In this document: positions 1-48,795 of the stretch, piece after piece
Position numbering within the stretch: position 1 is the stretch's first letter
How the letters are laid out: each line of letters opens with the position of its first letter
DNA from: a virus
Length of the DNA stretch: 48,795 nt
Virus record (IMG/VR): IMGVR_UViG_3300034069_000147
Coordinates: 1 to 48,795 of that record
Reading direction: 5' to 3' (one strand)
Notes under the pieces: generated by a model
Databases searched by the model: none
What the model saw: the letters and a program-made list of their open reading frames with translations, nothing else
Told to the model about the DNA's origin: nothing
Made by a program: the position numbers and the translations under genes

Positions 1-141
1 CAGAAACTTACGTCGATCATGGGCGAGACGAAGAAGGTTCGCCCAGGCTATGACGTGCGCGTCGACATGAAGGATGACGAAACGCACGTCGAGTTTCGAA
101 CCCGGTTGGCAATTTCGCCGTATATCGATGCCGATCATCGC
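1..141. repeat. Terminal direct repeat, identical to 48655-48795 (circular closure or terminal redundancy)
   Basis: Base-by-base reading: cagaaacttacgtcgatcatgggcgag...gccgatcatcgc occurs at both ends of the window. Confidence 0.95.
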
Positions 142-312
142 GGCGGCCATTTGGCTTACGGGTTCATCCCCACAGTCAAGTCGCACGTCGAGCCGGCCGA
201 CGCGGAGGCGGCAGCGCGTGAAATCAAAGGCGAAGTTGTCACAAGCGACGGACAACGTTTTGAGGGCGTTGTTGCTCGCGAAATCCGCGACGCAATCGAT
301 CGGAGCGCATAA
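1..312 (+). CDS. 3' part of a wrap-around hypothetical protein gene (starts at 48337; 209 aa on the closed circle)
   Basis: The reading frame is open from position 1 (QKLTSIMGETKK...) to TAA at 310-312. The same frame is open from ATG 48337 to the window end. Confidence 0.7.
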   Translation, partial: QKLTSIMGETKKVRPGYDVRVDMKDDETHVEFRTRLAISPYIDADHRGGHLAYGFIPTVKSHVEPADAEAAAREIKGEVVTSDGQRFEGVVAREIRDAIDRSA

Positions 313-314
313 CT

Positions 315-431
315 ATGAAGGCCAAGAGCGACACGCTACCGCCAAGCCTGAAGTGCCCGCGCTGTGGCCGGCATGGCTTCAGCAAGTATTCTCTCAAGCG
401 TCATAAGGAATTCTGCAATGGCGACGGTTGA
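315..431 (+). CDS. 38-aa miniprotein with a C2HC zinc-finger-like motif
   Basis: ATG 315 lies 9 nt after GGAG. Product is MKAKSDTLPPSLKCPRCGRHGFSKYSLKRHKEFCNGDG, with spacing C-x2-C-x12-H-x3-C. It is below the ORF-track size cutoff. Confidence 0.35.
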   Translation: MKAKSDTLPPSLKCPRCGRHGFSKYSLKRHKEFCNGDG

Positions 432-645
432 ACCGTGCTTCGATTGCGGCACGACAAAGAGCGTGTCGCAATACAATTCGCGGGAAGTGCCGCTTGGCTT
501 CTTTCGCCGGCTATTGACCGGGCAGAAAGTGGAACGCCGCCGATTTCCCGGCTTTCTTTGTGTTCCGTGTTGGATGGCCGCCAACCCGGTTCTATTCCCT
601 AACCGGCTAGTGGAGGAAATTCGATATGGCGAAGGCAACAGCTAG
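418..645 (+). CDS. 75-aa hypothetical protein with two CxxC pairs (zinc-ribbon-like)
   Basis: Internal ATG of the ORF 364..645, preceded by AAGGA. Product is MATVEPCFDCGTT...FLCVPCW. It runs in the same direction as its neighbours. Confidence 0.45.
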   Translation: MATVEPCFDCGTTKSVSQYNSREVPLGFFRRLLTGQKVERRRFPGFLCVPCWMAANPVLFPNRLVEEIRYGEGNS

Positions 646-814
646 CGAAGCTTATCAGGCGCCGGGCGCGCCGCCCCGGATCGTCGGATATATGACGACG
701 CGCATTCTTCATACGGAGCGCGAAGCCTTGCTCGATGACGGCGAGGGAATGACGATCGGCAACATGGTCGACCGGCAAATCGACAGGATCATGAAAGACC
801 CGTTCGAAGGCTAA
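626..814 (+). CDS. Hypothetical protein, 62 aa
   Basis: ORF 626..814 is preceded by GGAGGAAATTCGAT. Its stop overlaps the stop of the convergent primase gene. Confidence 0.55.
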   Translation: MAKATASEAYQAPGAPPRIVGYMTTRILHTEREALLDDGEGMTIGNMVDRQIDRIMKDPFEG

Positions 815-3189
815 GCTTCAGTCTCCGGCATGAAATGGGCCGCGTTCGCCACCACAAAGGCGCGCGGCCCTTTGCCGAATTGAGCTTGCATTTGTTGCTT
901 CGGCATTTCCCTTAAATCGTCGGCGTCGAGCAAGAGCTTTAGCGTGCGCTTCAGCGCCGCTGTAGGGCCTAGCTTGTCATGCTTGAAGCTCGCCAGATTG
1001 ATCGTGCGCCGGCTTATATGCCCTTCGGTTATCACGCCCATGCGGTGCATTTCCTCGCTACCGCCATATTTGACCATCTTCGCCCAAGGGCTGTGAATAT
1101 AGCTCGATATGATCGATACCACGTCGGTTAGTTGTTTGTTCTCCGAACCTTCCAAGTGGCCGACTAAGCCGGTTTCGAACTTGGCAATGAGACGTTCGGT
1201 TTGACCGACAACGATATCGACGGCCCAACGAAATTCATTCATCGTGATAAGCGGGGAATGAAGGTTGATGCCCACAGCACAGACGGCGGCGAGCTTCAGC
1301 GCCTTTAGGTGCGCGCGGTTCCACAAGTGCCGGATATTTTCGGTATTGGCTTCGTTGATTTGATCCGTTGTCCAATACTCGAATTCGCGGAAAGCCTTCG
1401 TGGCCTCCGCGTCCATAGGAACATCGTGGATATTGCCATTGTGGGCAAGCGTAAGAGCCGTGCCGCATAGATCGCCAACCTTTTGAATAAGGTCGATCGA
1501 GGGCCGCACAGCCGCCGCGTTCTCATTCAGATATAGCCGCTTGCCGGTATATTCGAACATTAGGAAGCGCGGGATCAAGCCCGAAGATATCATGTTTTCG
1601 TCGAGCATGGCATAGAAGCGTTCGGGAACGCTTTCGCCGATTAACGTCAATGATGGCGACAGGATCGGATTGGTATTCTTTTCTTTGTCGCTGTAGGCGA
1701 TGGGATCGAACACGTTGCCGCGTCCGCTCTTGCTGTATAGCTGCAATAGGACGCGCTCTAGGCCGGCGACGTGCGCGTTGGCGTATGGGCTGGCCATTTC
1801 CTTCAGCTTGACGCCGAATTCGCCTAGTAGCGACAGCACAGCCGGTTTGCGGTCAAGCCATTTGATTAGGCCAGCCGAGCTAACAAGTTCGCCGGGGCCA
1901 CGGAAGTCGCCAGCCGCCGGAACATTCTTCGCGACTTCGCCCATAAGCCGGCCGATGCCGGTATGGATCGCGTCTTTGCCGTCTCCCGTCTTGGCGAGAT
2001 ATAGCATATATTGATTTAGTCCCTGCCCGGAGACGTTGAACGCGCGTCCACATATCGCCGACATAAGCGCGATCGAGCCCGCCAAGCCGGCGTCGGCTAC
2101 CGGCCGGGGCGAGGCGTCCAAGAGGAATTGCGCGATCTGCCCTAGCAGCCCCGGAGGAAACGGGTTGACGGCCCCGGTGATCGAGGGCACGCCATCGTCA
2201 GCCCTACAGCGCGGCTCCGGCCCGGTTGGGTTAGGGGCGGCGGCGGTTCCGCCCGGTTCAGCCGTCGCCCCGTTAGCAGCCGCCCTAGACGCCATGATAG
2301 CGTTGAATACGTTGTCGAGATTGACCGGCGGCAACTGCCGATCGAACGACTTGCGTATCATATAGCCAAGATAATCGTCGCGCTGTGCCTTGTCCCGTTG
2401 GCCAAGTGCGCTTTGACGAAAGATGCGGGCTATCTGTGCGCTATTTTGGGTATAGAACGCGATGATATCGACAAGGGCAAAGTCGGCTTCGGATTGGCTG
2501 CTATACTGCCCCGACCAATTGCCGTTATAGAGCGTGTTGAACTTGTCGCCGTTCATTGCTGACAAAGCAATGCCGACGATATCTTCGTCTGACTTCTCTT
2601 GCGGCTTCTCGGCAAACGAAAAATCTTCGTTTTTCTCGCCGCCCATTTCTTCAAACAAGATATCGAGCTTGTCTTGCCGCTCCGCAATCGGTGCCGGCCA
2701 ATGGACGTTGCCCGTCATCGTGGCATAGCGTTCGGACGTATAGACTTCGATATCAGCCCGGCGCCTACCGTGGGGAAGCTTGCCTTTGATGATGATATGA
2801 AGGCCGGTGCCCGATGGGCTTAATTCGCTATAACTGTTAAATTCGCCGAACACTTTCATTTGCACGGCGAACGCTTCGGCGTCGCCATGCGTGTCGTCTA
2901 GATCGATGAAGCCATAAGGATCGTCATCGGTAAAGACGAAGCCAATGCCGCTGAAGCCGGTTTGAGCTACAGGCAAAAGCGGATCGCAAGGTTCTTTGCA
3001 AGTGAACGGAGCGCGGATCGCATCGGCGTAAGAGCCCCACGTCGCCCTATCGGTAACGCTGGCCTTCGTTCCGCCGGGACGCGGAGCATAGGGAACTTTC
3101 GTTGGCTTCGCGCCTTCGCGCAATTCCAAACGCCAGACAACCCATTGATCTAGTTCCCGCAATTCAGCGGGAATATTGCCAAAATTCAT
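811..3189 (-). CDS. Bifunctional primase-polymerase (prim-pol) fused to a D5/DUF3987-like NTPase (replicative primase/helicase)
   Basis: Long ORF. N-terminal prim-pol motifs are FIDLDDTH (DxD) and SPSGTGLHIII. The C-terminal half carries a Walker-A-like AKTGDGKD. ATG 3189 overlaps the stop of the upstream HTH gene (ATGA); the ORF track extends to 3219. Confidence 0.85.
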   Translation of the reverse strand: MNFGNIPAELRELDQWVVWRLELREGAKPTKVPYAPRPGGTKASVTDRATWGSYADAIRAPFTCKEPCDPLLPVAQTGFSGIGFVFTDDDPYGFIDLDDTHGDAEAFAVQMKVFGEFNSYSELSPSGTGLHIIIKGKLPHGRRRADIEVYTSERYATMTGNVHWPAPIAERQDKLDILFEEMGGEKNEDFSFAEKPQEKSDEDIVGIALSAMNGDKFNTLYNGNWSGQYSSQSEADFALVDIIAFYTQNSAQIARIFRQSALGQRDKAQRDDYLGYMIRKSFDRQLPPVNLDNVFNAIMASRAAANGATAEPGGTAAAPNPTGPEPRCRADDGVPSITGAVNPFPPGLLGQIAQFLLDASPRPVADAGLAGSIALMSAICGRAFNVSGQGLNQYMLYLAKTGDGKDAIHTGIGRLMGEVAKNVPAAGDFRGPGELVSSAGLIKWLDRKPAVLSLLGEFGVKLKEMASPYANAHVAGLERVLLQLYSKSGRGNVFDPIAYSDKEKNTNPILSPSLTLIGESVPERFYAMLDENMISSGLIPRFLMFEYTGKRLYLNENAAAVRPSIDLIQKVGDLCGTALTLAHNGNIHDVPMDAEATKAFREFEYWTTDQINEANTENIRHLWNRAHLKALKLAAVCAVGINLHSPLITMNEFRWAVDIVVGQTERLIAKFETGLVGHLEGSENKQLTDVVSIISSYIHSPWAKMVKYGGSEEMHRMGVITEGHISRRTINLASFKHDKLGPTAALKRTLKLLLDADDLREMPKQQMQAQFGKGPRAFVVANAAHFMPETEA

Positions 3190-3383
3190 AGCTCCACAGT
3201 CTTGCCCGAAAGAACGCAATATAGACGCTCAATTTTATTGACGCCGGGCTCTTTGATTTGACCGTTGCACAACGCGCGAAGCCATGCCGGCGTCACGTCG
3301 ATTTCTTTTGCGATACGCGGCCATTCCTTCGACGCCGTCATATCGAGCAACACTAAAGTTGCCCTTAAAAGTTCGGAAGTCAT
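3186..3383 (-). CDS. Cro/CI-type helix-turn-helix transcriptional regulator, 65 aa
   Basis: Product is MTSELLRATLVLLDMTASKEWPRIAKEIDVTPAWLRALCNGQ...; it is small and HTH-like. It is the first gene of a divergent pair and is translationally coupled to the primase. Confidence 0.6.
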   Translation of the reverse strand: MTSELLRATLVLLDMTASKEWPRIAKEIDVTPAWLRALCNGQIKEPGVNKIERLYCVLSGKTVEL

Positions 3384-3446
3384 GCGTTCGCCCGGTTCGG
3401 ATCGATGATCGCGGGCATGGCTGGCACGATCGCTCGACGCGAGCAA

Positions 3447-3474
3447 GCCCCGAAAAATTATTTTACTTCCGGGG
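3447..3474. promoter_or_regulatory. AT-rich palindromic patch in the divergent intergenic region (candidate operator/promoter core)
   Basis: CCCCGAAAAATTATTTTACTTCCGGGG is the only AT-rich stretch between the divergent HTH gene and the replication operon. It contains AAAAT-T-ATTTT and flanking CCCCG/CGGGG. Confidence 0.3.
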
Positions 3475-3592
3475 TTGCGCGGCGATCGAGGCCGCGCCTA
3501 TCGTCCCGCGTCGATCCGGTTGGGCTTTCGTCGGCGACTTCCCGGTTGCCCACATTCCGGCCGGATCGGCATAACCGGGCGAAAGGTTCAAC

Positions 3593-4207
3593 ATGACAGA
3601 CGAAACCGAAGGCTGGCCAAGCATGGCCGGCATTGGCCACAACTCCGGCGAAGTTGCCGTCGAGACGCCGGCCACATACGAAATCAAGTATAAGGGCCAG
3701 CCTGCCACCGAAGAACCCGAACACTTCCGATTGCGTCGCAATCACGAATTGCAAACTTGGCTTAATGCCAAGCCCGTCTTGGCGGAGGCGACGAAGAACG
3801 AACGCGAGCTTCGCGACCGTATAACGGCAACATGCTTCCCGAACCCGACGAAGGGCACGCAACGCTATGACATGGGCGGCGGCTATAAGCTGAAGCTCGT
3901 TCACGGCTTCGGTTATACACTCGGCAACAAGGAAGCCGTCGACGCCGACGATAAGAAAATCTCTATCGCAGCACAGATTGGCGCGCTCGAAGAAGCGATC
4001 GCCAATGAGTTAGGCGAAGACGGCACGCGCGTCTTCGAACGTCTCGTTTCGTGGAAGCCGGAGCTTTCCGGTTCCGAATGGGAAAAGCTCGCACAAGACG
4101 CCAACGCCAGCGCCGTCGAAATCGAAGTCGTGAAGCGTATTGGCGAAGTGCTGACGGTGAAGCCGGCGGCCCCGCAACTGACATTCGAGGAACCGAAAGC
4201 AACGTGA
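3593..4207 (+). CDS. Hypothetical protein, 204 aa (first gene of the replication operon)
   Basis: ORF preceded by GAAAGG, with N-terminal AGIGHNSG motif. The stop overlaps the next start (GTGA). Confidence 0.7.
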   Translation: MTDETEGWPSMAGIGHNSGEVAVETPATYEIKYKGQPATEEPEHFRLRRNHELQTWLNAKPVLAEATKNERELRDRITATCFPNPTKGTQRYDMGGGYKLKLVHGFGYTLGNKEAVDADDKKISIAAQIGALEEAIANELGEDGTRVFERLVSWKPELSGSEWEKLAQDANASAVEIEVVKRIGEVLTVKPAAPQLTFEEPKAT

Positions 4208-4521
4208 CGAAGCTTTCGCTATTCGAACGAATGTCATACATTGCGAGGAACCCAACCGTGCCCATCGAACTATTCCATGCGATCGACGACGGCCAAGCCA
4301 TCGTTCGCAAGCCGAAAGGCGTCTTCGTTCAAGCCAAGCTTTACAAGCGCGGCACGCAAGTCTTCGTCGCGGCTGGCGGCGGCTTCCTGCGAATATGCAC
4401 GAAGTTCGGCGATAGCTATGGCACGTCGCATCCCGACTATAAAGTGCTAGAGCTTGCGGGCTCCGGCGTCGTTCTAAAGAACAACGAGGCGCCGAAGATG
4501 GCGTCCGGTTGGGGCTCCTGA
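4204..4521 (+). CDS. Hypothetical protein, about 105 aa
   Basis: GTG 4204 overlaps the upstream stop (GTGA); an alternative ATG is at 4231. It ends TGATG-coupled to the next gene. The track ORF 4051..4521 is the same frame. Confidence 0.55.
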   Translation: MTKLSLFERMSYIARNPTVPIELFHAIDDGQAIVRKPKGVFVQAKLYKRGTQVFVAAGGGFLRICTKFGDSYGTSHPDYKVLELAGSGVVLKNNEAPKMASGWGS

Positions 4522-4769
4522 TGCTCGCGCCGCTTCGTCTTAGCGTCGACCATGACGATCCGCATTTCGACCCGATCGCGTATGACGGGCGCTTGAACGT
4601 CACGCTTAACGGCGTGCCGGTGAAGCTGGCCACGGCCTATGATCGTGTCGAAGGTTGGGTCGAAGTCATTAAGACTGATGACGCCGGCAAGATTGTCTTC
4701 GATTATGCCAATGAGTGCGCCGTTACTGTGCGCGTTCGTGGCGTCGTCTCCGCATGGATAAAGGATTAA
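4521..4769 (+). CDS. Hypothetical protein, 82 aa
   Basis: ATG 4521 overlaps the preceding TGA; TAA at 4767-4769 lies just before the next gene. Confidence 0.6.
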   Translation: MLAPLRLSVDHDDPHFDPIAYDGRLNVTLNGVPVKLATAYDRVEGWVEVIKTDDAGKIVFDYANECAVTVRVRGVVSAWIKD

Positions 4770-4771
4770 AC

Positions 4772-5671
4772 ATGGCCGCTCCGCAATCGATCCTTGGCGC
4801 TATCTCGCAAGGCACTTCTCGTCAAGCTGGCCAACGGATCGTTTTGGCCGGCGCGGAGAAAGTCGGCAAGACAACGCTGGCGTGCGGAGCGCCCGGCGCG
4901 CTGCTAGTGCCGCTCGAAATGGGTTATGGTGCGATGAAGGTGCCGCAAGTTCCGCTCTTGGAACATTGGGAGCAAATCGAACAACTGTGCGAGGAACTTC
5001 TAGCCGGCGCCAAAGCCGGCCGGATCGCCCCCGGTAGCTCGATCATATGGGATAGCGCCACCGCTTTGGAGCGGGCTATTCATAATAAGTGTCTTCGTCT
5101 CGATCCGTCGTTCAAGGCCGGCAATGCGACCGGCCTTACGATGGAAAGCGCCCTTGGCGCCTATGGTAAGGCGTACAATGTCGCCAACGATTTGTTCGGC
5201 CGTTGGACGCGCTACATGGACGAACTAGCCAAATATGGCGGCGTGAATTGCATCGTGACTTGCCACGTTTTCGCGGCTCCGGTGATCGATCCCGCTTATG
5301 GTGAATATACCACTTGGGATTTGCTCTTGCATTCCCCGAAGAATTCCAAGACTTACGGCAAGCGCGAGTTTATCACGCAATGGGCCGATATGGTCGGCTT
5401 TCTTCATGAACCCATGTTCGTGCAAAAGGCCGAAGAAGGCGCCAAGTTGAACCGCGCGGTGAACGCCGGGCAGGGGCGCCAACTCGCCGTCGAGCGTCAA
5501 CCCGGTTGGGTTGCCGGCAATCGCTATAACATGACGGGCCTTGTGCCGATCCCGAAGCCGCCGGAGAATACGCAACTGACGCCCAACATCTTGGGCGGCG
5601 CGTGGAACTATCTGGCGCACGCGATTTACGGCGCGAGCGGCATCGATGTTTTCAACCGGAGTGTCAGCTAA
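4772..5671 (+). CDS. AAA_24/RecA-like P-loop ATPase (phage recombination/replication ATPase)
   Basis: Walker A is LAGAEKVGKTT and Walker-B-like is SSIIWDSA. AAGGA precedes ATG 4772. The gene sits in the usual neighbourhood with DUF669-like and PD-(D/E)XK genes. Confidence 0.75.
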   Translation: MAAPQSILGAISQGTSRQAGQRIVLAGAEKVGKTTLACGAPGALLVPLEMGYGAMKVPQVPLLEHWEQIEQLCEELLAGAKAGRIAPGSSIIWDSATALERAIHNKCLRLDPSFKAGNATGLTMESALGAYGKAYNVANDLFGRWTRYMDELAKYGGVNCIVTCHVFAAPVIDPAYGEYTTWDLLLHSPKNSKTYGKREFITQWADMVGFLHEPMFVQKAEEGAKLNRAVNAGQGRQLAVERQPGWVAGNRYNMTGLVPIPKPPENTQLTPNILGGAWNYLAHAIYGASGIDVFNRSVS

Positions 5672-5937
5672 TGGCCGAAGAACAACTCGAATTGGATTGC
5701 TACCACAAGGCGGAGGAAGGCGAGGCCAAGTTCACGCTACTGGCGCGCGATCCGACCGGGCCGTCAATGGTCCGACTGTGGGCTGCAATTCGCGAGGCGG
5801 ATTATAAGCAAGCCGTTGTCGAATTCTCCAATCTCGTTACGGTCGCCGAACGCCACTATGAAGGCGATCCGACGAACGAAACGAAGATCGCTTCCGCCCT
5901 TACCATCGCCGAAAAAATGGAGCGGTGGGCGCAATAA
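5671..5937 (+). CDS. Hypothetical protein, 88 aa
   Basis: TAATG coupling at both ends. Product is MAEEQLELDCYHKAEEGEAKFTLLARDP... Confidence 0.6.
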   Translation: MAEEQLELDCYHKAEEGEAKFTLLARDPTGPSMVRLWAAIREADYKQAVVEFSNLVTVAERHYEGDPTNETKIASALTIAEKMERWAQ

Positions 5938-6902
5938 TGCGTGGATGCGGGACAGTCTTTAAGGGGCTATCCCCACAGCAACGGGAGACGTTGAAGCAAA
6001 TCGAAGGGTTAGCGGCCCGGCTGCGGCGACAAGCCGAAGCTCTTGACTATGCGGTGGCATCCTGTCTTCGTAACGAAACAACGGAAGGATTAGACGAAAT
6101 GGTCGCAATGTCGTTCAACGCGCAACAGCATACGCCGTCATATGGCGGTGGTGGCGGGTTGCCCGCCGGCCCCAACGGGGAGCCGGTGAGATACAAGGTT
6201 ATGATCGTCGACAGTCACGGCGAAAATACGAAGGATAACTTCGGCAACGTGAAGGGCGGCTATCTGGCGCTCGAACTCGCGTCGATCGAGGGTCCGACCC
6301 AAGGCACGCGCCAGACGGACCGGCTCAATCTTCACCACACGAACCCGAAGGTCGTCGAAATCGCCAACAAGCAATTGTCGGCGTATTGCCACGTTCTCGG
6401 CCGGTTCCAATTCAACGATACGGCGGAGCTTCACAATATTCCGTTTATCGTCGAAATCGGGCTTCAGAAGGCGCCCAACGAAAACGGCTATACCGAAGTG
6501 AAGGGCATCTTCGATATCAACGGCAACGAGCCCGGCAAAGCCGGCGGCGGCGCGGGCGGCCCTCCGGCTGGCGCGGCTCCGCCTCCCCCGGCTGGCCAGC
6601 CCCCGGCCGGTGGCGTCGCGCCCGCTGGCAACGGTTGGGGCGGCCCGCCTCCCGGTGCCGGCCCCGGCGCTCCGGCGGCCAATTCGCAGCCGCCCGCGCA
6701 CGGTGGCGGTTGGGGCGGGCCTCCCGCTGGCGGGCCGCCTGCGGGCGCTCCGGGCGGCGCTCCGCCGGCTGGCGGTGGATGGGGCGGGCCTCCGGCCGGT
6801 GGCCCTCCGGCGGGCGCTCCGTCGGCCGGTGGCGCGGGTTGGGGAGGCCCCCCGGCGGGTGGGCCTCCGGCCGGTGGTGCCGGATGGGGCGCGCCTTCCT
6901 GA
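5937..6902 (+). CDS. DUF669-like single-stranded-DNA-binding protein with a Gly/Pro/Trp-rich repetitive tail
   Basis: The core (MSFNAQQ...YKVMIVDS...NLHHTNPKVVEIANKQL) resembles phage DUF669 SSBs. The C-terminal ~120 aa are GWGGPPAGGPPAG-type repeats. The start is uncertain: 5937 is TAATG-coupled, 6099 follows GGAAGGA, and 6108 is a third option. Confidence 0.6.
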   Translation: MRGCGTVFKGLSPQQRETLKQIEGLAARLRRQAEALDYAVASCLRNETTEGLDEMVAMSFNAQQHTPSYGGGGGLPAGPNGEPVRYKVMIVDSHGENTKDNFGNVKGGYLALELASIEGPTQGTRQTDRLNLHHTNPKVVEIANKQLSAYCHVLGRFQFNDTAELHNIPFIVEIGLQKAPNENGYTEVKGIFDINGNEPGKAGGGAGGPPAGAAPPPPAGQPPAGGVAPAGNGWGGPPPGAGPGAPAANSQPPAHGGGWGGPPAGGPPAGAPGGAPPAGGGWGGPPAGGPPAGAPSAGGAGWGGPPAGGPPAGGAGWGAPS

Positions 6903-6910
6903 AGACGATC

Positions 6911-6942
6911 GGGGGCGGTTCACGCCGCCCCCGGCGTTTTGT
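6911..6942 (+). terminator. Rho-independent terminator after the SSB gene
   Basis: GGGGGCGG-ttcacg-CCGCCCCC stem followed by GGCGTTTTGTT. Confidence 0.6.
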
Positions 6943-7115
6943 TGGAGCGTGCGAAGGTAATTAGGAAGTTTGAACCTTGCTTTCTAGGTCAATGCTTCGG
7001 CTTAGCTGGCTGATCGGCTAAAACCCCCCGGTCGATCAAATAGCGATAATAGCCGGCCGGTGGCTCCCTGTTACGCCGGTAAACGCACGTTCCTACCAAA
7101 CGCCGGGATCAATCA

Positions 7116-8063
7116 ATGAACCTTATCGCTGAAGCGCCAAGGCAACTTGATTTGGCGGACGCTTACGATCGCAAAAAGCTTGTCTTACAGATACAAGCCG
7201 ACGTTGACGCATTCTGCCGAGCGGAGTTTGCCGAAGACCCGCGAACCCATCTTGGCGCCTCGATCATAGGCCACGATTGCCAAGCTTACGCTTGGAACAC
7301 GTTTCGATGGCTGAAGTTCGAAGAAGCGAGCGGCCAGCAACTCCGCCTTTTCAACCGTGGGCATCTTGAAGAAGCTCGCTTCGTCCGTTGGCTGCAAGGC
7401 ATTGGCTTCGAAGTTCGGGAAGTCGACCCCGACACACAAAAGCAATTCAGGATTGTTGGCGCCAAAGGGCACTTTGGCGGATCGCTCGACAGTCTGATGA
7501 AGCCGCCGGCTCGCTACGGCTTGCCGGTGGAACTTGTATGGCTTGGCGAATTCAAGACGCACAACGAGAAAAGCTTCGCAAAGCTCGCCGGAGCAAAGCC
7601 GGCGTGGAAGAACATGGGCAAGCCGCGCTCCGGTGGCGATGGCGTCTTCAAGTCGAAGCCGATGCACTTCAAACAAATGTCGAGCTATGGGCGTGCCTAT
7701 AACTTGCCATATGGCCTTTACTGTGCCGTCAACAAAGATACCGACGAACTATATTTCGAGATTGTTACGCTCGATTTCAGGCAAGCCGACGATCTATTTC
7801 GCAAAGCGGAAGGCGTCGTCTTCAGCCGAACCCGGCCACCGAAGATTGCCAATACTGAAAGCTTCTTCGACTGTAAGAATTGTAATTTTGCCGGCCTTTG
7901 CCATCGTGGCGAAGAACCGACGAAGAATTGCCGCTCTTGCACGCACGCCGTTCCCGTCGACGAAGCCGGGTGGTGGTGCGAGCTTCACAGCCCCGAAGCC
8001 AACGCCAACATTCCCAAAGACGTTATTCCGGTCGGTTGCCCAAGTTGGACGCGCATAGCGTGA
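7116..8063 (+). CDS. PD-(D/E)XK nuclease of the Cas4/RecB-like type with a C-terminal Cys cluster
   Basis: Motifs are GGSLDSL ... LGEFKTH (D...ExK), QMSSYGRAY (QxxxY), and the Cys cluster CKNCNFAGLC / CRSCTH. Confidence 0.75.
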   Translation: MNLIAEAPRQLDLADAYDRKKLVLQIQADVDAFCRAEFAEDPRTHLGASIIGHDCQAYAWNTFRWLKFEEASGQQLRLFNRGHLEEARFVRWLQGIGFEVREVDPDTQKQFRIVGAKGHFGGSLDSLMKPPARYGLPVELVWLGEFKTHNEKSFAKLAGAKPAWKNMGKPRSGGDGVFKSKPMHFKQMSSYGRAYNLPYGLYCAVNKDTDELYFEIVTLDFRQADDLFRKAEGVVFSRTRPPKIANTESFFDCKNCNFAGLCHRGEEPTKNCRSCTHAVPVDEAGWWCELHSPEANANIPKDVIPVGCPSWTRIA

Positions 8064-9745
8064 AGCTTCGTTGGTATCAGGAAGAAGCCGTCGACGCGGT
8101 ATTCGACTATTTCAACGATCCCTTGCGCGCGCATACTTTGCAGCAATCGAACCCGCTTGTGGCGATGCCCACAGGCACCGGCAAGTCGCTTGTGATCGCG
8201 GAGCTATTTCGCCGGGCGATGACGGCCTATCCCGGCACGCGCGCGTTCATGGGAACGCACGTCAAAGAGTTGATCGAGCAAAACGCGAAGAAGCTCTTGG
8301 AGATTTGGCCGCTGGCGCCGCTCGGCATCTATAGCGCCGGGCTGAAGTCTCGCGACCATATGCAACCGCTAATTTATGGCGGCATTCAATCCGTCTATAA
8401 CAAAGCCGAGTTGTTCGGTAAGCGCGATCTAATGGGTATCGATGAAGCCCATCTATTGAGCCCAACGGCCGACACGCGATATCTGGCCTTCATTAAGGCA
8501 ATGATGGCGGCCAATCCTTACTTCCGCGTCATTGGCTTTACGGCCACGCCCTATCGCATGGGCCTAGGGCTCATGACGAACGGCCCTCTTTTCACCGATA
8601 TTGTCTATGATTTATGCACGATGGAAGGCTATTCGCGGCTTATAGCTGAAGGTTATCTGTGCCGCTTAATTGCCAAGCCAATGAAGACGACGCTAGACGT
8701 TAGCGGCGTTGGCGTTTCCGGTGGCGAATTCGTGCAAAGCGAATTGCAAGATGCCGTCGATAAAGAGACGATAACTTATGCGGCGCTATGCGAGACGGTT
8801 GAAGCCGGTTACGATCGAGCATCATGGCTCTTGTTCGCCTCAGGCACGCGCCACGCCGATCATATTGGCGAAATGCTGAATAATCACTTCGGTATCCCGA
8901 CCGTCGTTATTCACAGCAAAAAGTCAGACACGGAAAATACCGAAGCGTTGCACAAGTGGAAGACTGGCCAAGTTCGTTGCGCGGTCAACATGAACTCGCT
9001 AACAACTGGCGTCGATCATCCCGCGTGCGATCTAATCGGCATCATGCGTCCTACCAACTCGACGGGCCTTTGGGTTCAAATGCTTGGGCGAGGAACCCGG
9101 CCGTTCAATTGGTATGATCTAAGCGAGGCTGACAAGCTTCTTCTTTGGTATTTCACCGGCTACGTTAAGCAAAATTGCCTAATTCTAGACTTCGCACGCA
9201 ACACGCAACGGCTAGGTCCGATCAACGATCCGATCATTCCCAAGCTGAAGGGGCAAGGCCCGCCGGGCGATGCTCCGGTGAAGATATGTCAGACGTGCGG
9301 AAGCTATTGCCACACTAGCGCGCGCGTCTGTGACGTATGCGGAGCCGAATTCACGTTCCAAGAGAATATCACGCGGGCGTCGGCTGGCCTCGACGTTATG
9401 CGATCCGACTTGCCACAATTCGAGCATTTCAACGTCGATCGCGTCGTTATGGTGCCGCATACGTCGAAGGCTGGCAATGACAGCATAAAGGTAGCTTATT
9501 TCTGCGGCCTTCGCACGTTCTATGAATATAAGTCGGTCGAAAGCCCGGTCAACTTCATGAAGCATAAGTCGCGCGATTGGTTTCGGCAACGCTACCATTA
9601 CGCCGATCAACGCTATACTTGGGAAGATGACGTGCCGGCTACCAACGCCGAAGTTCTCGCGCTCGCGCACGAACTTCGCTGGCCGAAGCAAATTCAAGTT
9701 TGGGTCAACAAGCAAAACCCGGAGATAGTTGGCTATGAATTCTAA
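8060..9745 (+). CDS. Superfamily-2 DEAH-box DNA helicase with a C-terminal zinc ribbon
   Basis: Motifs are AMPTGTGKS (I), GIDEAHLL (II), FTATP (III), QMLGRGTR (VI) and CQTCGSYC...CDVCG. GTG 8060 overlaps the nuclease stop; the track ORF begins further upstream inside the nuclease gene. Confidence 0.85.
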   Translation: MKLRWYQEEAVDAVFDYFNDPLRAHTLQQSNPLVAMPTGTGKSLVIAELFRRAMTAYPGTRAFMGTHVKELIEQNAKKLLEIWPLAPLGIYSAGLKSRDHMQPLIYGGIQSVYNKAELFGKRDLMGIDEAHLLSPTADTRYLAFIKAMMAANPYFRVIGFTATPYRMGLGLMTNGPLFTDIVYDLCTMEGYSRLIAEGYLCRLIAKPMKTTLDVSGVGVSGGEFVQSELQDAVDKETITYAALCETVEAGYDRASWLLFASGTRHADHIGEMLNNHFGIPTVVIHSKKSDTENTEALHKWKTGQVRCAVNMNSLTTGVDHPACDLIGIMRPTNSTGLWVQMLGRGTRPFNWYDLSEADKLLLWYFTGYVKQNCLILDFARNTQRLGPINDPIIPKLKGQGPPGDAPVKICQTCGSYCHTSARVCDVCGAEFTFQENITRASAGLDVMRSDLPQFEHFNVDRVVMVPHTSKAGNDSIKVAYFCGLRTFYEYKSVESPVNFMKHKSRDWFRQRYHYADQRYTWEDDVPATNAEVLALAHELRWPKQIQVWVNKQNPEIVGYEF

Positions 9746-9956
9746 TCGAACCGCTCTTGTCGAAATGCTTAAACAAGCTGTATCTGGCGCCGTTATTGGC
9801 ATTATGAATGAAGAAAAACCAACGCCATCTTGTATTAGTTGTGTTCACTTCATAGAGCAACAAGAGACTTGCCGGCTATATAACGGCCGCCCTCCCGCTC
9901 GCGTGATCGCTTATGGATGCGAAAGCTACAACGACGTTTTAGAAGTGCCTTATTGA
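9729..9956 (+). CDS. Small Cys-containing hypothetical protein, 75 aa
   Basis: The ORF overlaps the helicase 3' end, and its stop is TGATG-coupled to the next ORF. Confidence 0.5.
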   Translation: MAMNSNRTALVEMLKQAVSGAVIGIMNEEKPTPSCISCVHFIEQQETCRLYNGRPPARVIAYGCESYNDVLEVPY

Positions 9957-11281
9957 TGCTAAGTCCGTGTCGCCTTTGCGATCAATGGCGGTGCGTCCTA
10001 GGCGATCGGAAGAAGGATTGCTTGGCGGGCTTTCCGAACCTTCGTCGAATAGGCAATCAACCCGGCGGTTTCGAAGCGGCTAACGAAGACCCGGCCAACT
10101 GGCAAATAGCTGAACGGCTCTATTACGAAAGGATGACGACAATGGCGGCAGGCAAGGGACGCGGACGGCCGGCGAAGCCGACGCAAGCGCAACAGCTTAT
10201 CGAAGCCCTCGACTTCATCGCCGTGGGCACGCGAGACGATGAAGACTATCAGGAATATATCGTCATGAAGGGCGGCTATGCGACGGCCTTCAATGGCCAG
10301 ATTGCGGCCGGTCATCCGATCGCGGAGGAATTGACAGTTTGCCCACAGTTGAAGCGGCTACGCGCGGCGCTGGCGAAGTCGGGCAAGTCGCTTGTCATAA
10401 GTGAGACCCCGAACGGGCAACTTTCGATCAAGGGCGATAAGCCCCGGTTCGTGGTGCCGTGCCGCAAGCTCGACGAACAACCGCAAGTCGAACCGAACCC
10501 GAAGCTCGCACCGCTGGCGGAGACAATCAAAGACGCTTTCAACGTCTGTGGATCGCTCGCCACCGAAGCCGGCGAACGTGTCATCGAAGCTTCGCTTCTT
10601 TTGGAAGCGAACACTTGCACCGGCACGAACGGCGTGGCGTTGCTGCAATACTGGCACGGGATCGACCTTCCGCCGGCCATCATCTTGCCTAAGATTTTCA
10701 CAGCCGCGATTGTGAAGGCCGGCAAGCCAATCGACGGGTTCGGCTTCGAATGGAAGCAAGGCAAAGAGCCCGGCGAATGGATCGTCGGAACCTTCACCAT
10801 TTGGTTCGAAGGCGGCGCGTGGATACGCACGCAATGCTATCAGGATCGTTGGCCCGACGTGTCGCGTATCTTGAACGTGCCGAGCAACGCCACCCCGATC
10901 CCGGAAGGCTTGTTCGAAGCAATCGATACCGTTCACGGCTTCGACGACAGCGATCGTGTCATTTTGTCAAACGATCGCGTTATGTCGCACGAAAGCGAAG
11001 ACGTTGGCGCTGTCTATCCCGTGCCGGGCTTGAAGTGCCACTTGGGCTTCAACGGTAAGTTCATGAAGAAAGTCGCGCCTTACGCCAAGACGATCGACCT
11101 TAACAAGAGCGAAGGCGAGGCGGTTCTATTCTTCGGCGGCACCGATGAAAACCCGGTGCGAGGCGCAATTATGGGGCTGAAGATATCGCCTTCCGATCCG
11201 GCCCCGACGCCAGCGCCCAACCCGGAGCCCGAACCGTCCGACGCTGAAATTAGCGAAGGTTGGGGGCAAGCCGATGCCTAA
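9956..11281 (+). CDS. Putative sliding-clamp (DnaN beta-clamp-like) protein; start uncertain (9956 or 10142)
   Basis: Weak by-eye resemblance to DnaN: YQDRWPDVSRILN vs the clamp F/YPDY..VIP segment, HLGFNGKFMKKV vs IGFNxxYL, and C-terminal AVLFFGG...RGAIMGL. ATG 10142 follows AAGGA; ATG 9956 is stop-coupled. Confidence 0.45.
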   Translation: MLSPCRLCDQWRCVLGDRKKDCLAGFPNLRRIGNQPGGFEAANEDPANWQIAERLYYERMTTMAAGKGRGRPAKPTQAQQLIEALDFIAVGTRDDEDYQEYIVMKGGYATAFNGQIAAGHPIAEELTVCPQLKRLRAALAKSGKSLVISETPNGQLSIKGDKPRFVVPCRKLDEQPQVEPNPKLAPLAETIKDAFNVCGSLATEAGERVIEASLLLEANTCTGTNGVALLQYWHGIDLPPAIILPKIFTAAIVKAGKPIDGFGFEWKQGKEPGEWIVGTFTIWFEGGAWIRTQCYQDRWPDVSRILNVPSNATPIPEGLFEAIDTVHGFDDSDRVILSNDRVMSHESEDVGAVYPVPGLKCHLGFNGKFMKKVAPYAKTIDLNKSEGEAVLFFGGTDENPVRGAIMGLKISPSDPAPTPAPNPEPEPSDAEISEGWGQADA

Positions 11282-11801
11282 TGCTGAGCATCGTTTTAAC
11301 AACGATAAAAGGAGAAGGCCGGACGAACATGCTCGACAAGCAATGCTTACGCCGGCTTATGTTTTAGAGCCAATAAGACAATTGCTTGGAGGTATTGGCT
11401 TAGACCCTTGCACGGAACCCGATAACCCAACTCGCGCCGAATATATTTGGACTTTGCCAAACGACGGTTGCATAGAAAGCTGGAACGCTCATTCTGTCTT
11501 TTGCAATCCGCCTTATGGTGAAGCTCGCAATCGTTGGGTTGAACGTTGCATAAATGAAGGTCAATTACGCAAAGTGGTTTTGCTTATACCGGCTCATACT
11601 GAAACTAAGATTTTTCAGAAAGCTTTGAAATCTTGCGTTTCGGTTTTCTTTGTTGACGCTAGACTACGCTTTGGAGTGCTAAGAGAAAACAGACGGCAAG
11701 AAGCCGCTTCGCACGGTTCCGCCATCTTTGGCTTTGGATGCGATGTTTCTCCACTTGGCTGGCATATAAAAGGTACAGCCATGCAACGAATGGGAGGTTA
11801 A
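11274..11801 (+). CDS. Phage-type DNA N6-adenine methyltransferase
   Basis: Catalytic motif is FCNPPYG. The protein is small, with no adjacent restriction gene. The gene is visibly AT-richer than its flanks. Confidence 0.75.
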   Translation: MPNAEHRFNNDKRRRPDEHARQAMLTPAYVLEPIRQLLGGIGLDPCTEPDNPTRAEYIWTLPNDGCIESWNAHSVFCNPPYGEARNRWVERCINEGQLRKVVLLIPAHTETKIFQKALKSCVSVFFVDARLRFGVLRENRRQEAASHGSAIFGFGCDVSPLGWHIKGTAMQRMGG

Positions 11802-11853
11802 CGTTTTCTTCGACGACAGCCGGCCGGATCGGCGAAAGCGCGCCGAAAAGAAG

Positions 11854-13809
11854 GTGCCCGTGGCCGATCGGCTGCGGCGCCTCGCCGCGTCGCCCGTTCC
11901 GCCGGCTAAGTCATATACGTTGTTCGGGCTCGACGAAGTGTTGCACGGCTTCCGTCGCATGATTTTCGACGTTGAAAGCTATCGTAACTATTTCCTAGTC
12001 TCATTCAAGTGCATGGATAGCCAAAAGGTTATCTATTTTGAAGATACGCCTTACGGCTATTTCGTCAACGGGCACAATGTCAATTTTACAGTTTGGACAA
12101 ATCATCTAACGTTCATTTTGTATCGCTGTCTTATTATCGGCTTCAATAGCCGATCCTATGATTTGCCGATCCTGCTAGTCGCAATCCAAGGCGCTCGCGC
12201 GTCCAAGCTGAAAGACGTTAGCGACGAAATCATCCGCGAGGAACTTCAAGCCTTCGCGATCGAACGCAAGTATGGCGTCAAAGCCTTGCACGTCAATCAT
12301 ATCGACTTAATAAACGTCGCGCCAATCACGGCTAGCCTGAAGATATACGCCGGCCGTCTCCATTGCGAGCGAATGCAAGACTTGCCCTTCGATATCGACG
12401 CGGAGCTAACGCCCGAACAATCGTTCATCGTTCGCGACTATAATATCAACGATCTAGACAATACCGAACTTCTATTCAATCACTTGGCACCGATGATCGA
12501 GCTTCGCGAGCAACTAAGCCGCGAATACGATCAAGACTTGCGCTCAAAGTCAGACGCTCAAATCGCTGAAGCCGTGATCGTTAGCGAGCTACGCCAAGCC
12601 GGGACGATCGAGCCAAAGCTTGAATTGAGCGACGAATATAGCTTCTATTATGAACCGCCCGAATGGCTGGAATTCAAGACGCCACAGTTTCAGCACTTGT
12701 TGCATACTGTGGGCAATTCGCCATTTTATCTTAGTGCCGCCGGTCGACCGCTATGCCCACAAGCGATCGAAGATTTGCAGCCGCGCCTTGGCCGATCGAT
12801 TTACCGGATCGGGATCGGCGGTTTGCATTCGAGCGAGGAAAGCGTTTGCTATCGAGCCGACGAAAAGACGCGGCTAGTCGATCGAGACGTTGCGAGCTTT
12901 TATCCGTTTATTATCTTGAATAACAACTATTTCCCCGAACATTTGGGGCCATTGTTTATCGATGTTTACCGAAAGCTTGTGCAACGCCGGCTCGCGCTGA
13001 AGAAAGATAAGAACCCGCTAGAAGCCGGTTTGAAAATTGCAATTAACGGCACGTTCGGCAAGCTCGGCAACTTCTATAGCAATATCTATTCGCCGAAGCT
13101 TCTAACCCAAGTGACTATGACTGGACAACTCGCCTTGCTTATGCAAATCGAAATGGTGGAGCTTGCCGGCATACCGTGCATTAGCGCCAATACCGACGGC
13201 GCCGTCTATGCCTGCCCGGTCGATAAATATGCCGACTTCGAAAATGTCATGACGATATGGGAAGGCAAGACGGGCTTCGTCACCGAAGAAACTGAATATG
13301 AAATGTTGGCGTCGCGTGACGTCAACAACTATATCGCAATTAAGAAGCGTAGCGGTGGCGTCAACCGGCCCGATATCAAATGCAAGGGCGTTTATTCGGA
13401 AAAGGGCTCCGCTCAAAATAGCGTGCTATCTAAGAACCCGGAATGCCATATTTGTTCGGTTGCCGTCCAAGAGTATCTTAGCGTTGGCACGCCGCTTTAC
13501 GAAACAATCTATGAGTGCAACGATATCCGCAAGTTCGTTGCCGTGCGGACGGTTAAGGGTGGAGCCGAGAAAGATGGCGTCTATCTCGGCAAAGCTGTTC
13601 GTTGGTATTACGCCAAAGGCGAAGACGGCGTTATCAACTATGCACAATCGGGCAACAAGGTTCCTAAGAGCGAAGGCGCGCGCCCGCTTATGATCCTGCC
13701 CGAAGGTTTGCCGGCTGATTTGGATCGCGACCGCTATGTTCGCGATGCTGAAGCCATCTTGTATGACGTTGGCTTTTATGCTAGAGCCGCCAAGGCAAAA
13801 TTGCTGTGA
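11854..13809 (+). CDS. Family-B DNA polymerase with 3'-5' exonuclease domain
   Basis: Exo I is FDVES, Exo II is GFNSRSYDLPIL, Exo III is YNINDLD. Motif A is DVASFYPFII, motif B is KIAINGTFGKLG, and motif C is SANTDGAVY. The start is uncertain (GTG 11854 or ATG 11959). Confidence 0.8.
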   Translation: MPVADRLRRLAASPVPPAKSYTLFGLDEVLHGFRRMIFDVESYRNYFLVSFKCMDSQKVIYFEDTPYGYFVNGHNVNFTVWTNHLTFILYRCLIIGFNSRSYDLPILLVAIQGARASKLKDVSDEIIREELQAFAIERKYGVKALHVNHIDLINVAPITASLKIYAGRLHCERMQDLPFDIDAELTPEQSFIVRDYNINDLDNTELLFNHLAPMIELREQLSREYDQDLRSKSDAQIAEAVIVSELRQAGTIEPKLELSDEYSFYYEPPEWLEFKTPQFQHLLHTVGNSPFYLSAAGRPLCPQAIEDLQPRLGRSIYRIGIGGLHSSEESVCYRADEKTRLVDRDVASFYPFIILNNNYFPEHLGPLFIDVYRKLVQRRLALKKDKNPLEAGLKIAINGTFGKLGNFYSNIYSPKLLTQVTMTGQLALLMQIEMVELAGIPCISANTDGAVYACPVDKYADFENVMTIWEGKTGFVTEETEYEMLASRDVNNYIAIKKRSGGVNRPDIKCKGVYSEKGSAQNSVLSKNPECHICSVAVQEYLSVGTPLYETIYECNDIRKFVAVRTVKGGAEKDGVYLGKAVRWYYAKGEDGVINYAQSGNKVPKSEGARPLMILPEGLPADLDRDRYVRDAEAILYDVGFYARAAKAKLL

Positions 13810-13823
13810 AGGGAAAGGTTCAA

Positions 13824-14081
13824 ATGGCAAGGTCGCTTCAAGTTATCGCCCGCGAAATCCGCGTCGATTGGGTCGCACAAGGCAAGCAATTTTCGGCCGC
13901 CCGCCCGTACATGCTGGCAATGCAAACAATGGCCACGCTCGACGATAGCTATGGGCTCGATAACGCCCGTTCTATCGTGAACTATTTTCTGGCAAACGCC
14001 GGCACTTGGAAGGGCGAAGTGGCCCGGCGAGTGAAGGCGGAGCTTAAGCGGATGCTTGACGAACACGCCAAGGGCGCCTAG
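13824..14081 (+). CDS. Hypothetical protein, 85 aa (last gene of the plus-strand operon)
   Basis: ATG 13824 lies 5 nt after GGGAAAGG; an alternative GTG 13806 overlaps the polymerase stop. Confidence 0.6.
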   Translation: MARSLQVIAREIRVDWVAQGKQFSAARPYMLAMQTMATLDDSYGLDNARSIVNYFLANAGTWKGEVARRVKAELKRMLDEHAKGA

Positions 14082-14123
14082 CGATCGAGGCGCAGGCTTC
14101 GGCCGGCATCCTCTCCTAACCTT

Positions 14124-14161
14124 AAGGGCGGCCCCGTCGACCGGGAGCGGCCCTTTCTTTT
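14124..14161 (+). terminator. Rho-independent terminator at the convergence point of the two arms
   Basis: GC-rich imperfect hairpin GGGCGGCCCC-gtcgacc-GGGaGCgGCCC followed by TTTCTTTT. A second small hairpin, GCCCGC-caga-GCGGGC (14185-14200), could serve the minus-strand arm. Confidence 0.55.
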
Positions 14162-14211
14162 GCCCCGTCAGCCGCCCGGAAACGGCCCGCCAGAGCGGGC
14201 GAGGCCGGAAC

Positions 14212-14487
14212 CTAGCCGAGTAGTGCGGCGGCGCTGACGATCGCGCGTTGGCAATGGCCCGGCGGCGATCCTAGCAGGCGGAACAACCCGTCGATCGCCA
14301 CTTGCGCGCATCGAGCCCATAGCCATCCGTTGTTCGCCTCGCGGCCGACCTTCGAGCTTATCGTCTCGCGCGCGTTAGGTTCGTCGCCGCCCATAACGAT
14401 GAAGTAAGGGCCGGCTAAAATGACGTAGGCGAGTTGATCGAGCGCGACCGCTATAGCGTGAAGCTCGCGGAGCATTCGCCAAAGCAT
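14212..14487 (-). CDS. Hypothetical protein, 91 aa (last gene of the tail arm)
   Basis: TAATG coupling to the upstream gene at 14485-14489. Confidence 0.55.
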   Translation of the reverse strand: MLWRMLRELHAIAVALDQLAYVILAGPYFIVMGGDEPNARETISSKVGREANNGWLWARCAQVAIDGLFRLLGSPPGHCQRAIVSAAALLG

Positions 14488-15146
14488 TAGCCGGGCGTTC
14501 CGATTTGCGGATAGCCCGATGCAACATCATATAGAAATATTGTTCCTGCCGATTGGTTGCTGGCAAGGCCAGCATCGAGCGCCTTGCGTATGGATCGCGC
14601 GTTGCTATAGACAGCGCCAATATATCGGCCGACTTGAACACCGAGCGAAATCATAGCGTCGGCGTCGAGTTGCACGTCAGAGTTATCGTGCATTGTCCAA
14701 GTTTCAGAATAGGGTTGCCCTGCCGCTTTGGACAACGATGCTAGTTGAACATAGCCTAGAAGAAACTCGCGCGCATCGGTATCGGTATCGGTGCAATAGG
14801 TTTGGCCGTTCAACTCGACTTGAAGCGTTCCTTCGGTATAGGTCGCCCTAATAGTTTTTGCACGTGCCCACATTATATCATGGGCTTCCTGTGGGGAATA
14901 TGGATTGAATATCCACCGCCGCACCGGAGCGTTGTTTTCGTCGACGATTTCGGTGCCGATAGTTCGGCTATTTGTCGGCGGCGGCGAAGCTTCGGTGATC
15001 GGCTTAACGCCAAGTGTCGCCAGTTCCTCGACGCTATGACTTTGCAATGCGTCAGCATTGTAGGTCACAATATCGTCGCCGACATGCGCGCGGAAGAAAT
15101 TGGCGATTTCCTGCCATTCGCCGTCTTCTTTGAAAGCGTAGGCCAT
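14487..15146 (-). CDS. Tail-fibre-associated hypothetical protein, 219 aa
   Basis: ATG 15146 lies 1 nt after the upstream stop (TGACATG). Position is downstream of the fibre genes. The track ORF 14487..15308 over-extends the 5' end. Confidence 0.6.
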   Translation of the reverse strand: MAYAFKEDGEWQEIANFFRAHVGDDIVTYNADALQSHSVEELATLGVKPITEASPPPTNSRTIGTEIVDENNAPVRRWIFNPYSPQEAHDIMWARAKTIRATYTEGTLQVELNGQTYCTDTDTDAREFLLGYVQLASLSKAAGQPYSETWTMHDNSDVQLDADAMISLGVQVGRYIGAVYSNARSIRKALDAGLASNQSAGTIFLYDVASGYPQIGTPG

Positions 15147-15147
15147 G

Positions 15148-15744
15148 TCACAAATCTCCGGTGCTGAAGTTGTCGATATAGTTTGTGCCGGTTGCTGCGG
15201 CCGTTCGGAATATACCTGTCTTATAAGAATTAACCGGCATATCGCTAGGAATTGAAATTGTCTTAAGTAGAACGTTGTTTGGACCGAATACAGAAACGGT
15301 TTTTGCAATCATGTCAAATTCGGCTCTAACGTAGAAAGAAGCGTCAGAGCTACCGCAAAGTACCGTGTCGAAAGTTCCATTGTGGCCAATTTGCATTAAC
15401 ACTCGATATGTTGCATCGATATAAACGCCAATATATCGAGTATTATCGTAAACATATCCAATTTGCATTGGATATGCATTGTTGCCGGTGTAAACGACGT
15501 TAGCCGAAACAAAGAACTTGTTGCTAGTTCTCTTGATTTTAGCTGTAATGAAAGAACTACTGCCGTAAGCGCCTTGACCGGTATATTGGCGCAAAGTTCC
15601 TACGCTTACATATAAGCCGGGTTTATATTGGTCGTTAGCGTCGCTATATAGAAAATCATATCGCTTGCTTAGATCAGTTGACGAAAAATCGTCAAAGAAC
15701 GAAGCCGCGCTAGTTCTTCCAGCAACAAGATTGCCCGGCAACAT
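15148..15744 (-). CDS. Hypothetical tail/fibre-module protein, 198 aa, beta-rich
   Basis: ORF abuts the fibre gene. It is AT-rich with a Tyr/Asn/Gly-rich beta-type composition, compatible with a receptor-binding or lectin-like domain (inference). Confidence 0.55.
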   Translation of the reverse strand: MLPGNLVAGRTSAASFFDDFSSTDLSKRYDFLYSDANDQYKPGLYVSVGTLRQYTGQGAYGSSSFITAKIKRTSNKFFVSANVVYTGNNAYPMQIGYVYDNTRYIGVYIDATYRVLMQIGHNGTFDTVLCGSSDASFYVRAEFDMIAKTVSVFGPNNVLLKTISIPSDMPVNSYKTGIFRTAAATGTNYIDNFSTGDL

Positions 15745-16670
15745 TAGGCGACCGCCTTTACTGGCGAGATTAGAATATAGCTTGGATTGATTACATCATA
15801 GTAGAAGATATCGGCGGCGCCGGGAGCGGTGGACGCAACAGGGGGAATGCCCGAAGCGAACTTGTAAGAGCTTCCCCACGATATTGTTCGGCCTCCCGTG
15901 CTATCTTGCACGAACATGAAACGTCCCGACTTGCCGGCAATCGGATTAGATGGATTGGCGATTGTCCTATTGCCCGCAATCGGGATATAAATGTTTGTTG
16001 ATGCGCTTAAATCCGGTGTAATTGTTGCCATGTCGCCGGTATTAACTAGAGCTAATGCATCATAAACTGACTTAATCGTCATGGCATAAGCGTTATCTAT
16101 TCCGGCGTTGATATCTACGCCAGTCGTCGGTTGAACACGAAGATTTATGTCGGCAGAAAGATCGCCGGCTCCATATATAATGCCGGCAGTATTTATTCTG
16201 CGACTGACTTGAATGCCAGCAACGGCGCTTAGTGCAACGTTCCAACTAGCAAACGTTCCAGAGCCTATAAACGTAGTAGTCGTTACCGACATTGCGCCAG
16301 TAGTGGGATTATAGCCGGTAATGATGCCGGTCATTTGGTTGCCGGGGCTAGCTGTGCTGGCAATGACTACAGTTTGACCGACGACAAAAGCTTTGCCGGT
16401 TTGAATGATGAAAGTCTTAGCCGCCGCTTCGATAACCATCGAAGTTGTCGATTGACCCGATGTTCCCGGAGCGTTGATTGCCGAAGCCGCCGCCGCTACA
16501 GCAGTCGCAACTTGAGCGACGACATAGTTAGCGATGGCAACTATGTTCTTCAGCGCCGGGATAAACCGCGTGCGATGGCCACCGTTATCGAGGCCGGTTG
16601 TCGGATTGGCGTCATCCGAAACGGTTGAACCGTCACCGCCTACGGCTGTGGGGAAAGTCACGCTCGCCAT
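15744..16670 (-). CDS. Tail fibre protein
   Basis: N-terminus is MASVTFPTAVGGDGSTVSDDANPTTGLDNGGHRTRFIPAL. The body is Gly/Thr/Ser/Ala-rich and repetitive. ATG 16670 is TAATG-coupled to the upstream gene. Confidence 0.7.
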   Translation of the reverse strand: MASVTFPTAVGGDGSTVSDDANPTTGLDNGGHRTRFIPALKNIVAIANYVVAQVATAVAAAASAINAPGTSGQSTTSMVIEAAAKTFIIQTGKAFVVGQTVVIASTASPGNQMTGIITGYNPTTGAMSVTTTTFIGSGTFASWNVALSAVAGIQVSRRINTAGIIYGAGDLSADINLRVQPTTGVDINAGIDNAYAMTIKSVYDALALVNTGDMATITPDLSASTNIYIPIAGNRTIANPSNPIAGKSGRFMFVQDSTGGRTISWGSSYKFASGIPPVASTAPGAADIFYYDVINPSYILISPVKAVA

Positions 16671-17539
16671 TAGATCGTTTCCTTTATTTCCCAAGCTGTA
16701 TTGTTTATCGTTGGGTATGGATATTCAATAGGCGTAAGCTCGCGAAGGCGCCCATAGAATTGCCGGCGTAAAGATTGTGTTGTGTCGTCGGGATCGAATT
16801 GGAAAACGGCTTCGCCGCTTAAGCCGAGACGACGCTTTATGTCCAAGGCTTTGCCAAGTGCGTCGTCTTGATCCATGAAGTTGGTTTCAAAAGTGCTGAC
16901 ACGGTAAGGGCGTCGTTTGTCGAAATACTCCGTGCCGCTTAAGCTTGAAGTTATTTGCGTTTCATCGTTCCACCCAAGAGTTGCACCCAAAGCAATGTTA
17001 ACTTTGGGTTGCCAAGCCTCGCCGATAAATATACGTCCAAGCTGTATATAGCCGGCTACGTTAGCCTGATCGTCGAATTCGAACAACCAATAACGCGCTG
17101 CCGTTGTAACTGTGGCGCTGAATATGGTTGTCCAAATGTAACCGGCGCGATCGGCTTCAGTGTAGCGGCCCGACCACCAGTTGTCAGCTTGCCAATCTAA
17201 CGAAAGACTAGCGTATAGAGACGGCCAAGCATCACGCCAACCGCTGTCTATAAGCGATGTTATGAAGTTGCCATCGTTACTCGCTCGAATGCGATATTTG
17301 CCAGAAAGCGAAAGGTTATGGTTGACTATCGCCAGCGTTCTTAAGGGCAAAGCTTTCTGCAAATCCACAAGCAATTGAGTTGAAGCAAGGCTTGCGTCTG
17401 TTGATCTGGCAAGCTTATGAATAACTCGATTGTAGAGATTGGAGAGCGGCAAGCTAGACAGCCAAGAGCCGCCAGACAGCAAGCCTTTATCGACAGCATT
17501 ACCGAAGGCGATAAGAGCGTTTGCCACTATTAGCCCCAA
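16670..17539 (-). CDS. Tail tip/baseplate protein, 289 aa (second gene after the tape measure)
   Basis: ORF in the conserved position after the tape measure. The start is uncertain (TTG 17539 or GTG 17527). Confidence 0.6.
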   Translation of the reverse strand: MGLIVANALIAFGNAVDKGLLSGGSWLSSLPLSNLYNRVIHKLARSTDASLASTQLLVDLQKALPLRTLAIVNHNLSLSGKYRIRASNDGNFITSLIDSGWRDAWPSLYASLSLDWQADNWWSGRYTEADRAGYIWTTIFSATVTTAARYWLFEFDDQANVAGYIQLGRIFIGEAWQPKVNIALGATLGWNDETQITSSLSGTEYFDKRRPYRVSTFETNFMDQDDALGKALDIKRRLGLSGEAVFQFDPDDTTQSLRRQFYGRLRELTPIEYPYPTINNTAWEIKETI

Positions 17540-19053
17540 ACTGTCAAAGTTACAGCCTTGGCGCCGATATCGTAAGCGACGCCTAGCAATCGAAAGAACC
17601 GACCAACTAGAGCAAATCGGTTAAGAGTTAGCGCAACACTTGCCATAAGGTAAAGCGGTTGCGAGGGCAAGGCATCTATTGGAACAACAAATTCGAAGAT
17701 ATCCCGACGAACTTTATATAGCGACAGCAATCTGGCGGCTTCATTAGCTGCGTCAGCTTTTGTTGTCAGCAACGTATTAACTTCGATAATATCAGCAGTT
17801 TGAAATTGAGTAGTTATCGACAAGTCGCTAGCTTGCTCAATTAGATATTGCTGTGACAAAATTGCACTTTGAGCGACGCCGACAGAGCCCGCCAAATCAT
17901 TGTTAGCCGGAGAATAGTTAAGATTATAGTTGACCTTTGCTGTCTTAACGGGAAGGTTGTTATCTTTGGCAGAACGACGCTCTATGCTTTTGATATCGTA
18001 TCTAGCAAAGATAAAGTTTGCCGAAGTGCTGGCAACAGTAAGAATGCCGACGCCTAAAACGCCGCTAGGCGAATAGACATAAAACATACCGATACTTCCG
18101 GCTATTTGATCCATGGCGTTAGTAAAAGTGGCGTCGCCTGTAATTGCTATGCCCACACTAGCAGGATTAGCCATGTCAACGGCCGCAAAGGAAGTATTGT
18201 CGATCGCGGAGCTTGGGACGCCAGCTAGTAGCGCCAAAGTTTTTAGAATGGCCGACGCTGTGCGATTGGCCGGAGCCGCGCCTTGCACTACGTCGACGGT
18301 TATCTTGCCGGCCGGAGCCGAGCTTAGACGGAAATAGCCTTCAGCTAAGCAAGTAATATAGCTCCCGCCCATCATGCCCAAGCTAGCCACCGCTTGCATT
18401 TGAGCCGATGTTGCATAATCGCCAGCATTGTTAAGAACAACGCCTCGATCCTTAACAACGATGCTGACAACAGCCCCGTCGTTTACTTGATAAGTTAGCT
18501 TAGACGAATTGACGAGATCGGGCGCATAATTGAACACCGAGCCAAATAATTTAGCTTTTGGCTTACCTTTTAGATCGTCGACACCTTCTAGACCGTTGGG
18601 TAGGACGTTATTGCCCAAGTAGAAGTTAGACAAAGCCGGAGCTTCGAATATAGATTGACGATCTTTTATTGTAATTACAACTTGTTCAAAGGTGACGCTG
18701 ATCGTCTCGACAACGCCAGACACGATTATGGGATAGTCGCCGGGATAAACCGAAGGATTGATTACAGAGGAACGAACAACGATGTTACGCCCCTCGAAGC
18801 TGTATCCAAGCCAAGCGTCATATTGGCCGTCTATATTCGTAAGTATGATTTCGCCTGAACTTTTAGCACTATTGCCCGTCGTCTGACTATCGGCGAAAAC
18901 AGACGTTTCGGTGGTTACGTCTTTAAGCGTAGGATCGAAAGAAATGTTGGCTGGATTGTCAATCGGCAGAGTTGTTAAGGGCGCATCGGAAAGGTAAAAC
19001 GTTTGTACGTTTCCGATGGCGTCAACGCCGGCTTGAAGCTCTACTGCTATCAC
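17530..19053 (-). CDS. Distal tail / tail tip protein, 507 aa (first gene after the tape measure)
   Basis: GTG 19053 overlaps the tape-measure stop (GTGA). The call is positional. Confidence 0.65.
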   Translation of the reverse strand: MIAVELQAGVDAIGNVQTFYLSDAPLTTLPIDNPANISFDPTLKDVTTETSVFADSQTTGNSAKSSGEIILTNIDGQYDAWLGYSFEGRNIVVRSSVINPSVYPGDYPIIVSGVVETISVTFEQVVITIKDRQSIFEAPALSNFYLGNNVLPNGLEGVDDLKGKPKAKLFGSVFNYAPDLVNSSKLTYQVNDGAVVSIVVKDRGVVLNNAGDYATSAQMQAVASLGMMGGSYITCLAEGYFRLSSAPAGKITVDVVQGAAPANRTASAILKTLALLAGVPSSAIDNTSFAAVDMANPASVGIAITGDATFTNAMDQIAGSIGMFYVYSPSGVLGVGILTVASTSANFIFARYDIKSIERRSAKDNNLPVKTAKVNYNLNYSPANNDLAGSVGVAQSAILSQQYLIEQASDLSITTQFQTADIIEVNTLLTTKADAANEAARLLSLYKVRRDIFEFVVPIDALPSQPLYLMASVALTLNRFALVGRFFRLLGVAYDIGAKAVTLTVWG

Positions 19054-22000
19054 GACGCAACCCTAGCAGCGCGAGCAACGGCCTTCAACTGGCCTCTAAT
19101 GTCTTCAAAGCCTTGCGCGCTCTTTTCGGAGATAGCGCCTTGTTGCCGAATTTGAGCGTCAAGCTTATTCGATATTTGTTCAAGTAGTTCGGCAATTCGC
19201 TCGTTGCCATTGTCGTCTTGCTCCGCCTTGTGAGCGCGAACGCCAAGCCCTTCGGGACCATGCACAAGCGGCATGATGGCTTCGTGGCCGGCTTCGCCCA
19301 TAAGCCCCATGTTAAACAACGTCGGTTGCGAGACGACGCCGTTAGAGAACACGCCACCTTGCGCGAACGTGGCCAGCCCAAGAGACTTAGCGATCGAAGC
19401 CGCCGATCCCGTGGGCATTCCCCATTGTGCATCAATGAAGAATAAGTGCGTTCCGGCCGCTTTCTGTGAGTTATACTCTTTCATAAAAAGATCGGTATGC
19501 TTAGCAAAATAGCTAGCATAATCGCCATGCGAACGATTTCCGTTGGCGGCTTCAGATTGTCCGTAAGCCAAAGTTTGCTTATACGCTTGGCTATCCATTC
19601 CAAACGGATCGGTTGGGGTTGCCGAGACAGTCGGCGTGACCGGAGCCGACGCGGTTTGATTGGCATTATTCAAAGCTTGCGCGATTTGATCCGACGCCGC
19701 CTTAGAGGCTGCGGCGGCTTGCGCGGCAGCATTCAAAGCATAGTTGGCTTGTGCGGCGGCTGCGGCTGTAGCGGCGGCTTGGGCTTGGGCAAGAGCAACA
19801 GTGGCCGTCTTTAGATCGTCTATGGCATCGCCGACCGACAAAACGCTATCGTTAACAGTCATTAGACCGTCAACTTGTTGATCGAGTTTAGCTTGCGCCG
19901 CCGCCGCATCGGAAGCCGCTTGCGCTGCCGCCGCCTTAGCTACGTCGCTAGCCTCGATTGCCGCTTGCACAGCCGTAATAGCATCGCCAAGACTAACGAC
20001 ATTATCGTTAGTATCGAGCAAACCGGCGACTTGTTGATTAAGCAAGTCAATTTGAGTTTGCGCCTGATCGGCCGCCGCTTCGGCGGTTTGCAAATTGGTT
20101 ATACCGTCGTTTATTGAAACCGTAGTTTCGTCCAAATCGACAAAGTTTCCAACAAGCGTTTTCAGTTGGTTTAGTTGATCCTGTGCAACGTCAACTTGCT
20201 TTTCGGTTCCGGTTATAACTCCGTCAACTGCGGTTTTGACAGTCTTCAAATCATCGAAGTAACCCGAACCCGATGCGTTGTAATCCTTAGAAGCCGAAAG
20301 CAAAGCTTCGCCGGCCGACTGAAGGTTGCCAATCGCATCTTCATCGCCAGTACCAGCGCGAGCCGAGATATCGGCAAAATCCTTCTTCGCTTTATTGTAA
20401 GCATCTTCTGGCGAAAGAAGTGAATGCTCCGTGTCATCAAGCGATGATCTGAAATCCTTAAGCGACGATATAAAACCGTTCATCTTGTCTATAGACGCGC
20501 TCAAAGCGCCGGCTTCATTAGCATAGCTAGCCGACAAATCAGACCTAGCTTTTTCAACTGCGCTAGTAGCCGTTGAAAGATTAGCTTGCGCGTCAGACAA
20601 AACTTTGTTGTAGGAAGTTTGAAGAGTGGAGCGAGCTTTATCAAGATTTTGACTAGCCGCATCCGCCGCTTTGTTAGCAGCATCTAGTGCCGCTGCAATA
20701 ACAGCCTTTGCAGTATTGTAAGAACTTTGCAAAGCCGTTTGTGCATTCTTTACCGTGTCGGTCGCTGTCTTTACAGCACTATTGGCCGTATCCACAGCGT
20801 CGCTAAAAGCTTTTGCCATTGTGTCGGCGGCGTCGGAAGCGTCATCGGCTACTTTGGCGAAAGCCGGAGCTACGGCCATAAGCTTAGTGTAAAGCTCCGC
20901 CCCGGCTTCGGTCGAAACGTCGAGCCCTTGCACAAGGTTCTTAAATTGATCCTTTGTCGTAACGGCCGAAAGCCCAAGCGACGCCATTTGATCGGCAACG
21001 GCCTTTTGAACCGGCGCCAATTGCTCGGCTTCGGAAAGGAAGTTGTCGTGGAAGAACGACGCTTGATCGGTGAAGTCGTCGAGCGATCCCGCCAGTTGCA
21101 CAAGCCTATCGCGAGCGCCTACAGACGATATGCCCACACTATCGAACGTTTTGCCGATCGACTTCATCGTTGTATCAACGACTTGATATTCGCGACCAAG
21201 ACGAACAAGCGTCTCCATCGCCCCTTCGCCAGCCTTTTGAAATTGGCTAACGTCAGAGAAGACGAACGCGGCCATTTGATCGCCGACTTTGCTAAAGACT
21301 TGCTCTAATGTCGTCTGAATTTCTTCGGCCGACATGCCCTTAAGGCTTATCTTGCCAATATTGATTTGGAAAGCGTCAAGCATGGCGTCGGCACCGCTTA
21401 CGCCAAGCGTCTTCGATGCGGCAACGATGCTGTCACGAAGGCCGCCGACGACTAGGCCAACAGCGTCCGACAAGTCATCGGAAATGCCGCTAGTCGAAGT
21501 GCTGTCTTTGACCTTCGTTCCCCCGCCAATGCCAAGGAAGCCTTTCTTCGTCTTTGTCGTCTCGACAGTCTGATAGGACGAACCGCCGATCCCATTGGCG
21601 ATGATATCGGCAACCGACGCCGGATCGAGCGTTAAACCGGCGTCCTTAAGTTCCTTTGTTGTCGTCGAGCCGCCGATAAGGCCAAGCAAGCCGCCCTTGG
21701 ACGTGGTGCCAAGGTTAAGGTTCGACGTGTCGAGCGCGCCACCGGGAAGCGACAGTTCCTTCGCCACCGACGACGTAAGCGAGCCGATGTTTAGATCGAT
21801 GTTCTTCAGATAGCGCACCATATCGTTCGAGAATTCCAAATCCTTATTGGAGTTGGCTTCGACGATTTCGAGCGAATGGGCGATGCTATCCGACTTGGCG
21901 CTGGCGTCGCCTAGGACCGTGCCCGTCCCTTGCACCTTTTGCGCGTCGTCGGCCGACTGTGCGGAGCCCGTCTTAGCAGCCCCTCCGCCCCCGCCCCCGG

Positions 22001-25000
22001 CGATCGACAAGCCGACGCTCGCCAATAGGGCTAGGACGGCCGCTCCGGCCGCTATGTTGGCCGGGAAGGGCAACGAGGCGATCGTCTTGGCGAAGGCCGC
22101 TATGCCGTCCGCTAGGCCCCTCGCGCCGCTATTGGCGACGCTCGATGCCGTCTCCGCCGCGTCCGCCCCCATGCGCGCCCCGGCGCCCGCAACCTTCGTT
22201 GTCGTCAATACGCCTTCGCGGACGATTTCAACCGCCAGCATAGCCATTCGAGCAAGGTTATACGCCTTTTCAACGGCGCCTAGAAGCTTATAGCCGGTGG
22301 ATTGCTTAGAAAACATATTCTTAGAAGCATCGATAATGCTTCCAGTTGTGTTAAGCGTACTCTCCAAAGTTTGCTTATCGTAATGGCTTTTAGCTTCGGC
22401 CAAACGCTTTTCACTTTCGGCCGATCCATCCCCGTACTTAACGCGAGCAGCTTCCATTTCTGTCAAAAGATCGTTATGCTTTTGCGCTCCTTCAACAATG
22501 CCACTTAGGACATTACCAATAGACGTTCCGGCTTTACCAAAACTATCGGCTAGACCGGCGCCAACATCGCTAGCAACTCCGCCAATATCTTTAAGATGAT
22601 TTGCCGTATCGCTCAAACTATCGTTATAAGCGTTTTGACTTTCGGTCAAATGTTCGGTAGCTGCGGCTTCGTCCACCTTACTCTTGACGTAAGCGGCTTG
22701 TTCTTCGGGCGTGCCGGCATTTGTGCCCATGTCGCGCAAGTGTTGCTCGGCCGTCATTTGAGCAATAGCGATTGCACGCTGATAGTTAGTCTCGCCAATA
22801 AGCGCGAGTTGCTTTTCAGCAAACGAAACTTGATCGTTTGCCTTAGACGTATCAGTAGCGAGCGCCAACGAAGCTTGCGATTTGGCTTCATCCGCCAATG
22901 CCGTCTTCACGCGACCAATGGCTGCCGCTAGCCGATCGTGAGCATCCCCGCTTGTCGCTGCTAGCACTTGTTGCATGGGCAACAGCGTTAGCGTGTCGGA
23001 AAGTGTCTTGTTGGCGTCAGCTTGCGACAGACGGCCTTCAGCGACGGCTTGCGCCACATCGCGGGTAGCTTTAGCGCGATCTTCTTCCGTGTTGATCGTA
23101 TTGTTGACGGAGCCAATATATTTTTCAACCGCAAGTGCAAGCTGAAGCGTTTGTTCCTTTTCGGCTTGGGCCGCCGAAAATTTCTTACCGGCCATTTCAA
23201 GCGCGGCAGCACGCGAGGCGTTAGCAACTAGCTCCGCGCCAGCCCCGTTTAGGATTGCGTCGTTAAGCTCGCGCTGTGCCGTAACATTAGCGTCGAGCTT
23301 GGCCAAACCTTCGGTGATTGCTTTTTGACCATCATCATGGGCTTTGACATACTTGTCGGCTACCTTGTTATAGGCATCGGTCGCCGCCGTCTCGCGCTCC
23401 GTTTGTGTAAGAACTTGCGTTCCAAGCTGAAGCGCCGTTATCTGACGTTGTGCCGCCGCTTTTTCGGTTTGGGTTTTGGCGCTGGCCAACTTAGCTTGTG
23501 CGACTGCTACCAAATGCCCACGCTCTTGCGTTGTGATAAGATGGCCGGTCGCGTCACGATTGGCGTTGATCGTGTCAGTAAGAGCGGTGAAATCGTGGGA
23601 CATTTGCTGACGTTGGCCGGCGTCAAGCTGACCAGAGGTATGGAGCGCATCATAAAGAATTTTGCGCTTGGCCAATAGATCGTTGTATTCCTTAGCGCCG
23701 GACGTATTAAGCCCTTCGCTTACAGCAACGCCGGCATTGGCATCTTGCGCCGCTTTCTTAGATGCGTTTTGACGATTAGCCGCGTCTTGAGCGTCCGCGT
23801 TGCCAGTGCTAAGCAAACCGCCAATCGTATCGCCAAACTTGTTTTTAGCCCAACGATCATAAGCCGCCAGTGCATCGTTGATTACGTTGGGAAGCGAAGC
23901 AAACCAATTGTAAACAGAGCTAAGCCTTGCCTCCAAAGCGTGCATTACGCCTATCGTCGTCGTCAACGAATGCGTATGCTCGTTATATTTTTCGGAAAGA
24001 GCGGCCGTCACAATAGCTTGAGCTTGCTCCGCGTCACCTTGCGCTTGCAGTTGTGCAACGTGGGCAACTTCGGCGGCAGTTAGCGTGCCAAGCTTATCTG
24101 AAACGTCGAGTGCCGCTTTCGCAGGATCGGCAAGCATAGTGGCGAACATTTTAGCCGCGTCAGCGGCGTCGGTCCCGGTGGCCTTGGCATAAGCCGTTGT
24201 TACGTCTGTAAGCTTGGCAATAGTATCGTTGCCAGAAATGCCAGCTTGAACAAACGTGTTAATGCTATTTTGAGCATTTGCGAACGAACCGTTAGCCGAA
24301 CGCGCAATTTGCTCTAAGCCGCGCGCCGTCGATCCGCTCGTTTCGGTCAAACCGTTTAGGCTTTTGTTAAAACCGGCAACCGCGTCTTCGGAGCTACCGA
24401 AAAATTTGATAATAGCAACGCTACCGACCGCTAAAGCGGCTAGGGCAATATTTGTCGGCGTAATGAACTTAAGAAGTGTTTGAAAGCCTTTGACGGCCCA
24501 AGACAGAATATCGGAACCCATTTGCTTAAAAGCCGCCGCCGCACCGACGCCACGGTTCTTCGCTTGCTCTAGAACGTCATAAACTTGCGGCCCTTGTTGA
24601 ACTAGAACCATAAGCGGGTTCATGCCCATTGCGAGCGTGACGCCAACGTCTTGAAACTGACGCGACAAGTTCAACGTCTCATTAGCCGTGAATCGCTGTG
24701 CCGCGCCGGCACCTTGCAAGGCCGCGTTGTATTCGGTTTGTTTGGCAACAAGCTCCGCCGAACGCTTGCCTAGAACAAGCTCGGCTTGTGCCATTAGATC
24801 GGCATTGATCGCGCCCTCTTTGAATAGCTGGCGAGCTTCAACAAGCTCCGCGTTGGCCTTATCAGCGGCGGCGGAGAAAGGTTGAACGGAGCCGGTAAGC
24901 TTCGCAATCTTCGCCGCCAGTTCATTGGCCGGAGCGGCTGCTAGTGCCGCCTCTAACGTTTTAACGCGACCAGCCAACGTTTGAACCGCACCTTGCGACG

Positions 25001-25409
25001 TGGCCAATTCCTTCGACATAGCCGAAAGCGAAGCGCGAAGCGCATTAGTGGTTTCCGCCGCTTCAGCCGTTGCCTTGGCAACGGCTTGTTCGGCTGCGGC
25101 TTGCGCTGCGGCGGTAGCAGCGGCCTTTTGCTCGGCTTGAGCGAGGGCGTTGGTAGCGGTCGCGGCCCCGGTGGCGGCCGTCATGTTGGCCGTCATGGCG
25201 GTATTGTTGGCGATCGTCGCCGTTGTGTTTTCACGAATGGCTTGCAGTAGATCGCCACAAGTCTTGTTGAAGGCCGAAGTGGCGGAAGTAACCTTCTTCG
25301 CGCTCGCTTCGGCCTTCGCGCCAGTTTCGGCCATCTTGTCTAGGGCGGCATCGGCGGCTTTTACTTGGCCAGCGTCGACAGCCAACCCAAGAGTGGCAAT
25401 GTCCGTCAT
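19050..25409 (-). CDS. Tail tape measure protein, 2119 aa
   Basis: Very long Ala/Gln/Lys-rich coiled-coil ORF with hydrophobic Gly-rich segments. The C-terminal motif GGVFSNGVVSQPTLFNMGLMGEAGHEAIMPL is typical of siphophage tape measures. It lies directly downstream of the chaperone pair. Confidence 0.9.
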   Translation of the reverse strand: MTDIATLGLAVDAGQVKAADAALDKMAETGAKAEASAKKVTSATSAFNKTCGDLLQAIRENTTATIANNTAMTANMTAATGAATATNALAQAEQKAAATAAAQAAAEQAVAKATAEAAETTNALRASLSAMSKELATSQGAVQTLAGRVKTLEAALAAAPANELAAKIAKLTGSVQPFSAAADKANAELVEARQLFKEGAINADLMAQAELVLGKRSAELVAKQTEYNAALQGAGAAQRFTANETLNLSRQFQDVGVTLAMGMNPLMVLVQQGPQVYDVLEQAKNRGVGAAAAFKQMGSDILSWAVKGFQTLLKFITPTNIALAALAVGSVAIIKFFGSSEDAVAGFNKSLNGLTETSGSTARGLEQIARSANGSFANAQNSINTFVQAGISGNDTIAKLTDVTTAYAKATGTDAADAAKMFATMLADPAKAALDVSDKLGTLTAAEVAHVAQLQAQGDAEQAQAIVTAALSEKYNEHTHSLTTTIGVMHALEARLSSVYNWFASLPNVINDALAAYDRWAKNKFGDTIGGLLSTGNADAQDAANRQNASKKAAQDANAGVAVSEGLNTSGAKEYNDLLAKRKILYDALHTSGQLDAGQRQQMSHDFTALTDTINANRDATGHLITTQERGHLVAVAQAKLASAKTQTEKAAAQRQITALQLGTQVLTQTERETAATDAYNKVADKYVKAHDDGQKAITEGLAKLDANVTAQRELNDAILNGAGAELVANASRAAALEMAGKKFSAAQAEKEQTLQLALAVEKYIGSVNNTINTEEDRAKATRDVAQAVAEGRLSQADANKTLSDTLTLLPMQQVLAATSGDAHDRLAAAIGRVKTALADEAKSQASLALATDTSKANDQVSFAEKQLALIGETNYQRAIAIAQMTAEQHLRDMGTNAGTPEEQAAYVKSKVDEAAATEHLTESQNAYNDSLSDTANHLKDIGGVASDVGAGLADSFGKAGTSIGNVLSGIVEGAQKHNDLLTEMEAARVKYGDGSAESEKRLAEAKSHYDKQTLESTLNTTGSIIDASKNMFSKQSTGYKLLGAVEKAYNLARMAMLAVEIVREGVLTTTKVAGAGARMGADAAETASSVANSGARGLADGIAAFAKTIASLPFPANIAAGAAVLALLASVGLSIAGGGGGGAAKTGSAQSADDAQKVQGTGTVLGDASAKSDSIAHSLEIVEANSNKDLEFSNDMVRYLKNIDLNIGSLTSSVAKELSLPGGALDTSNLNLGTTSKGGLLGLIGGSTTTKELKDAGLTLDPASVADIIANGIGGSSYQTVETTKTKKGFLGIGGGTKVKDSTSTSGISDDLSDAVGLVVGGLRDSIVAASKTLGVSGADAMLDAFQINIGKISLKGMSAEEIQTTLEQVFSKVGDQMAAFVFSDVSQFQKAGEGAMETLVRLGREYQVVDTTMKSIGKTFDSVGISSVGARDRLVQLAGSLDDFTDQASFFHDNFLSEAEQLAPVQKAVADQMASLGLSAVTTKDQFKNLVQGLDVSTEAGAELYTKLMAVAPAFAKVADDASDAADTMAKAFSDAVDTANSAVKTATDTVKNAQTALQSSYNTAKAVIAAALDAANKAADAASQNLDKARSTLQTSYNKVLSDAQANLSTATSAVEKARSDLSASYANEAGALSASIDKMNGFISSLKDFRSSLDDTEHSLLSPEDAYNKAKKDFADISARAGTGDEDAIGNLQSAGEALLSASKDYNASGSGYFDDLKTVKTAVDGVITGTEKQVDVAQDQLNQLKTLVGNFVDLDETTVSINDGITNLQTAEAAADQAQTQIDLLNQQVAGLLDTNDNVVSLGDAITAVQAAIEASDVAKAAAAQAASDAAAAQAKLDQQVDGLMTVNDSVLSVGDAIDDLKTATVALAQAQAAATAAAAAQANYALNAAAQAAAASKAASDQIAQALNNANQTASAPVTPTVSATPTDPFGMDSQAYKQTLAYGQSEAANGNRSHGDYASYFAKHTDLFMKEYNSQKAAGTHLFFIDAQWGMPTGSAASIAKSLGLATFAQGGVFSNGVVSQPTLFNMGLMGEAGHEAIMPLVHGPEGLGVRAHKAEQDDNGNERIAELLEQISNKLDAQIRQQGAISEKSAQGFEDIRGQLKAVARAARVAS

Positions 25410-25412
25410 CTT

Positions 25413-25757
25413 TTATTTGCCCTTCGGCTTGACGCGAGACGCCAAATAAAGCGTATCGAGGCTAAATATCGCGTCAAGTTCCCAAGGGTCAAGTCTTATT
25501 CTGTAAAGCTCCGCCCAAGCCTTCACTTCGCTAGGAAGTAAAGGTTGCACCGCAAATCCATTATTATTGCGACGAGTGTTAAGCTTGCTGAAGTATGCCC
25601 ACAAATAGGCGGCTTGTTCTGGCATTTCCGGCTGATCGGCTAGTTCGTCGGGCATCCTGCCCGATTGCTCCCAAGCCGAAATCAAATGATCCTTCAGCGA
25701 CGTTCCATCTTCGCCCGGCGCGGTTAAGGCGAACTCCGCTTCCGCGAAGCTCGCCAA
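25413..25757 (-). CDS. Tail assembly chaperone, frameshift-extension (T-like) part
   Basis: The ORF is in the -1 frame relative to 25766..26248 and has no ATG (TTG only). It is probably expressed as a G-T fusion via slippage near 25775-25781. Confidence 0.65.
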   Translation of the reverse strand: MASFAEAEFALTAPGEDGTSLKDHLISAWEQSGRMPDELADQPEMPEQAAYLWAYFSKLNTRRNNNGFAVQPLLPSEVKAWAELYRIRLDPWELDAIFSLDTLYLASRVKPKGK

Positions 25758-25765
25758 ACCCGTCG

Positions 25766-26248
25766 TCAGGCCGACATAAAACGCTCAAGATCGCCAATGG
25801 CTTCGTCGACTTGACGCCTGATCCACAGTTGTTCGCGATAAAGCCGAAGCGCGTTCATGGCGTTGAACGTCAGCTTTTCGCCGTTGATGACGATATGCGG
25901 ATCGTTCGTCTTGACGACACGCTTGCCGTCTTCGGTGGCATAAGTTTCGGTGCGCCAGCCGTAGGTGCATACCGCGAGAAGTTCGACGGCCTTTTCCTCC
26001 GCCTGCGAAGCCGTTTGCGGCTCGACCGGCTTGCCCCGACGATTGGCCGCACTTTCGCGGCGAATGCGAGCGTCCACGTCATCACGCATATGCTGACGAA
26101 AGATATCGCTATCCTTGCCGAACACGCCGATGAAAACGCCAACCGGCTTTTGACTGACAGGGTGAAGAAGCTCGACTTCGGCGCCCTTATTGGCGGCGAC
26201 AGCGGTATCGAGCGCGCCCAAGTCGGTCGTTTCGTTGTTATCGCTCAT
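25766..26248 (-). CDS. Tail assembly chaperone (G-like), 160 aa
   Basis: Acidic protein located between the major tail protein region and the tape measure. It has a strong start context, AAGGAACCGGGCAATG. Confidence 0.7.
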   Translation of the reverse strand: MSDNNETTDLGALDTAVAANKGAEVELLHPVSQKPVGVFIGVFGKDSDIFRQHMRDDVDARIRRESAANRRGKPVEPQTASQAEEKAVELLAVCTYGWRTETYATEDGKRVVKTNDPHIVINGEKLTFNAMNALRLYREQLWIRRQVDEAIGDLERFMSA

Positions 26249-26266
26249 TGCCCGGTTCCTTATAGC

Positions 26267-26299
26267 AGAAAGGCGGCCCCCGGTTTAGGGACCGCCTTC
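26267..26299 (-). terminator. Rho-independent terminator after the SGNH esterase gene
   Basis: On the minus strand: AAGGCGGTCCCTAAACCGGGGGCCGCCTT stem followed by TCTGCT. Confidence 0.55.
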
Positions 26300-26331
26300 T
26301 ATTGCACGCCGCTAAGAGCGGAGCAAGCCGG

Positions 26332-27687
26332 CTAGAAACCGAATTTTTGCTTCAGCGCGTTGACATAGGAGTTGGCCGCTAGAACGCCATAGTTGACCTT
26401 GCCAACATCGTTGACGTGATTGCCGTTTCCGGTGAAGTTAACGGCGTTGATTACGGCGTTATTCCACGCCTCGCCTGAAGGCGAGTTGTCGAGATAAACG
26501 CTATTCGGATCGGCGAAATCGGCGAAAGCTCCCGCGTGGGCATCGAAGAAATCTTGCGTAATCGCTGAAGAAGGTGTGATTTGCGGGCCGACGACGAAAA
26601 TATTGGCGTCGGGCTGGATCGTTCGCGCTTGCTGCAATGTCGTCAGCATTTCGGCACGTTGCGCCGCCGCCGTATTGCCCGACAAGTTGAAGTCGTTAAG
26701 CGAGCCGAAGAAGCCGAAGCTATCCAGCTTGCCAACCTTAGCGATATCGAAATCACCTGCCGAAAGTCGCGTTCGATAAGTGTTGGCGGTAGCGCCAGCG
26801 GTTGCGAGGAAACCCGTTCCTCCGCTACCTAGCGAAAGCGGGTTGGAAACCCCCAACGTGGCACCGAAATAATCGGTCACGGCGAGCTTGACGGGGTTGG
26901 TTCCACCGCTAAGCGCGCCGGCTCCCCAACTATCCCACATGATACCTAGATTGAGTTCGAAGGGCTTCACCCAACGCCAGATTGCGGCGCCGGCCGAAGG
27001 AATGTTGATCGCGCCAAATTGCGCCGCGCTTGTGCCGCCAGTCGCCGCACCGGCATAAATTTCGATAAAGCGAAATGCTGCCGAACCGAAATCGACGCGA
27101 TGAAAAGTGAAGCCGCTTGTATCGGTGAAGTCAGCCGCCGCCGCCCGCGAACGAACGCCCGTTGTCGGATCGGTGACATACATCGTCCATCCGTTGCCAA
27201 CGAAGTCGGCGGAGAAGTCGAAAACTTGCCCGTAGAAAGCGAAGGAAATTCCCGAACCATGCCCGCTATAAACGGCGTTGGGTAGGGTAACGCCGAGAAT
27301 TCGCCGCTTCAGACCGGCAACCACGATTGTCGAGACACCGCCGATAAGCGAAACGCGCTTATCGGTAATCAGAATGGAGCCCGTGGCGCTGCCGGGACTT
27401 GTTGCCGAAGTGTTGACAGTCGACGCCGCGCTTGCTGCGGTTTGAATATAGACCGGCCCCGTAACCGTCGTCGGATCGGTGCCTTGGGCCTTTTGCACGA
27501 CAGGATTGGCGATAACTCCGCCGATCGGCGACATACCGCGTTGCGCCGAATTGAGAATTCGGCGCACCCTTTCCAGCCTTGTCGACAACGCGGCGTCAGT
27601 TGCCTTCGCAGAAGTCGAGTAAATGCCGGCGGCGGCAAAGTCAGCCGTCGGAAATGCGATATCGCTCGCCGCGATGTTACGTGCCAT
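26332..27687 (-). CDS. SGNH/GDSL-family esterase with an N-terminal beta-rich domain (probable virion-associated carbohydrate esterase)
   Basis: The C-terminal half carries SGNH blocks: I is GIMWDSWGAG, II is SLGSGGTG, III is FGSLNDF (GxND), and V-like is GNGNHVND. Confidence 0.7.
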   Translation of the reverse strand: MARNIAASDIAFPTADFAAAGIYSTSAKATDAALSTRLERVRRILNSAQRGMSPIGGVIANPVVQKAQGTDPTTVTGPVYIQTAASAASTVNTSATSPGSATGSILITDKRVSLIGGVSTIVVAGLKRRILGVTLPNAVYSGHGSGISFAFYGQVFDFSADFVGNGWTMYVTDPTTGVRSRAAAADFTDTSGFTFHRVDFGSAAFRFIEIYAGAATGGTSAAQFGAINIPSAGAAIWRWVKPFELNLGIMWDSWGAGALSGGTNPVKLAVTDYFGATLGVSNPLSLGSGGTGFLATAGATANTYRTRLSAGDFDIAKVGKLDSFGFFGSLNDFNLSGNTAAAQRAEMLTTLQQARTIQPDANIFVVGPQITPSSAITQDFFDAHAGAFADFADPNSVYLDNSPSGEAWNNAVINAVNFTGNGNHVNDVGKVNYGVLAANSYVNALKQKFGF

Positions 27688-27798
27688 GTCGTCAAACTCC
27701 CGTCAGAACTTGGCCATCTTGGCCAGACAAGATTTGGCCGTCTTTACCCATTAGGGCGTTGGCCGGGGTGGCGCCGCCACTCCCGTTATCCCCGGCCC

Positions 27799-29031
27799 CT
27801 AGATAAAAGACGCATCTTGGACGGAAATCGTCGACAGAACGCCGCCGACAACGGAGCCCGTATTCTCCAACGCCGTGAACGGCATCGTCAGAGTAAGGCC
27901 GGCGTTCGTGTCATCCTTCGTCGAACCGCTATACTTGACACGCGGCATGACGAAAGAGGTAAACAGCGGCGCCGCCACGTTCGAACCCGTCAGCACCGCG
28001 ACCACGACGCTTTCGGTTTCGTTGATGAAGGCATCGCGGAACGTTGCGTCTTGGAAAAGAACGGTGATTTGACCCGTCACGTCCACCGGGCCGGGGAACA
28101 CGTCAGGATCGACGTTTGCGCCGACGACACCGCCGGGAACCGAATAGTTGCCGTTGACGGTGATCGTCAGTCCGGTAACAAGACCCGCCACCACACCGTT
28201 GATGATAAGCGCGCCGTTCACAGCCGCAAGGATCGGACCCGTGGGAGCCGGCGCCGGAGTGGTGAAATATTCCGCCTGCCCGGTTTGCATATTCAGGCCC
28301 ATGACGGGGAATTCGATTGTCGCCATGCCCGTGGGCGGAAGCGTCGCCGTAAAGCCGGTGAAGACGCAATCGGTGAAACGCTCCGATTGGCCGATATCGG
28401 CGAAGAAGTGTTCTATGGTATAGTAATCGCGCGTTTGACCGCTCGACGGTATCCACGTCTTCTTTCCGACAACGGAAACGGTCACGCCGTCACCGGCCGC
28501 CTTCGTGACGATCGGCGTCCCGTCGAGAACGAGAAGGCTCATTGCGGTGGCCGTCAGAGCCGTGACGACAGCATATTGATTGTTATTGTCGGCGCCGGTT
28601 GTCGTGAAGCCGACCGTATTCACCACGTCGCCGACATTGAAGCCATCCGTGATAAAAGAGCCCGCCGAACGATTATAGATGCCGGTATTGTTGCCGACTG
28701 CCGTTGCCGAGATAGTGGTTTGCGAGTTGGTCGTCGCCGCCGTTTGCGAAAGCTGACGGAGAACGCTCTCCATGGGAAGCTGATAACCGCCGACCGAAAG
28801 CTCGCCGGAAATCGTGCCGGCAACGCTGCGAACGCCATGTCGCATGTCGCGACGTTGCTGCGACTGCAACATTTCGTTTGACTGATAGCTGGCCTTCGCC
28901 AGATCGATCGTTGAAGTGACACGCCGCGCATAACGCGCCGAACCCGCCGCGCCGGCCGCCGCCATAGCGCCAAGCGAGACTTGCTTCTTCAGCGAAAGCT
29001 TCTTGAAAACGCCCGTCGCAATGCCAGCCAT
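27799..29031 (-). CDS. Major tail (tube) protein, 410 aa
   Basis: Position is after the tail terminator and before the chaperones. The protein is beta-rich and Thr/Gly/Val-rich. Its size suggests an extra decoration domain. Confidence 0.7.
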   Translation of the reverse strand: MAGIATGVFKKLSLKKQVSLGAMAAAGAAGSARYARRVTSTIDLAKASYQSNEMLQSQQRRDMRHGVRSVAGTISGELSVGGYQLPMESVLRQLSQTAATTNSQTTISATAVGNNTGIYNRSAGSFITDGFNVGDVVNTVGFTTTGADNNNQYAVVTALTATAMSLLVLDGTPIVTKAAGDGVTVSVVGKKTWIPSSGQTRDYYTIEHFFADIGQSERFTDCVFTGFTATLPPTGMATIEFPVMGLNMQTGQAEYFTTPAPAPTGPILAAVNGALIINGVVAGLVTGLTITVNGNYSVPGGVVGANVDPDVFPGPVDVTGQITVLFQDATFRDAFINETESVVVAVLTGSNVAAPLFTSFVMPRVKYSGSTKDDTNAGLTLTMPFTALENTGSVVGGVLSTISVQDASFI

Positions 29032-29035
29032 CGGA

Positions 29036-29446
29036 TTATCCTTTCATAACGTTTGCGTAGAACCGAACCCGCACGCGGATAACGTAACGGTCGCCCTCCA
29101 CTACGCCATTGGAGATTTCGGGCGTATTCTCCACCACCGACGTAACGCCAGCGGCGATCAAAGACAAGCCTCTTGGGAAGCTGTCTCGGATGAATTCGGC
29201 GCGATCCCCGGCGGGTCCGCCGCCTTGATTTGTTGGATAGCGCAAGTCGACTTGCATATATCCACGTTGCCGGTAAAAATTGTCGCCGAAAGTCGGGTTC
29301 TCCGGCGCGGCGAACAATAGCCAACATTCCTGATAAGGTTGCCCGTCGACGGGCTTATAGTTCGTGTTCTCGAATGCTGTGGGCAACGGGGGTTGAAGCG
29401 ACGACAACTTAGTTTCGAACGCCGCTTTGATCGCTTTATTACTCAT
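29036..29446 (-). CDS. Tail terminator protein (DUF4128-like)
   Basis: Product is MSNKAIKAAFETKLSSL...AFENTNYKPVDGQPY...RGYMQVDLRYP. Position is immediately upstream of the major tail gene. Confidence 0.6.
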   Translation of the reverse strand: MSNKAIKAAFETKLSSLQPPLPTAFENTNYKPVDGQPYQECWLLFAAPENPTFGDNFYRQRGYMQVDLRYPTNQGGGPAGDRAEFIRDSFPRGLSLIAAGVTSVVENTPEISNGVVEGDRYVIRVRVRFYANVMKG

Positions 29447-29891
29447 AACCCATGCTCCGGGCTATACGATCGACGATCGGTTGAAATTCTAGAACGGTAA
29501 TATGCACTATTCCGTTGGGCGCTTGCCTATGACTATGCCCGTTTTCCAAGGCTTCGGCATAAGGCAAGTTATTCGTCAAATAGTGAACGTTGCCGGCGCC
29601 ATCGGTGGATATCTTGCCCACAATTGAGCTTATCGTTCCGGCGCCGGCCGCATCGATCGCGTCGGTTGTTTTCAAGTCGGGCGCTTCGAGGCCATATTGC
29701 CAGTTCGCCCGAAAGCGCCCGCCGACGTAACCCGGAGGCGGCGGGTTCTTCCAATACTTGCCATCGCCAACCGGCGACTTTAGGACAAGTTGCTTGGCAA
29801 GCTCGCCGACAACTTTGGCGATAACAAGTCCGTTCTTCGCCTTAGTTTTGTCGGCGAACTTCTTTAAATCGAGGGCGAAACTGGCGCTCAT
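29439..29891 (-). CDS. HK97 gp10-like neck / tail-completion protein
   Basis: ATG 29891 is ATGA-coupled. Motifs are LKSPVGDG...GGRFRANWQ and LTNNLPYAEALENGHS. The track ORF over-extends to 29966. Confidence 0.6.
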   Translation of the reverse strand: MSASFALDLKKFADKTKAKNGLVIAKVVGELAKQLVLKSPVGDGKYWKNPPPPGYVGGRFRANWQYGLEAPDLKTTDAIDAAGAGTISSIVGKISTDGAGNVHYLTNNLPYAEALENGHSHRQAPNGIVHITVLEFQPIVDRIARSMGYE

Positions 29892-30265
29892 TTTCTGACT
29901 TGCAGAATATAGAGGCAAGGAAGCTCGCCGCTGAAGACGGTTTGCACTTGGCGAACGGAATACCATTCGCCGCCAAGCTTAAGCCTATCTTCCGGCGTCG
30001 GCTGCGAAGTGAACGACAACGCCGAAGCCGTCAGCTTCTTATCGCCCGTCTCGATAAGGCCGTTCGAAGCTCCGATCGCAACGCCATTGTATTCTTCCGG
30101 TGGCGCGACTTTGAAGTCGACGGGATCGGAAGTCGGCGCTTCGTTTGTGCCGGTGGCGGGATTGTAAACCGCTTCGTCGCCGACAAAGACATAGCTTATC
30201 GTCACGCCAAATTCTTCGATGATTTCGAGGGCAAGCGGCCCAAGCTCCGCGTCAAGCTCCGTCAT
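29888..30265 (-). CDS. Head-closure / head-tail joining protein, 125 aa
   Basis: Small beta-rich ORF between the connector and the gp10-like gene. The call is positional. Confidence 0.5.
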   Translation of the reverse strand: MTELDAELGPLALEIIEEFGVTISYVFVGDEAVYNPATGTNEAPTSDPVDFKVAPPEEYNGVAIGASNGLIETGDKKLTASALSFTSQPTPEDRLKLGGEWYSVRQVQTVFSGELPCLYILQVRK

Positions 30266-30266
30266 G

Positions 30267-30737
30267 TCAGCACCGGGTCAACGGCATCATGGCGCCGGAA
30301 ACGGTGCCAAGGAACGGCGCGACACGGAGCGACGCGGCGACGAAATTGGTAGAGACGGCGCTATTGCCATCGTATTCGACGGCAAGTGGTCCGACCTTCA
30401 CCGACTTTTTGCCGCGCGTTATATTTGGCATAAGCGGCGTTGCTTTGGCGATAAAAGCCAGTTCGGCGATTGCCTGTTGAATGAGAAGCGGAATGCCGGT
30501 GGCATTTGTGCGCGGAAACGGCAATGATTGATCGACGTAAATGGGAACACCGTTCAAAGCCGCGCCATAAGTGGCAACGAAATAATCCGTTGCCTTACGC
30601 AACAATTGCTCGACGGTTGGGTCTTCCAGCGCCGTAACATTAGTTCCGCGCTTGGCGTGATAGTCGCGGAAGAACGCAACGGAGCAAAGACTTTCGGCGT
30701 TGGCAACTCCGGTGCCATCTTCCACGATCAAAGACAT
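30267..30737 (-). CDS. Head-tail connector (gp6-like / DnaT-like fold family)
   Basis: The N-terminus MSLIVEDGTGVANAESL is typical of this connector family. Position is after the capsid genes. Confidence 0.6.
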   Translation of the reverse strand: MSLIVEDGTGVANAESLCSVAFFRDYHAKRGTNVTALEDPTVEQLLRKATDYFVATYGAALNGVPIYVDQSLPFPRTNATGIPLLIQQAIAELAFIAKATPLMPNITRGKKSVKVGPLAVEYDGNSAVSTNFVAASLRVAPFLGTVSGAMMPLTRC

Positions 30738-30805
30738 TGCCTACATTCCTTATGAAAAAGGGCCGGGTTGTTAGCCCGGCCCTTTCAATAGCTACCGGGC
30801 GAAGC

Positions 30806-31354
30806 TTACGCCTGCGCGCCGCCGGAGCCCTCCGCACCGCCGTTGCCGGCCGGGGCGCCGCTCGATCCCTTCCCCTTGCCCTTCCCGGAGCCCGTGGGGG
30901 CCGGATCGGCGCCATCGGGCGGGGGAGCCCCCCAACCCTCCGTCGCGGCGGCCATCGCCTGCCCGCTGGCGTTGCCTTCGGCCGGATCGATGTTCGACGC
31001 GGGAAGCTCGCCCGTCTGGCCCTCGCCGGCCCGCACTTCGGCGAGCTTGGCGCCCGGAACGATCGCACCGTTGACGGCGCCGATGCCGGCGAGCGCGAGG
31101 CCGCCGTCTTCGCCTTCGGCGATCGACCGGCCGTTCGTCGGATCGCCGCCGAACGGATCGTTGGGATAGGCCGTCTTCATCGCTTCCTTCAGTTCGTCAC
31201 GCTGTGCGATCGTCAGGTTCGATGTCAGGTCGACGAAATCGCCGAAAAGGGCCATCGCCGCCGACACGCCGCCATAAGCGCCGGTCGTGCTCTCCGCCGC
31301 ATTGTCCGCCTTGCGCTGTGCGCGATCGGCGTGGCGTTCCGCAAGAGACTTCAT
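30806..31354 (-). CDS. Hypothetical head-module protein with a Gly-rich, low-complexity tail
   Basis: ORF directly downstream of the capsid gene. It is very GC-rich and ends ...GSGKGKGKGSSGAPAGNGGAEGSGGAQA. A decoration or internal protein is possible. Confidence 0.55.
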   Translation of the reverse strand: MKSLAERHADRAQRKADNAAESTTGAYGGVSAAMALFGDFVDLTSNLTIAQRDELKEAMKTAYPNDPFGGDPTNGRSIAEGEDGGLALAGIGAVNGAIVPGAKLAEVRAGEGQTGELPASNIDPAEGNASGQAMAAATEGWGAPPPDGADPAPTGSGKGKGKGSSGAPAGNGGAEGSGGAQA

Positions 31355-31423
31355 TTCGCAGTTCCTTTCCGTGAAGTTTCGAGTAGCTGAAGGCCGAAGC
31401 CTTCAGCTAACGAACGCCTTGGC

Positions 31424-32452
31424 TTACGCCTTCGACTTGATGAACGCCATCGGGACGTTCTTCCGATCGAGTACGCGATTCCAGTGAGCCGCAACCCGAA
31501 GGTCCGCCAGCGTCGGCGACGCTTCGACCATCGCCGCGCCACCGTCGATCCATTCGAAGCCGAACGGATGAACCAGCCACGTCTTGCGCTCGCCGATGCT
31601 TTCCATGCCGCCGCCGTTGCCGGCGAGCGCGGTTCGATCGACTTCGGCCGCCAGCTTGGGCGCGCCCTCGCCATAGGCGTATTCGTAACCCTCGACGCCG
31701 CCGAAGCCGGCCGCGCCGCCGCCGAAAAGGACCGACAGATAAACGCGATCGGCGCCGGTCCCGGAGACGGGAAGGCTATCGTCGACGACGACGACACGGC
31801 CCTTGTAAATGGCGATGCGCGTGCCGTTCTGCGACGGCTCGATATAGGTGATTTCGTCGTTCTTCACCATTCGCGCCATGACCATCGAGTGAACCGCCAT
31901 TGCGCGAATGTTCTCCGCCTGATCGCCCATCGTATAGGCGGCGTCGATGAACGTATTCGCGTTGAAGATGGCCGCATTGCCCGTCAGCCCCGAAATGTCG
32001 ACGATCATGTCGCCGGCATCGTTAGCCACGTTGTCGGCGAGTACGCCGACGCACGACGCGATAAGCCGGCGCTCCAACTGGCGTTGCCAGTAAGTGCCGA
32101 ACCGATTGCGGATATGGTTCAGCGGCTCCGAACCCGACAGTTCGGAAACGAGGTCCATTTCGCCGAACCATTGGTTGATCCAGATTTTCCGGGCCGTCAT
32201 GGTGCCGGAATTGATCTTGTTCGGAACGGCGAGGTCCGCCGGATCATCGTTGGAATAGTTCGGTTCGATGGTCGGATCGATATCACGCCAGAACGGCACC
32301 ACGAACGTCTTGCCGGCGTTCTTCGCGAAGCCGTCGAGAAGCGGGTTCGTCGCGATGATGCCGGCTTGGACGAAAGCCGAAGTCTCCGGGTTATTAACGG
32401 CCGTATAGGAGCCGTAAACGCTTGGAATGAATGCGTCAGAAAGGCGGATCAT
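31424..32452 (-). CDS. Major capsid protein
   Basis: 342-aa ORF after the scaffold gene, with typical composition (MIRLSDAFIPSVYGSY...NQWFGEMDL...). It has a strong AAGGGAA RBS. Confidence 0.8.
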   Translation of the reverse strand: MIRLSDAFIPSVYGSYTAVNNPETSAFVQAGIIATNPLLDGFAKNAGKTFVVPFWRDIDPTIEPNYSNDDPADLAVPNKINSGTMTARKIWINQWFGEMDLVSELSGSEPLNHIRNRFGTYWQRQLERRLIASCVGVLADNVANDAGDMIVDISGLTGNAAIFNANTFIDAAYTMGDQAENIRAMAVHSMVMARMVKNDEITYIEPSQNGTRIAIYKGRVVVVDDSLPVSGTGADRVYLSVLFGGGAAGFGGVEGYEYAYGEGAPKLAAEVDRTALAGNGGGMESIGERKTWLVHPFGFEWIDGGAAMVEASPTLADLRVAAHWNRVLDRKNVPMAFIKSKA

Positions 32453-32502
32453 GGTGTCATTCCCTTCGCAAAAACCTAGCGTTTACGGCGCATAGGCGGG
32501 GC

Positions 32503-33213
32503 TTAACTTGCCGGGCGAACATTTTCCTTGGCGTCCATCCGACGTTGGAAATCCGCCGGATTGGCGCGCGCAAGTTCGATGCGCTCCGCTTCGTTCATTT
32601 CGTAAAGCTTCTTCCCGCCCTGCGGGTTTCCGGGGCCGCCGGAGCCGCCGCCACCGTTGCCGGGCGCGACGACGTAATGCTTGCCCTTATCGGTTAGCGC
32701 CCATTCCTTGATATGGTCGCCAAGGGGCTTGTCACCGACGAACGGCCTCCGCTCGCCATCGACTTCCCGAATTGTCACGCCTCGCGACATTGACGCCGAA
32801 ACGTCTTCGATGAAGTGCGGCGCCACATTGTTCGCCGCAAGCTCCGCTGTCAACGCCGAATTGACGATCGCGGTGCGCGCCGCCGTCGTTTCGCGGTCGC
32901 GCTCGCTAACCGCCGTGTCGCGCTCCGTCGTGCGCGTCTCCAAGTCGCGCGTGACTTGGCGAAGCTGACTTTGCGCCGTCCGAAGCTCCGCTGAATTCGT
33001 GCGAAGTTCACCTTCCAGCCGTTCGATTTCGGCCGTGGTATTCGCGTCGCCACCGCTGGCACGAAGCGAACGAATACGCTCCCGATGACTTGCGTTTTCG
33101 GTTTCGAGCCGGTCGATTGCGGCTTCATGTTCGGTTGTCAGCCGCTCGCGCTCGGCTGTGACGGCGGCCGTCACGATGGCAACGTCGGCAGGGTCGTTCG
33201 GATCGTAAGCCAT
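32503..33213 (-). CDS. Scaffolding protein
   Basis: Glu/Arg/Ala/Thr-rich coiled-coil protein between the MuF-like and capsid genes. Confidence 0.7.
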   Translation of the reverse strand: MAYDPNDPADVAIVTAAVTAERERLTTEHEAAIDRLETENASHRERIRSLRASGGDANTTAEIERLEGELRTNSAELRTAQSQLRQVTRDLETRTTERDTAVSERDRETTAARTAIVNSALTAELAANNVAPHFIEDVSASMSRGVTIREVDGERRPFVGDKPLGDHIKEWALTDKGKHYVVAPGNGGGGSGGPGNPQGGKKLYEMNEAERIELARANPADFQRRMDAKENVRPAS

Positions 33214-33252
33214 AAAATCTCCATATCGCCCGGTTCATGGACGATCGGAAAC

Positions 33253-34317
33253 CTAGCTCGACTGACGGCCCGCCACAAGCTCTTGCAGTTCGGCGAGCGT
33301 TTGTTCGCGACCCTCGCCATTGACTAGATCGCGAAGGGTTATCTTGCCGGCCCGCCATAGATCGGCCCGGCCAACGCCAAGCATTTCGTCGACATATTCT
33401 TTCGACTTCCTCTTAAGGAAGCCGTCGAACGTCGTGTCAACATCGATTTGACCGTCTTCGCTCGCGCGCGTCGTGCCGAACTTAGGTTCGTCGATATCAA
33501 TGCCAAGGTCGGCAAACGACTTCAGAATTGGCACTTCGACCGAACGGCAGCTCATATGCCGGGGAACGCCCGTCAGATATGGCAATTCATTCGGCGCGAT
33601 CGGCTCATAATCTAAATTCCACTTCGCATGACTGTAGGCAACACAAGTCAAGCTTGTATGGCTATCGAGCGTGGAAATTTGCTCGATACCTTTGACCGTT
33701 TCAGGATTGGCATTGAACGTCTTACGCCTAGCGTCGCTGGCGACACTTTGAACCGACGTTTGAACTAGCGTTGCGGCATTACGCCGCACAGCATCCATTA
33801 TGCCCGGTTGACCCGACTTGCCCACAATCCGGGCGATGATTTGTTGATTTGTCTCGGCTGCGATCAAGCCTTGGCGCACTTGGCCGGCGAACTTGAATTG
33901 CGTATCGGCGTCTTGGGTTTTCCACCATTCCTTAGTCGGGTGGCCCATGACGATTGCGTCATCTTTTAGCGCATTGAAGTAGGCTTGTTTCGGAAGCTTG
34001 ATCGCTTCCAAGCCAAGCGTGATTTCGAACGCCGAAACGGTATGCTCCGCCGCGAACTTGGCCAGCCCGACAATATCGAACAAGCCGGGCATATCGGCGT
34101 AAGCTTGGGCGATCGAAACGTTAGCGTTCTTCAACACGACGTTGACGACGCGCTTATCGTATCGTGACAAGTCGGCTTCAGCCAACTTGCCGATAAGCTC
34201 TTTCTCTAGCTTGGCCAGCCGGGCAAACGTGCGCTTACGTTGCGAGGCGGCGAGGCGCAATATATTGAGCGCCCCGCCGATCAATTCATCGTAAAGCCCT
34301 TGCAGCGGGTTCGCCAT
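33253..34317 (-). CDS. Head morphogenesis protein, SPP1 gp7 / Mu F-like
   Basis: Lies downstream of the portal. The C-terminal signature is ...TCVAYSHAKW...GVPRHMSCRS (cf. the PxHxNCRC motif). Confidence 0.7.
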   Translation of the reverse strand: MANPLQGLYDELIGGALNILRLAASQRKRTFARLAKLEKELIGKLAEADLSRYDKRVVNVVLKNANVSIAQAYADMPGLFDIVGLAKFAAEHTVSAFEITLGLEAIKLPKQAYFNALKDDAIVMGHPTKEWWKTQDADTQFKFAGQVRQGLIAAETNQQIIARIVGKSGQPGIMDAVRRNAATLVQTSVQSVASDARRKTFNANPETVKGIEQISTLDSHTSLTCVAYSHAKWNLDYEPIAPNELPYLTGVPRHMSCRSVEVPILKSFADLGIDIDEPKFGTTRASEDGQIDVDTTFDGFLKRKSKEYVDEMLGVGRADLWRAGKITLRDLVNGEGREQTLAELQELVAGRQSS

Positions 34318-35831
34318 TATTCATCGCCCGGCTTCGGCTCCGGCTTGGGATCATCCGGGTTGTCGGGATCGTCGAGCCCCGGCCCGCTGTTGTAGCCGAT
34401 GCCGGCCGGCGTGGGGATCGGGTTGGCGTCGATACGCGCTTGTTCGTCTTCGAACGAAAGTTCGGCGTCGACGATATCGGCGCGCTTCAGCAAGTCGAAC
34501 AAGCTTTCGGTCGACATTTGGCCAGCTTGCACAAGCCCAAGCCATGCGGTCAACGTTTGTGCGTCGACGGACATGGGCACGAAGTCGCGGTTGATTTGGA
34601 ACTTACATTCCCCCGCGATGCCGGCCCATTCGGCGAATACCTTCAGCGCCTTTGTCAGCCCGTCTGATACGGCGATGGCGATCGATGACAGGATCGAGTT
34701 TTCACCGCTGTGGCGGATCGCTAGCGTTTCGGCCGCCTCCACGCCGCTTTTCTCCGGCGCCAGCATACGCGCGCCGATCGCGGCCATTTGACCTTCCTTG
34801 CGAGCAAGGTTCTTTTCAAGCGCGTCGAGCCCTTGACCAGTAAATTCGAGGAATTCGGCCTTGGCTTGCGCATCGGGGAATATCCACGCGGTTGCGCTAC
34901 CGATATAGAACTTTTCTTTGATCGGTTGACCCGTCTTGTCGTCGAAGCCGGGCTTATAGCCGGAGATAACCGGCGTCGGAAGGCCGGTCATATGACAGCC
35001 ATGTTCGTAATCAGCCGAAACTTGATAATGCTTCAAGTTAAGGTCGATAAGGTCAATCATGACGGGATCGTCGACGATCGCGCCTTCGGTGCCATCCGGG
35101 CCGATAAAGAAGAACGGTATGGACGTAAGCTTTTTATTGTTGATCGTCGGATAAACATCGGAGCCAATTTGCTCGCCGTTATCTTCTTTGAACACGCGAA
35201 CGCGATAAAAACCGTCGATCAAGTCGAGTACGCGGATACGGCTTTCCGTCTCATACTCGAATTCGCTTTTCTCCGTTTCATGCAATTCGAGCAAGCGAAC
35301 TTGCGTAAGAACCGTGGCGTTGTTAACGCGACCGTAGCGCCAATTTATGATATTCTCCGTCTTATACATTTGCATAGACGGACGTTGACCGGCGGCTTGG
35401 GCTTGGGCAACGGTAACGGGCGAGCCGTCTTCATTCTGAAGCTGTGCCGGGTGATCGACTAGAACGCCAAGCCGGCTGACTTCCAAGTCTTCAAGCGCAC
35501 AGTCGCGCGCGAAGTCGGAAAAGCTGACGCCCGACATTGTTACATCATCGAGCATTGCTTCAAGCGTCTTGGGCACTTCAAGCGTCGGCGGCTTGCGGAA
35601 AAGCATTCCAATAAAGCCGGCAATAGTGCGCCAGCTTGCGTTATAGAACGGAGTGCGATCGACGTAAGCGAGATATTCGCTTAGCTCTTGATCCAAGAGC
35701 TTCGGCAAATATAGCGTTCCGCCGCCGTGAACCGCATCTTGTCCGGAAACAACGTCACGAACACGCCGCCATTTATCTTGAAAAGCAACGTATTGATTAT
35801 GCCGCGTTTGAACGCCGTCGCCCGTAGCCAT
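34317..35831 (-). CDS. Portal protein (DUF4055-like)
   Basis: 504-aa ORF TAATG-coupled to terL, with an acidic C-terminal tail. The N-terminus is QYVAFQDKWRRVRDVVSGQDAV...LYLPKL. Confidence 0.8.
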   Translation of the reverse strand: MATGDGVQTRHNQYVAFQDKWRRVRDVVSGQDAVHGGGTLYLPKLLDQELSEYLAYVDRTPFYNASWRTIAGFIGMLFRKPPTLEVPKTLEAMLDDVTMSGVSFSDFARDCALEDLEVSRLGVLVDHPAQLQNEDGSPVTVAQAQAAGQRPSMQMYKTENIINWRYGRVNNATVLTQVRLLELHETEKSEFEYETESRIRVLDLIDGFYRVRVFKEDNGEQIGSDVYPTINNKKLTSIPFFFIGPDGTEGAIVDDPVMIDLIDLNLKHYQVSADYEHGCHMTGLPTPVISGYKPGFDDKTGQPIKEKFYIGSATAWIFPDAQAKAEFLEFTGQGLDALEKNLARKEGQMAAIGARMLAPEKSGVEAAETLAIRHSGENSILSSIAIAVSDGLTKALKVFAEWAGIAGECKFQINRDFVPMSVDAQTLTAWLGLVQAGQMSTESLFDLLKRADIVDAELSFEDEQARIDANPIPTPAGIGYNSGPGLDDPDNPDDPKPEPKPGDE

Positions 35832-37135
35832 TATATACCGCCTATCTTGACACGAACAACACGAGAATTTGCAACCGGAAACCTATAGCATACGAAATAA
35901 CCGCCAGCATCAACAGCGTGATCGAAGCCGCTAGTTTTATCCGGTTCGCCATTTTTATCGTAAGCTTGTTTCTCCAAAGCTTCAGTAAAAGCCGGGCACA
36001 AGTCGGCGTTTACCTTCAGCCTTCGCACGCCTCCCGCCAATATCATTCGATTGACGGATAGAATGCGATCCTTGACGGCCGGGTTACTAGAATTCACTAG
36101 CACAGTAAAGCCGGCTTGCTCCAACAAAGCTATATCGGAGACACTAGCCCTGACTGTCTTTCTGGCGCCTCCGGTGGCGTCGGGATAGATGAATATCGAA
36201 TGATTGGCGAAGCGGCGCTTTATGGTCTCGATCATAGCCGGCGTATCCAATACGCCAACTATCTCGTTGACAGCGTGCGGCCAACCCTCGCGTTGAACGA
36301 AGATAACGCCGGCCATCTTACCAACGTTAAAATCCATTCCGATATGAAGCGGCTCGCCGGGCCGTATTATTTCCCGCGATCCATTTAACTCGCGGCTAAA
36401 CTCGGCATAAACCGAACCCGAAGTCAGATTGACAAACTCGCCCTCTAGGTAAGCTTGAATTAGATTTGGCGGATAGTCGGCGATTAAGTCGGGAATATAT
36501 TCGTCAGGAAGATTGCGAGCATTCGAATAGGTCGAAGCTTTGATAATATGATATTGATCGCTTGGCGGCTCTTTCTTCCAACGTCGATATACGAAGCGAA
36601 AGCCCTCCGGCGTTGTGCCCACAGCTACCGTGTTCGCGTCGCCGTTGGCCTTCTTCTGCCGATTGCGCGCGATAATCTTTGACCATACGGCCGCCGCGTC
36701 GTCTTCCTTCAGGGTGTCTAGCTCGTCGACGAGACTATCGCCAACTTCATAGCCGACGATACGGCTAGGCCGATCCATGGTGCGGAAGATGATTTCGCCA
36801 GCGCCGGGAAATTTGATGATCGCGGCTTTGCCTCGATACGTCTTGAAGTCTTCGCCGTCGATATAACCTAGATCGGCCAACGTTTCTTCGAAGCGTGGGA
36901 AGGCAATGCGGTCGACTAGATCATAGGTCGGCAGATAATATGCGATATTGCATTCGGGATATTCAAACTTAAGCCGAATGGCCCGATTGACTAGAGCTTG
37001 CGTCTTGCCGGAGCCAAAACCGGCCACCATCGCCGGATATCGCTTATCCGTCGTTATTAGCTCATACTGCGGATTGGTAAATTCGACTTCTAACGGCGGC
37101 CCGCCATTGTGGCCGATGGCGGCTTCAGTCGTCAT
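35831..37135 (-). CDS. terL: Terminase large subunit
   Basis: Walker A is VAGFGSGKTQ, and a C-terminal nuclease-type region follows. ATG 37135 gives MTTEAAIGHNGGPPLE. The track ORF extends to 37225. Confidence 0.85.
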   Translation of the reverse strand: MTTEAAIGHNGGPPLEVEFTNPQYELITTDKRYPAMVAGFGSGKTQALVNRAIRLKFEYPECNIAYYLPTYDLVDRIAFPRFEETLADLGYIDGEDFKTYRGKAAIIKFPGAGEIIFRTMDRPSRIVGYEVGDSLVDELDTLKEDDAAAVWSKIIARNRQKKANGDANTVAVGTTPEGFRFVYRRWKKEPPSDQYHIIKASTYSNARNLPDEYIPDLIADYPPNLIQAYLEGEFVNLTSGSVYAEFSRELNGSREIIRPGEPLHIGMDFNVGKMAGVIFVQREGWPHAVNEIVGVLDTPAMIETIKRRFANHSIFIYPDATGGARKTVRASVSDIALLEQAGFTVLVNSSNPAVKDRILSVNRMILAGGVRRLKVNADLCPAFTEALEKQAYDKNGEPDKTSGFDHAVDAGGYFVCYRFPVANSRVVRVKIGGI

Positions 37136-37577
37136 AACGTTTGAAGATAATTTGCGAGTGGCGACGCCGCTTGTCGTCGATCGTCTTTTCGACTGACTTG
37201 ACAACCCAACCCTTTGTTTGAGCAAAGGCCATATAACCTTCGATCATTACTTTTTTCTGTTGATAGCCGATGTTCTCGCTTTCGGTTACGGCGATAATCT
37301 TGGCTTGAAGTTGCTCGACAGTCTCGATCTTATTTTGATCGACAGGAAGAAGCTTGCCCTTGCGAATTGCTTCGGTAACTTCAAGCTCTTTCATCCAAGC
37401 CGTAGCTATTTGGCCGGAGCGAACTTCAGGATCGCGCGAATTGCGAAAGACATAGCTGGCGATTTCAAACGGAGAACGATCGGGATAAATGATTGAACAT
37501 TTTATGAATTCAGCAAGCAACGCCGGTACGTCATCATCTTCGAAAAAGATGGGATCGGCGGTCCACATAATCGCCAC
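37125..37577 (-). CDS. terS: Putative terminase small subunit
   Basis: 150-aa ORF immediately upstream of, and overlapping, terL. The call is positional only. The start is GTG 37577 or ATG 37568. Confidence 0.5.
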   Translation of the reverse strand: MAIMWTADPIFFEDDDVPALLAEFIKCSIIYPDRSPFEIASYVFRNSRDPEVRSGQIATAWMKELEVTEAIRKGKLLPVDQNKIETVEQLQAKIIAVTESENIGYQQKKVMIEGYMAFAQTKGWVVKSVEKTIDDKRRRHSQIIFKRYDD

Positions 37578-37608
37578 AGCTAAGCTAAAGCGTCCAATGC
37601 TTCAACAT

Positions 37609-37644
37609 GCAAAAAGGCCGCCCGGCGTTTCCACCGGACGGCCT
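37609..37644 (-). terminator. Rho-independent terminator between the lysis cassette and the packaging genes
   Basis: On the minus strand: AGGCCGtCCGG-tggaaacg-CCGGgCGGCCT followed by TTTTTG. Confidence 0.65.
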
Positions 37645-37673
37645 CTTGCGACCGAAGAACGATCGGGAGCTAT

Positions 37674-37955
37674 CTAGCTAAGCGCGATCCGCGCCGCAAG
37701 GTCATCGTTGACCTTGGCCAGCTTGGCGGCCGTCTCGCGGACGAAGGTTTCGTCATTGCTCGACAGCACCAGCTTTCCTTCGTCGACGCGCTCGACGATG
37801 TTGGCCGCGATCTCCGCCGTAGCGGCCGTCAGACGGCCAACGGCGCCCGTATCGAGGCCGGCGGACCCGGCGAGCGGTGCGAGGGCTTGAGCGGCCATGC
37901 TGGCGGCTTGCAGCCCGTGAATGATGGCGTCGGCGTCCATAGCTTGTTCCTTCAC
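37674..37955 (-). CDS. Hypothetical protein, 93 aa, Ala-rich helical
   Basis: ORF overlaps the stop of the upstream lipoprotein gene by 4 nt. Confidence 0.55.
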   Translation of the reverse strand: MKEQAMDADAIIHGLQAASMAAQALAPLAGSAGLDTGAVGRLTAATAEIAANIVERVDEGKLVLSSNDETFVRETAAKLAKVNDDLAARIALS

Positions 37956-38326
37956 TTCGAAGCCGGGAGGATCGCCAGCGCCGCCGGCTTCAGGCGGTTA
38001 AGCGTGGCCACAGCCGCGTTGAAATCGACGACGTTGCCGATGGCATAGGCGGTGCGAGCCGTCTTGAGCGCCGCATACATGCTCGCCAGAATGGGCTTCG
38101 CCTTGGCCTTGGCGTCGACAGTGAGAAGGCCGTTCGCATCGGCGGCGACGTAGGCTTGCGCAGGCACGTTAAAGGTCGCTTCGGCCGCATACATCGCCTT
38201 ATCGGAGATAGCCAAAGCGGCCGGCGCTTCGACAGCGTTATTGACCGGAGCCGACGTGTTGGCCTCATTGTGGGCACAAGCCGCCAGCGCCACACAACTC
38301 GCAACCATGAAAATCATCTTTCGCAT
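37952..38326 (-). CDS. Lipoprotein, 124 aa (possible outer-membrane lysis/spanin-related or exclusion protein)
   Basis: Signal peptide with lipobox: MRKMIFMVASCVALAAC. Confidence 0.65.
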   Translation of the reverse strand: MRKMIFMVASCVALAACAHNEANTSAPVNNAVEAPAALAISDKAMYAAEATFNVPAQAYVAADANGLLTVDAKAKAKPILASMYAALKTARTAYAIGNVVDFNAAVATLNRLKPAALAILPASK

Positions 38327-38337
38327 TGTCTTTCCTC

Positions 38338-38835
38338 CTAGAAATCAAGTCCCATCCATACGGAAACGACGAACGTAAACACGCCGCCAGTTGTGCCGTA
38401 TAGCAAAAGCAAACGGCGATTTGCCGTGAATATTTGAAAATGATTGTTCTCGGCAATCTTAGGCGCTCCCGATCCATTCACCATAAGGCAAATGGAAATG
38501 ATATAAAGGAAATAGATTGCGCCGAGAATAGGCGAATTCCTAAGCTTAGGATCGCCGTTTATATGAACGTAGAGCCACCAAAATCGGTTCAACGTAAGAG
38601 TTGTCAGCATTAGCGAAATGCCAAGCGCCAACTGTGAAACGCGATCCACAACTTTGGCAGTAAACGCCACTTTTAGAAGTGGAGAAAAGACGATAGCCGC
38701 CGCGACGATTGCACCTAGAAAGATGCCGTTAAGTATCGTCAACAATCGAATTGTCGGCAATATTGCTGCTAACGTCCAATAAAACGCGGTAAGCGATAAT
38801 GCCCACAGTAGAACCGTGCTGCGAAACGGCTTCAT
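38338..38835 (-). CDS. Polytopic inner-membrane protein, 165 aa, about 5 TM helices
   Basis: Hydrophobic segments read by eye. The gene is AT-rich and ATGA-coupled to the upstream ORF. Confidence 0.6.
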   Translation of the reverse strand: MKPFRSTVLLWALSLTAFYWTLAAILPTIRLLTILNGIFLGAIVAAAIVFSPLLKVAFTAKVVDRVSQLALGISLMLTTLTLNRFWWLYVHINGDPKLRNSPILGAIYFLYIISICLMVNGSGAPKIAENNHFQIFTANRRLLLLYGTTGGVFTFVVSVWMGLDF

Positions 38836-39011
38836 TTTCTTGGCCCCGATAGGTTGTCTCGCCTATCTAGCATTTCCTGAAGCGCATGGCGAGCTTCTTC
38901 CGCCGCTCTTTCGTTGCGTTGACTTGCAACTATGATTTGTGCCCGGATAGGATCGGGAGCCGACGAAGGTTTAAAACCTAGCATTTGGGCTAACATATGT
39001 TTTACCTTCAT
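38832..39011 (-). CDS. Hypothetical protein, 59 aa (below the ORF-track cutoff)
   Basis: Product is MKVKHMLAQMLGFKPSSAPDPIRAQIIVASQRNERAAEEARHALQEMLDRRDNLSGPRK. ATGA overlaps occur at both ends. Confidence 0.5.
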   Translation of the reverse strand: MKVKHMLAQMLGFKPSSAPDPIRAQIIVASQRNERAAEEARHALQEMLDRRDNLSGPRK

Positions 39012-39223
39012 GCTCGCGGGCCTCGCTCGCGCATTACTTCGGTAAGCGTTTCGAGCGTGTTGGTATTTTGTTCGATTGCCTTTATGCTTTCTCGGCTTTC
39101 GGCAATTCGTTTCTCTTGTATCTCATTTACTTTTTTGTATAGAGCGACAAGAGCGACGCCTAAAGCAACGATTATAACGCCTAGAACGCCTTGGCCTAAG
39201 AAATACTTAGTAACTTCGTCCAT
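39008..39223 (-). CDS. Single-pass membrane protein with a coiled-coil tail, 71 aa (i-spanin-like or holin-regulator candidate)
   Basis: The TM helix is GVLGVIIVALGVALVALY, followed by a charged helix. It is TAATG-coupled to the endolysin. Confidence 0.55.
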   Translation of the reverse strand: MDEVTKYFLGQGVLGVIIVALGVALVALYKKVNEIQEKRIAESRESIKAIEQNTNTLETLTEVMRERGPRA

Positions 39224-39945
39224 TACGCCAGCTTTCCAAGCTGAAGCTTTATGGCCAAAGTATCGTTAAGCTTAGCAAGCTCAACAAGCTCCGCCGGAAG
39301 CATAACAGGAAAAACATCTTTGTTTTCGATCGGCGCGATTGCTTTTGGCAATTCGATCGGTGCCGGCATAACGAACATTTGATCCGCACGCGCGAGCTTT
39401 ATGGCGTAATCTATTACGCCGGTGTCGTCAACTTGGACACCATCTTTGTATCCCATAACGCGACGAACCCAACCTTTGCCGAAGTCGGGAAACGTGGCCA
39501 GCGATCGGAGAAACGCCACTCGATTGGCGCAATACTCGATAACAAACATTTCTTCGTCTTTACGTGTGGCCGCGAATACGGCTTCGATCGAGACGTTGCC
39601 AAGGCTACCGTCATCATCGACGCCAAGTTGGCGCTGAAGATAGCGAATTGCACGCGAGACGCCAGAATTAACCGCGAAGTCGAAGACAGCATAATCGATA
39701 CCGGCGGGCAGTTCATCGCCGCGAATGCGGCGCCAATATTGCGAGATATAAATATCTTTCGTTTCCATTGGATCGATTTGCCGAACGCTTCGGAGCGCCA
39801 GCCCGTGAAGCTTACGGTATGCGTCATATACCGCTTGCGTAACGCCGCAATTGGTAGCTCCGCCGGGATCGCGAGGATTGTTGACGAAGCCGCCTTCATG
39901 CGCCAAAACAAGCGCCAGCGATTGCTTAAAGCTAGTTGCACTCAT
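39223..39945 (-). CDS. Endolysin: GH108 lysozyme domain plus a PG_binding_3-type domain
   Basis: The signature is ALVLAHEGGFVNNPRDPGGATNCGVT, followed by LQRQLGVDDDGSLG. It is ATGA-coupled to the holin. Confidence 0.8.
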   Translation of the reverse strand: MSATSFKQSLALVLAHEGGFVNNPRDPGGATNCGVTQAVYDAYRKLHGLALRSVRQIDPMETKDIYISQYWRRIRGDELPAGIDYAVFDFAVNSGVSRAIRYLQRQLGVDDDGSLGNVSIEAVFAATRKDEEMFVIEYCANRVAFLRSLATFPDFGKGWVRRVMGYKDGVQVDDTGVIDYAIKLARADQMFVMPAPIELPKAIAPIENKDVFPVMLPAELVELAKLNDTLAIKLQLGKLA

Positions 39946-40172
39946 TGCCCGTTGCCCACGGTAGCCGTGTCGGCATGATCGACATTTTGCACGGCCTTCG
40001 TGGTGGCCGGCTTGAACGTGCCTGCGATGCCGACAAGGCCGGTTGTGAGGCCACCGAAGCCAAGAGCTTCGGCGTAGCGCCCGCTATAGGCCAGAATGGC
40101 CGCGATGGACGCCAGATAGCAGATTGCCGCTATGACGGCACAGAATGCGATAAGTGCGTGACGCTCGCTCAT
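39942..40172 (-). CDS. Holin candidate, 76 aa, two TM helices
   Basis: Product is MSERHALIAFCAVIAAICYLASIAAILAY...GGLTTGLVGIAGTF, directly upstream of the endolysin. The start context is GAGGAACCGGGCAATG. Confidence 0.65.
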   Translation of the reverse strand: MSERHALIAFCAVIAAICYLASIAAILAYSGRYAEALGFGGLTTGLVGIAGTFKPATTKAVQNVDHADTATVGNGQ

Positions 40173-40237
40173 TGCCCGGTTCCTCGATCGAGGGCGCCCG
40201 TGGAGGCTCCGGGGCGGCAACGTAGGCCGATCGCGAG

Positions 40238-40278
40238 GCAAAGGAAAGGGGCCGCCCGGATCGCTCCGAACGGCCCCT
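40238..40278 (-). terminator. Rho-independent terminator after gene 40318..40998
   Basis: On the minus strand: GGGGCCG-loop-CGGCCCC followed by TTTCCTTTG. Confidence 0.65.
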
Positions 40279-40317
40279 CCCAAGCCTAGCCCGCCTTGCG
40301 ACGGGACCGGCTTAACT

Positions 40318-40998
40318 TCAGGCGGTGCGCCAGACGCGGGCGCCCTCGCCCTTCGGATCGTCCTTGCCGACCGTCTTGACGATGAAGTCGCGCGTCAGCT
40401 TCATGACGGGCCGCGTCTCCTCCGTCTCCGTCTCGATCACGCGCTTGCCGTCGACCTTGACGAACTCGCCGTCGTCACCGCGCTTGTAGGTCTTGACGTT
40501 GACCACCTTCGTCTTGTCGCCATCGGGCTCCGCGAACGCCGCCCGCGCACCCGACACGCTCGACGCCAGCCGCGTCGCCGGGTCCGTGTTATCCGCCGTC
40601 TTGGCGACGTGGAACGACTGCCCGACATTCAGCTTGTCGAACGGATAGCCGCCCGACCGGCCGCGCCGCGCCGTGTCCGTGGGCATCGGAACGCCGTCGT
40701 CGATATCGAACCTCTTGCCGGTGGCCTCGCCATCCTCGACGGCCTCCGTGCCCTCGCCGTTGACCGTGGCCAGCGCCGCCTTGCCGGCATCCGTCAGGGA
40801 GACGGCCGCGAGATTGCCCGAAACGTTGGTCGTGTCGACGATCGCATGGCCGGCGTTGACGGCCTCCGCGCCTTCGTCTTGCGTCAGCATGAGAACGCCC
40901 GCCGAAGGATCGGTCGAAGCCGCGATCAGCGCGAGAAGCGCCGCGCCGCGCTCCGTCACGGCCGCACGGGTGGAAGTGGGAGCCTTCGCCATGTTCAT
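40318..40998 (-). CDS. GC-rich hypothetical protein, 226 aa, with a YPFDKLNVGQSFHV motif
   Basis: ORF with an AAGGAA RBS; ATG 40992 has the better spacing. The gene is flanked by a TTGACA promoter-like hexamer and a terminator. Confidence 0.65.
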   Translation of the reverse strand: MNMAKAPTSTRAAVTERGAALLALIAASTDPSAGVLMLTQDEGAEAVNAGHAIVDTTNVSGNLAAVSLTDAGKAALATVNGEGTEAVEDGEATGKRFDIDDGVPMPTDTARRGRSGGYPFDKLNVGQSFHVAKTADNTDPATRLASSVSGARAAFAEPDGDKTKVVNVKTYKRGDDGEFVKVDGKRVIETETEETRPVMKLTRDFIVKTVGKDDPKGEGARVWRTA

Positions 40999-41046
40999 TT
41001 CCTTTCAGTTGCGTTGCCGCGCCCGGTTCGTTGATTGGAGTTGAAA

Positions 41047-41074
41047 GCTTTAGACACGCCGGAAAGTATGTCAA
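41047..41074 (-). promoter_or_regulatory. Candidate sigma70-type promoter for gene 40318..40998
   Basis: On the minus strand: TTGACA (41074-41069), a 16-nt spacer, then TAAAGC (41052-41047). The -35 is perfect and the -10 is weak. Confidence 0.3.
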
Positions 41075-41087
41075 CAGCTATTTCGCG

Positions 41088-41885
41088 TTATGCGTGCCGT
41101 CCGCTTCCTTTTTCGTTTATGACGCTGGCAACATTCGGATCGTCGAGCTTCGCGATAAGCTCCGCCGACGAAATCGGATTAGGCCGCTGTGCCTCGATCG
41201 CGTTGCCGTCGAGATTGCGTTCGCCTTCCATCTTAGCCGTTCGATGGCCGATCGGAAGATGATGTTCCAGCAAGTCCCGTTCGGCGGCAAGCTGGCGATT
41301 GTTGGCGTCGTGTTCGGTGAAGCGATCCGGGAAGCGCATACGAAGCTTCGCGATGTTCGCCATTTCGTCATCGCCCCACTTGAAGCGACCGACGCGGGCG
41401 AGTAGCGCCATATACCACTTCGCATCGCCGACTTCTTCGCCGATGTTTGTTCGATCGAAGCCTTTGCCGCTGATAGCGTCGCGGAGATTTTCGAGCAATT
41501 CGCCCGCCTCCGTCGCCACGCCAATAACGCCGTGAATATAAAATTCGGCTTCCTCGTTGGTAAGATCCGAGTTATCTGTGATCCGGTTCGGCACGTTGGA
41601 CATATCGAGCGGTTTGCCGGGTTCGTCATACTGCCCCGGCGCGGCGCCATGATAGTCGCCAAGGCCGGCGTCTCGCCCATAGAACAGAGCTTTTTTGATC
41701 GCGTCCATACGCTGCAAAGCGTCGATCGCATCATTCAAAGCCCGAACGAACCGGAACTTCGCCACAAGCTCGCCATGATATTGTGACGAGACTGTCAGAA
41801 AGGCTTCAGCCGCATAGTCGAAAGCCGGTTGCATAAGGCGAGTGCCATCGGCCATAACGCCAGAGCGGAATTCGTCGTCAGTCAT
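41088..41885 (-). CDS. mazG: MazG-like nucleoside triphosphate pyrophosphohydrolase with N- and C-terminal extensions
   Basis: The core is HGVIGVATEAGELLENL ... GEEVGDAKWYMALLA (the ExxE ... ExxD metal-binding pattern). Confidence 0.7.
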   Translation of the reverse strand: MTDDEFRSGVMADGTRLMQPAFDYAAEAFLTVSSQYHGELVAKFRFVRALNDAIDALQRMDAIKKALFYGRDAGLGDYHGAAPGQYDEPGKPLDMSNVPNRITDNSDLTNEEAEFYIHGVIGVATEAGELLENLRDAISGKGFDRTNIGEEVGDAKWYMALLARVGRFKWGDDEMANIAKLRMRFPDRFTEHDANNRQLAAERDLLEHHLPIGHRTAKMEGERNLDGNAIEAQRPNPISSAELIAKLDDPNVASVINEKGSGRHA

Positions 41886-41905
41886 CGATTGACCTTTCTA
41901 TGGTA

Positions 41906-41979
41906 TGGATGCCCCGGAAGGGATCGAACCTTCATTCGCGGAACCAAAAACCGTTGTCCTACCATTAGACGACGGGGCA
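41906..41979 (-). tRNA. tRNA-Gln (anticodon UUG) with encoded CCA
   Basis: Hand-folded cloverleaf. The acceptor is UGCCCCG/CGGGGCA, the D arm is GUCU/GGAC with A14, G18, G19 and A21, and the T arm is GAAGG-UUCGAUC-CCUUC. The anticodon loop is UUUUGGU and the 3' end is UCCA. Confidence 0.75.
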
Positions 41980-41987
41980 ATATTCGC

Positions 41988-42176
41988 TTAGCGGGTGAAT
42001 TGCCAAGCGAAATAGAGTGCGACCAACGCCGCGAGCGTCAGCAAGACGGCTCCCATAACGTCGAAGTCGTGATATCCTCGCCCGTTGCACGTCGAGCAAG
42101 CGACAAGCGCCGGCCCTTCGTTCGGGTTATGGTGACAGCCGCGACCGTTGCAAATCTTGCAGTCAGTTCGACGCAT
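41988..42176 (-). CDS. Membrane-anchored miniprotein with a DnaJ-type zinc finger (2x CxxCxGxG), 62 aa
   Basis: Product is MRRTDCKICNGRGCHHNPNEGPALVACSTCNGRGYHDFDVMGAVLLTLAALVALYFAWQFTR. The start context is GGGGAACCGGGCAATG. Confidence 0.6.
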   Translation of the reverse strand: MRRTDCKICNGRGCHHNPNEGPALVACSTCNGRGYHDFDVMGAVLLTLAALVALYFAWQFTR

Positions 42177-42348
42177 TGCCCGGTTCCCCGTCCTTGGCGT
42201 TCCATTTTTGAACGCCGAAGCCGTGATTAAGGCACCATCGTTCGTGCCTGTCAAGCCATGCAACGCTTTCACGCCGGTTATAATTCACTTCCGTTTCGCC
42301 ACGAACTTGGCCGGTCGCCATATTGACCGTGCGAACTTTGACGATCAT
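42163..42348 (-). CDS. Hypothetical protein, 61 aa
   Basis: ATG 42348 lies 1 nt after the upstream stop. Product is MIVKVRTVNMATGQVRGETEVNYNRRESVAWLDRHERWCLNHGF... Confidence 0.5.
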   Translation of the reverse strand: MIVKVRTVNMATGQVRGETEVNYNRRESVAWLDRHERWCLNHGFGVQKWNAKDGEPGNASN

Positions 42349-42349
42349 G

Positions 42350-42568
42350 TTAGTTGTTCTCCGCGTTGCGCTGGCGCTCCAAGGCTTCGACATAAAGCCT
42401 AGTGACAACGCAACGATCCTGCGAACGGTTGACGTTAGACGGGTGATCGAGGGCGCACCGCTCGCGAATGCCTTCAGGCGAGTGCGGATCGCCACCATAT
42501 TTGTTCGCCACGAACAAAATGGAGAAAACGCCGATGGCCGCCAGCGCCAGCTTGTTCTTCGTCTTCAT
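42350..42568 (-). CDS. Signal-anchor/secreted small protein, 72 aa
   Basis: ATGA-coupled to the VRR-NUC stop. Product is MKTKNKLALAAIGVFSILFVANK... Confidence 0.55.
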   Translation of the reverse strand: MKTKNKLALAAIGVFSILFVANKYGGDPHSPEGIRERCALDHPSNVNRSQDRCVVTRLYVEALERQRNAENN

Positions 42569-43134
42569 GTCGCCTTCCCCAAATAGCGGAGGATTGCGTC
42601 TCGCGCCGCTTCCCATCCGACACACACTTCGACGGCATAGCCGGCATGGCGCAAGTAGGCAATCCATTCGTCTTGCACGTCAGACGTGCCGCCAGCGGAG
42701 CCGCGCGCCGACTTTTGGCGTTTTAGCTCAATAAACAGGCCAGCCGCAAACTTCGTTTCGACGAAAGGTTCTGTGGTCCAAGGCATATAGCCGGAAACCT
42801 TTTCAGACACGATAACCGGCAACATGATATCCGGCACGCCAGCCTTCACGCCTTCCGCCTTCGACATAGCGCCGCGCACAGCGTCACCATGGCCAGCATT
42901 TTTTATAGCAAATAGCCGGCGAAGCTCCGGGATCGGATCGCTTGACTTAACATAGCCGAGCTTGCCCCGGTTATCGAATTGCGTCTTGGCAAAGCCGGGC
43001 GTTGTGTAGCTGTGCGGATCTTTGGCAAGGATCGGACCGAACATGGCCGCCATGTTTGCCCACATGAACAGCGCGACTTGCTCAGCATATTCGTTGCGCG
43101 TCTTGCCGGCGTAGCTCCACGGATCGAGCGCCAT
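42565..43134 (-). CDS. VRR-NUC domain nuclease
   Basis: Motifs are GVPDIMLPV ... GLFIELKR ... QDEWIAYLRHAGYAVEVCVGWEAA. Confidence 0.7.
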   Translation of the reverse strand: MALDPWSYAGKTRNEYAEQVALFMWANMAAMFGPILAKDPHSYTTPGFAKTQFDNRGKLGYVKSSDPIPELRRLFAIKNAGHGDAVRGAMSKAEGVKAGVPDIMLPVIVSEKVSGYMPWTTEPFVETKFAAGLFIELKRQKSARGSAGGTSDVQDEWIAYLRHAGYAVEVCVGWEAARDAILRYLGKAT

Positions 43135-43138
43135 TGCT

Positions 43139-43474
43139 TCAGTCTCCCAACGAAAAGCGCGGGTCGATCGCCTTTAGCGTCGCCAGATAGGCGTCGCGCT
43201 CTTGCTCCCATGTCACAACGAGCGAACCGAAGTATTCGGCCGACGTTATGAGACGCTTTGCCAGCAACAGACGCGCCAACGCCGAAGCCTCGATCAACGC
43301 GCTATTCACGCCGACGCGCAAATGCTTAGGCTCACATTCGGGAAATCGCTTTCCGCTACTGGCGGCGTGTTGCTGAAGAAACGCCACAGCCGATTGCACT
43401 TGATGCGTCAGCTTTGCGAGCTTGGCCGCAACTTCAGGCGCCGGAACGGGCGAATATGCATCATCGTTTGCCAT
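43139..43474 (-). CDS. Hypothetical protein, 111 aa
   Basis: ORF is TAATG-coupled to the upstream gene. Confidence 0.6.
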   Translation of the reverse strand: MANDDAYSPVPAPEVAAKLAKLTHQVQSAVAFLQQHAASSGKRFPECEPKHLRVGVNSALIEASALARLLLAKRLITSAEYFGSLVVTWEQERDAYLATLKAIDPRFSLGD

Positions 43475-43719
43475 TAGAATTGCTCCAAAAAGTTTTGAAT
43501 GCCAACCGGCAATTCATCGGGCCGTTCGTCGGGCACTTCAGCCTTGCGAGCGCCGATGCTGACAAGCCATGCGTGCGTGCGCGCATTGAAGGCGTCAAGA
43601 TAGCTGTCAGGAATTTTGTTGCCGCCATAGTGGGGCAACGCCTTACGCGCCGCTAGCTCCGCCTCGCGGGCTCGATCGCGCTCCGCCCATTCGGCGAAGA
43701 TTGGCCAGCCGTCAGCCAT
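43474..43719 (-). CDS. Hypothetical protein, 81 aa
   Basis: ORF follows a structured 150-nt intergenic region. Confidence 0.55.
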   Translation of the reverse strand: MADGWPIFAEWAERDRAREAELAARKALPHYGGNKIPDSYLDAFNARTHAWLVSIGARKAEVPDERPDELPVGIQNFLEQF

Positions 43720-43754
43720 TACGGATTGCTTCGCTGAAAGAAAGCCATAGTCTT

Positions 43755-43848
43755 ACGACAACTAAGACAATCAACTTTCGCCGTGCTTTTAGTTGTCGTT
43801 ATCTGTGCGCTCGACCAACGTTAGCCGGCTCCACAAGCCGGACGTTGG
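43755..43848 (-). other. Two strong hairpins in an intergenic region (regulatory RNA structure, processing site or non-canonical terminator)
   Basis: An 11-bp perfect inverted repeat ACGACAACTAA/TTAGTTGTCGT spans 43755-43799. CCAACGT(tag)CCGGC-loop-GCCGGACGTTGG spans 43815-43848. Confidence 0.4.
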
Positions 43849-43869
43849 CCAATCGTTGCAAGATGAACC

Positions 43870-44097
43870 TTAGCCATAGCTAGACCATCCTTCGACAAGG
43901 CGCCAATCGGCCGCTTGATCGGCCGGGCTGTGCTGGAATTCATAGCTCGCGCCAGCACCTTCGAACACAATCATAAGGCGCGGAGCATCCCAACCATGCG
44001 CTTCCGCCTTCAGCACCGATCCGCGCGACAGGCTATCGGACGTGACGCGCTCGCCAGCGGCCACTAGCTCTAGGGCTTCGTCGAGCGTCATGGCCAA
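43870..44097 (-). CDS. DUF2829-like small protein (same family as the anti-Thoeris sponge Tad2), 75 aa
   Basis: The N-terminus MTLDEALELVAAGERVTSDS and C-terminus SPADQAADWRLVE fit the DUF2829 pattern (F..A...l..G.kv.r ... DW.iv) as I remember it. No search was run. Confidence 0.4.
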   Translation of the reverse strand: MAMTLDEALELVAAGERVTSDSLSRGSVLKAEAHGWDAPRLMIVFEGAGASYEFQHSPADQAADWRLVEGWSSYG

Positions 44098-44453
44098 AAC
44101 TCGAAACGAGCCGCCATTTCTGCAATTTTATCTGTGGGAACATTGTGAACACTACCGTAATTGCCTTGGCAAATCACAATAGAGTAAGGAAAGCCGAGAT
44201 TGACATATGGCAGCAATTCCCATCGCCTAGTAAAAGTATTGCTGACAACAACGTCTTTGCCGGCGTTTAGCGAAGCTCTCGCGCTCTCAAGACACCAATC
44301 ATGGCATTCCTGAAGCTTATCGGGCATGAAGCTATAACGCCCGGCATCGTCGATCATAAGCATATCAGCTTCGAAATGATCGCGGCCAAGGCTTTTAGCG
44401 AGTGTCGTCTTGCCCGAACCCGGCAAGCCGCGAATTAGCAGCAAATGCGCCAT
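44088..44453 (-). CDS. P-loop kinase resembling the kinase domain of polynucleotide kinase (AAA_33-like), 121 aa
   Basis: Motifs are LIRGLPGSGKTTLA, VVVSNTFTRRWE (cf. T4 Pnk VIISDTNL..ERR) and SVHNVPTDKIAEMAARFE. There is no phosphatase domain. Confidence 0.55.
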   Translation of the reverse strand: MAHLLLIRGLPGSGKTTLAKSLGRDHFEADMLMIDDAGRYSFMPDKLQECHDWCLESARASLNAGKDVVVSNTFTRRWELLPYVNLGFPYSIVICQGNYGSVHNVPTDKIAEMAARFEFWP

Positions 44454-44497
44454 GTTGCCCGTTCCTTTGATAGTAGGCGATAGAAGCCGGCCTTAGA

Positions 44498-44950
44498 TCA
44501 GCCTAGCTTCAGAATGTCAACCCCTCCGCCGGAGAAAACATCGAACTTGCACGCGATGGCCACAGCCCCGGCCGCGCTCGCGCCAGCCTCCATAGCGCCA
44601 AGGGCATAGCCGGAGCCCGAACCAACCGCCATGAATTCGACTTCAACGATCGTGGGCATGTAGCTATCTTGGAAGTAAAGCACTTGACCGGACGGCTCAA
44701 CGTATAGGATTTCGAAATCCATTTCGCGTTCACTATTCTTGATAACCGGCCAATTGTCGTGATCCATGCCGGCTTCGATCCACGGGATAAGCCGCACAGA
44801 CGCGCCGACGATCGAAGATGACACACCGATAAGCGAGCCATTATCGAGCCGCTTTATCTTGCTTTTGCGCGCGTGCATGGCTTCGCCACGGCCAAGATAG
44901 GCTTGCCGATCAGCCGCCATGTAGCCGTCACGGAATGCGATAGTCGTCAT
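44498..44950 (-). CDS. HslV / proteasome-beta-like N-terminal-nucleophile hydrolase, 150 aa
   Basis: MTTIAFRDG... has the Thr nucleophile directly after Met. KSKIKRL corresponds to the HslV K33 region, and MAVGSGSGYALGA corresponds to HslV AIGSGGPYA. Confidence 0.6.
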   Translation of the reverse strand: MTTIAFRDGYMAADRQAYLGRGEAMHARKSKIKRLDNGSLIGVSSSIVGASVRLIPWIEAGMDHDNWPVIKNSEREMDFEILYVEPSGQVLYFQDSYMPTIVEVEFMAVGSGSGYALGAMEAGASAAGAVAIACKFDVFSGGGVDILKLG

Positions 44951-45080
44951 TTGTGTTGCCTTGGTGGTGGCACTCTTACCGGAGGAACCTTACAACGATA
45001 AGTGTTGCGCGCGAAAAAGTGCGGTTGAAGTTGGCAAGTAGGCAAAGACAACGCCAGCCCCATTGCCACGCAAAGCCGGA

Positions 45081-45269
45081 TCATTTGCTTGCTGCCTTTT
45101 CCTCTAAAATGCGAGCTTCGATAGCGACTAGCGACGCTTCGGCAAACTCAAGCCATTTGTTTTGCGTGGCGCGTTTCATTTGACTAGGCGGAGTGCCGGC
45201 GCGCTTAGCCATAGCCAAAGCCATATCTTCAATCAAAGATTGACGAAGACTGTTGCCATACTTAGGCAT
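45081..45269 (-). CDS. Hypothetical protein, 62 aa
   Basis: ATG 45269 (MPKYGNSLRQS...) overlaps the stop of the upstream 57-aa ORF by 8 nt. The track ORF over-extends to 45353. Confidence 0.5.
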   Translation of the reverse strand: MPKYGNSLRQSLIEDMALAMAKRAGTPPSQMKRATQNKWLEFAEASLVAIEARILEEKAASK

Positions 45270-45435
45270 TGGCTTTGATCCACGCTTCAGCTTCGGCTTT
45301 GCTGTCAAATAGCAGCGGCAAGCCGTCGTCGGCTCGCATAAGAATGTCGCCAAGCCGGACGGTAAACTTATCTGGCGTTATCTCGCCGCCGTCCGTCACG
45401 CGATAGCTTGAAGCCTTCAAATTTGCATCGGTCAC
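45262..45435 (-). CDS. Hypothetical protein, 57 aa (GTG start; not in the ORF track)
   Basis: Product is VTDANLKASSYRVTDGGEITPDKFTVRLGDILMRADDGLPLLFDSKAEAEAWIKANA. It is preceded by GGAGCAAGG and stop-start coupled to the next gene. It competes with the track ORF 45368..45562. Confidence 0.35.
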   Translation of the reverse strand: MTDANLKASSYRVTDGGEITPDKFTVRLGDILMRADDGLPLLFDSKAEAEAWIKANA

Positions 45436-45631
45436 AGCTAACCTTGCTCCATTCCAGAGTTGACGTTTCCGTGCGGAAAGGATCGCACAACGGGCCGGTC
45501 ACGTCACCATAGCCGGAGACATTGCGGCTCGATCGCATATGAATGACAGCCATCGTCACCACTCTTGATTGAAGATTTTGTCTTCTTCGGAGACAGACTT
45601 ATTCAGCCAAGCCCAAAAGCGTCGGAATAGA

Positions 45632-45847
45632 TTACGCATCGGCCATCGCCTCGATTTCGTGTTGCATGTCGCGGAGCGATGCCAAGACAGCTAAGACGGC
45701 GCCATCGCCCATCTTCACAAGGCACGCATTCGGGTTCGTCGGATGCTTGCATATCCAAGCAAGGTTGCGCGTATTCAGCAACACTTCGCCGGCACCTTTT
45801 TCGAAGCTGGCGTCGACGATGTTGCAACGGATGAATTGCCTAGCCAT
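45632..45847 (-). CDS. Hypothetical protein, 71 aa
   Basis: ORF overlaps the upstream gene end by 8 nt. Confidence 0.5.
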   Translation of the reverse strand: MARQFIRCNIVDASFEKGAGEVLLNTRNLAWICKHPTNPNACLVKMGDGAVLAVLASLRDMQHEIEAMADA

Positions 45848-46109
45848 CGGCTATCCTTTCAAGCTCATATGCGTAGGTATGCGCGGAGCTAAACAGGAAC
45901 ATACCTTTGAAGCGATCCGCACAGTTACGCAAGGTATCACGATAAAACGCCTCGCTAGTACCAATGCCGTTGGGCAAGGTATAAGAAACGTTGAATATCT
46001 TGTCGTGAACCACGTTGGCTACGGCCTCGCATTGATGCCAGATTTGGCCGCTATTGCGTAGCCGGATCGTCAGCCGGAACTTGTCGCCAAGCTCGACTAG
46101 CTTAGTCAC
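45840..46109 (-). CDS. Hypothetical protein, 89 aa
   Basis: GTG 46109 overlaps the upstream stop (GTGA). The track ORF extends to 46157. Confidence 0.5.
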   Translation of the reverse strand: MTKLVELGDKFRLTIRLRNSGQIWHQCEAVANVVHDKIFNVSYTLPNGIGTSEAFYRDTLRNCADRFKGMFLFSSAHTYAYELERIADG

Positions 46110-46306
46110 TTCGAAGAAACCTTGATAACGGCGTTGATAAATGCGGTCACCGCCCAAACGCCGACAGATATGGAAAAGACGTTATCGAACGTTGCGGCCC
46201 AAGAGCCGGGCGGAAAGCTATGCGTCCAATCCATGCAAAAGAACGCCAGCAACGCCGACCATTTGGCAACGGTCCAAGCGAAATCAGCGATACCTTCGAA
46301 AGCCAT
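46106..46306 (-). CDS. Small membrane protein, 66 aa, two hydrophobic helices
   Basis: Product is MAFEGIADFAWTVAKWSALLAFFCMDW...FSISVGVWAVTAFINAVI. The start context is GAAGGAACCGGGCAAATG. Confidence 0.55.
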   Translation of the reverse strand: MAFEGIADFAWTVAKWSALLAFFCMDWTHSFPPGSWAATFDNVFSISVGVWAVTAFINAVIKVSSK

Positions 46307-46329
46307 TTGCCCGGTTCCTTCGATGAAGT

Positions 46330-47001
46330 TCAAGCCGGCTTTAGCGGATACGGCGGCGCATCGCAAGGCCGAACGATCGTCCGCCACTTATCCGAAGGAT
46401 CGCCGAAAAGCTGAAGCTGTGCATCATATACAATGCCAAGGTGGCGCTTGCGCGCATACCATATCGCGGCTTGCACTTGATTGGCGATCATGCCGGCTGA
46501 AGCGGCCAACTCGCGCACGTCGGCTGCGATGGCTTCATATTGGCGCCGGCCTCGAATGATGGCTTCTTTCATCGTCAGACGCTCGGCAAGCCATGCCGCG
46601 TGAATATGGCCGTCGACTGTCACCGGCATAGGGTCAACAGGATCGACGATATTCAGAAAGAATGATCGTATCTTAGGCCCCTTCACCGTGGCGAGGAAAT
46701 CAACGTCACCATTGACATAGCCAAGTGCCCGAAGCTTGCAATGATTATACGTCGAGACTGTGACGCGCTCGGCTGGCGCATCCCGGTAGCACAGCACCGA
46801 AGCCAACGAGCGAAGGTTGCCGAAATAGTCGCTATTCGGTGACAACGCCACAAAGGCGGCCACAACGCGGCCAAGCTCCACGCCATAGCATTCGGCAAAG
46901 TCGGCCATGACAGCATTGTAACGCCGATATGCGAGCCGGCCTTCCGCTACGTCGTCGGCGTCGGCTCGATCGAGCATGGCGGCTAGGTTGGATATCGTCA
47001 C
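46330..47001 (-). CDS. Hypothetical protein, 223 aa (first gene of the minus-strand arm)
   Basis: Clean ORF next to the AT-rich control region. I recognise no motif with confidence. Confidence 0.65.
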   Translation of the reverse strand: MTISNLAAMLDRADADDVAEGRLAYRRYNAVMADFAECYGVELGRVVAAFVALSPNSDYFGNLRSLASVLCYRDAPAERVTVSTYNHCKLRALGYVNGDVDFLATVKGPKIRSFFLNIVDPVDPMPVTVDGHIHAAWLAERLTMKEAIIRGRRQYEAIAADVRELAASAGMIANQVQAAIWYARKRHLGIVYDAQLQLFGDPSDKWRTIVRPCDAPPYPLKPA

Positions 47002-47039
47002 GTTGCACGCTAAGCATAGCCTGAAGCCGTTGTCAACTC

Positions 47040-47445
47040 ATATGCCCACAGTTATTCCGGCTGCGGCGCGCTCGCTAAATCGGCACAATTAAAAATATAA
47101 GGCGTATAACGGGGCATTATATCGAGCGGAGCGGCGGAAAACTGCCATTTCTAATTAAAAATATAATGATATAATAAATATATAGAATACGAAGTAAATT
47201 ATAATTCGAATAAGCCGGAATAAACTTCAACAAATCGCCAACAATACCTTCAACAAATAGACGGACGCCCGAAAATAGGTGGAATTACAGAATGAGAAAA
47301 AATGATCGAGCCTTATATTTGAAAAACGTAATGAAATCAGACACTTAGTCGCCATATATGCCTTATAAGTCGCTTATATACCTAGGGCTTGCCATTATCT
47401 AGAACATGGTACACATTAAATATCGTGCATAGCCTAGGAATAATC
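47040..47445. promoter_or_regulatory. AT-rich divergent control region with direct repeats (promoters, operators and/or origin)
   Basis: About 400 bp with no plausible ORF, markedly AT-rich. AATTAAAAATATAA occurs at 47087-47100 and 47153-47166. CTTCAACAAAT occurs at 47225-47235 and 47248-47258. Confidence 0.6.
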
Positions 47446-47721
47446 ATGTCATATATCAGAACCGACGCACCGCCTCCCCCGCCACCACGAAAGGGCAAAG
47501 CTCCGGCTAAATTTGTATTCGACAAGCTTGAAGTCGGGCACAGCTTCTTTGTCGGCGACGTAGCGAACATTCCGGCTGGCGAGAAAGCCGAAGATTGTTC
47601 GTCGCAAGCAACGGTGGCAACCCAAGTGTCACGTCGCAACCGGGACGGCTCCGGGCGCGTCTTTCGATATGCTCGATACGCGGAGGATCGACGGTGGTGG
47701 CAAATCTATCGCGAAGCTTGA
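47446..47721 (+). CDS. Hypothetical protein, 91 aa, with poly-Pro and a FVFDKLEVGHSFFV motif
   Basis: ATG 47446 lies 6 nt after AGGA. Product is MSYIRTDAPPPPPPRKGKAPAKFVFDKLEVGHSFFV... Confidence 0.6.
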   Translation: MSYIRTDAPPPPPPRKGKAPAKFVFDKLEVGHSFFVGDVANIPAGEKAEDCSSQATVATQVSRRNRDGSGRVFRYARYAEDRRWWQIYREA

Positions 47722-47924
47722 TTGTGGGCACCACGATTGCAGCAACGTTCAAGGATCGAGCGCGCGGCCATATCGTCATGCGCTTGATCGGCGAGCCGAT
47801 CCAGAATGCGGACGGAACGTGGAGGCTTTATGGCAACCGTTGGGTTTACGCCAAGCGAGCCTTTGCTAAAGCCGCCAGTTGGGCCACCGTGCCTTCGTAT
47901 CGAATGATTGAGTGGACGGGTTGA
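47718..47924 (+). CDS. Hypothetical protein, about 68 aa
   Basis: The frame of the track ORF 47595..47924. TTG 47718 overlaps the upstream TGA; GTG 47724 is an alternative. Confidence 0.4.
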   Translation: MIVGTTIAATFKDRARGHIVMRLIGEPIQNADGTWRLYGNRWVYAKRAFAKAASWATVPSYRMIEWTG

Positions 47925-47977
47925 CAAGCCGGAACTTTCAGCTTAAACGCCGGTTTGTGATTGGAGAGGAAGCCGCA

Positions 47978-48325
47978 ATGATCGAACCAACTTTTTCGCC
48001 GCTTGCAGCCGATCATATGCGTAAGCGTGGCCTTCGCCCGTTCGATATGATCGGCTTCGTATTCGACGGCTTGAATGAAACTAATCCAGCCAAGGCCGTC
48101 GATCAACTCGACAAGAGCTATCAGCATGGCGGGGGCTGGCACGAATTGCCGGGTTTCAAGTTGTTTGAGCGCGGCGAACATAAGATGCTTTCATATCCGG
48201 GCGATCCGCCGATGGCGCTTATTGCTTATGTGAAGCTTCGAGACGAACTCATTATGCTTTTCGAAAGCTCTTGGGTTTGTGTTCGTCAACCCAACGGTGA
48301 TATTGCCGTGGCACGCATGGACTGA
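47978..48325 (+). CDS. Hypothetical protein, 115 aa
   Basis: ATG 47978 is preceded by GGAGAGGAAG. Product is MIEPTFSPLAADHMRKRGLRPF... Confidence 0.6.
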   Translation: MIEPTFSPLAADHMRKRGLRPFDMIGFVFDGLNETNPAKAVDQLDKSYQHGGGWHELPGFKLFERGEHKMLSYPGDPPMALIAYVKLRDELIMLFESSWVCVRQPNGDIAVARMD

Positions 48326-48336
48326 AGGAAACCAAC

Positions 48337-48795
48337 ATGAACGCTATTGACAAAGTGCGGCATATTCAGGCGATCATGGCCATGTCGGCCGCCGAAGCCA
48401 TATGCTATCAGACGTGGAGCGACGACTATTGCCGCGATAACATTCGTGGCGCCGTCGACCGCATTCTTCACCATACCGGATGCCCGAAGAATTATCCCGA
48501 TGCGGAACCGGCGATTGGCCGCGTCGACGTGACGGAGCTTTCCGACGACGAATGCGCCATTCTCGGCTTCAACAAGTGGACGGACGAACCGGGCGATAAG
48601 CTCGCCGGGCTGCGGTTGATCCCGCTCTATCTTTATCCGTTCCTCGCTTACGGGCAGAAACTTACGTCGATCATGGGCGAGACGAAGAAGGTTCGCCCAG
48701 GCTATGACGTGCGCGTCGACATGAAGGATGACGAAACGCACGTCGAGTTTCGAACCCGGTTGGCAATTTCGCCGTATATCGATGCCGATCATCGC
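48337..48795 (+). CDS. 5' part of the wrap-around hypothetical protein gene (continues at 1..312 after removing the 141-bp duplicate)
   Basis: ATG 48337 follows GAAGGAAACCAAC. The frame is open to the window end, and residues from 48655 onward repeat those encoded at 1-141. Confidence 0.7.
   Translation, partial: MNAIDKVRHIQAIMAMSAAEAICYQTWSDDYCRDNIRGAVDRILHHTGCPKNYPDAEPAIGRVDVTELSDDECAILGFNKWTDEPGDKLAGLRLIPLYLYPFLAYGQKLTSIMGETKKVRPGYDVRVDMKDDETHVEFRTRLAISPYIDADHR
48655..48795. repeat. Terminal direct repeat, identical to 1-141
   Basis: Base-by-base identity with the first 141 bases. Confidence 0.95.

Follow-up and report, generated by a model that had tools for sequence, protein, structure and literature searches.

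Three short, tightly packed genes on the minus strand of a phage genome raise the question of whether they act together against the host. The original prediction had read them as an HslV- or proteasome-like hydrolase, a kinase related to polynucleotide kinase (PNK) and a protein of the DUF2829 (Tad2) family, which together would form a counter-defence or host-takeover island. The window, that is, the whole stretch of 48,795 nucleotides that was analysed, represents a complete siphovirus-type phage with a genome of about 48.65 kb. Its portal protein is at most 33% identical to that of any cultured phage. The trio is placed in a variable region that has the replication genes on one side and those for lysis and packaging on the other, and the search for DNA similarity to known phages gave no match for positions 43400-45400.

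All three open reading frames (ORFs) were found where they had been predicted, except for the start of the third. The first ORF (44498..44950, minus strand) encodes 150 amino acids, begins with MTTIAF and contains SKIKRL, which includes K31, and GSGSGYA at residues 110-116. The second (44088..44453, minus strand) encodes 121 amino acids and carries GLPGSGKT and VVVSNTFTRR. The third had been given a TTG start and 75 amino acids (43870-44097). A start at ATG 44091 (43870..44091, minus strand) is more likely, because this codon overlaps the stop of the kinase gene (ATGA) and a public gene call has exactly the same 73-aa product. With a gap of 44 nt between the first two genes and an overlap of 4 nt between the last two, the trio is as tightly packed as had been described.

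The 150-aa protein is confidently predicted to be an Ntn hydrolase of the proteasome-beta/HslV fold with an intact catalytic set. It matched phrog_1040, a family already named in PHROGs ('peptidase HslV family'), at E 7e-35. The predicted nucleophile is Thr2, after removal of Met, and the other catalytic-site residues are D14, K31, G110-S111-G112, D137 and S140; in the same order, these residues correspond to T1, D17, K33, G128-S129-G130, D166 and S169 of the proteasome. Across 100 homologues, D14, G110 and G112 were invariant, T2, K31 and D137 were conserved in at least 90%, and S111 and S140 were the majority residues. When the family profile was compared with the PDB, BPH, HslV and beta5 were matched at E 5e-11 to 1e-8, and the active-site residues aligned one-for-one with T1, D17, K33, GSG and D..SGG of beta5i; the single sequence gave marginal matches only. 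The AlphaFold2 model (pLDDT 95.5, pTM 0.90) had BPH and HslV as its top Foldseek matches, with a probability of 1.00 to BPH, HslV and 20S beta subunits. Profile, model and fold comparison agree on the Ntn/proteasome reading, with the catalytic residues in place.

The protein is a member of the PPH family, from which it shows no defining difference. A 2021 description presented PPH as the first truly viral proteasome homologue (PMC8665760), and family surveys and genome annotations have included it since then. Its members, carried by tailed phages, are proteins of about 140 aa that are related to BPH, have a Thr1/Asp/Lys catalytic triad and lack both a propeptide and helix H2; no other proteasome homologues except RPC lack this helix (PMC8665760). 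The protein studied here likewise has no propeptide: the Thr comes immediately after Met1, and no in-frame start codon lies between the upstream stop and ATG 44950. In the model, H1 (residues 50-59) is followed by a loop (60-78) and then by strands, H3 (113-121) and H4 (126-136) are present, H2 is absent, and the chain stops after the last core strand with no C-terminal S12/H5 extension. At least 293 relatives were found in IMG/VR, and the family also occurs in Rhizobium, Sinorhizobium and Vibrio phages. The original prediction was not aware of a characterised function for an HslV-like protease in phage. The family is already described and no orphan oddity; for its function, the literature search on phage HslV-like proteins and PPH returned annotations only and no experimental study.

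The best match in both sequence profile and fold was BPH (PDB 5OVS/5OVU), which belongs to the group I proteasome homologues and is not known to have an unfoldase. BPH differs from the present protein in its length of about 200 aa, its H2, its long acidic pore loop and its double heptameric rings. With HslV (ClpQ), PPH has in common the catalytic residues, the fold (Foldseek TM-score 0.64-0.75, query-normalised) and the MTTI N-terminus found in E. coli HslV. However, PPH is about 25 residues shorter, lacks H2 and has a short H1 of 10 residues; E. coli HslV has an insertion at the H2 position in the profile alignment. HslV itself assembles into a double hexameric ring, which HslU activates. Against the HslV equivalog models, PPH scored 15.9 bits for TIGR03692 (cut-off 157.75) and 16.3 bits for NF003964 (cut-off 137). 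With scores more than 120 bits short, no HslU gene and no full H1/H2 pair, a true HslV was rejected. That no HslU-like ATPase is encoded had been predicted, and a search of the window with E. coli HslU indeed returned nothing at E <= 0.01; the Walker-A ORFs of the window that match real genes are those for a Sak4-like protein, a phrog_947 protein, TerL and the kinase. The same query found no ORF at E <= 0.01 in any of the 98 loci that were retrieved, among them 84 around a PPH gene.

The 121-aa protein is, by its sequence, a small stand-alone AAA_33 P-loop kinase of PNK-like type. It matched Pfam AAA_33 at E 5.9e-12 (46.5 bits against a gathering threshold of 27), phrog_2071 at E 4e-24 and phrog_505 (polynucleotide kinase) at E 2.5e-6, and belongs to a large phage family with more than 4,380 homologues. 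In the profile search of the PDB, Pnkp1, PNKP, CthPnkp and T4 Pnk were matched weakly (E 1e-3 to 2e-2), and these PNK matches were its only extended ones among solved structures; with the single sequences of this protein and of the 73-aa protein, matches were P-loop-only or due to chance. The P-loop spans G9-T16 (GLPGSGKT). The putative catalytic residue D30 is invariant in 45 homologues and aligns with the second Asp of the RDD stretch of Pnkp1; we take it to be the equivalent of D35 of T4 Pnk, the catalytic Asp that activates the 5'-OH. The protein keeps the P-loop, the Asp after strand 2 and the S-N/D-T motif, in this order, as in T4 Pnk, Clostridium thermocellum Pnkp, Pnkp1 and mammalian PNKP, but differs from these enzymes in that it has no phosphatase domain and that its genome contains no ligase or phosphoesterase gene. 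The description of the gene as the kinase half of PNK without a phosphatase or ligase partner thus held: tblastn with six phage RNA ligases and three phosphoesterases gave no RNA-repair partner in the window at E <= 0.1. The kinase would phosphorylate a 5'-OH, most likely at a nucleic-acid end.

In cultured phages, homologues of this kinase have a different setting. An Rnl1-type RNA ligase gene is followed by the kinase homologue, at most one gene downstream, in six of the seven phages sampled, and an annotated phosphoesterase gene lies about 2 kb upstream in REC1, PAK_P1 and K54_rec1. This neighbourhood points to a split set of phage RNA-repair genes and offers a testable role for an unnamed 'ATPase' family, for which our literature search on the small kinase returned annotations only. 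The ligase-adjoining small kinases of Pakpunavirus, Otagovirus, Vequintavirus and Thalassavirus have AAA_33 in common with the present protein and are 31-41% identical to it, but carry the motif ENRHGN, whose Arg is missing from the clade of the window's kinase. The lid segment of this clade has no invariant Arg (compare R126 of T4 Pnk, a lid arginine by which the transferred phosphate is stabilised); H103 is invariant there. The substrate of the kinase may therefore differ. Its gene has a GC content of 48.9% and a GC3 of 49%, compared with a GC3 of 62-66% in neighbouring genes, and this low GC suggests recent acquisition. The kinase is an orphan here and was probably acquired recently.

In its predicted structure, the 73-aa protein has the Tad2/DUF2829 fold, and it represents a divergent and rare subfamily. 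The AlphaFold2 model (pLDDT 88.5) consists of an N-terminal helix, a five-stranded antiparallel sheet and a short alpha3 before the last strand, as in published Tad2. The top three Foldseek matches in the PDB were SPO1 Tad2 (TM-score 0.71-0.76), and at least 11 of the best 30 matches in BFVD were named Tad2-like or DUF2829. The match to Pfam Tad2-like (PF11195) spans the full profile at E 0.02, with 15.8 bits against 25, and only 2 of 20 members of the family matched this model at E <= 1. An exhaustive search yielded conserved homologues in 20 clusters, with E-values reaching 1e-14; none of the clusters is in cultured phages, and A6, G13, G24, K28, F52, W63, G68 and W69 are the conserved residues. 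No Tad2 chain was found when the family profile was searched against the PDB, and hhalign of the family with three Tad2 sequences reached a probability of 21% in a register at odds with the order of secondary structure. The assignment of the third gene to DUF2829 is thus upheld for the fold, but not at the Pfam threshold, nor for the GWNG motif.

Like Tad2 (SPO1 gp34.65, MoTad2 and HgmTad2), the 73-aa protein is small and has helix alpha1, five strands and the short alpha3 in this order, and A-[DE]-D-W precedes the last strand in both. GWNG is invariant in MoTad2, HgmTad2 and SptTad2, and W25 and N26 of this loop are ligand-contacting residues in SPO1 Tad2; in our positional alignment, the 73-aa family has S-L-[SP]-x-G there. 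The SPO1 segment W-x-x-S-x-T-D (W73, S76, T78, D79) corresponds by position to F52-Q-H-S55-P-A-D58, so that W73 is replaced by Phe, in a register that the order of secondary structure supports but that differs from that of hhalign; F52 and an acidic residue at 57/58 are the only parts of this segment that recur in the family. An invariant C-terminal E-G-W is an extra feature of the 73-aa family. Tad2 sequesters, as a homotetramer, immune nucleotides such as gcADPR. The 73-aa protein may likewise form oligomers that bind a small nucleotide-like ligand. Tad2 homologues act as inhibitors of Thoeris, CBASS and Pycsar systems (PMC12393519). Because its pocket would differ from that of characterised Tad2, the ligand of the 73-aa protein, if any, is not given by its likeness to Tad2, and a rare subfamily lacking GWNG could widen the known range of sponge proteins.

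Comparison with other loci indicates that the three genes do not belong together as a set. The kinase was near PPH in none of the 84 PPH loci. The 73-aa family was near PPH only in the four closest-relative loci (L001, L002, L003 and L005), in another position and as a longer protein. In a further relative (L089), a distance of 3.5 kb separates the kinase gene from the Tad2-like gene, and the retrieved 8.2 kb contain no PPH. The gene for a VRR-NUC nuclease (42565..43134, minus strand; Pfam VRR_NUC at E 1.7e-5, phrog_824 at E 5e-31) served as an anchor for the synteny comparison in L001, L002/L003, L005 and L089. This gene follows PPH directly or after one gene in the closest relatives, and is separated from it here by four genes, namely the kinase, the Tad2-like gene, orf81 and orf111. 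The relatives reshuffle the PPH, kinase and Tad2-like genes independently. A conserved three-gene module was rejected, since the families do not co-occur across PPH loci. We therefore consider it likely that PPH, the kinase and the Tad2-like protein are three independent accessory genes with the activities proposed here, perhaps co-transcribed in this phage but not travelling together. The value of these results lies in sharper, testable assignments and not in a new kind of system, and nothing in them would surprise a specialist.

Tight packing and hairpins on both sides make it possible that the trio is transcribed as a single unit in this phage. In the 150-nt gap 3' of the Tad2-like gene, RNA folding revealed two strong hairpins followed by a U-rich stretch (43755..43852, minus strand; -55.7 kcal/mol, z-score -3.2 against shuffles), which may mark the 3' end of such a unit. 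A terminator-like hairpin (45054..45079, minus strand), which a consensus scan placed some 100 nt upstream of where PPH starts, may be the 5' boundary of the unit; it is a pattern match in a region with fewer such sites than its shuffles. The promoter scan gave no sigma-70-type promoter around the trio, and the Rfam search returned tRNA only. Related phages hold the PPH, kinase, Tad2-like, VRR-NUC and MazG families in the same variable region, an arrangement that also fits a counter-defence hot spot.

The reading of the trio as a co-functional counter-defence or host-takeover cassette, as in the original prediction, has to be weighed against this reshuffling. In such a cassette, the protease would remove host defence or regulatory proteins, the kinase would repair or modify nucleic-acid ends or a signalling nucleotide, and the Tad2-like protein would sequester an immune signal. 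The tight packing with its ATGA overlap, the hairpins on both sides, the Tad2 fold of the third protein together with the known inhibitory range of Tad2 homologues, and the variation of the region between related phages, as is seen for anti-defence loci, are all consistent with it. However, the kinase is missing from all 84 PPH loci, the Tad2-like gene accompanies PPH in the closest relatives only, where it is longer and placed elsewhere, and in L089 the kinase and Tad2-like genes are not adjacent and PPH is missing from the retrieved stretch. The GC content of the kinase gene is unlike that of its neighbours, and the canonical ligand motif of Tad2 is absent. Joint function of the trio is therefore unlikely, and the island is not supported by our results. 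It is also improbable that PPH is a stand-alone, ATPase-independent threonine protease within a hairpin-bounded counter-defence cassette that it shares with an orphan 5'-kinase and a Tad2-fold protein with a remodelled pocket. If this were true, the targets of PPH would be specific host defence or regulatory proteins and the pocket of the Tad2-like protein would hold a not-yet-recognised immune signal. A viral proteasome homologue would then have its first function, and the Tad2-like sponges would gain a new specificity class.

For PPH as an independent accessory gene, the proposed activity is that of a threonine protease. Met1 would be removed by the host methionine aminopeptidase, the free Thr would then attack peptide bonds as in HslV and the proteasome, and the enzyme may act without a dedicated ATPase on unfolded or exposed substrates, as proposed for BPH. 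Borrowing of the host HslU (ClpY) had been suggested instead, so that PPH would dock on this unfoldase, replace or compete with HslV and redirect ATP-dependent proteolysis. The HslV-like N-terminus, the intact active site and the rank of HslV structures among the best fold matches speak for this. However, the apical face of HslV that meets HslU is formed by H1 and H2, of which the PPH model has a short H1 and no H2. The equivalog scores are far under the cut-offs, the best structural match is a protein that lacks a known unfoldase, and PPH is spread over phages of a wide range of hosts, with neither an AAA+ gene linked to it nor, in the retrieved loci, any HslU-like gene. HslU borrowing is thus not supported and seems very unlikely. 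A further alternative is that PPH is not a protease but a sequence-specific ligase/transpeptidase or an amidohydrolase, similar to monomeric connectase. Connectase shows that ligase chemistry is feasible on a proteasome fold and lacks both H1 and H2 (PMC8665760), and PPH has also lost H2. On the other hand, PPH retains H1, H3 and H4, the helices through which the subunits of ring-forming homologues contact each other, does not have the helical insertions that shield the connectase active site, and is most closely related to ring-forming proteases, which makes such chemistry highly improbable.

The genomic context provides two leads on the role of PPH, namely the lack of a conserved partner and the frequent location inside head and packaging modules. 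Among 63 loci scored (62 PPH loci and the window itself), no conserved neighbour was found, and the largest non-PPH neighbour cluster was present in five. The immediate neighbours, extracted directly as the nearest same-strand genes, include genes for TerL, portal, adaptor and MCP as well as those for DNA polymerase, primase and endonuclease VII, and the annotated genes that most often adjoin PPH are head and packaging genes. PPH could therefore be a morphogenetic protease for scaffold, capsid or other virion proteins, representing a new head-maturation class that in this phage would act in trans from a gene outside the head module. In several unrelated phages, the gene is indeed inside the packaging or head module: it lies between an SU10-type portal and MCP in L004, between the portal and a gp7-like protein followed by MCP in L015 and L029, and between TerL and portal in phiM5. 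Moreover, among the head-module ORFs of the window that were scanned, which did not include a 236-aa ORF between the gp7-like and MCP genes, the sole match to a head-maturation-protease family was a weak secondary one of the gp7-like protein. However, PPH in the present phage lies about 7 kb upstream of the head genes, amid nuclease and nucleotide-metabolism genes, and it adjoins replication genes in many other phages. The phiM5 record marks the portal and the scaffold, not the peptidase, as 'detected in phage particle proteome', and head modules often receive accessory genes. A role in head maturation is accordingly improbable, and an accessory protease remains the preferred reading. The protein encoded here is compact, confidently modelled and predicted to have an intact active site, and comes from a small complete phage genome, so that it is suited to biochemistry. 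The sub-branch of PPH to which it belongs has Ser in place of the second Gly of the G-x-x-G stretch (residues 42-45).

The two ends of the window share an exact 141-bp direct repeat (1-141 and 48655-48795), which makes the window one complete phage genome, either circularly assembled or with terminal redundancy, of about 48.65 kb. Replication genes occupy 4-14 kb on the plus strand. Between the helicase and DNA polymerase genes, the plus-strand gene at 9917-11281 encodes a product of 454 aa that carries a Walker A motif and matches phrog_947 'DNA polymerase processivity factor' but no Pfam family. A long minus-strand block spans 48.8 kb down to 14 kb and carries, in order, small accessory genes, DUF7178 (46330-47001), the three genes studied here, the nuclease gene VRR-NUC (42565-43134), tRNA-Gln, MazG (41088-41885), DUF7303, endolysin (39223-39945), TerL, portal, a gp7-like head protein, MCP, minor tail proteins and a 2119-aa tape measure protein. 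The primase gene (811-3219, minus strand) lies directly upstream of the accessory block. The tRNA-Gln (anticodon UUG; 41906-41979, minus strand), between the MazG-like gene and the VRR-NUC block, was the sole Rfam or ARAGORN match in the window.

The three minus-strand ORFs of the original prediction were found exactly where it had placed them, with the quoted motifs, and its observations as a whole were confirmed. They encode a 150-aa protein (44498-44950), a 121-aa kinase (44088-44453) and a small Tad2-like protein. The last had been listed as 75 aa (43870-44097); this ORF exists, but its start is most likely ATG 44091, giving 73 aa (43870-44091). This ATG overlaps the stop of the kinase gene (ATGA), and the product in the public gene call is exactly the 73-aa protein. 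As interpretation, the three family guesses hold at the fold or superfamily level, whereas a true HslV and the borrowing of HslU are disfavoured, the Tad2 likeness stops at the fold, and the genes do not form a conserved island. The value of the analysis lies in sharper hypotheses on three uncharacterised phage families.

The 150-aa protein belongs to the phage proteasome homologues (PPH), a family already described in 2021. PPH are phage-carried proteins of about 140 aa with Thr directly after Met, without propeptide, helix H2 and the C-terminal S12/H5 elements, and are nearest to the beta-proteobacterial proteasome homologue, BPH (PMC8665760). Along its entire length the protein matched phrog_1040 'peptidase HslV family' (E 7e-35), whereas the Pfam Proteasome, NCBIfam HslV and proteasome models were matched only far below threshold. 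A search of 5.8 billion proteins yielded 112 homologues, 135-218 aa long. When 100 of these were aligned, M1, D14, G110 and G112 were invariant, and T2, T3, K31 and D137 were at least 90% conserved. The family profile matched BPH, HslV and proteasome beta5 chains in the PDB (E 5e-11 to 1e-8), and alignment with beta5i placed T2, D14, K31, G-S-G 110-112, D137 and S140 on proteasome T1, D17, K33, G128-S129-G130, D166 and S169. The AlphaFold2 model was very confident (pLDDT 95.5, pTM 0.90), with BPH and HslV as its best PDB structure matches. The predicted HslV/proteasome-like Ntn hydrolase fold was right, as the PHROG, profile-PDB and AlphaFold2 matches agree. In the model, H1 (50-59), H3 and H4 are present and a loop takes the place of H2, the site at which E. 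coli HslV has an insertion in the profile alignment. Among the papers searched, we found no functional study of phage HslV-like proteins; phage genome papers only annotate such genes, and remark on the missing HslU.

Identity with true HslV was rejected: the curated models scored 16 bits against cut-offs of 137-158, H2 is missing and there is no hslU. That no HslU-like ATPase is encoded was borne out, since E. coli HslU had no match at E ≤ 0.01 in the window, nor in any of the 98 loci retrieved, of which 84 contain a PPH gene with flanks of up to 6 kb on each side. The Walker-A ORFs of the window that correspond to genes encode a Sak4-like protein, the phrog_947 protein, TerL and the kinase. 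In HslV, H1 and H2 form the apical face that contacts HslU. Because H2 is lost in the model, HslV-style docking of PPH onto HslU is unlikely, and the proposal that the phage protein borrows host HslU is disfavoured by the missing helix and by curated HslV scores far under the cut-offs. By analogy, the most likely mechanism is that host methionine aminopeptidase would cut Met1 off PPH, the freed Thr would serve as nucleophile, and the enzyme would act without an ATPase of its own, as proposed for BPH.

Gene neighbourhoods were surveyed at 84 PPH loci. Clustering of all flanking ORFs revealed no conserved partner in the 63 loci scored (62 PPH loci and the window), the largest non-PPH neighbour cluster occurring in 5/63. 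Among the nearest same-strand neighbours at 72 loci, a PHROG scan found TerL (at least five), portal (four), MCP (three), head-morphogenesis proteins and the head-tail adaptor Ad1 (three upstream, six downstream), along with DNA polymerases, primases and endonuclease VII. Where PPH lies in a head module, in several unrelated phages, it stands between portal and a gp7-like protein or MCP, or between TerL and portal, the usual place of a head-maturation protease. A morphogenetic protease is kept alive as a minority explanation by four loci in which the PPH gene is located between portal or TerL and head genes: L004 (4001-4459), L015 and L029 (both about 6001-6430) and Sinorhizobium phage phiM5 (2090-2611). 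Against this, the phiM5 record marks portal and scaffold, but not the peptidase, as found in virions.

The 121-aa protein matched Pfam AAA_33 above threshold (E 5.9e-12) and phrog_2071 'ATPase' (E 4e-24); its match to phrog_505 'polynucleotide kinase' was weaker. The family is large, with over 4,380 proteins, each about 120-135 aa long, and 612 cultured phage records, and its invariant residues include the P-loop, E28, D30, H51, C54, N72-T73-F74, W78-E79 and H103. The only PDB matches of the family profile reaching beyond the P-loop were polynucleotide kinases, all weak (Pnkp1, mammalian PNKP, the C. thermocellum Pnkp kinase domain and T4 Pnk; E 1e-3 to 2e-2). The best functional clue is the gene neighbourhood. 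In 6/7 sampled cultured phages, of different genera (PAK_P1, PHB09, REC1, ECP26, Bennett and K54_rec1), a homologue with 31-41% identity to the window kinase lies at most one gene downstream of an Rnl1-type RNA ligase; REC1, PAK_P1 and K54_rec1 also have an annotated phosphoesterase about 2 kb upstream. PRPP-synthetase-like, Nampt or Sir2 genes often stand beside these homologues, which are mostly annotated just as 'ATPase' or 'hypothetical'. Taken together, these loci resemble a divided RNA-repair set beside genes of NAD salvage, and those with a phosphoesterase would be a split form of the RNA-repair pathway that T4 Pnk and Rnl1 make up. No ligase or phosphoesterase homologue was found in the window, in keeping with the prediction of a PNK-like kinase without phosphatase or ligase partner, which the AAA_33 and PNK profile matches also support. 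The window clade also lacks the Arg of the ENRHGN motif seen in ligase-adjacent homologues. The gene has 48.9% GC and 49% GC3, compared with 56-61% and 62-66% in its neighbours; TerL is also low in GC3 (55%). This compositional contrast suggests recent horizontal acquisition. Given the missing partners, the absent Arg and the low GC, the window protein is best taken as an orphan PNK-like kinase, acquired recently and of uncertain substrate. Four metagenomic homologues lie among small genes between replication and packaging modules and have no common neighbour.

For the 73-aa protein, a word-indexed search returned one homologue and an exhaustive search 20 clusters; cultured phages gave no match. 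Residues conserved in the family are A6, G13, G24, K28, F52, W63 and a C-terminal E-G-W69. The DUF2829/Tad2 assignment fell short in sequence: the Pfam Tad2-like profile was covered in full but below threshold (15.8 vs 25 bits) and matched just 2/20 family members, and the family profile matched no Tad2 chain in the PDB. In structure it stood. In the model (pLDDT 88.5), helix, strands and alpha3 helix follow one another as published for Tad2. The three best PDB matches are all SPO1 Tad2 (TM-score 0.71-0.76, E 0.02; next E 1), and of the 30 best BFVD matches at least 11 carry the name Tad2-like or DUF2829. The assignment holds at the fold level only. SPO1 Tad2 contacts gcADPR through W25, N26, W73, S76, T78 and D79, and three solved homologues share the GWNG and W-x-x-S-x-T-D motifs without variation. 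The 73-aa family instead has S-L-[SP]-x-G and F-x-x-S-x-A-D, an equivalence judged from secondary-structure order; the C-terminal mapping is uncertain because hhalign gave just 21% probability, in another register. From these residues, the known ligand pocket is apparently not kept. Ligands also differ widely between Tad2 homologues (PMC12393519), and the 73-aa protein is thus a plausible candidate sponge, with no particular ligand indicated. The family is a variant Tad2-like subfamily.

The proposed counter-defence island is not a conserved module. The kinase was found in 0/84 PPH loci by tblastn and family HMMs, and the 73-aa family occurs near PPH only in the closest relatives (L001, L002, L003 and L005), as longer proteins (143-155 aa) encoded about 1.2 kb upstream of PPH (L001 2640-3107; L002 2818-3249; L005 from about 4614). 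The N-terminal half of the longer proteins (143-155 aa in L001 and L002) matches the 73-aa family (E 1e-5 to 1e-6), and by sequence they would be a Tad2-like domain with a C-terminal extension. In these relatives at most one gene separates PPH from the VRR-NUC gene downstream of it, whereas in the window four genes intervene. One of the four, an 81-aa ORF (43474-43719, minus strand), has homologues with 52-55% identity just upstream of PPH in L001 (3822-4004) and L005 (about 5858-6001), a switch of position that shows local rearrangement around PPH. In a further relative, L089, a kinase (65% identical) and a Tad2-like gene (41%) are 3.5 kb apart, the latter directly before VRR-NUC, MazG, DUF7303 and endolysin, with no PPH in the 8.2 kb retrieved. 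These patterns in relatives indicate that the window lineage has a variable accessory region in which the three genes come and go separately.

Within the window phage, the tightly packed genes may nevertheless be co-transcribed, since hairpins flank them. A terminator-like hairpin lies at 45079-45054, and the 150-nt gap after the Tad2-like gene holds two long hairpins (43852-43755, minus strand; -55.7 kcal/mol, z -3.2), with a U-rich stretch after them. This may be a terminator or processing site; a simple terminator scan did not call it. The packing and flanking hairpins fit a counter-defence hot spot without showing one. A 45-aa ORF (44947-45084, minus strand), which spans the terminator-like hairpin and shares ATGA with the PPH start, is probably not a gene.
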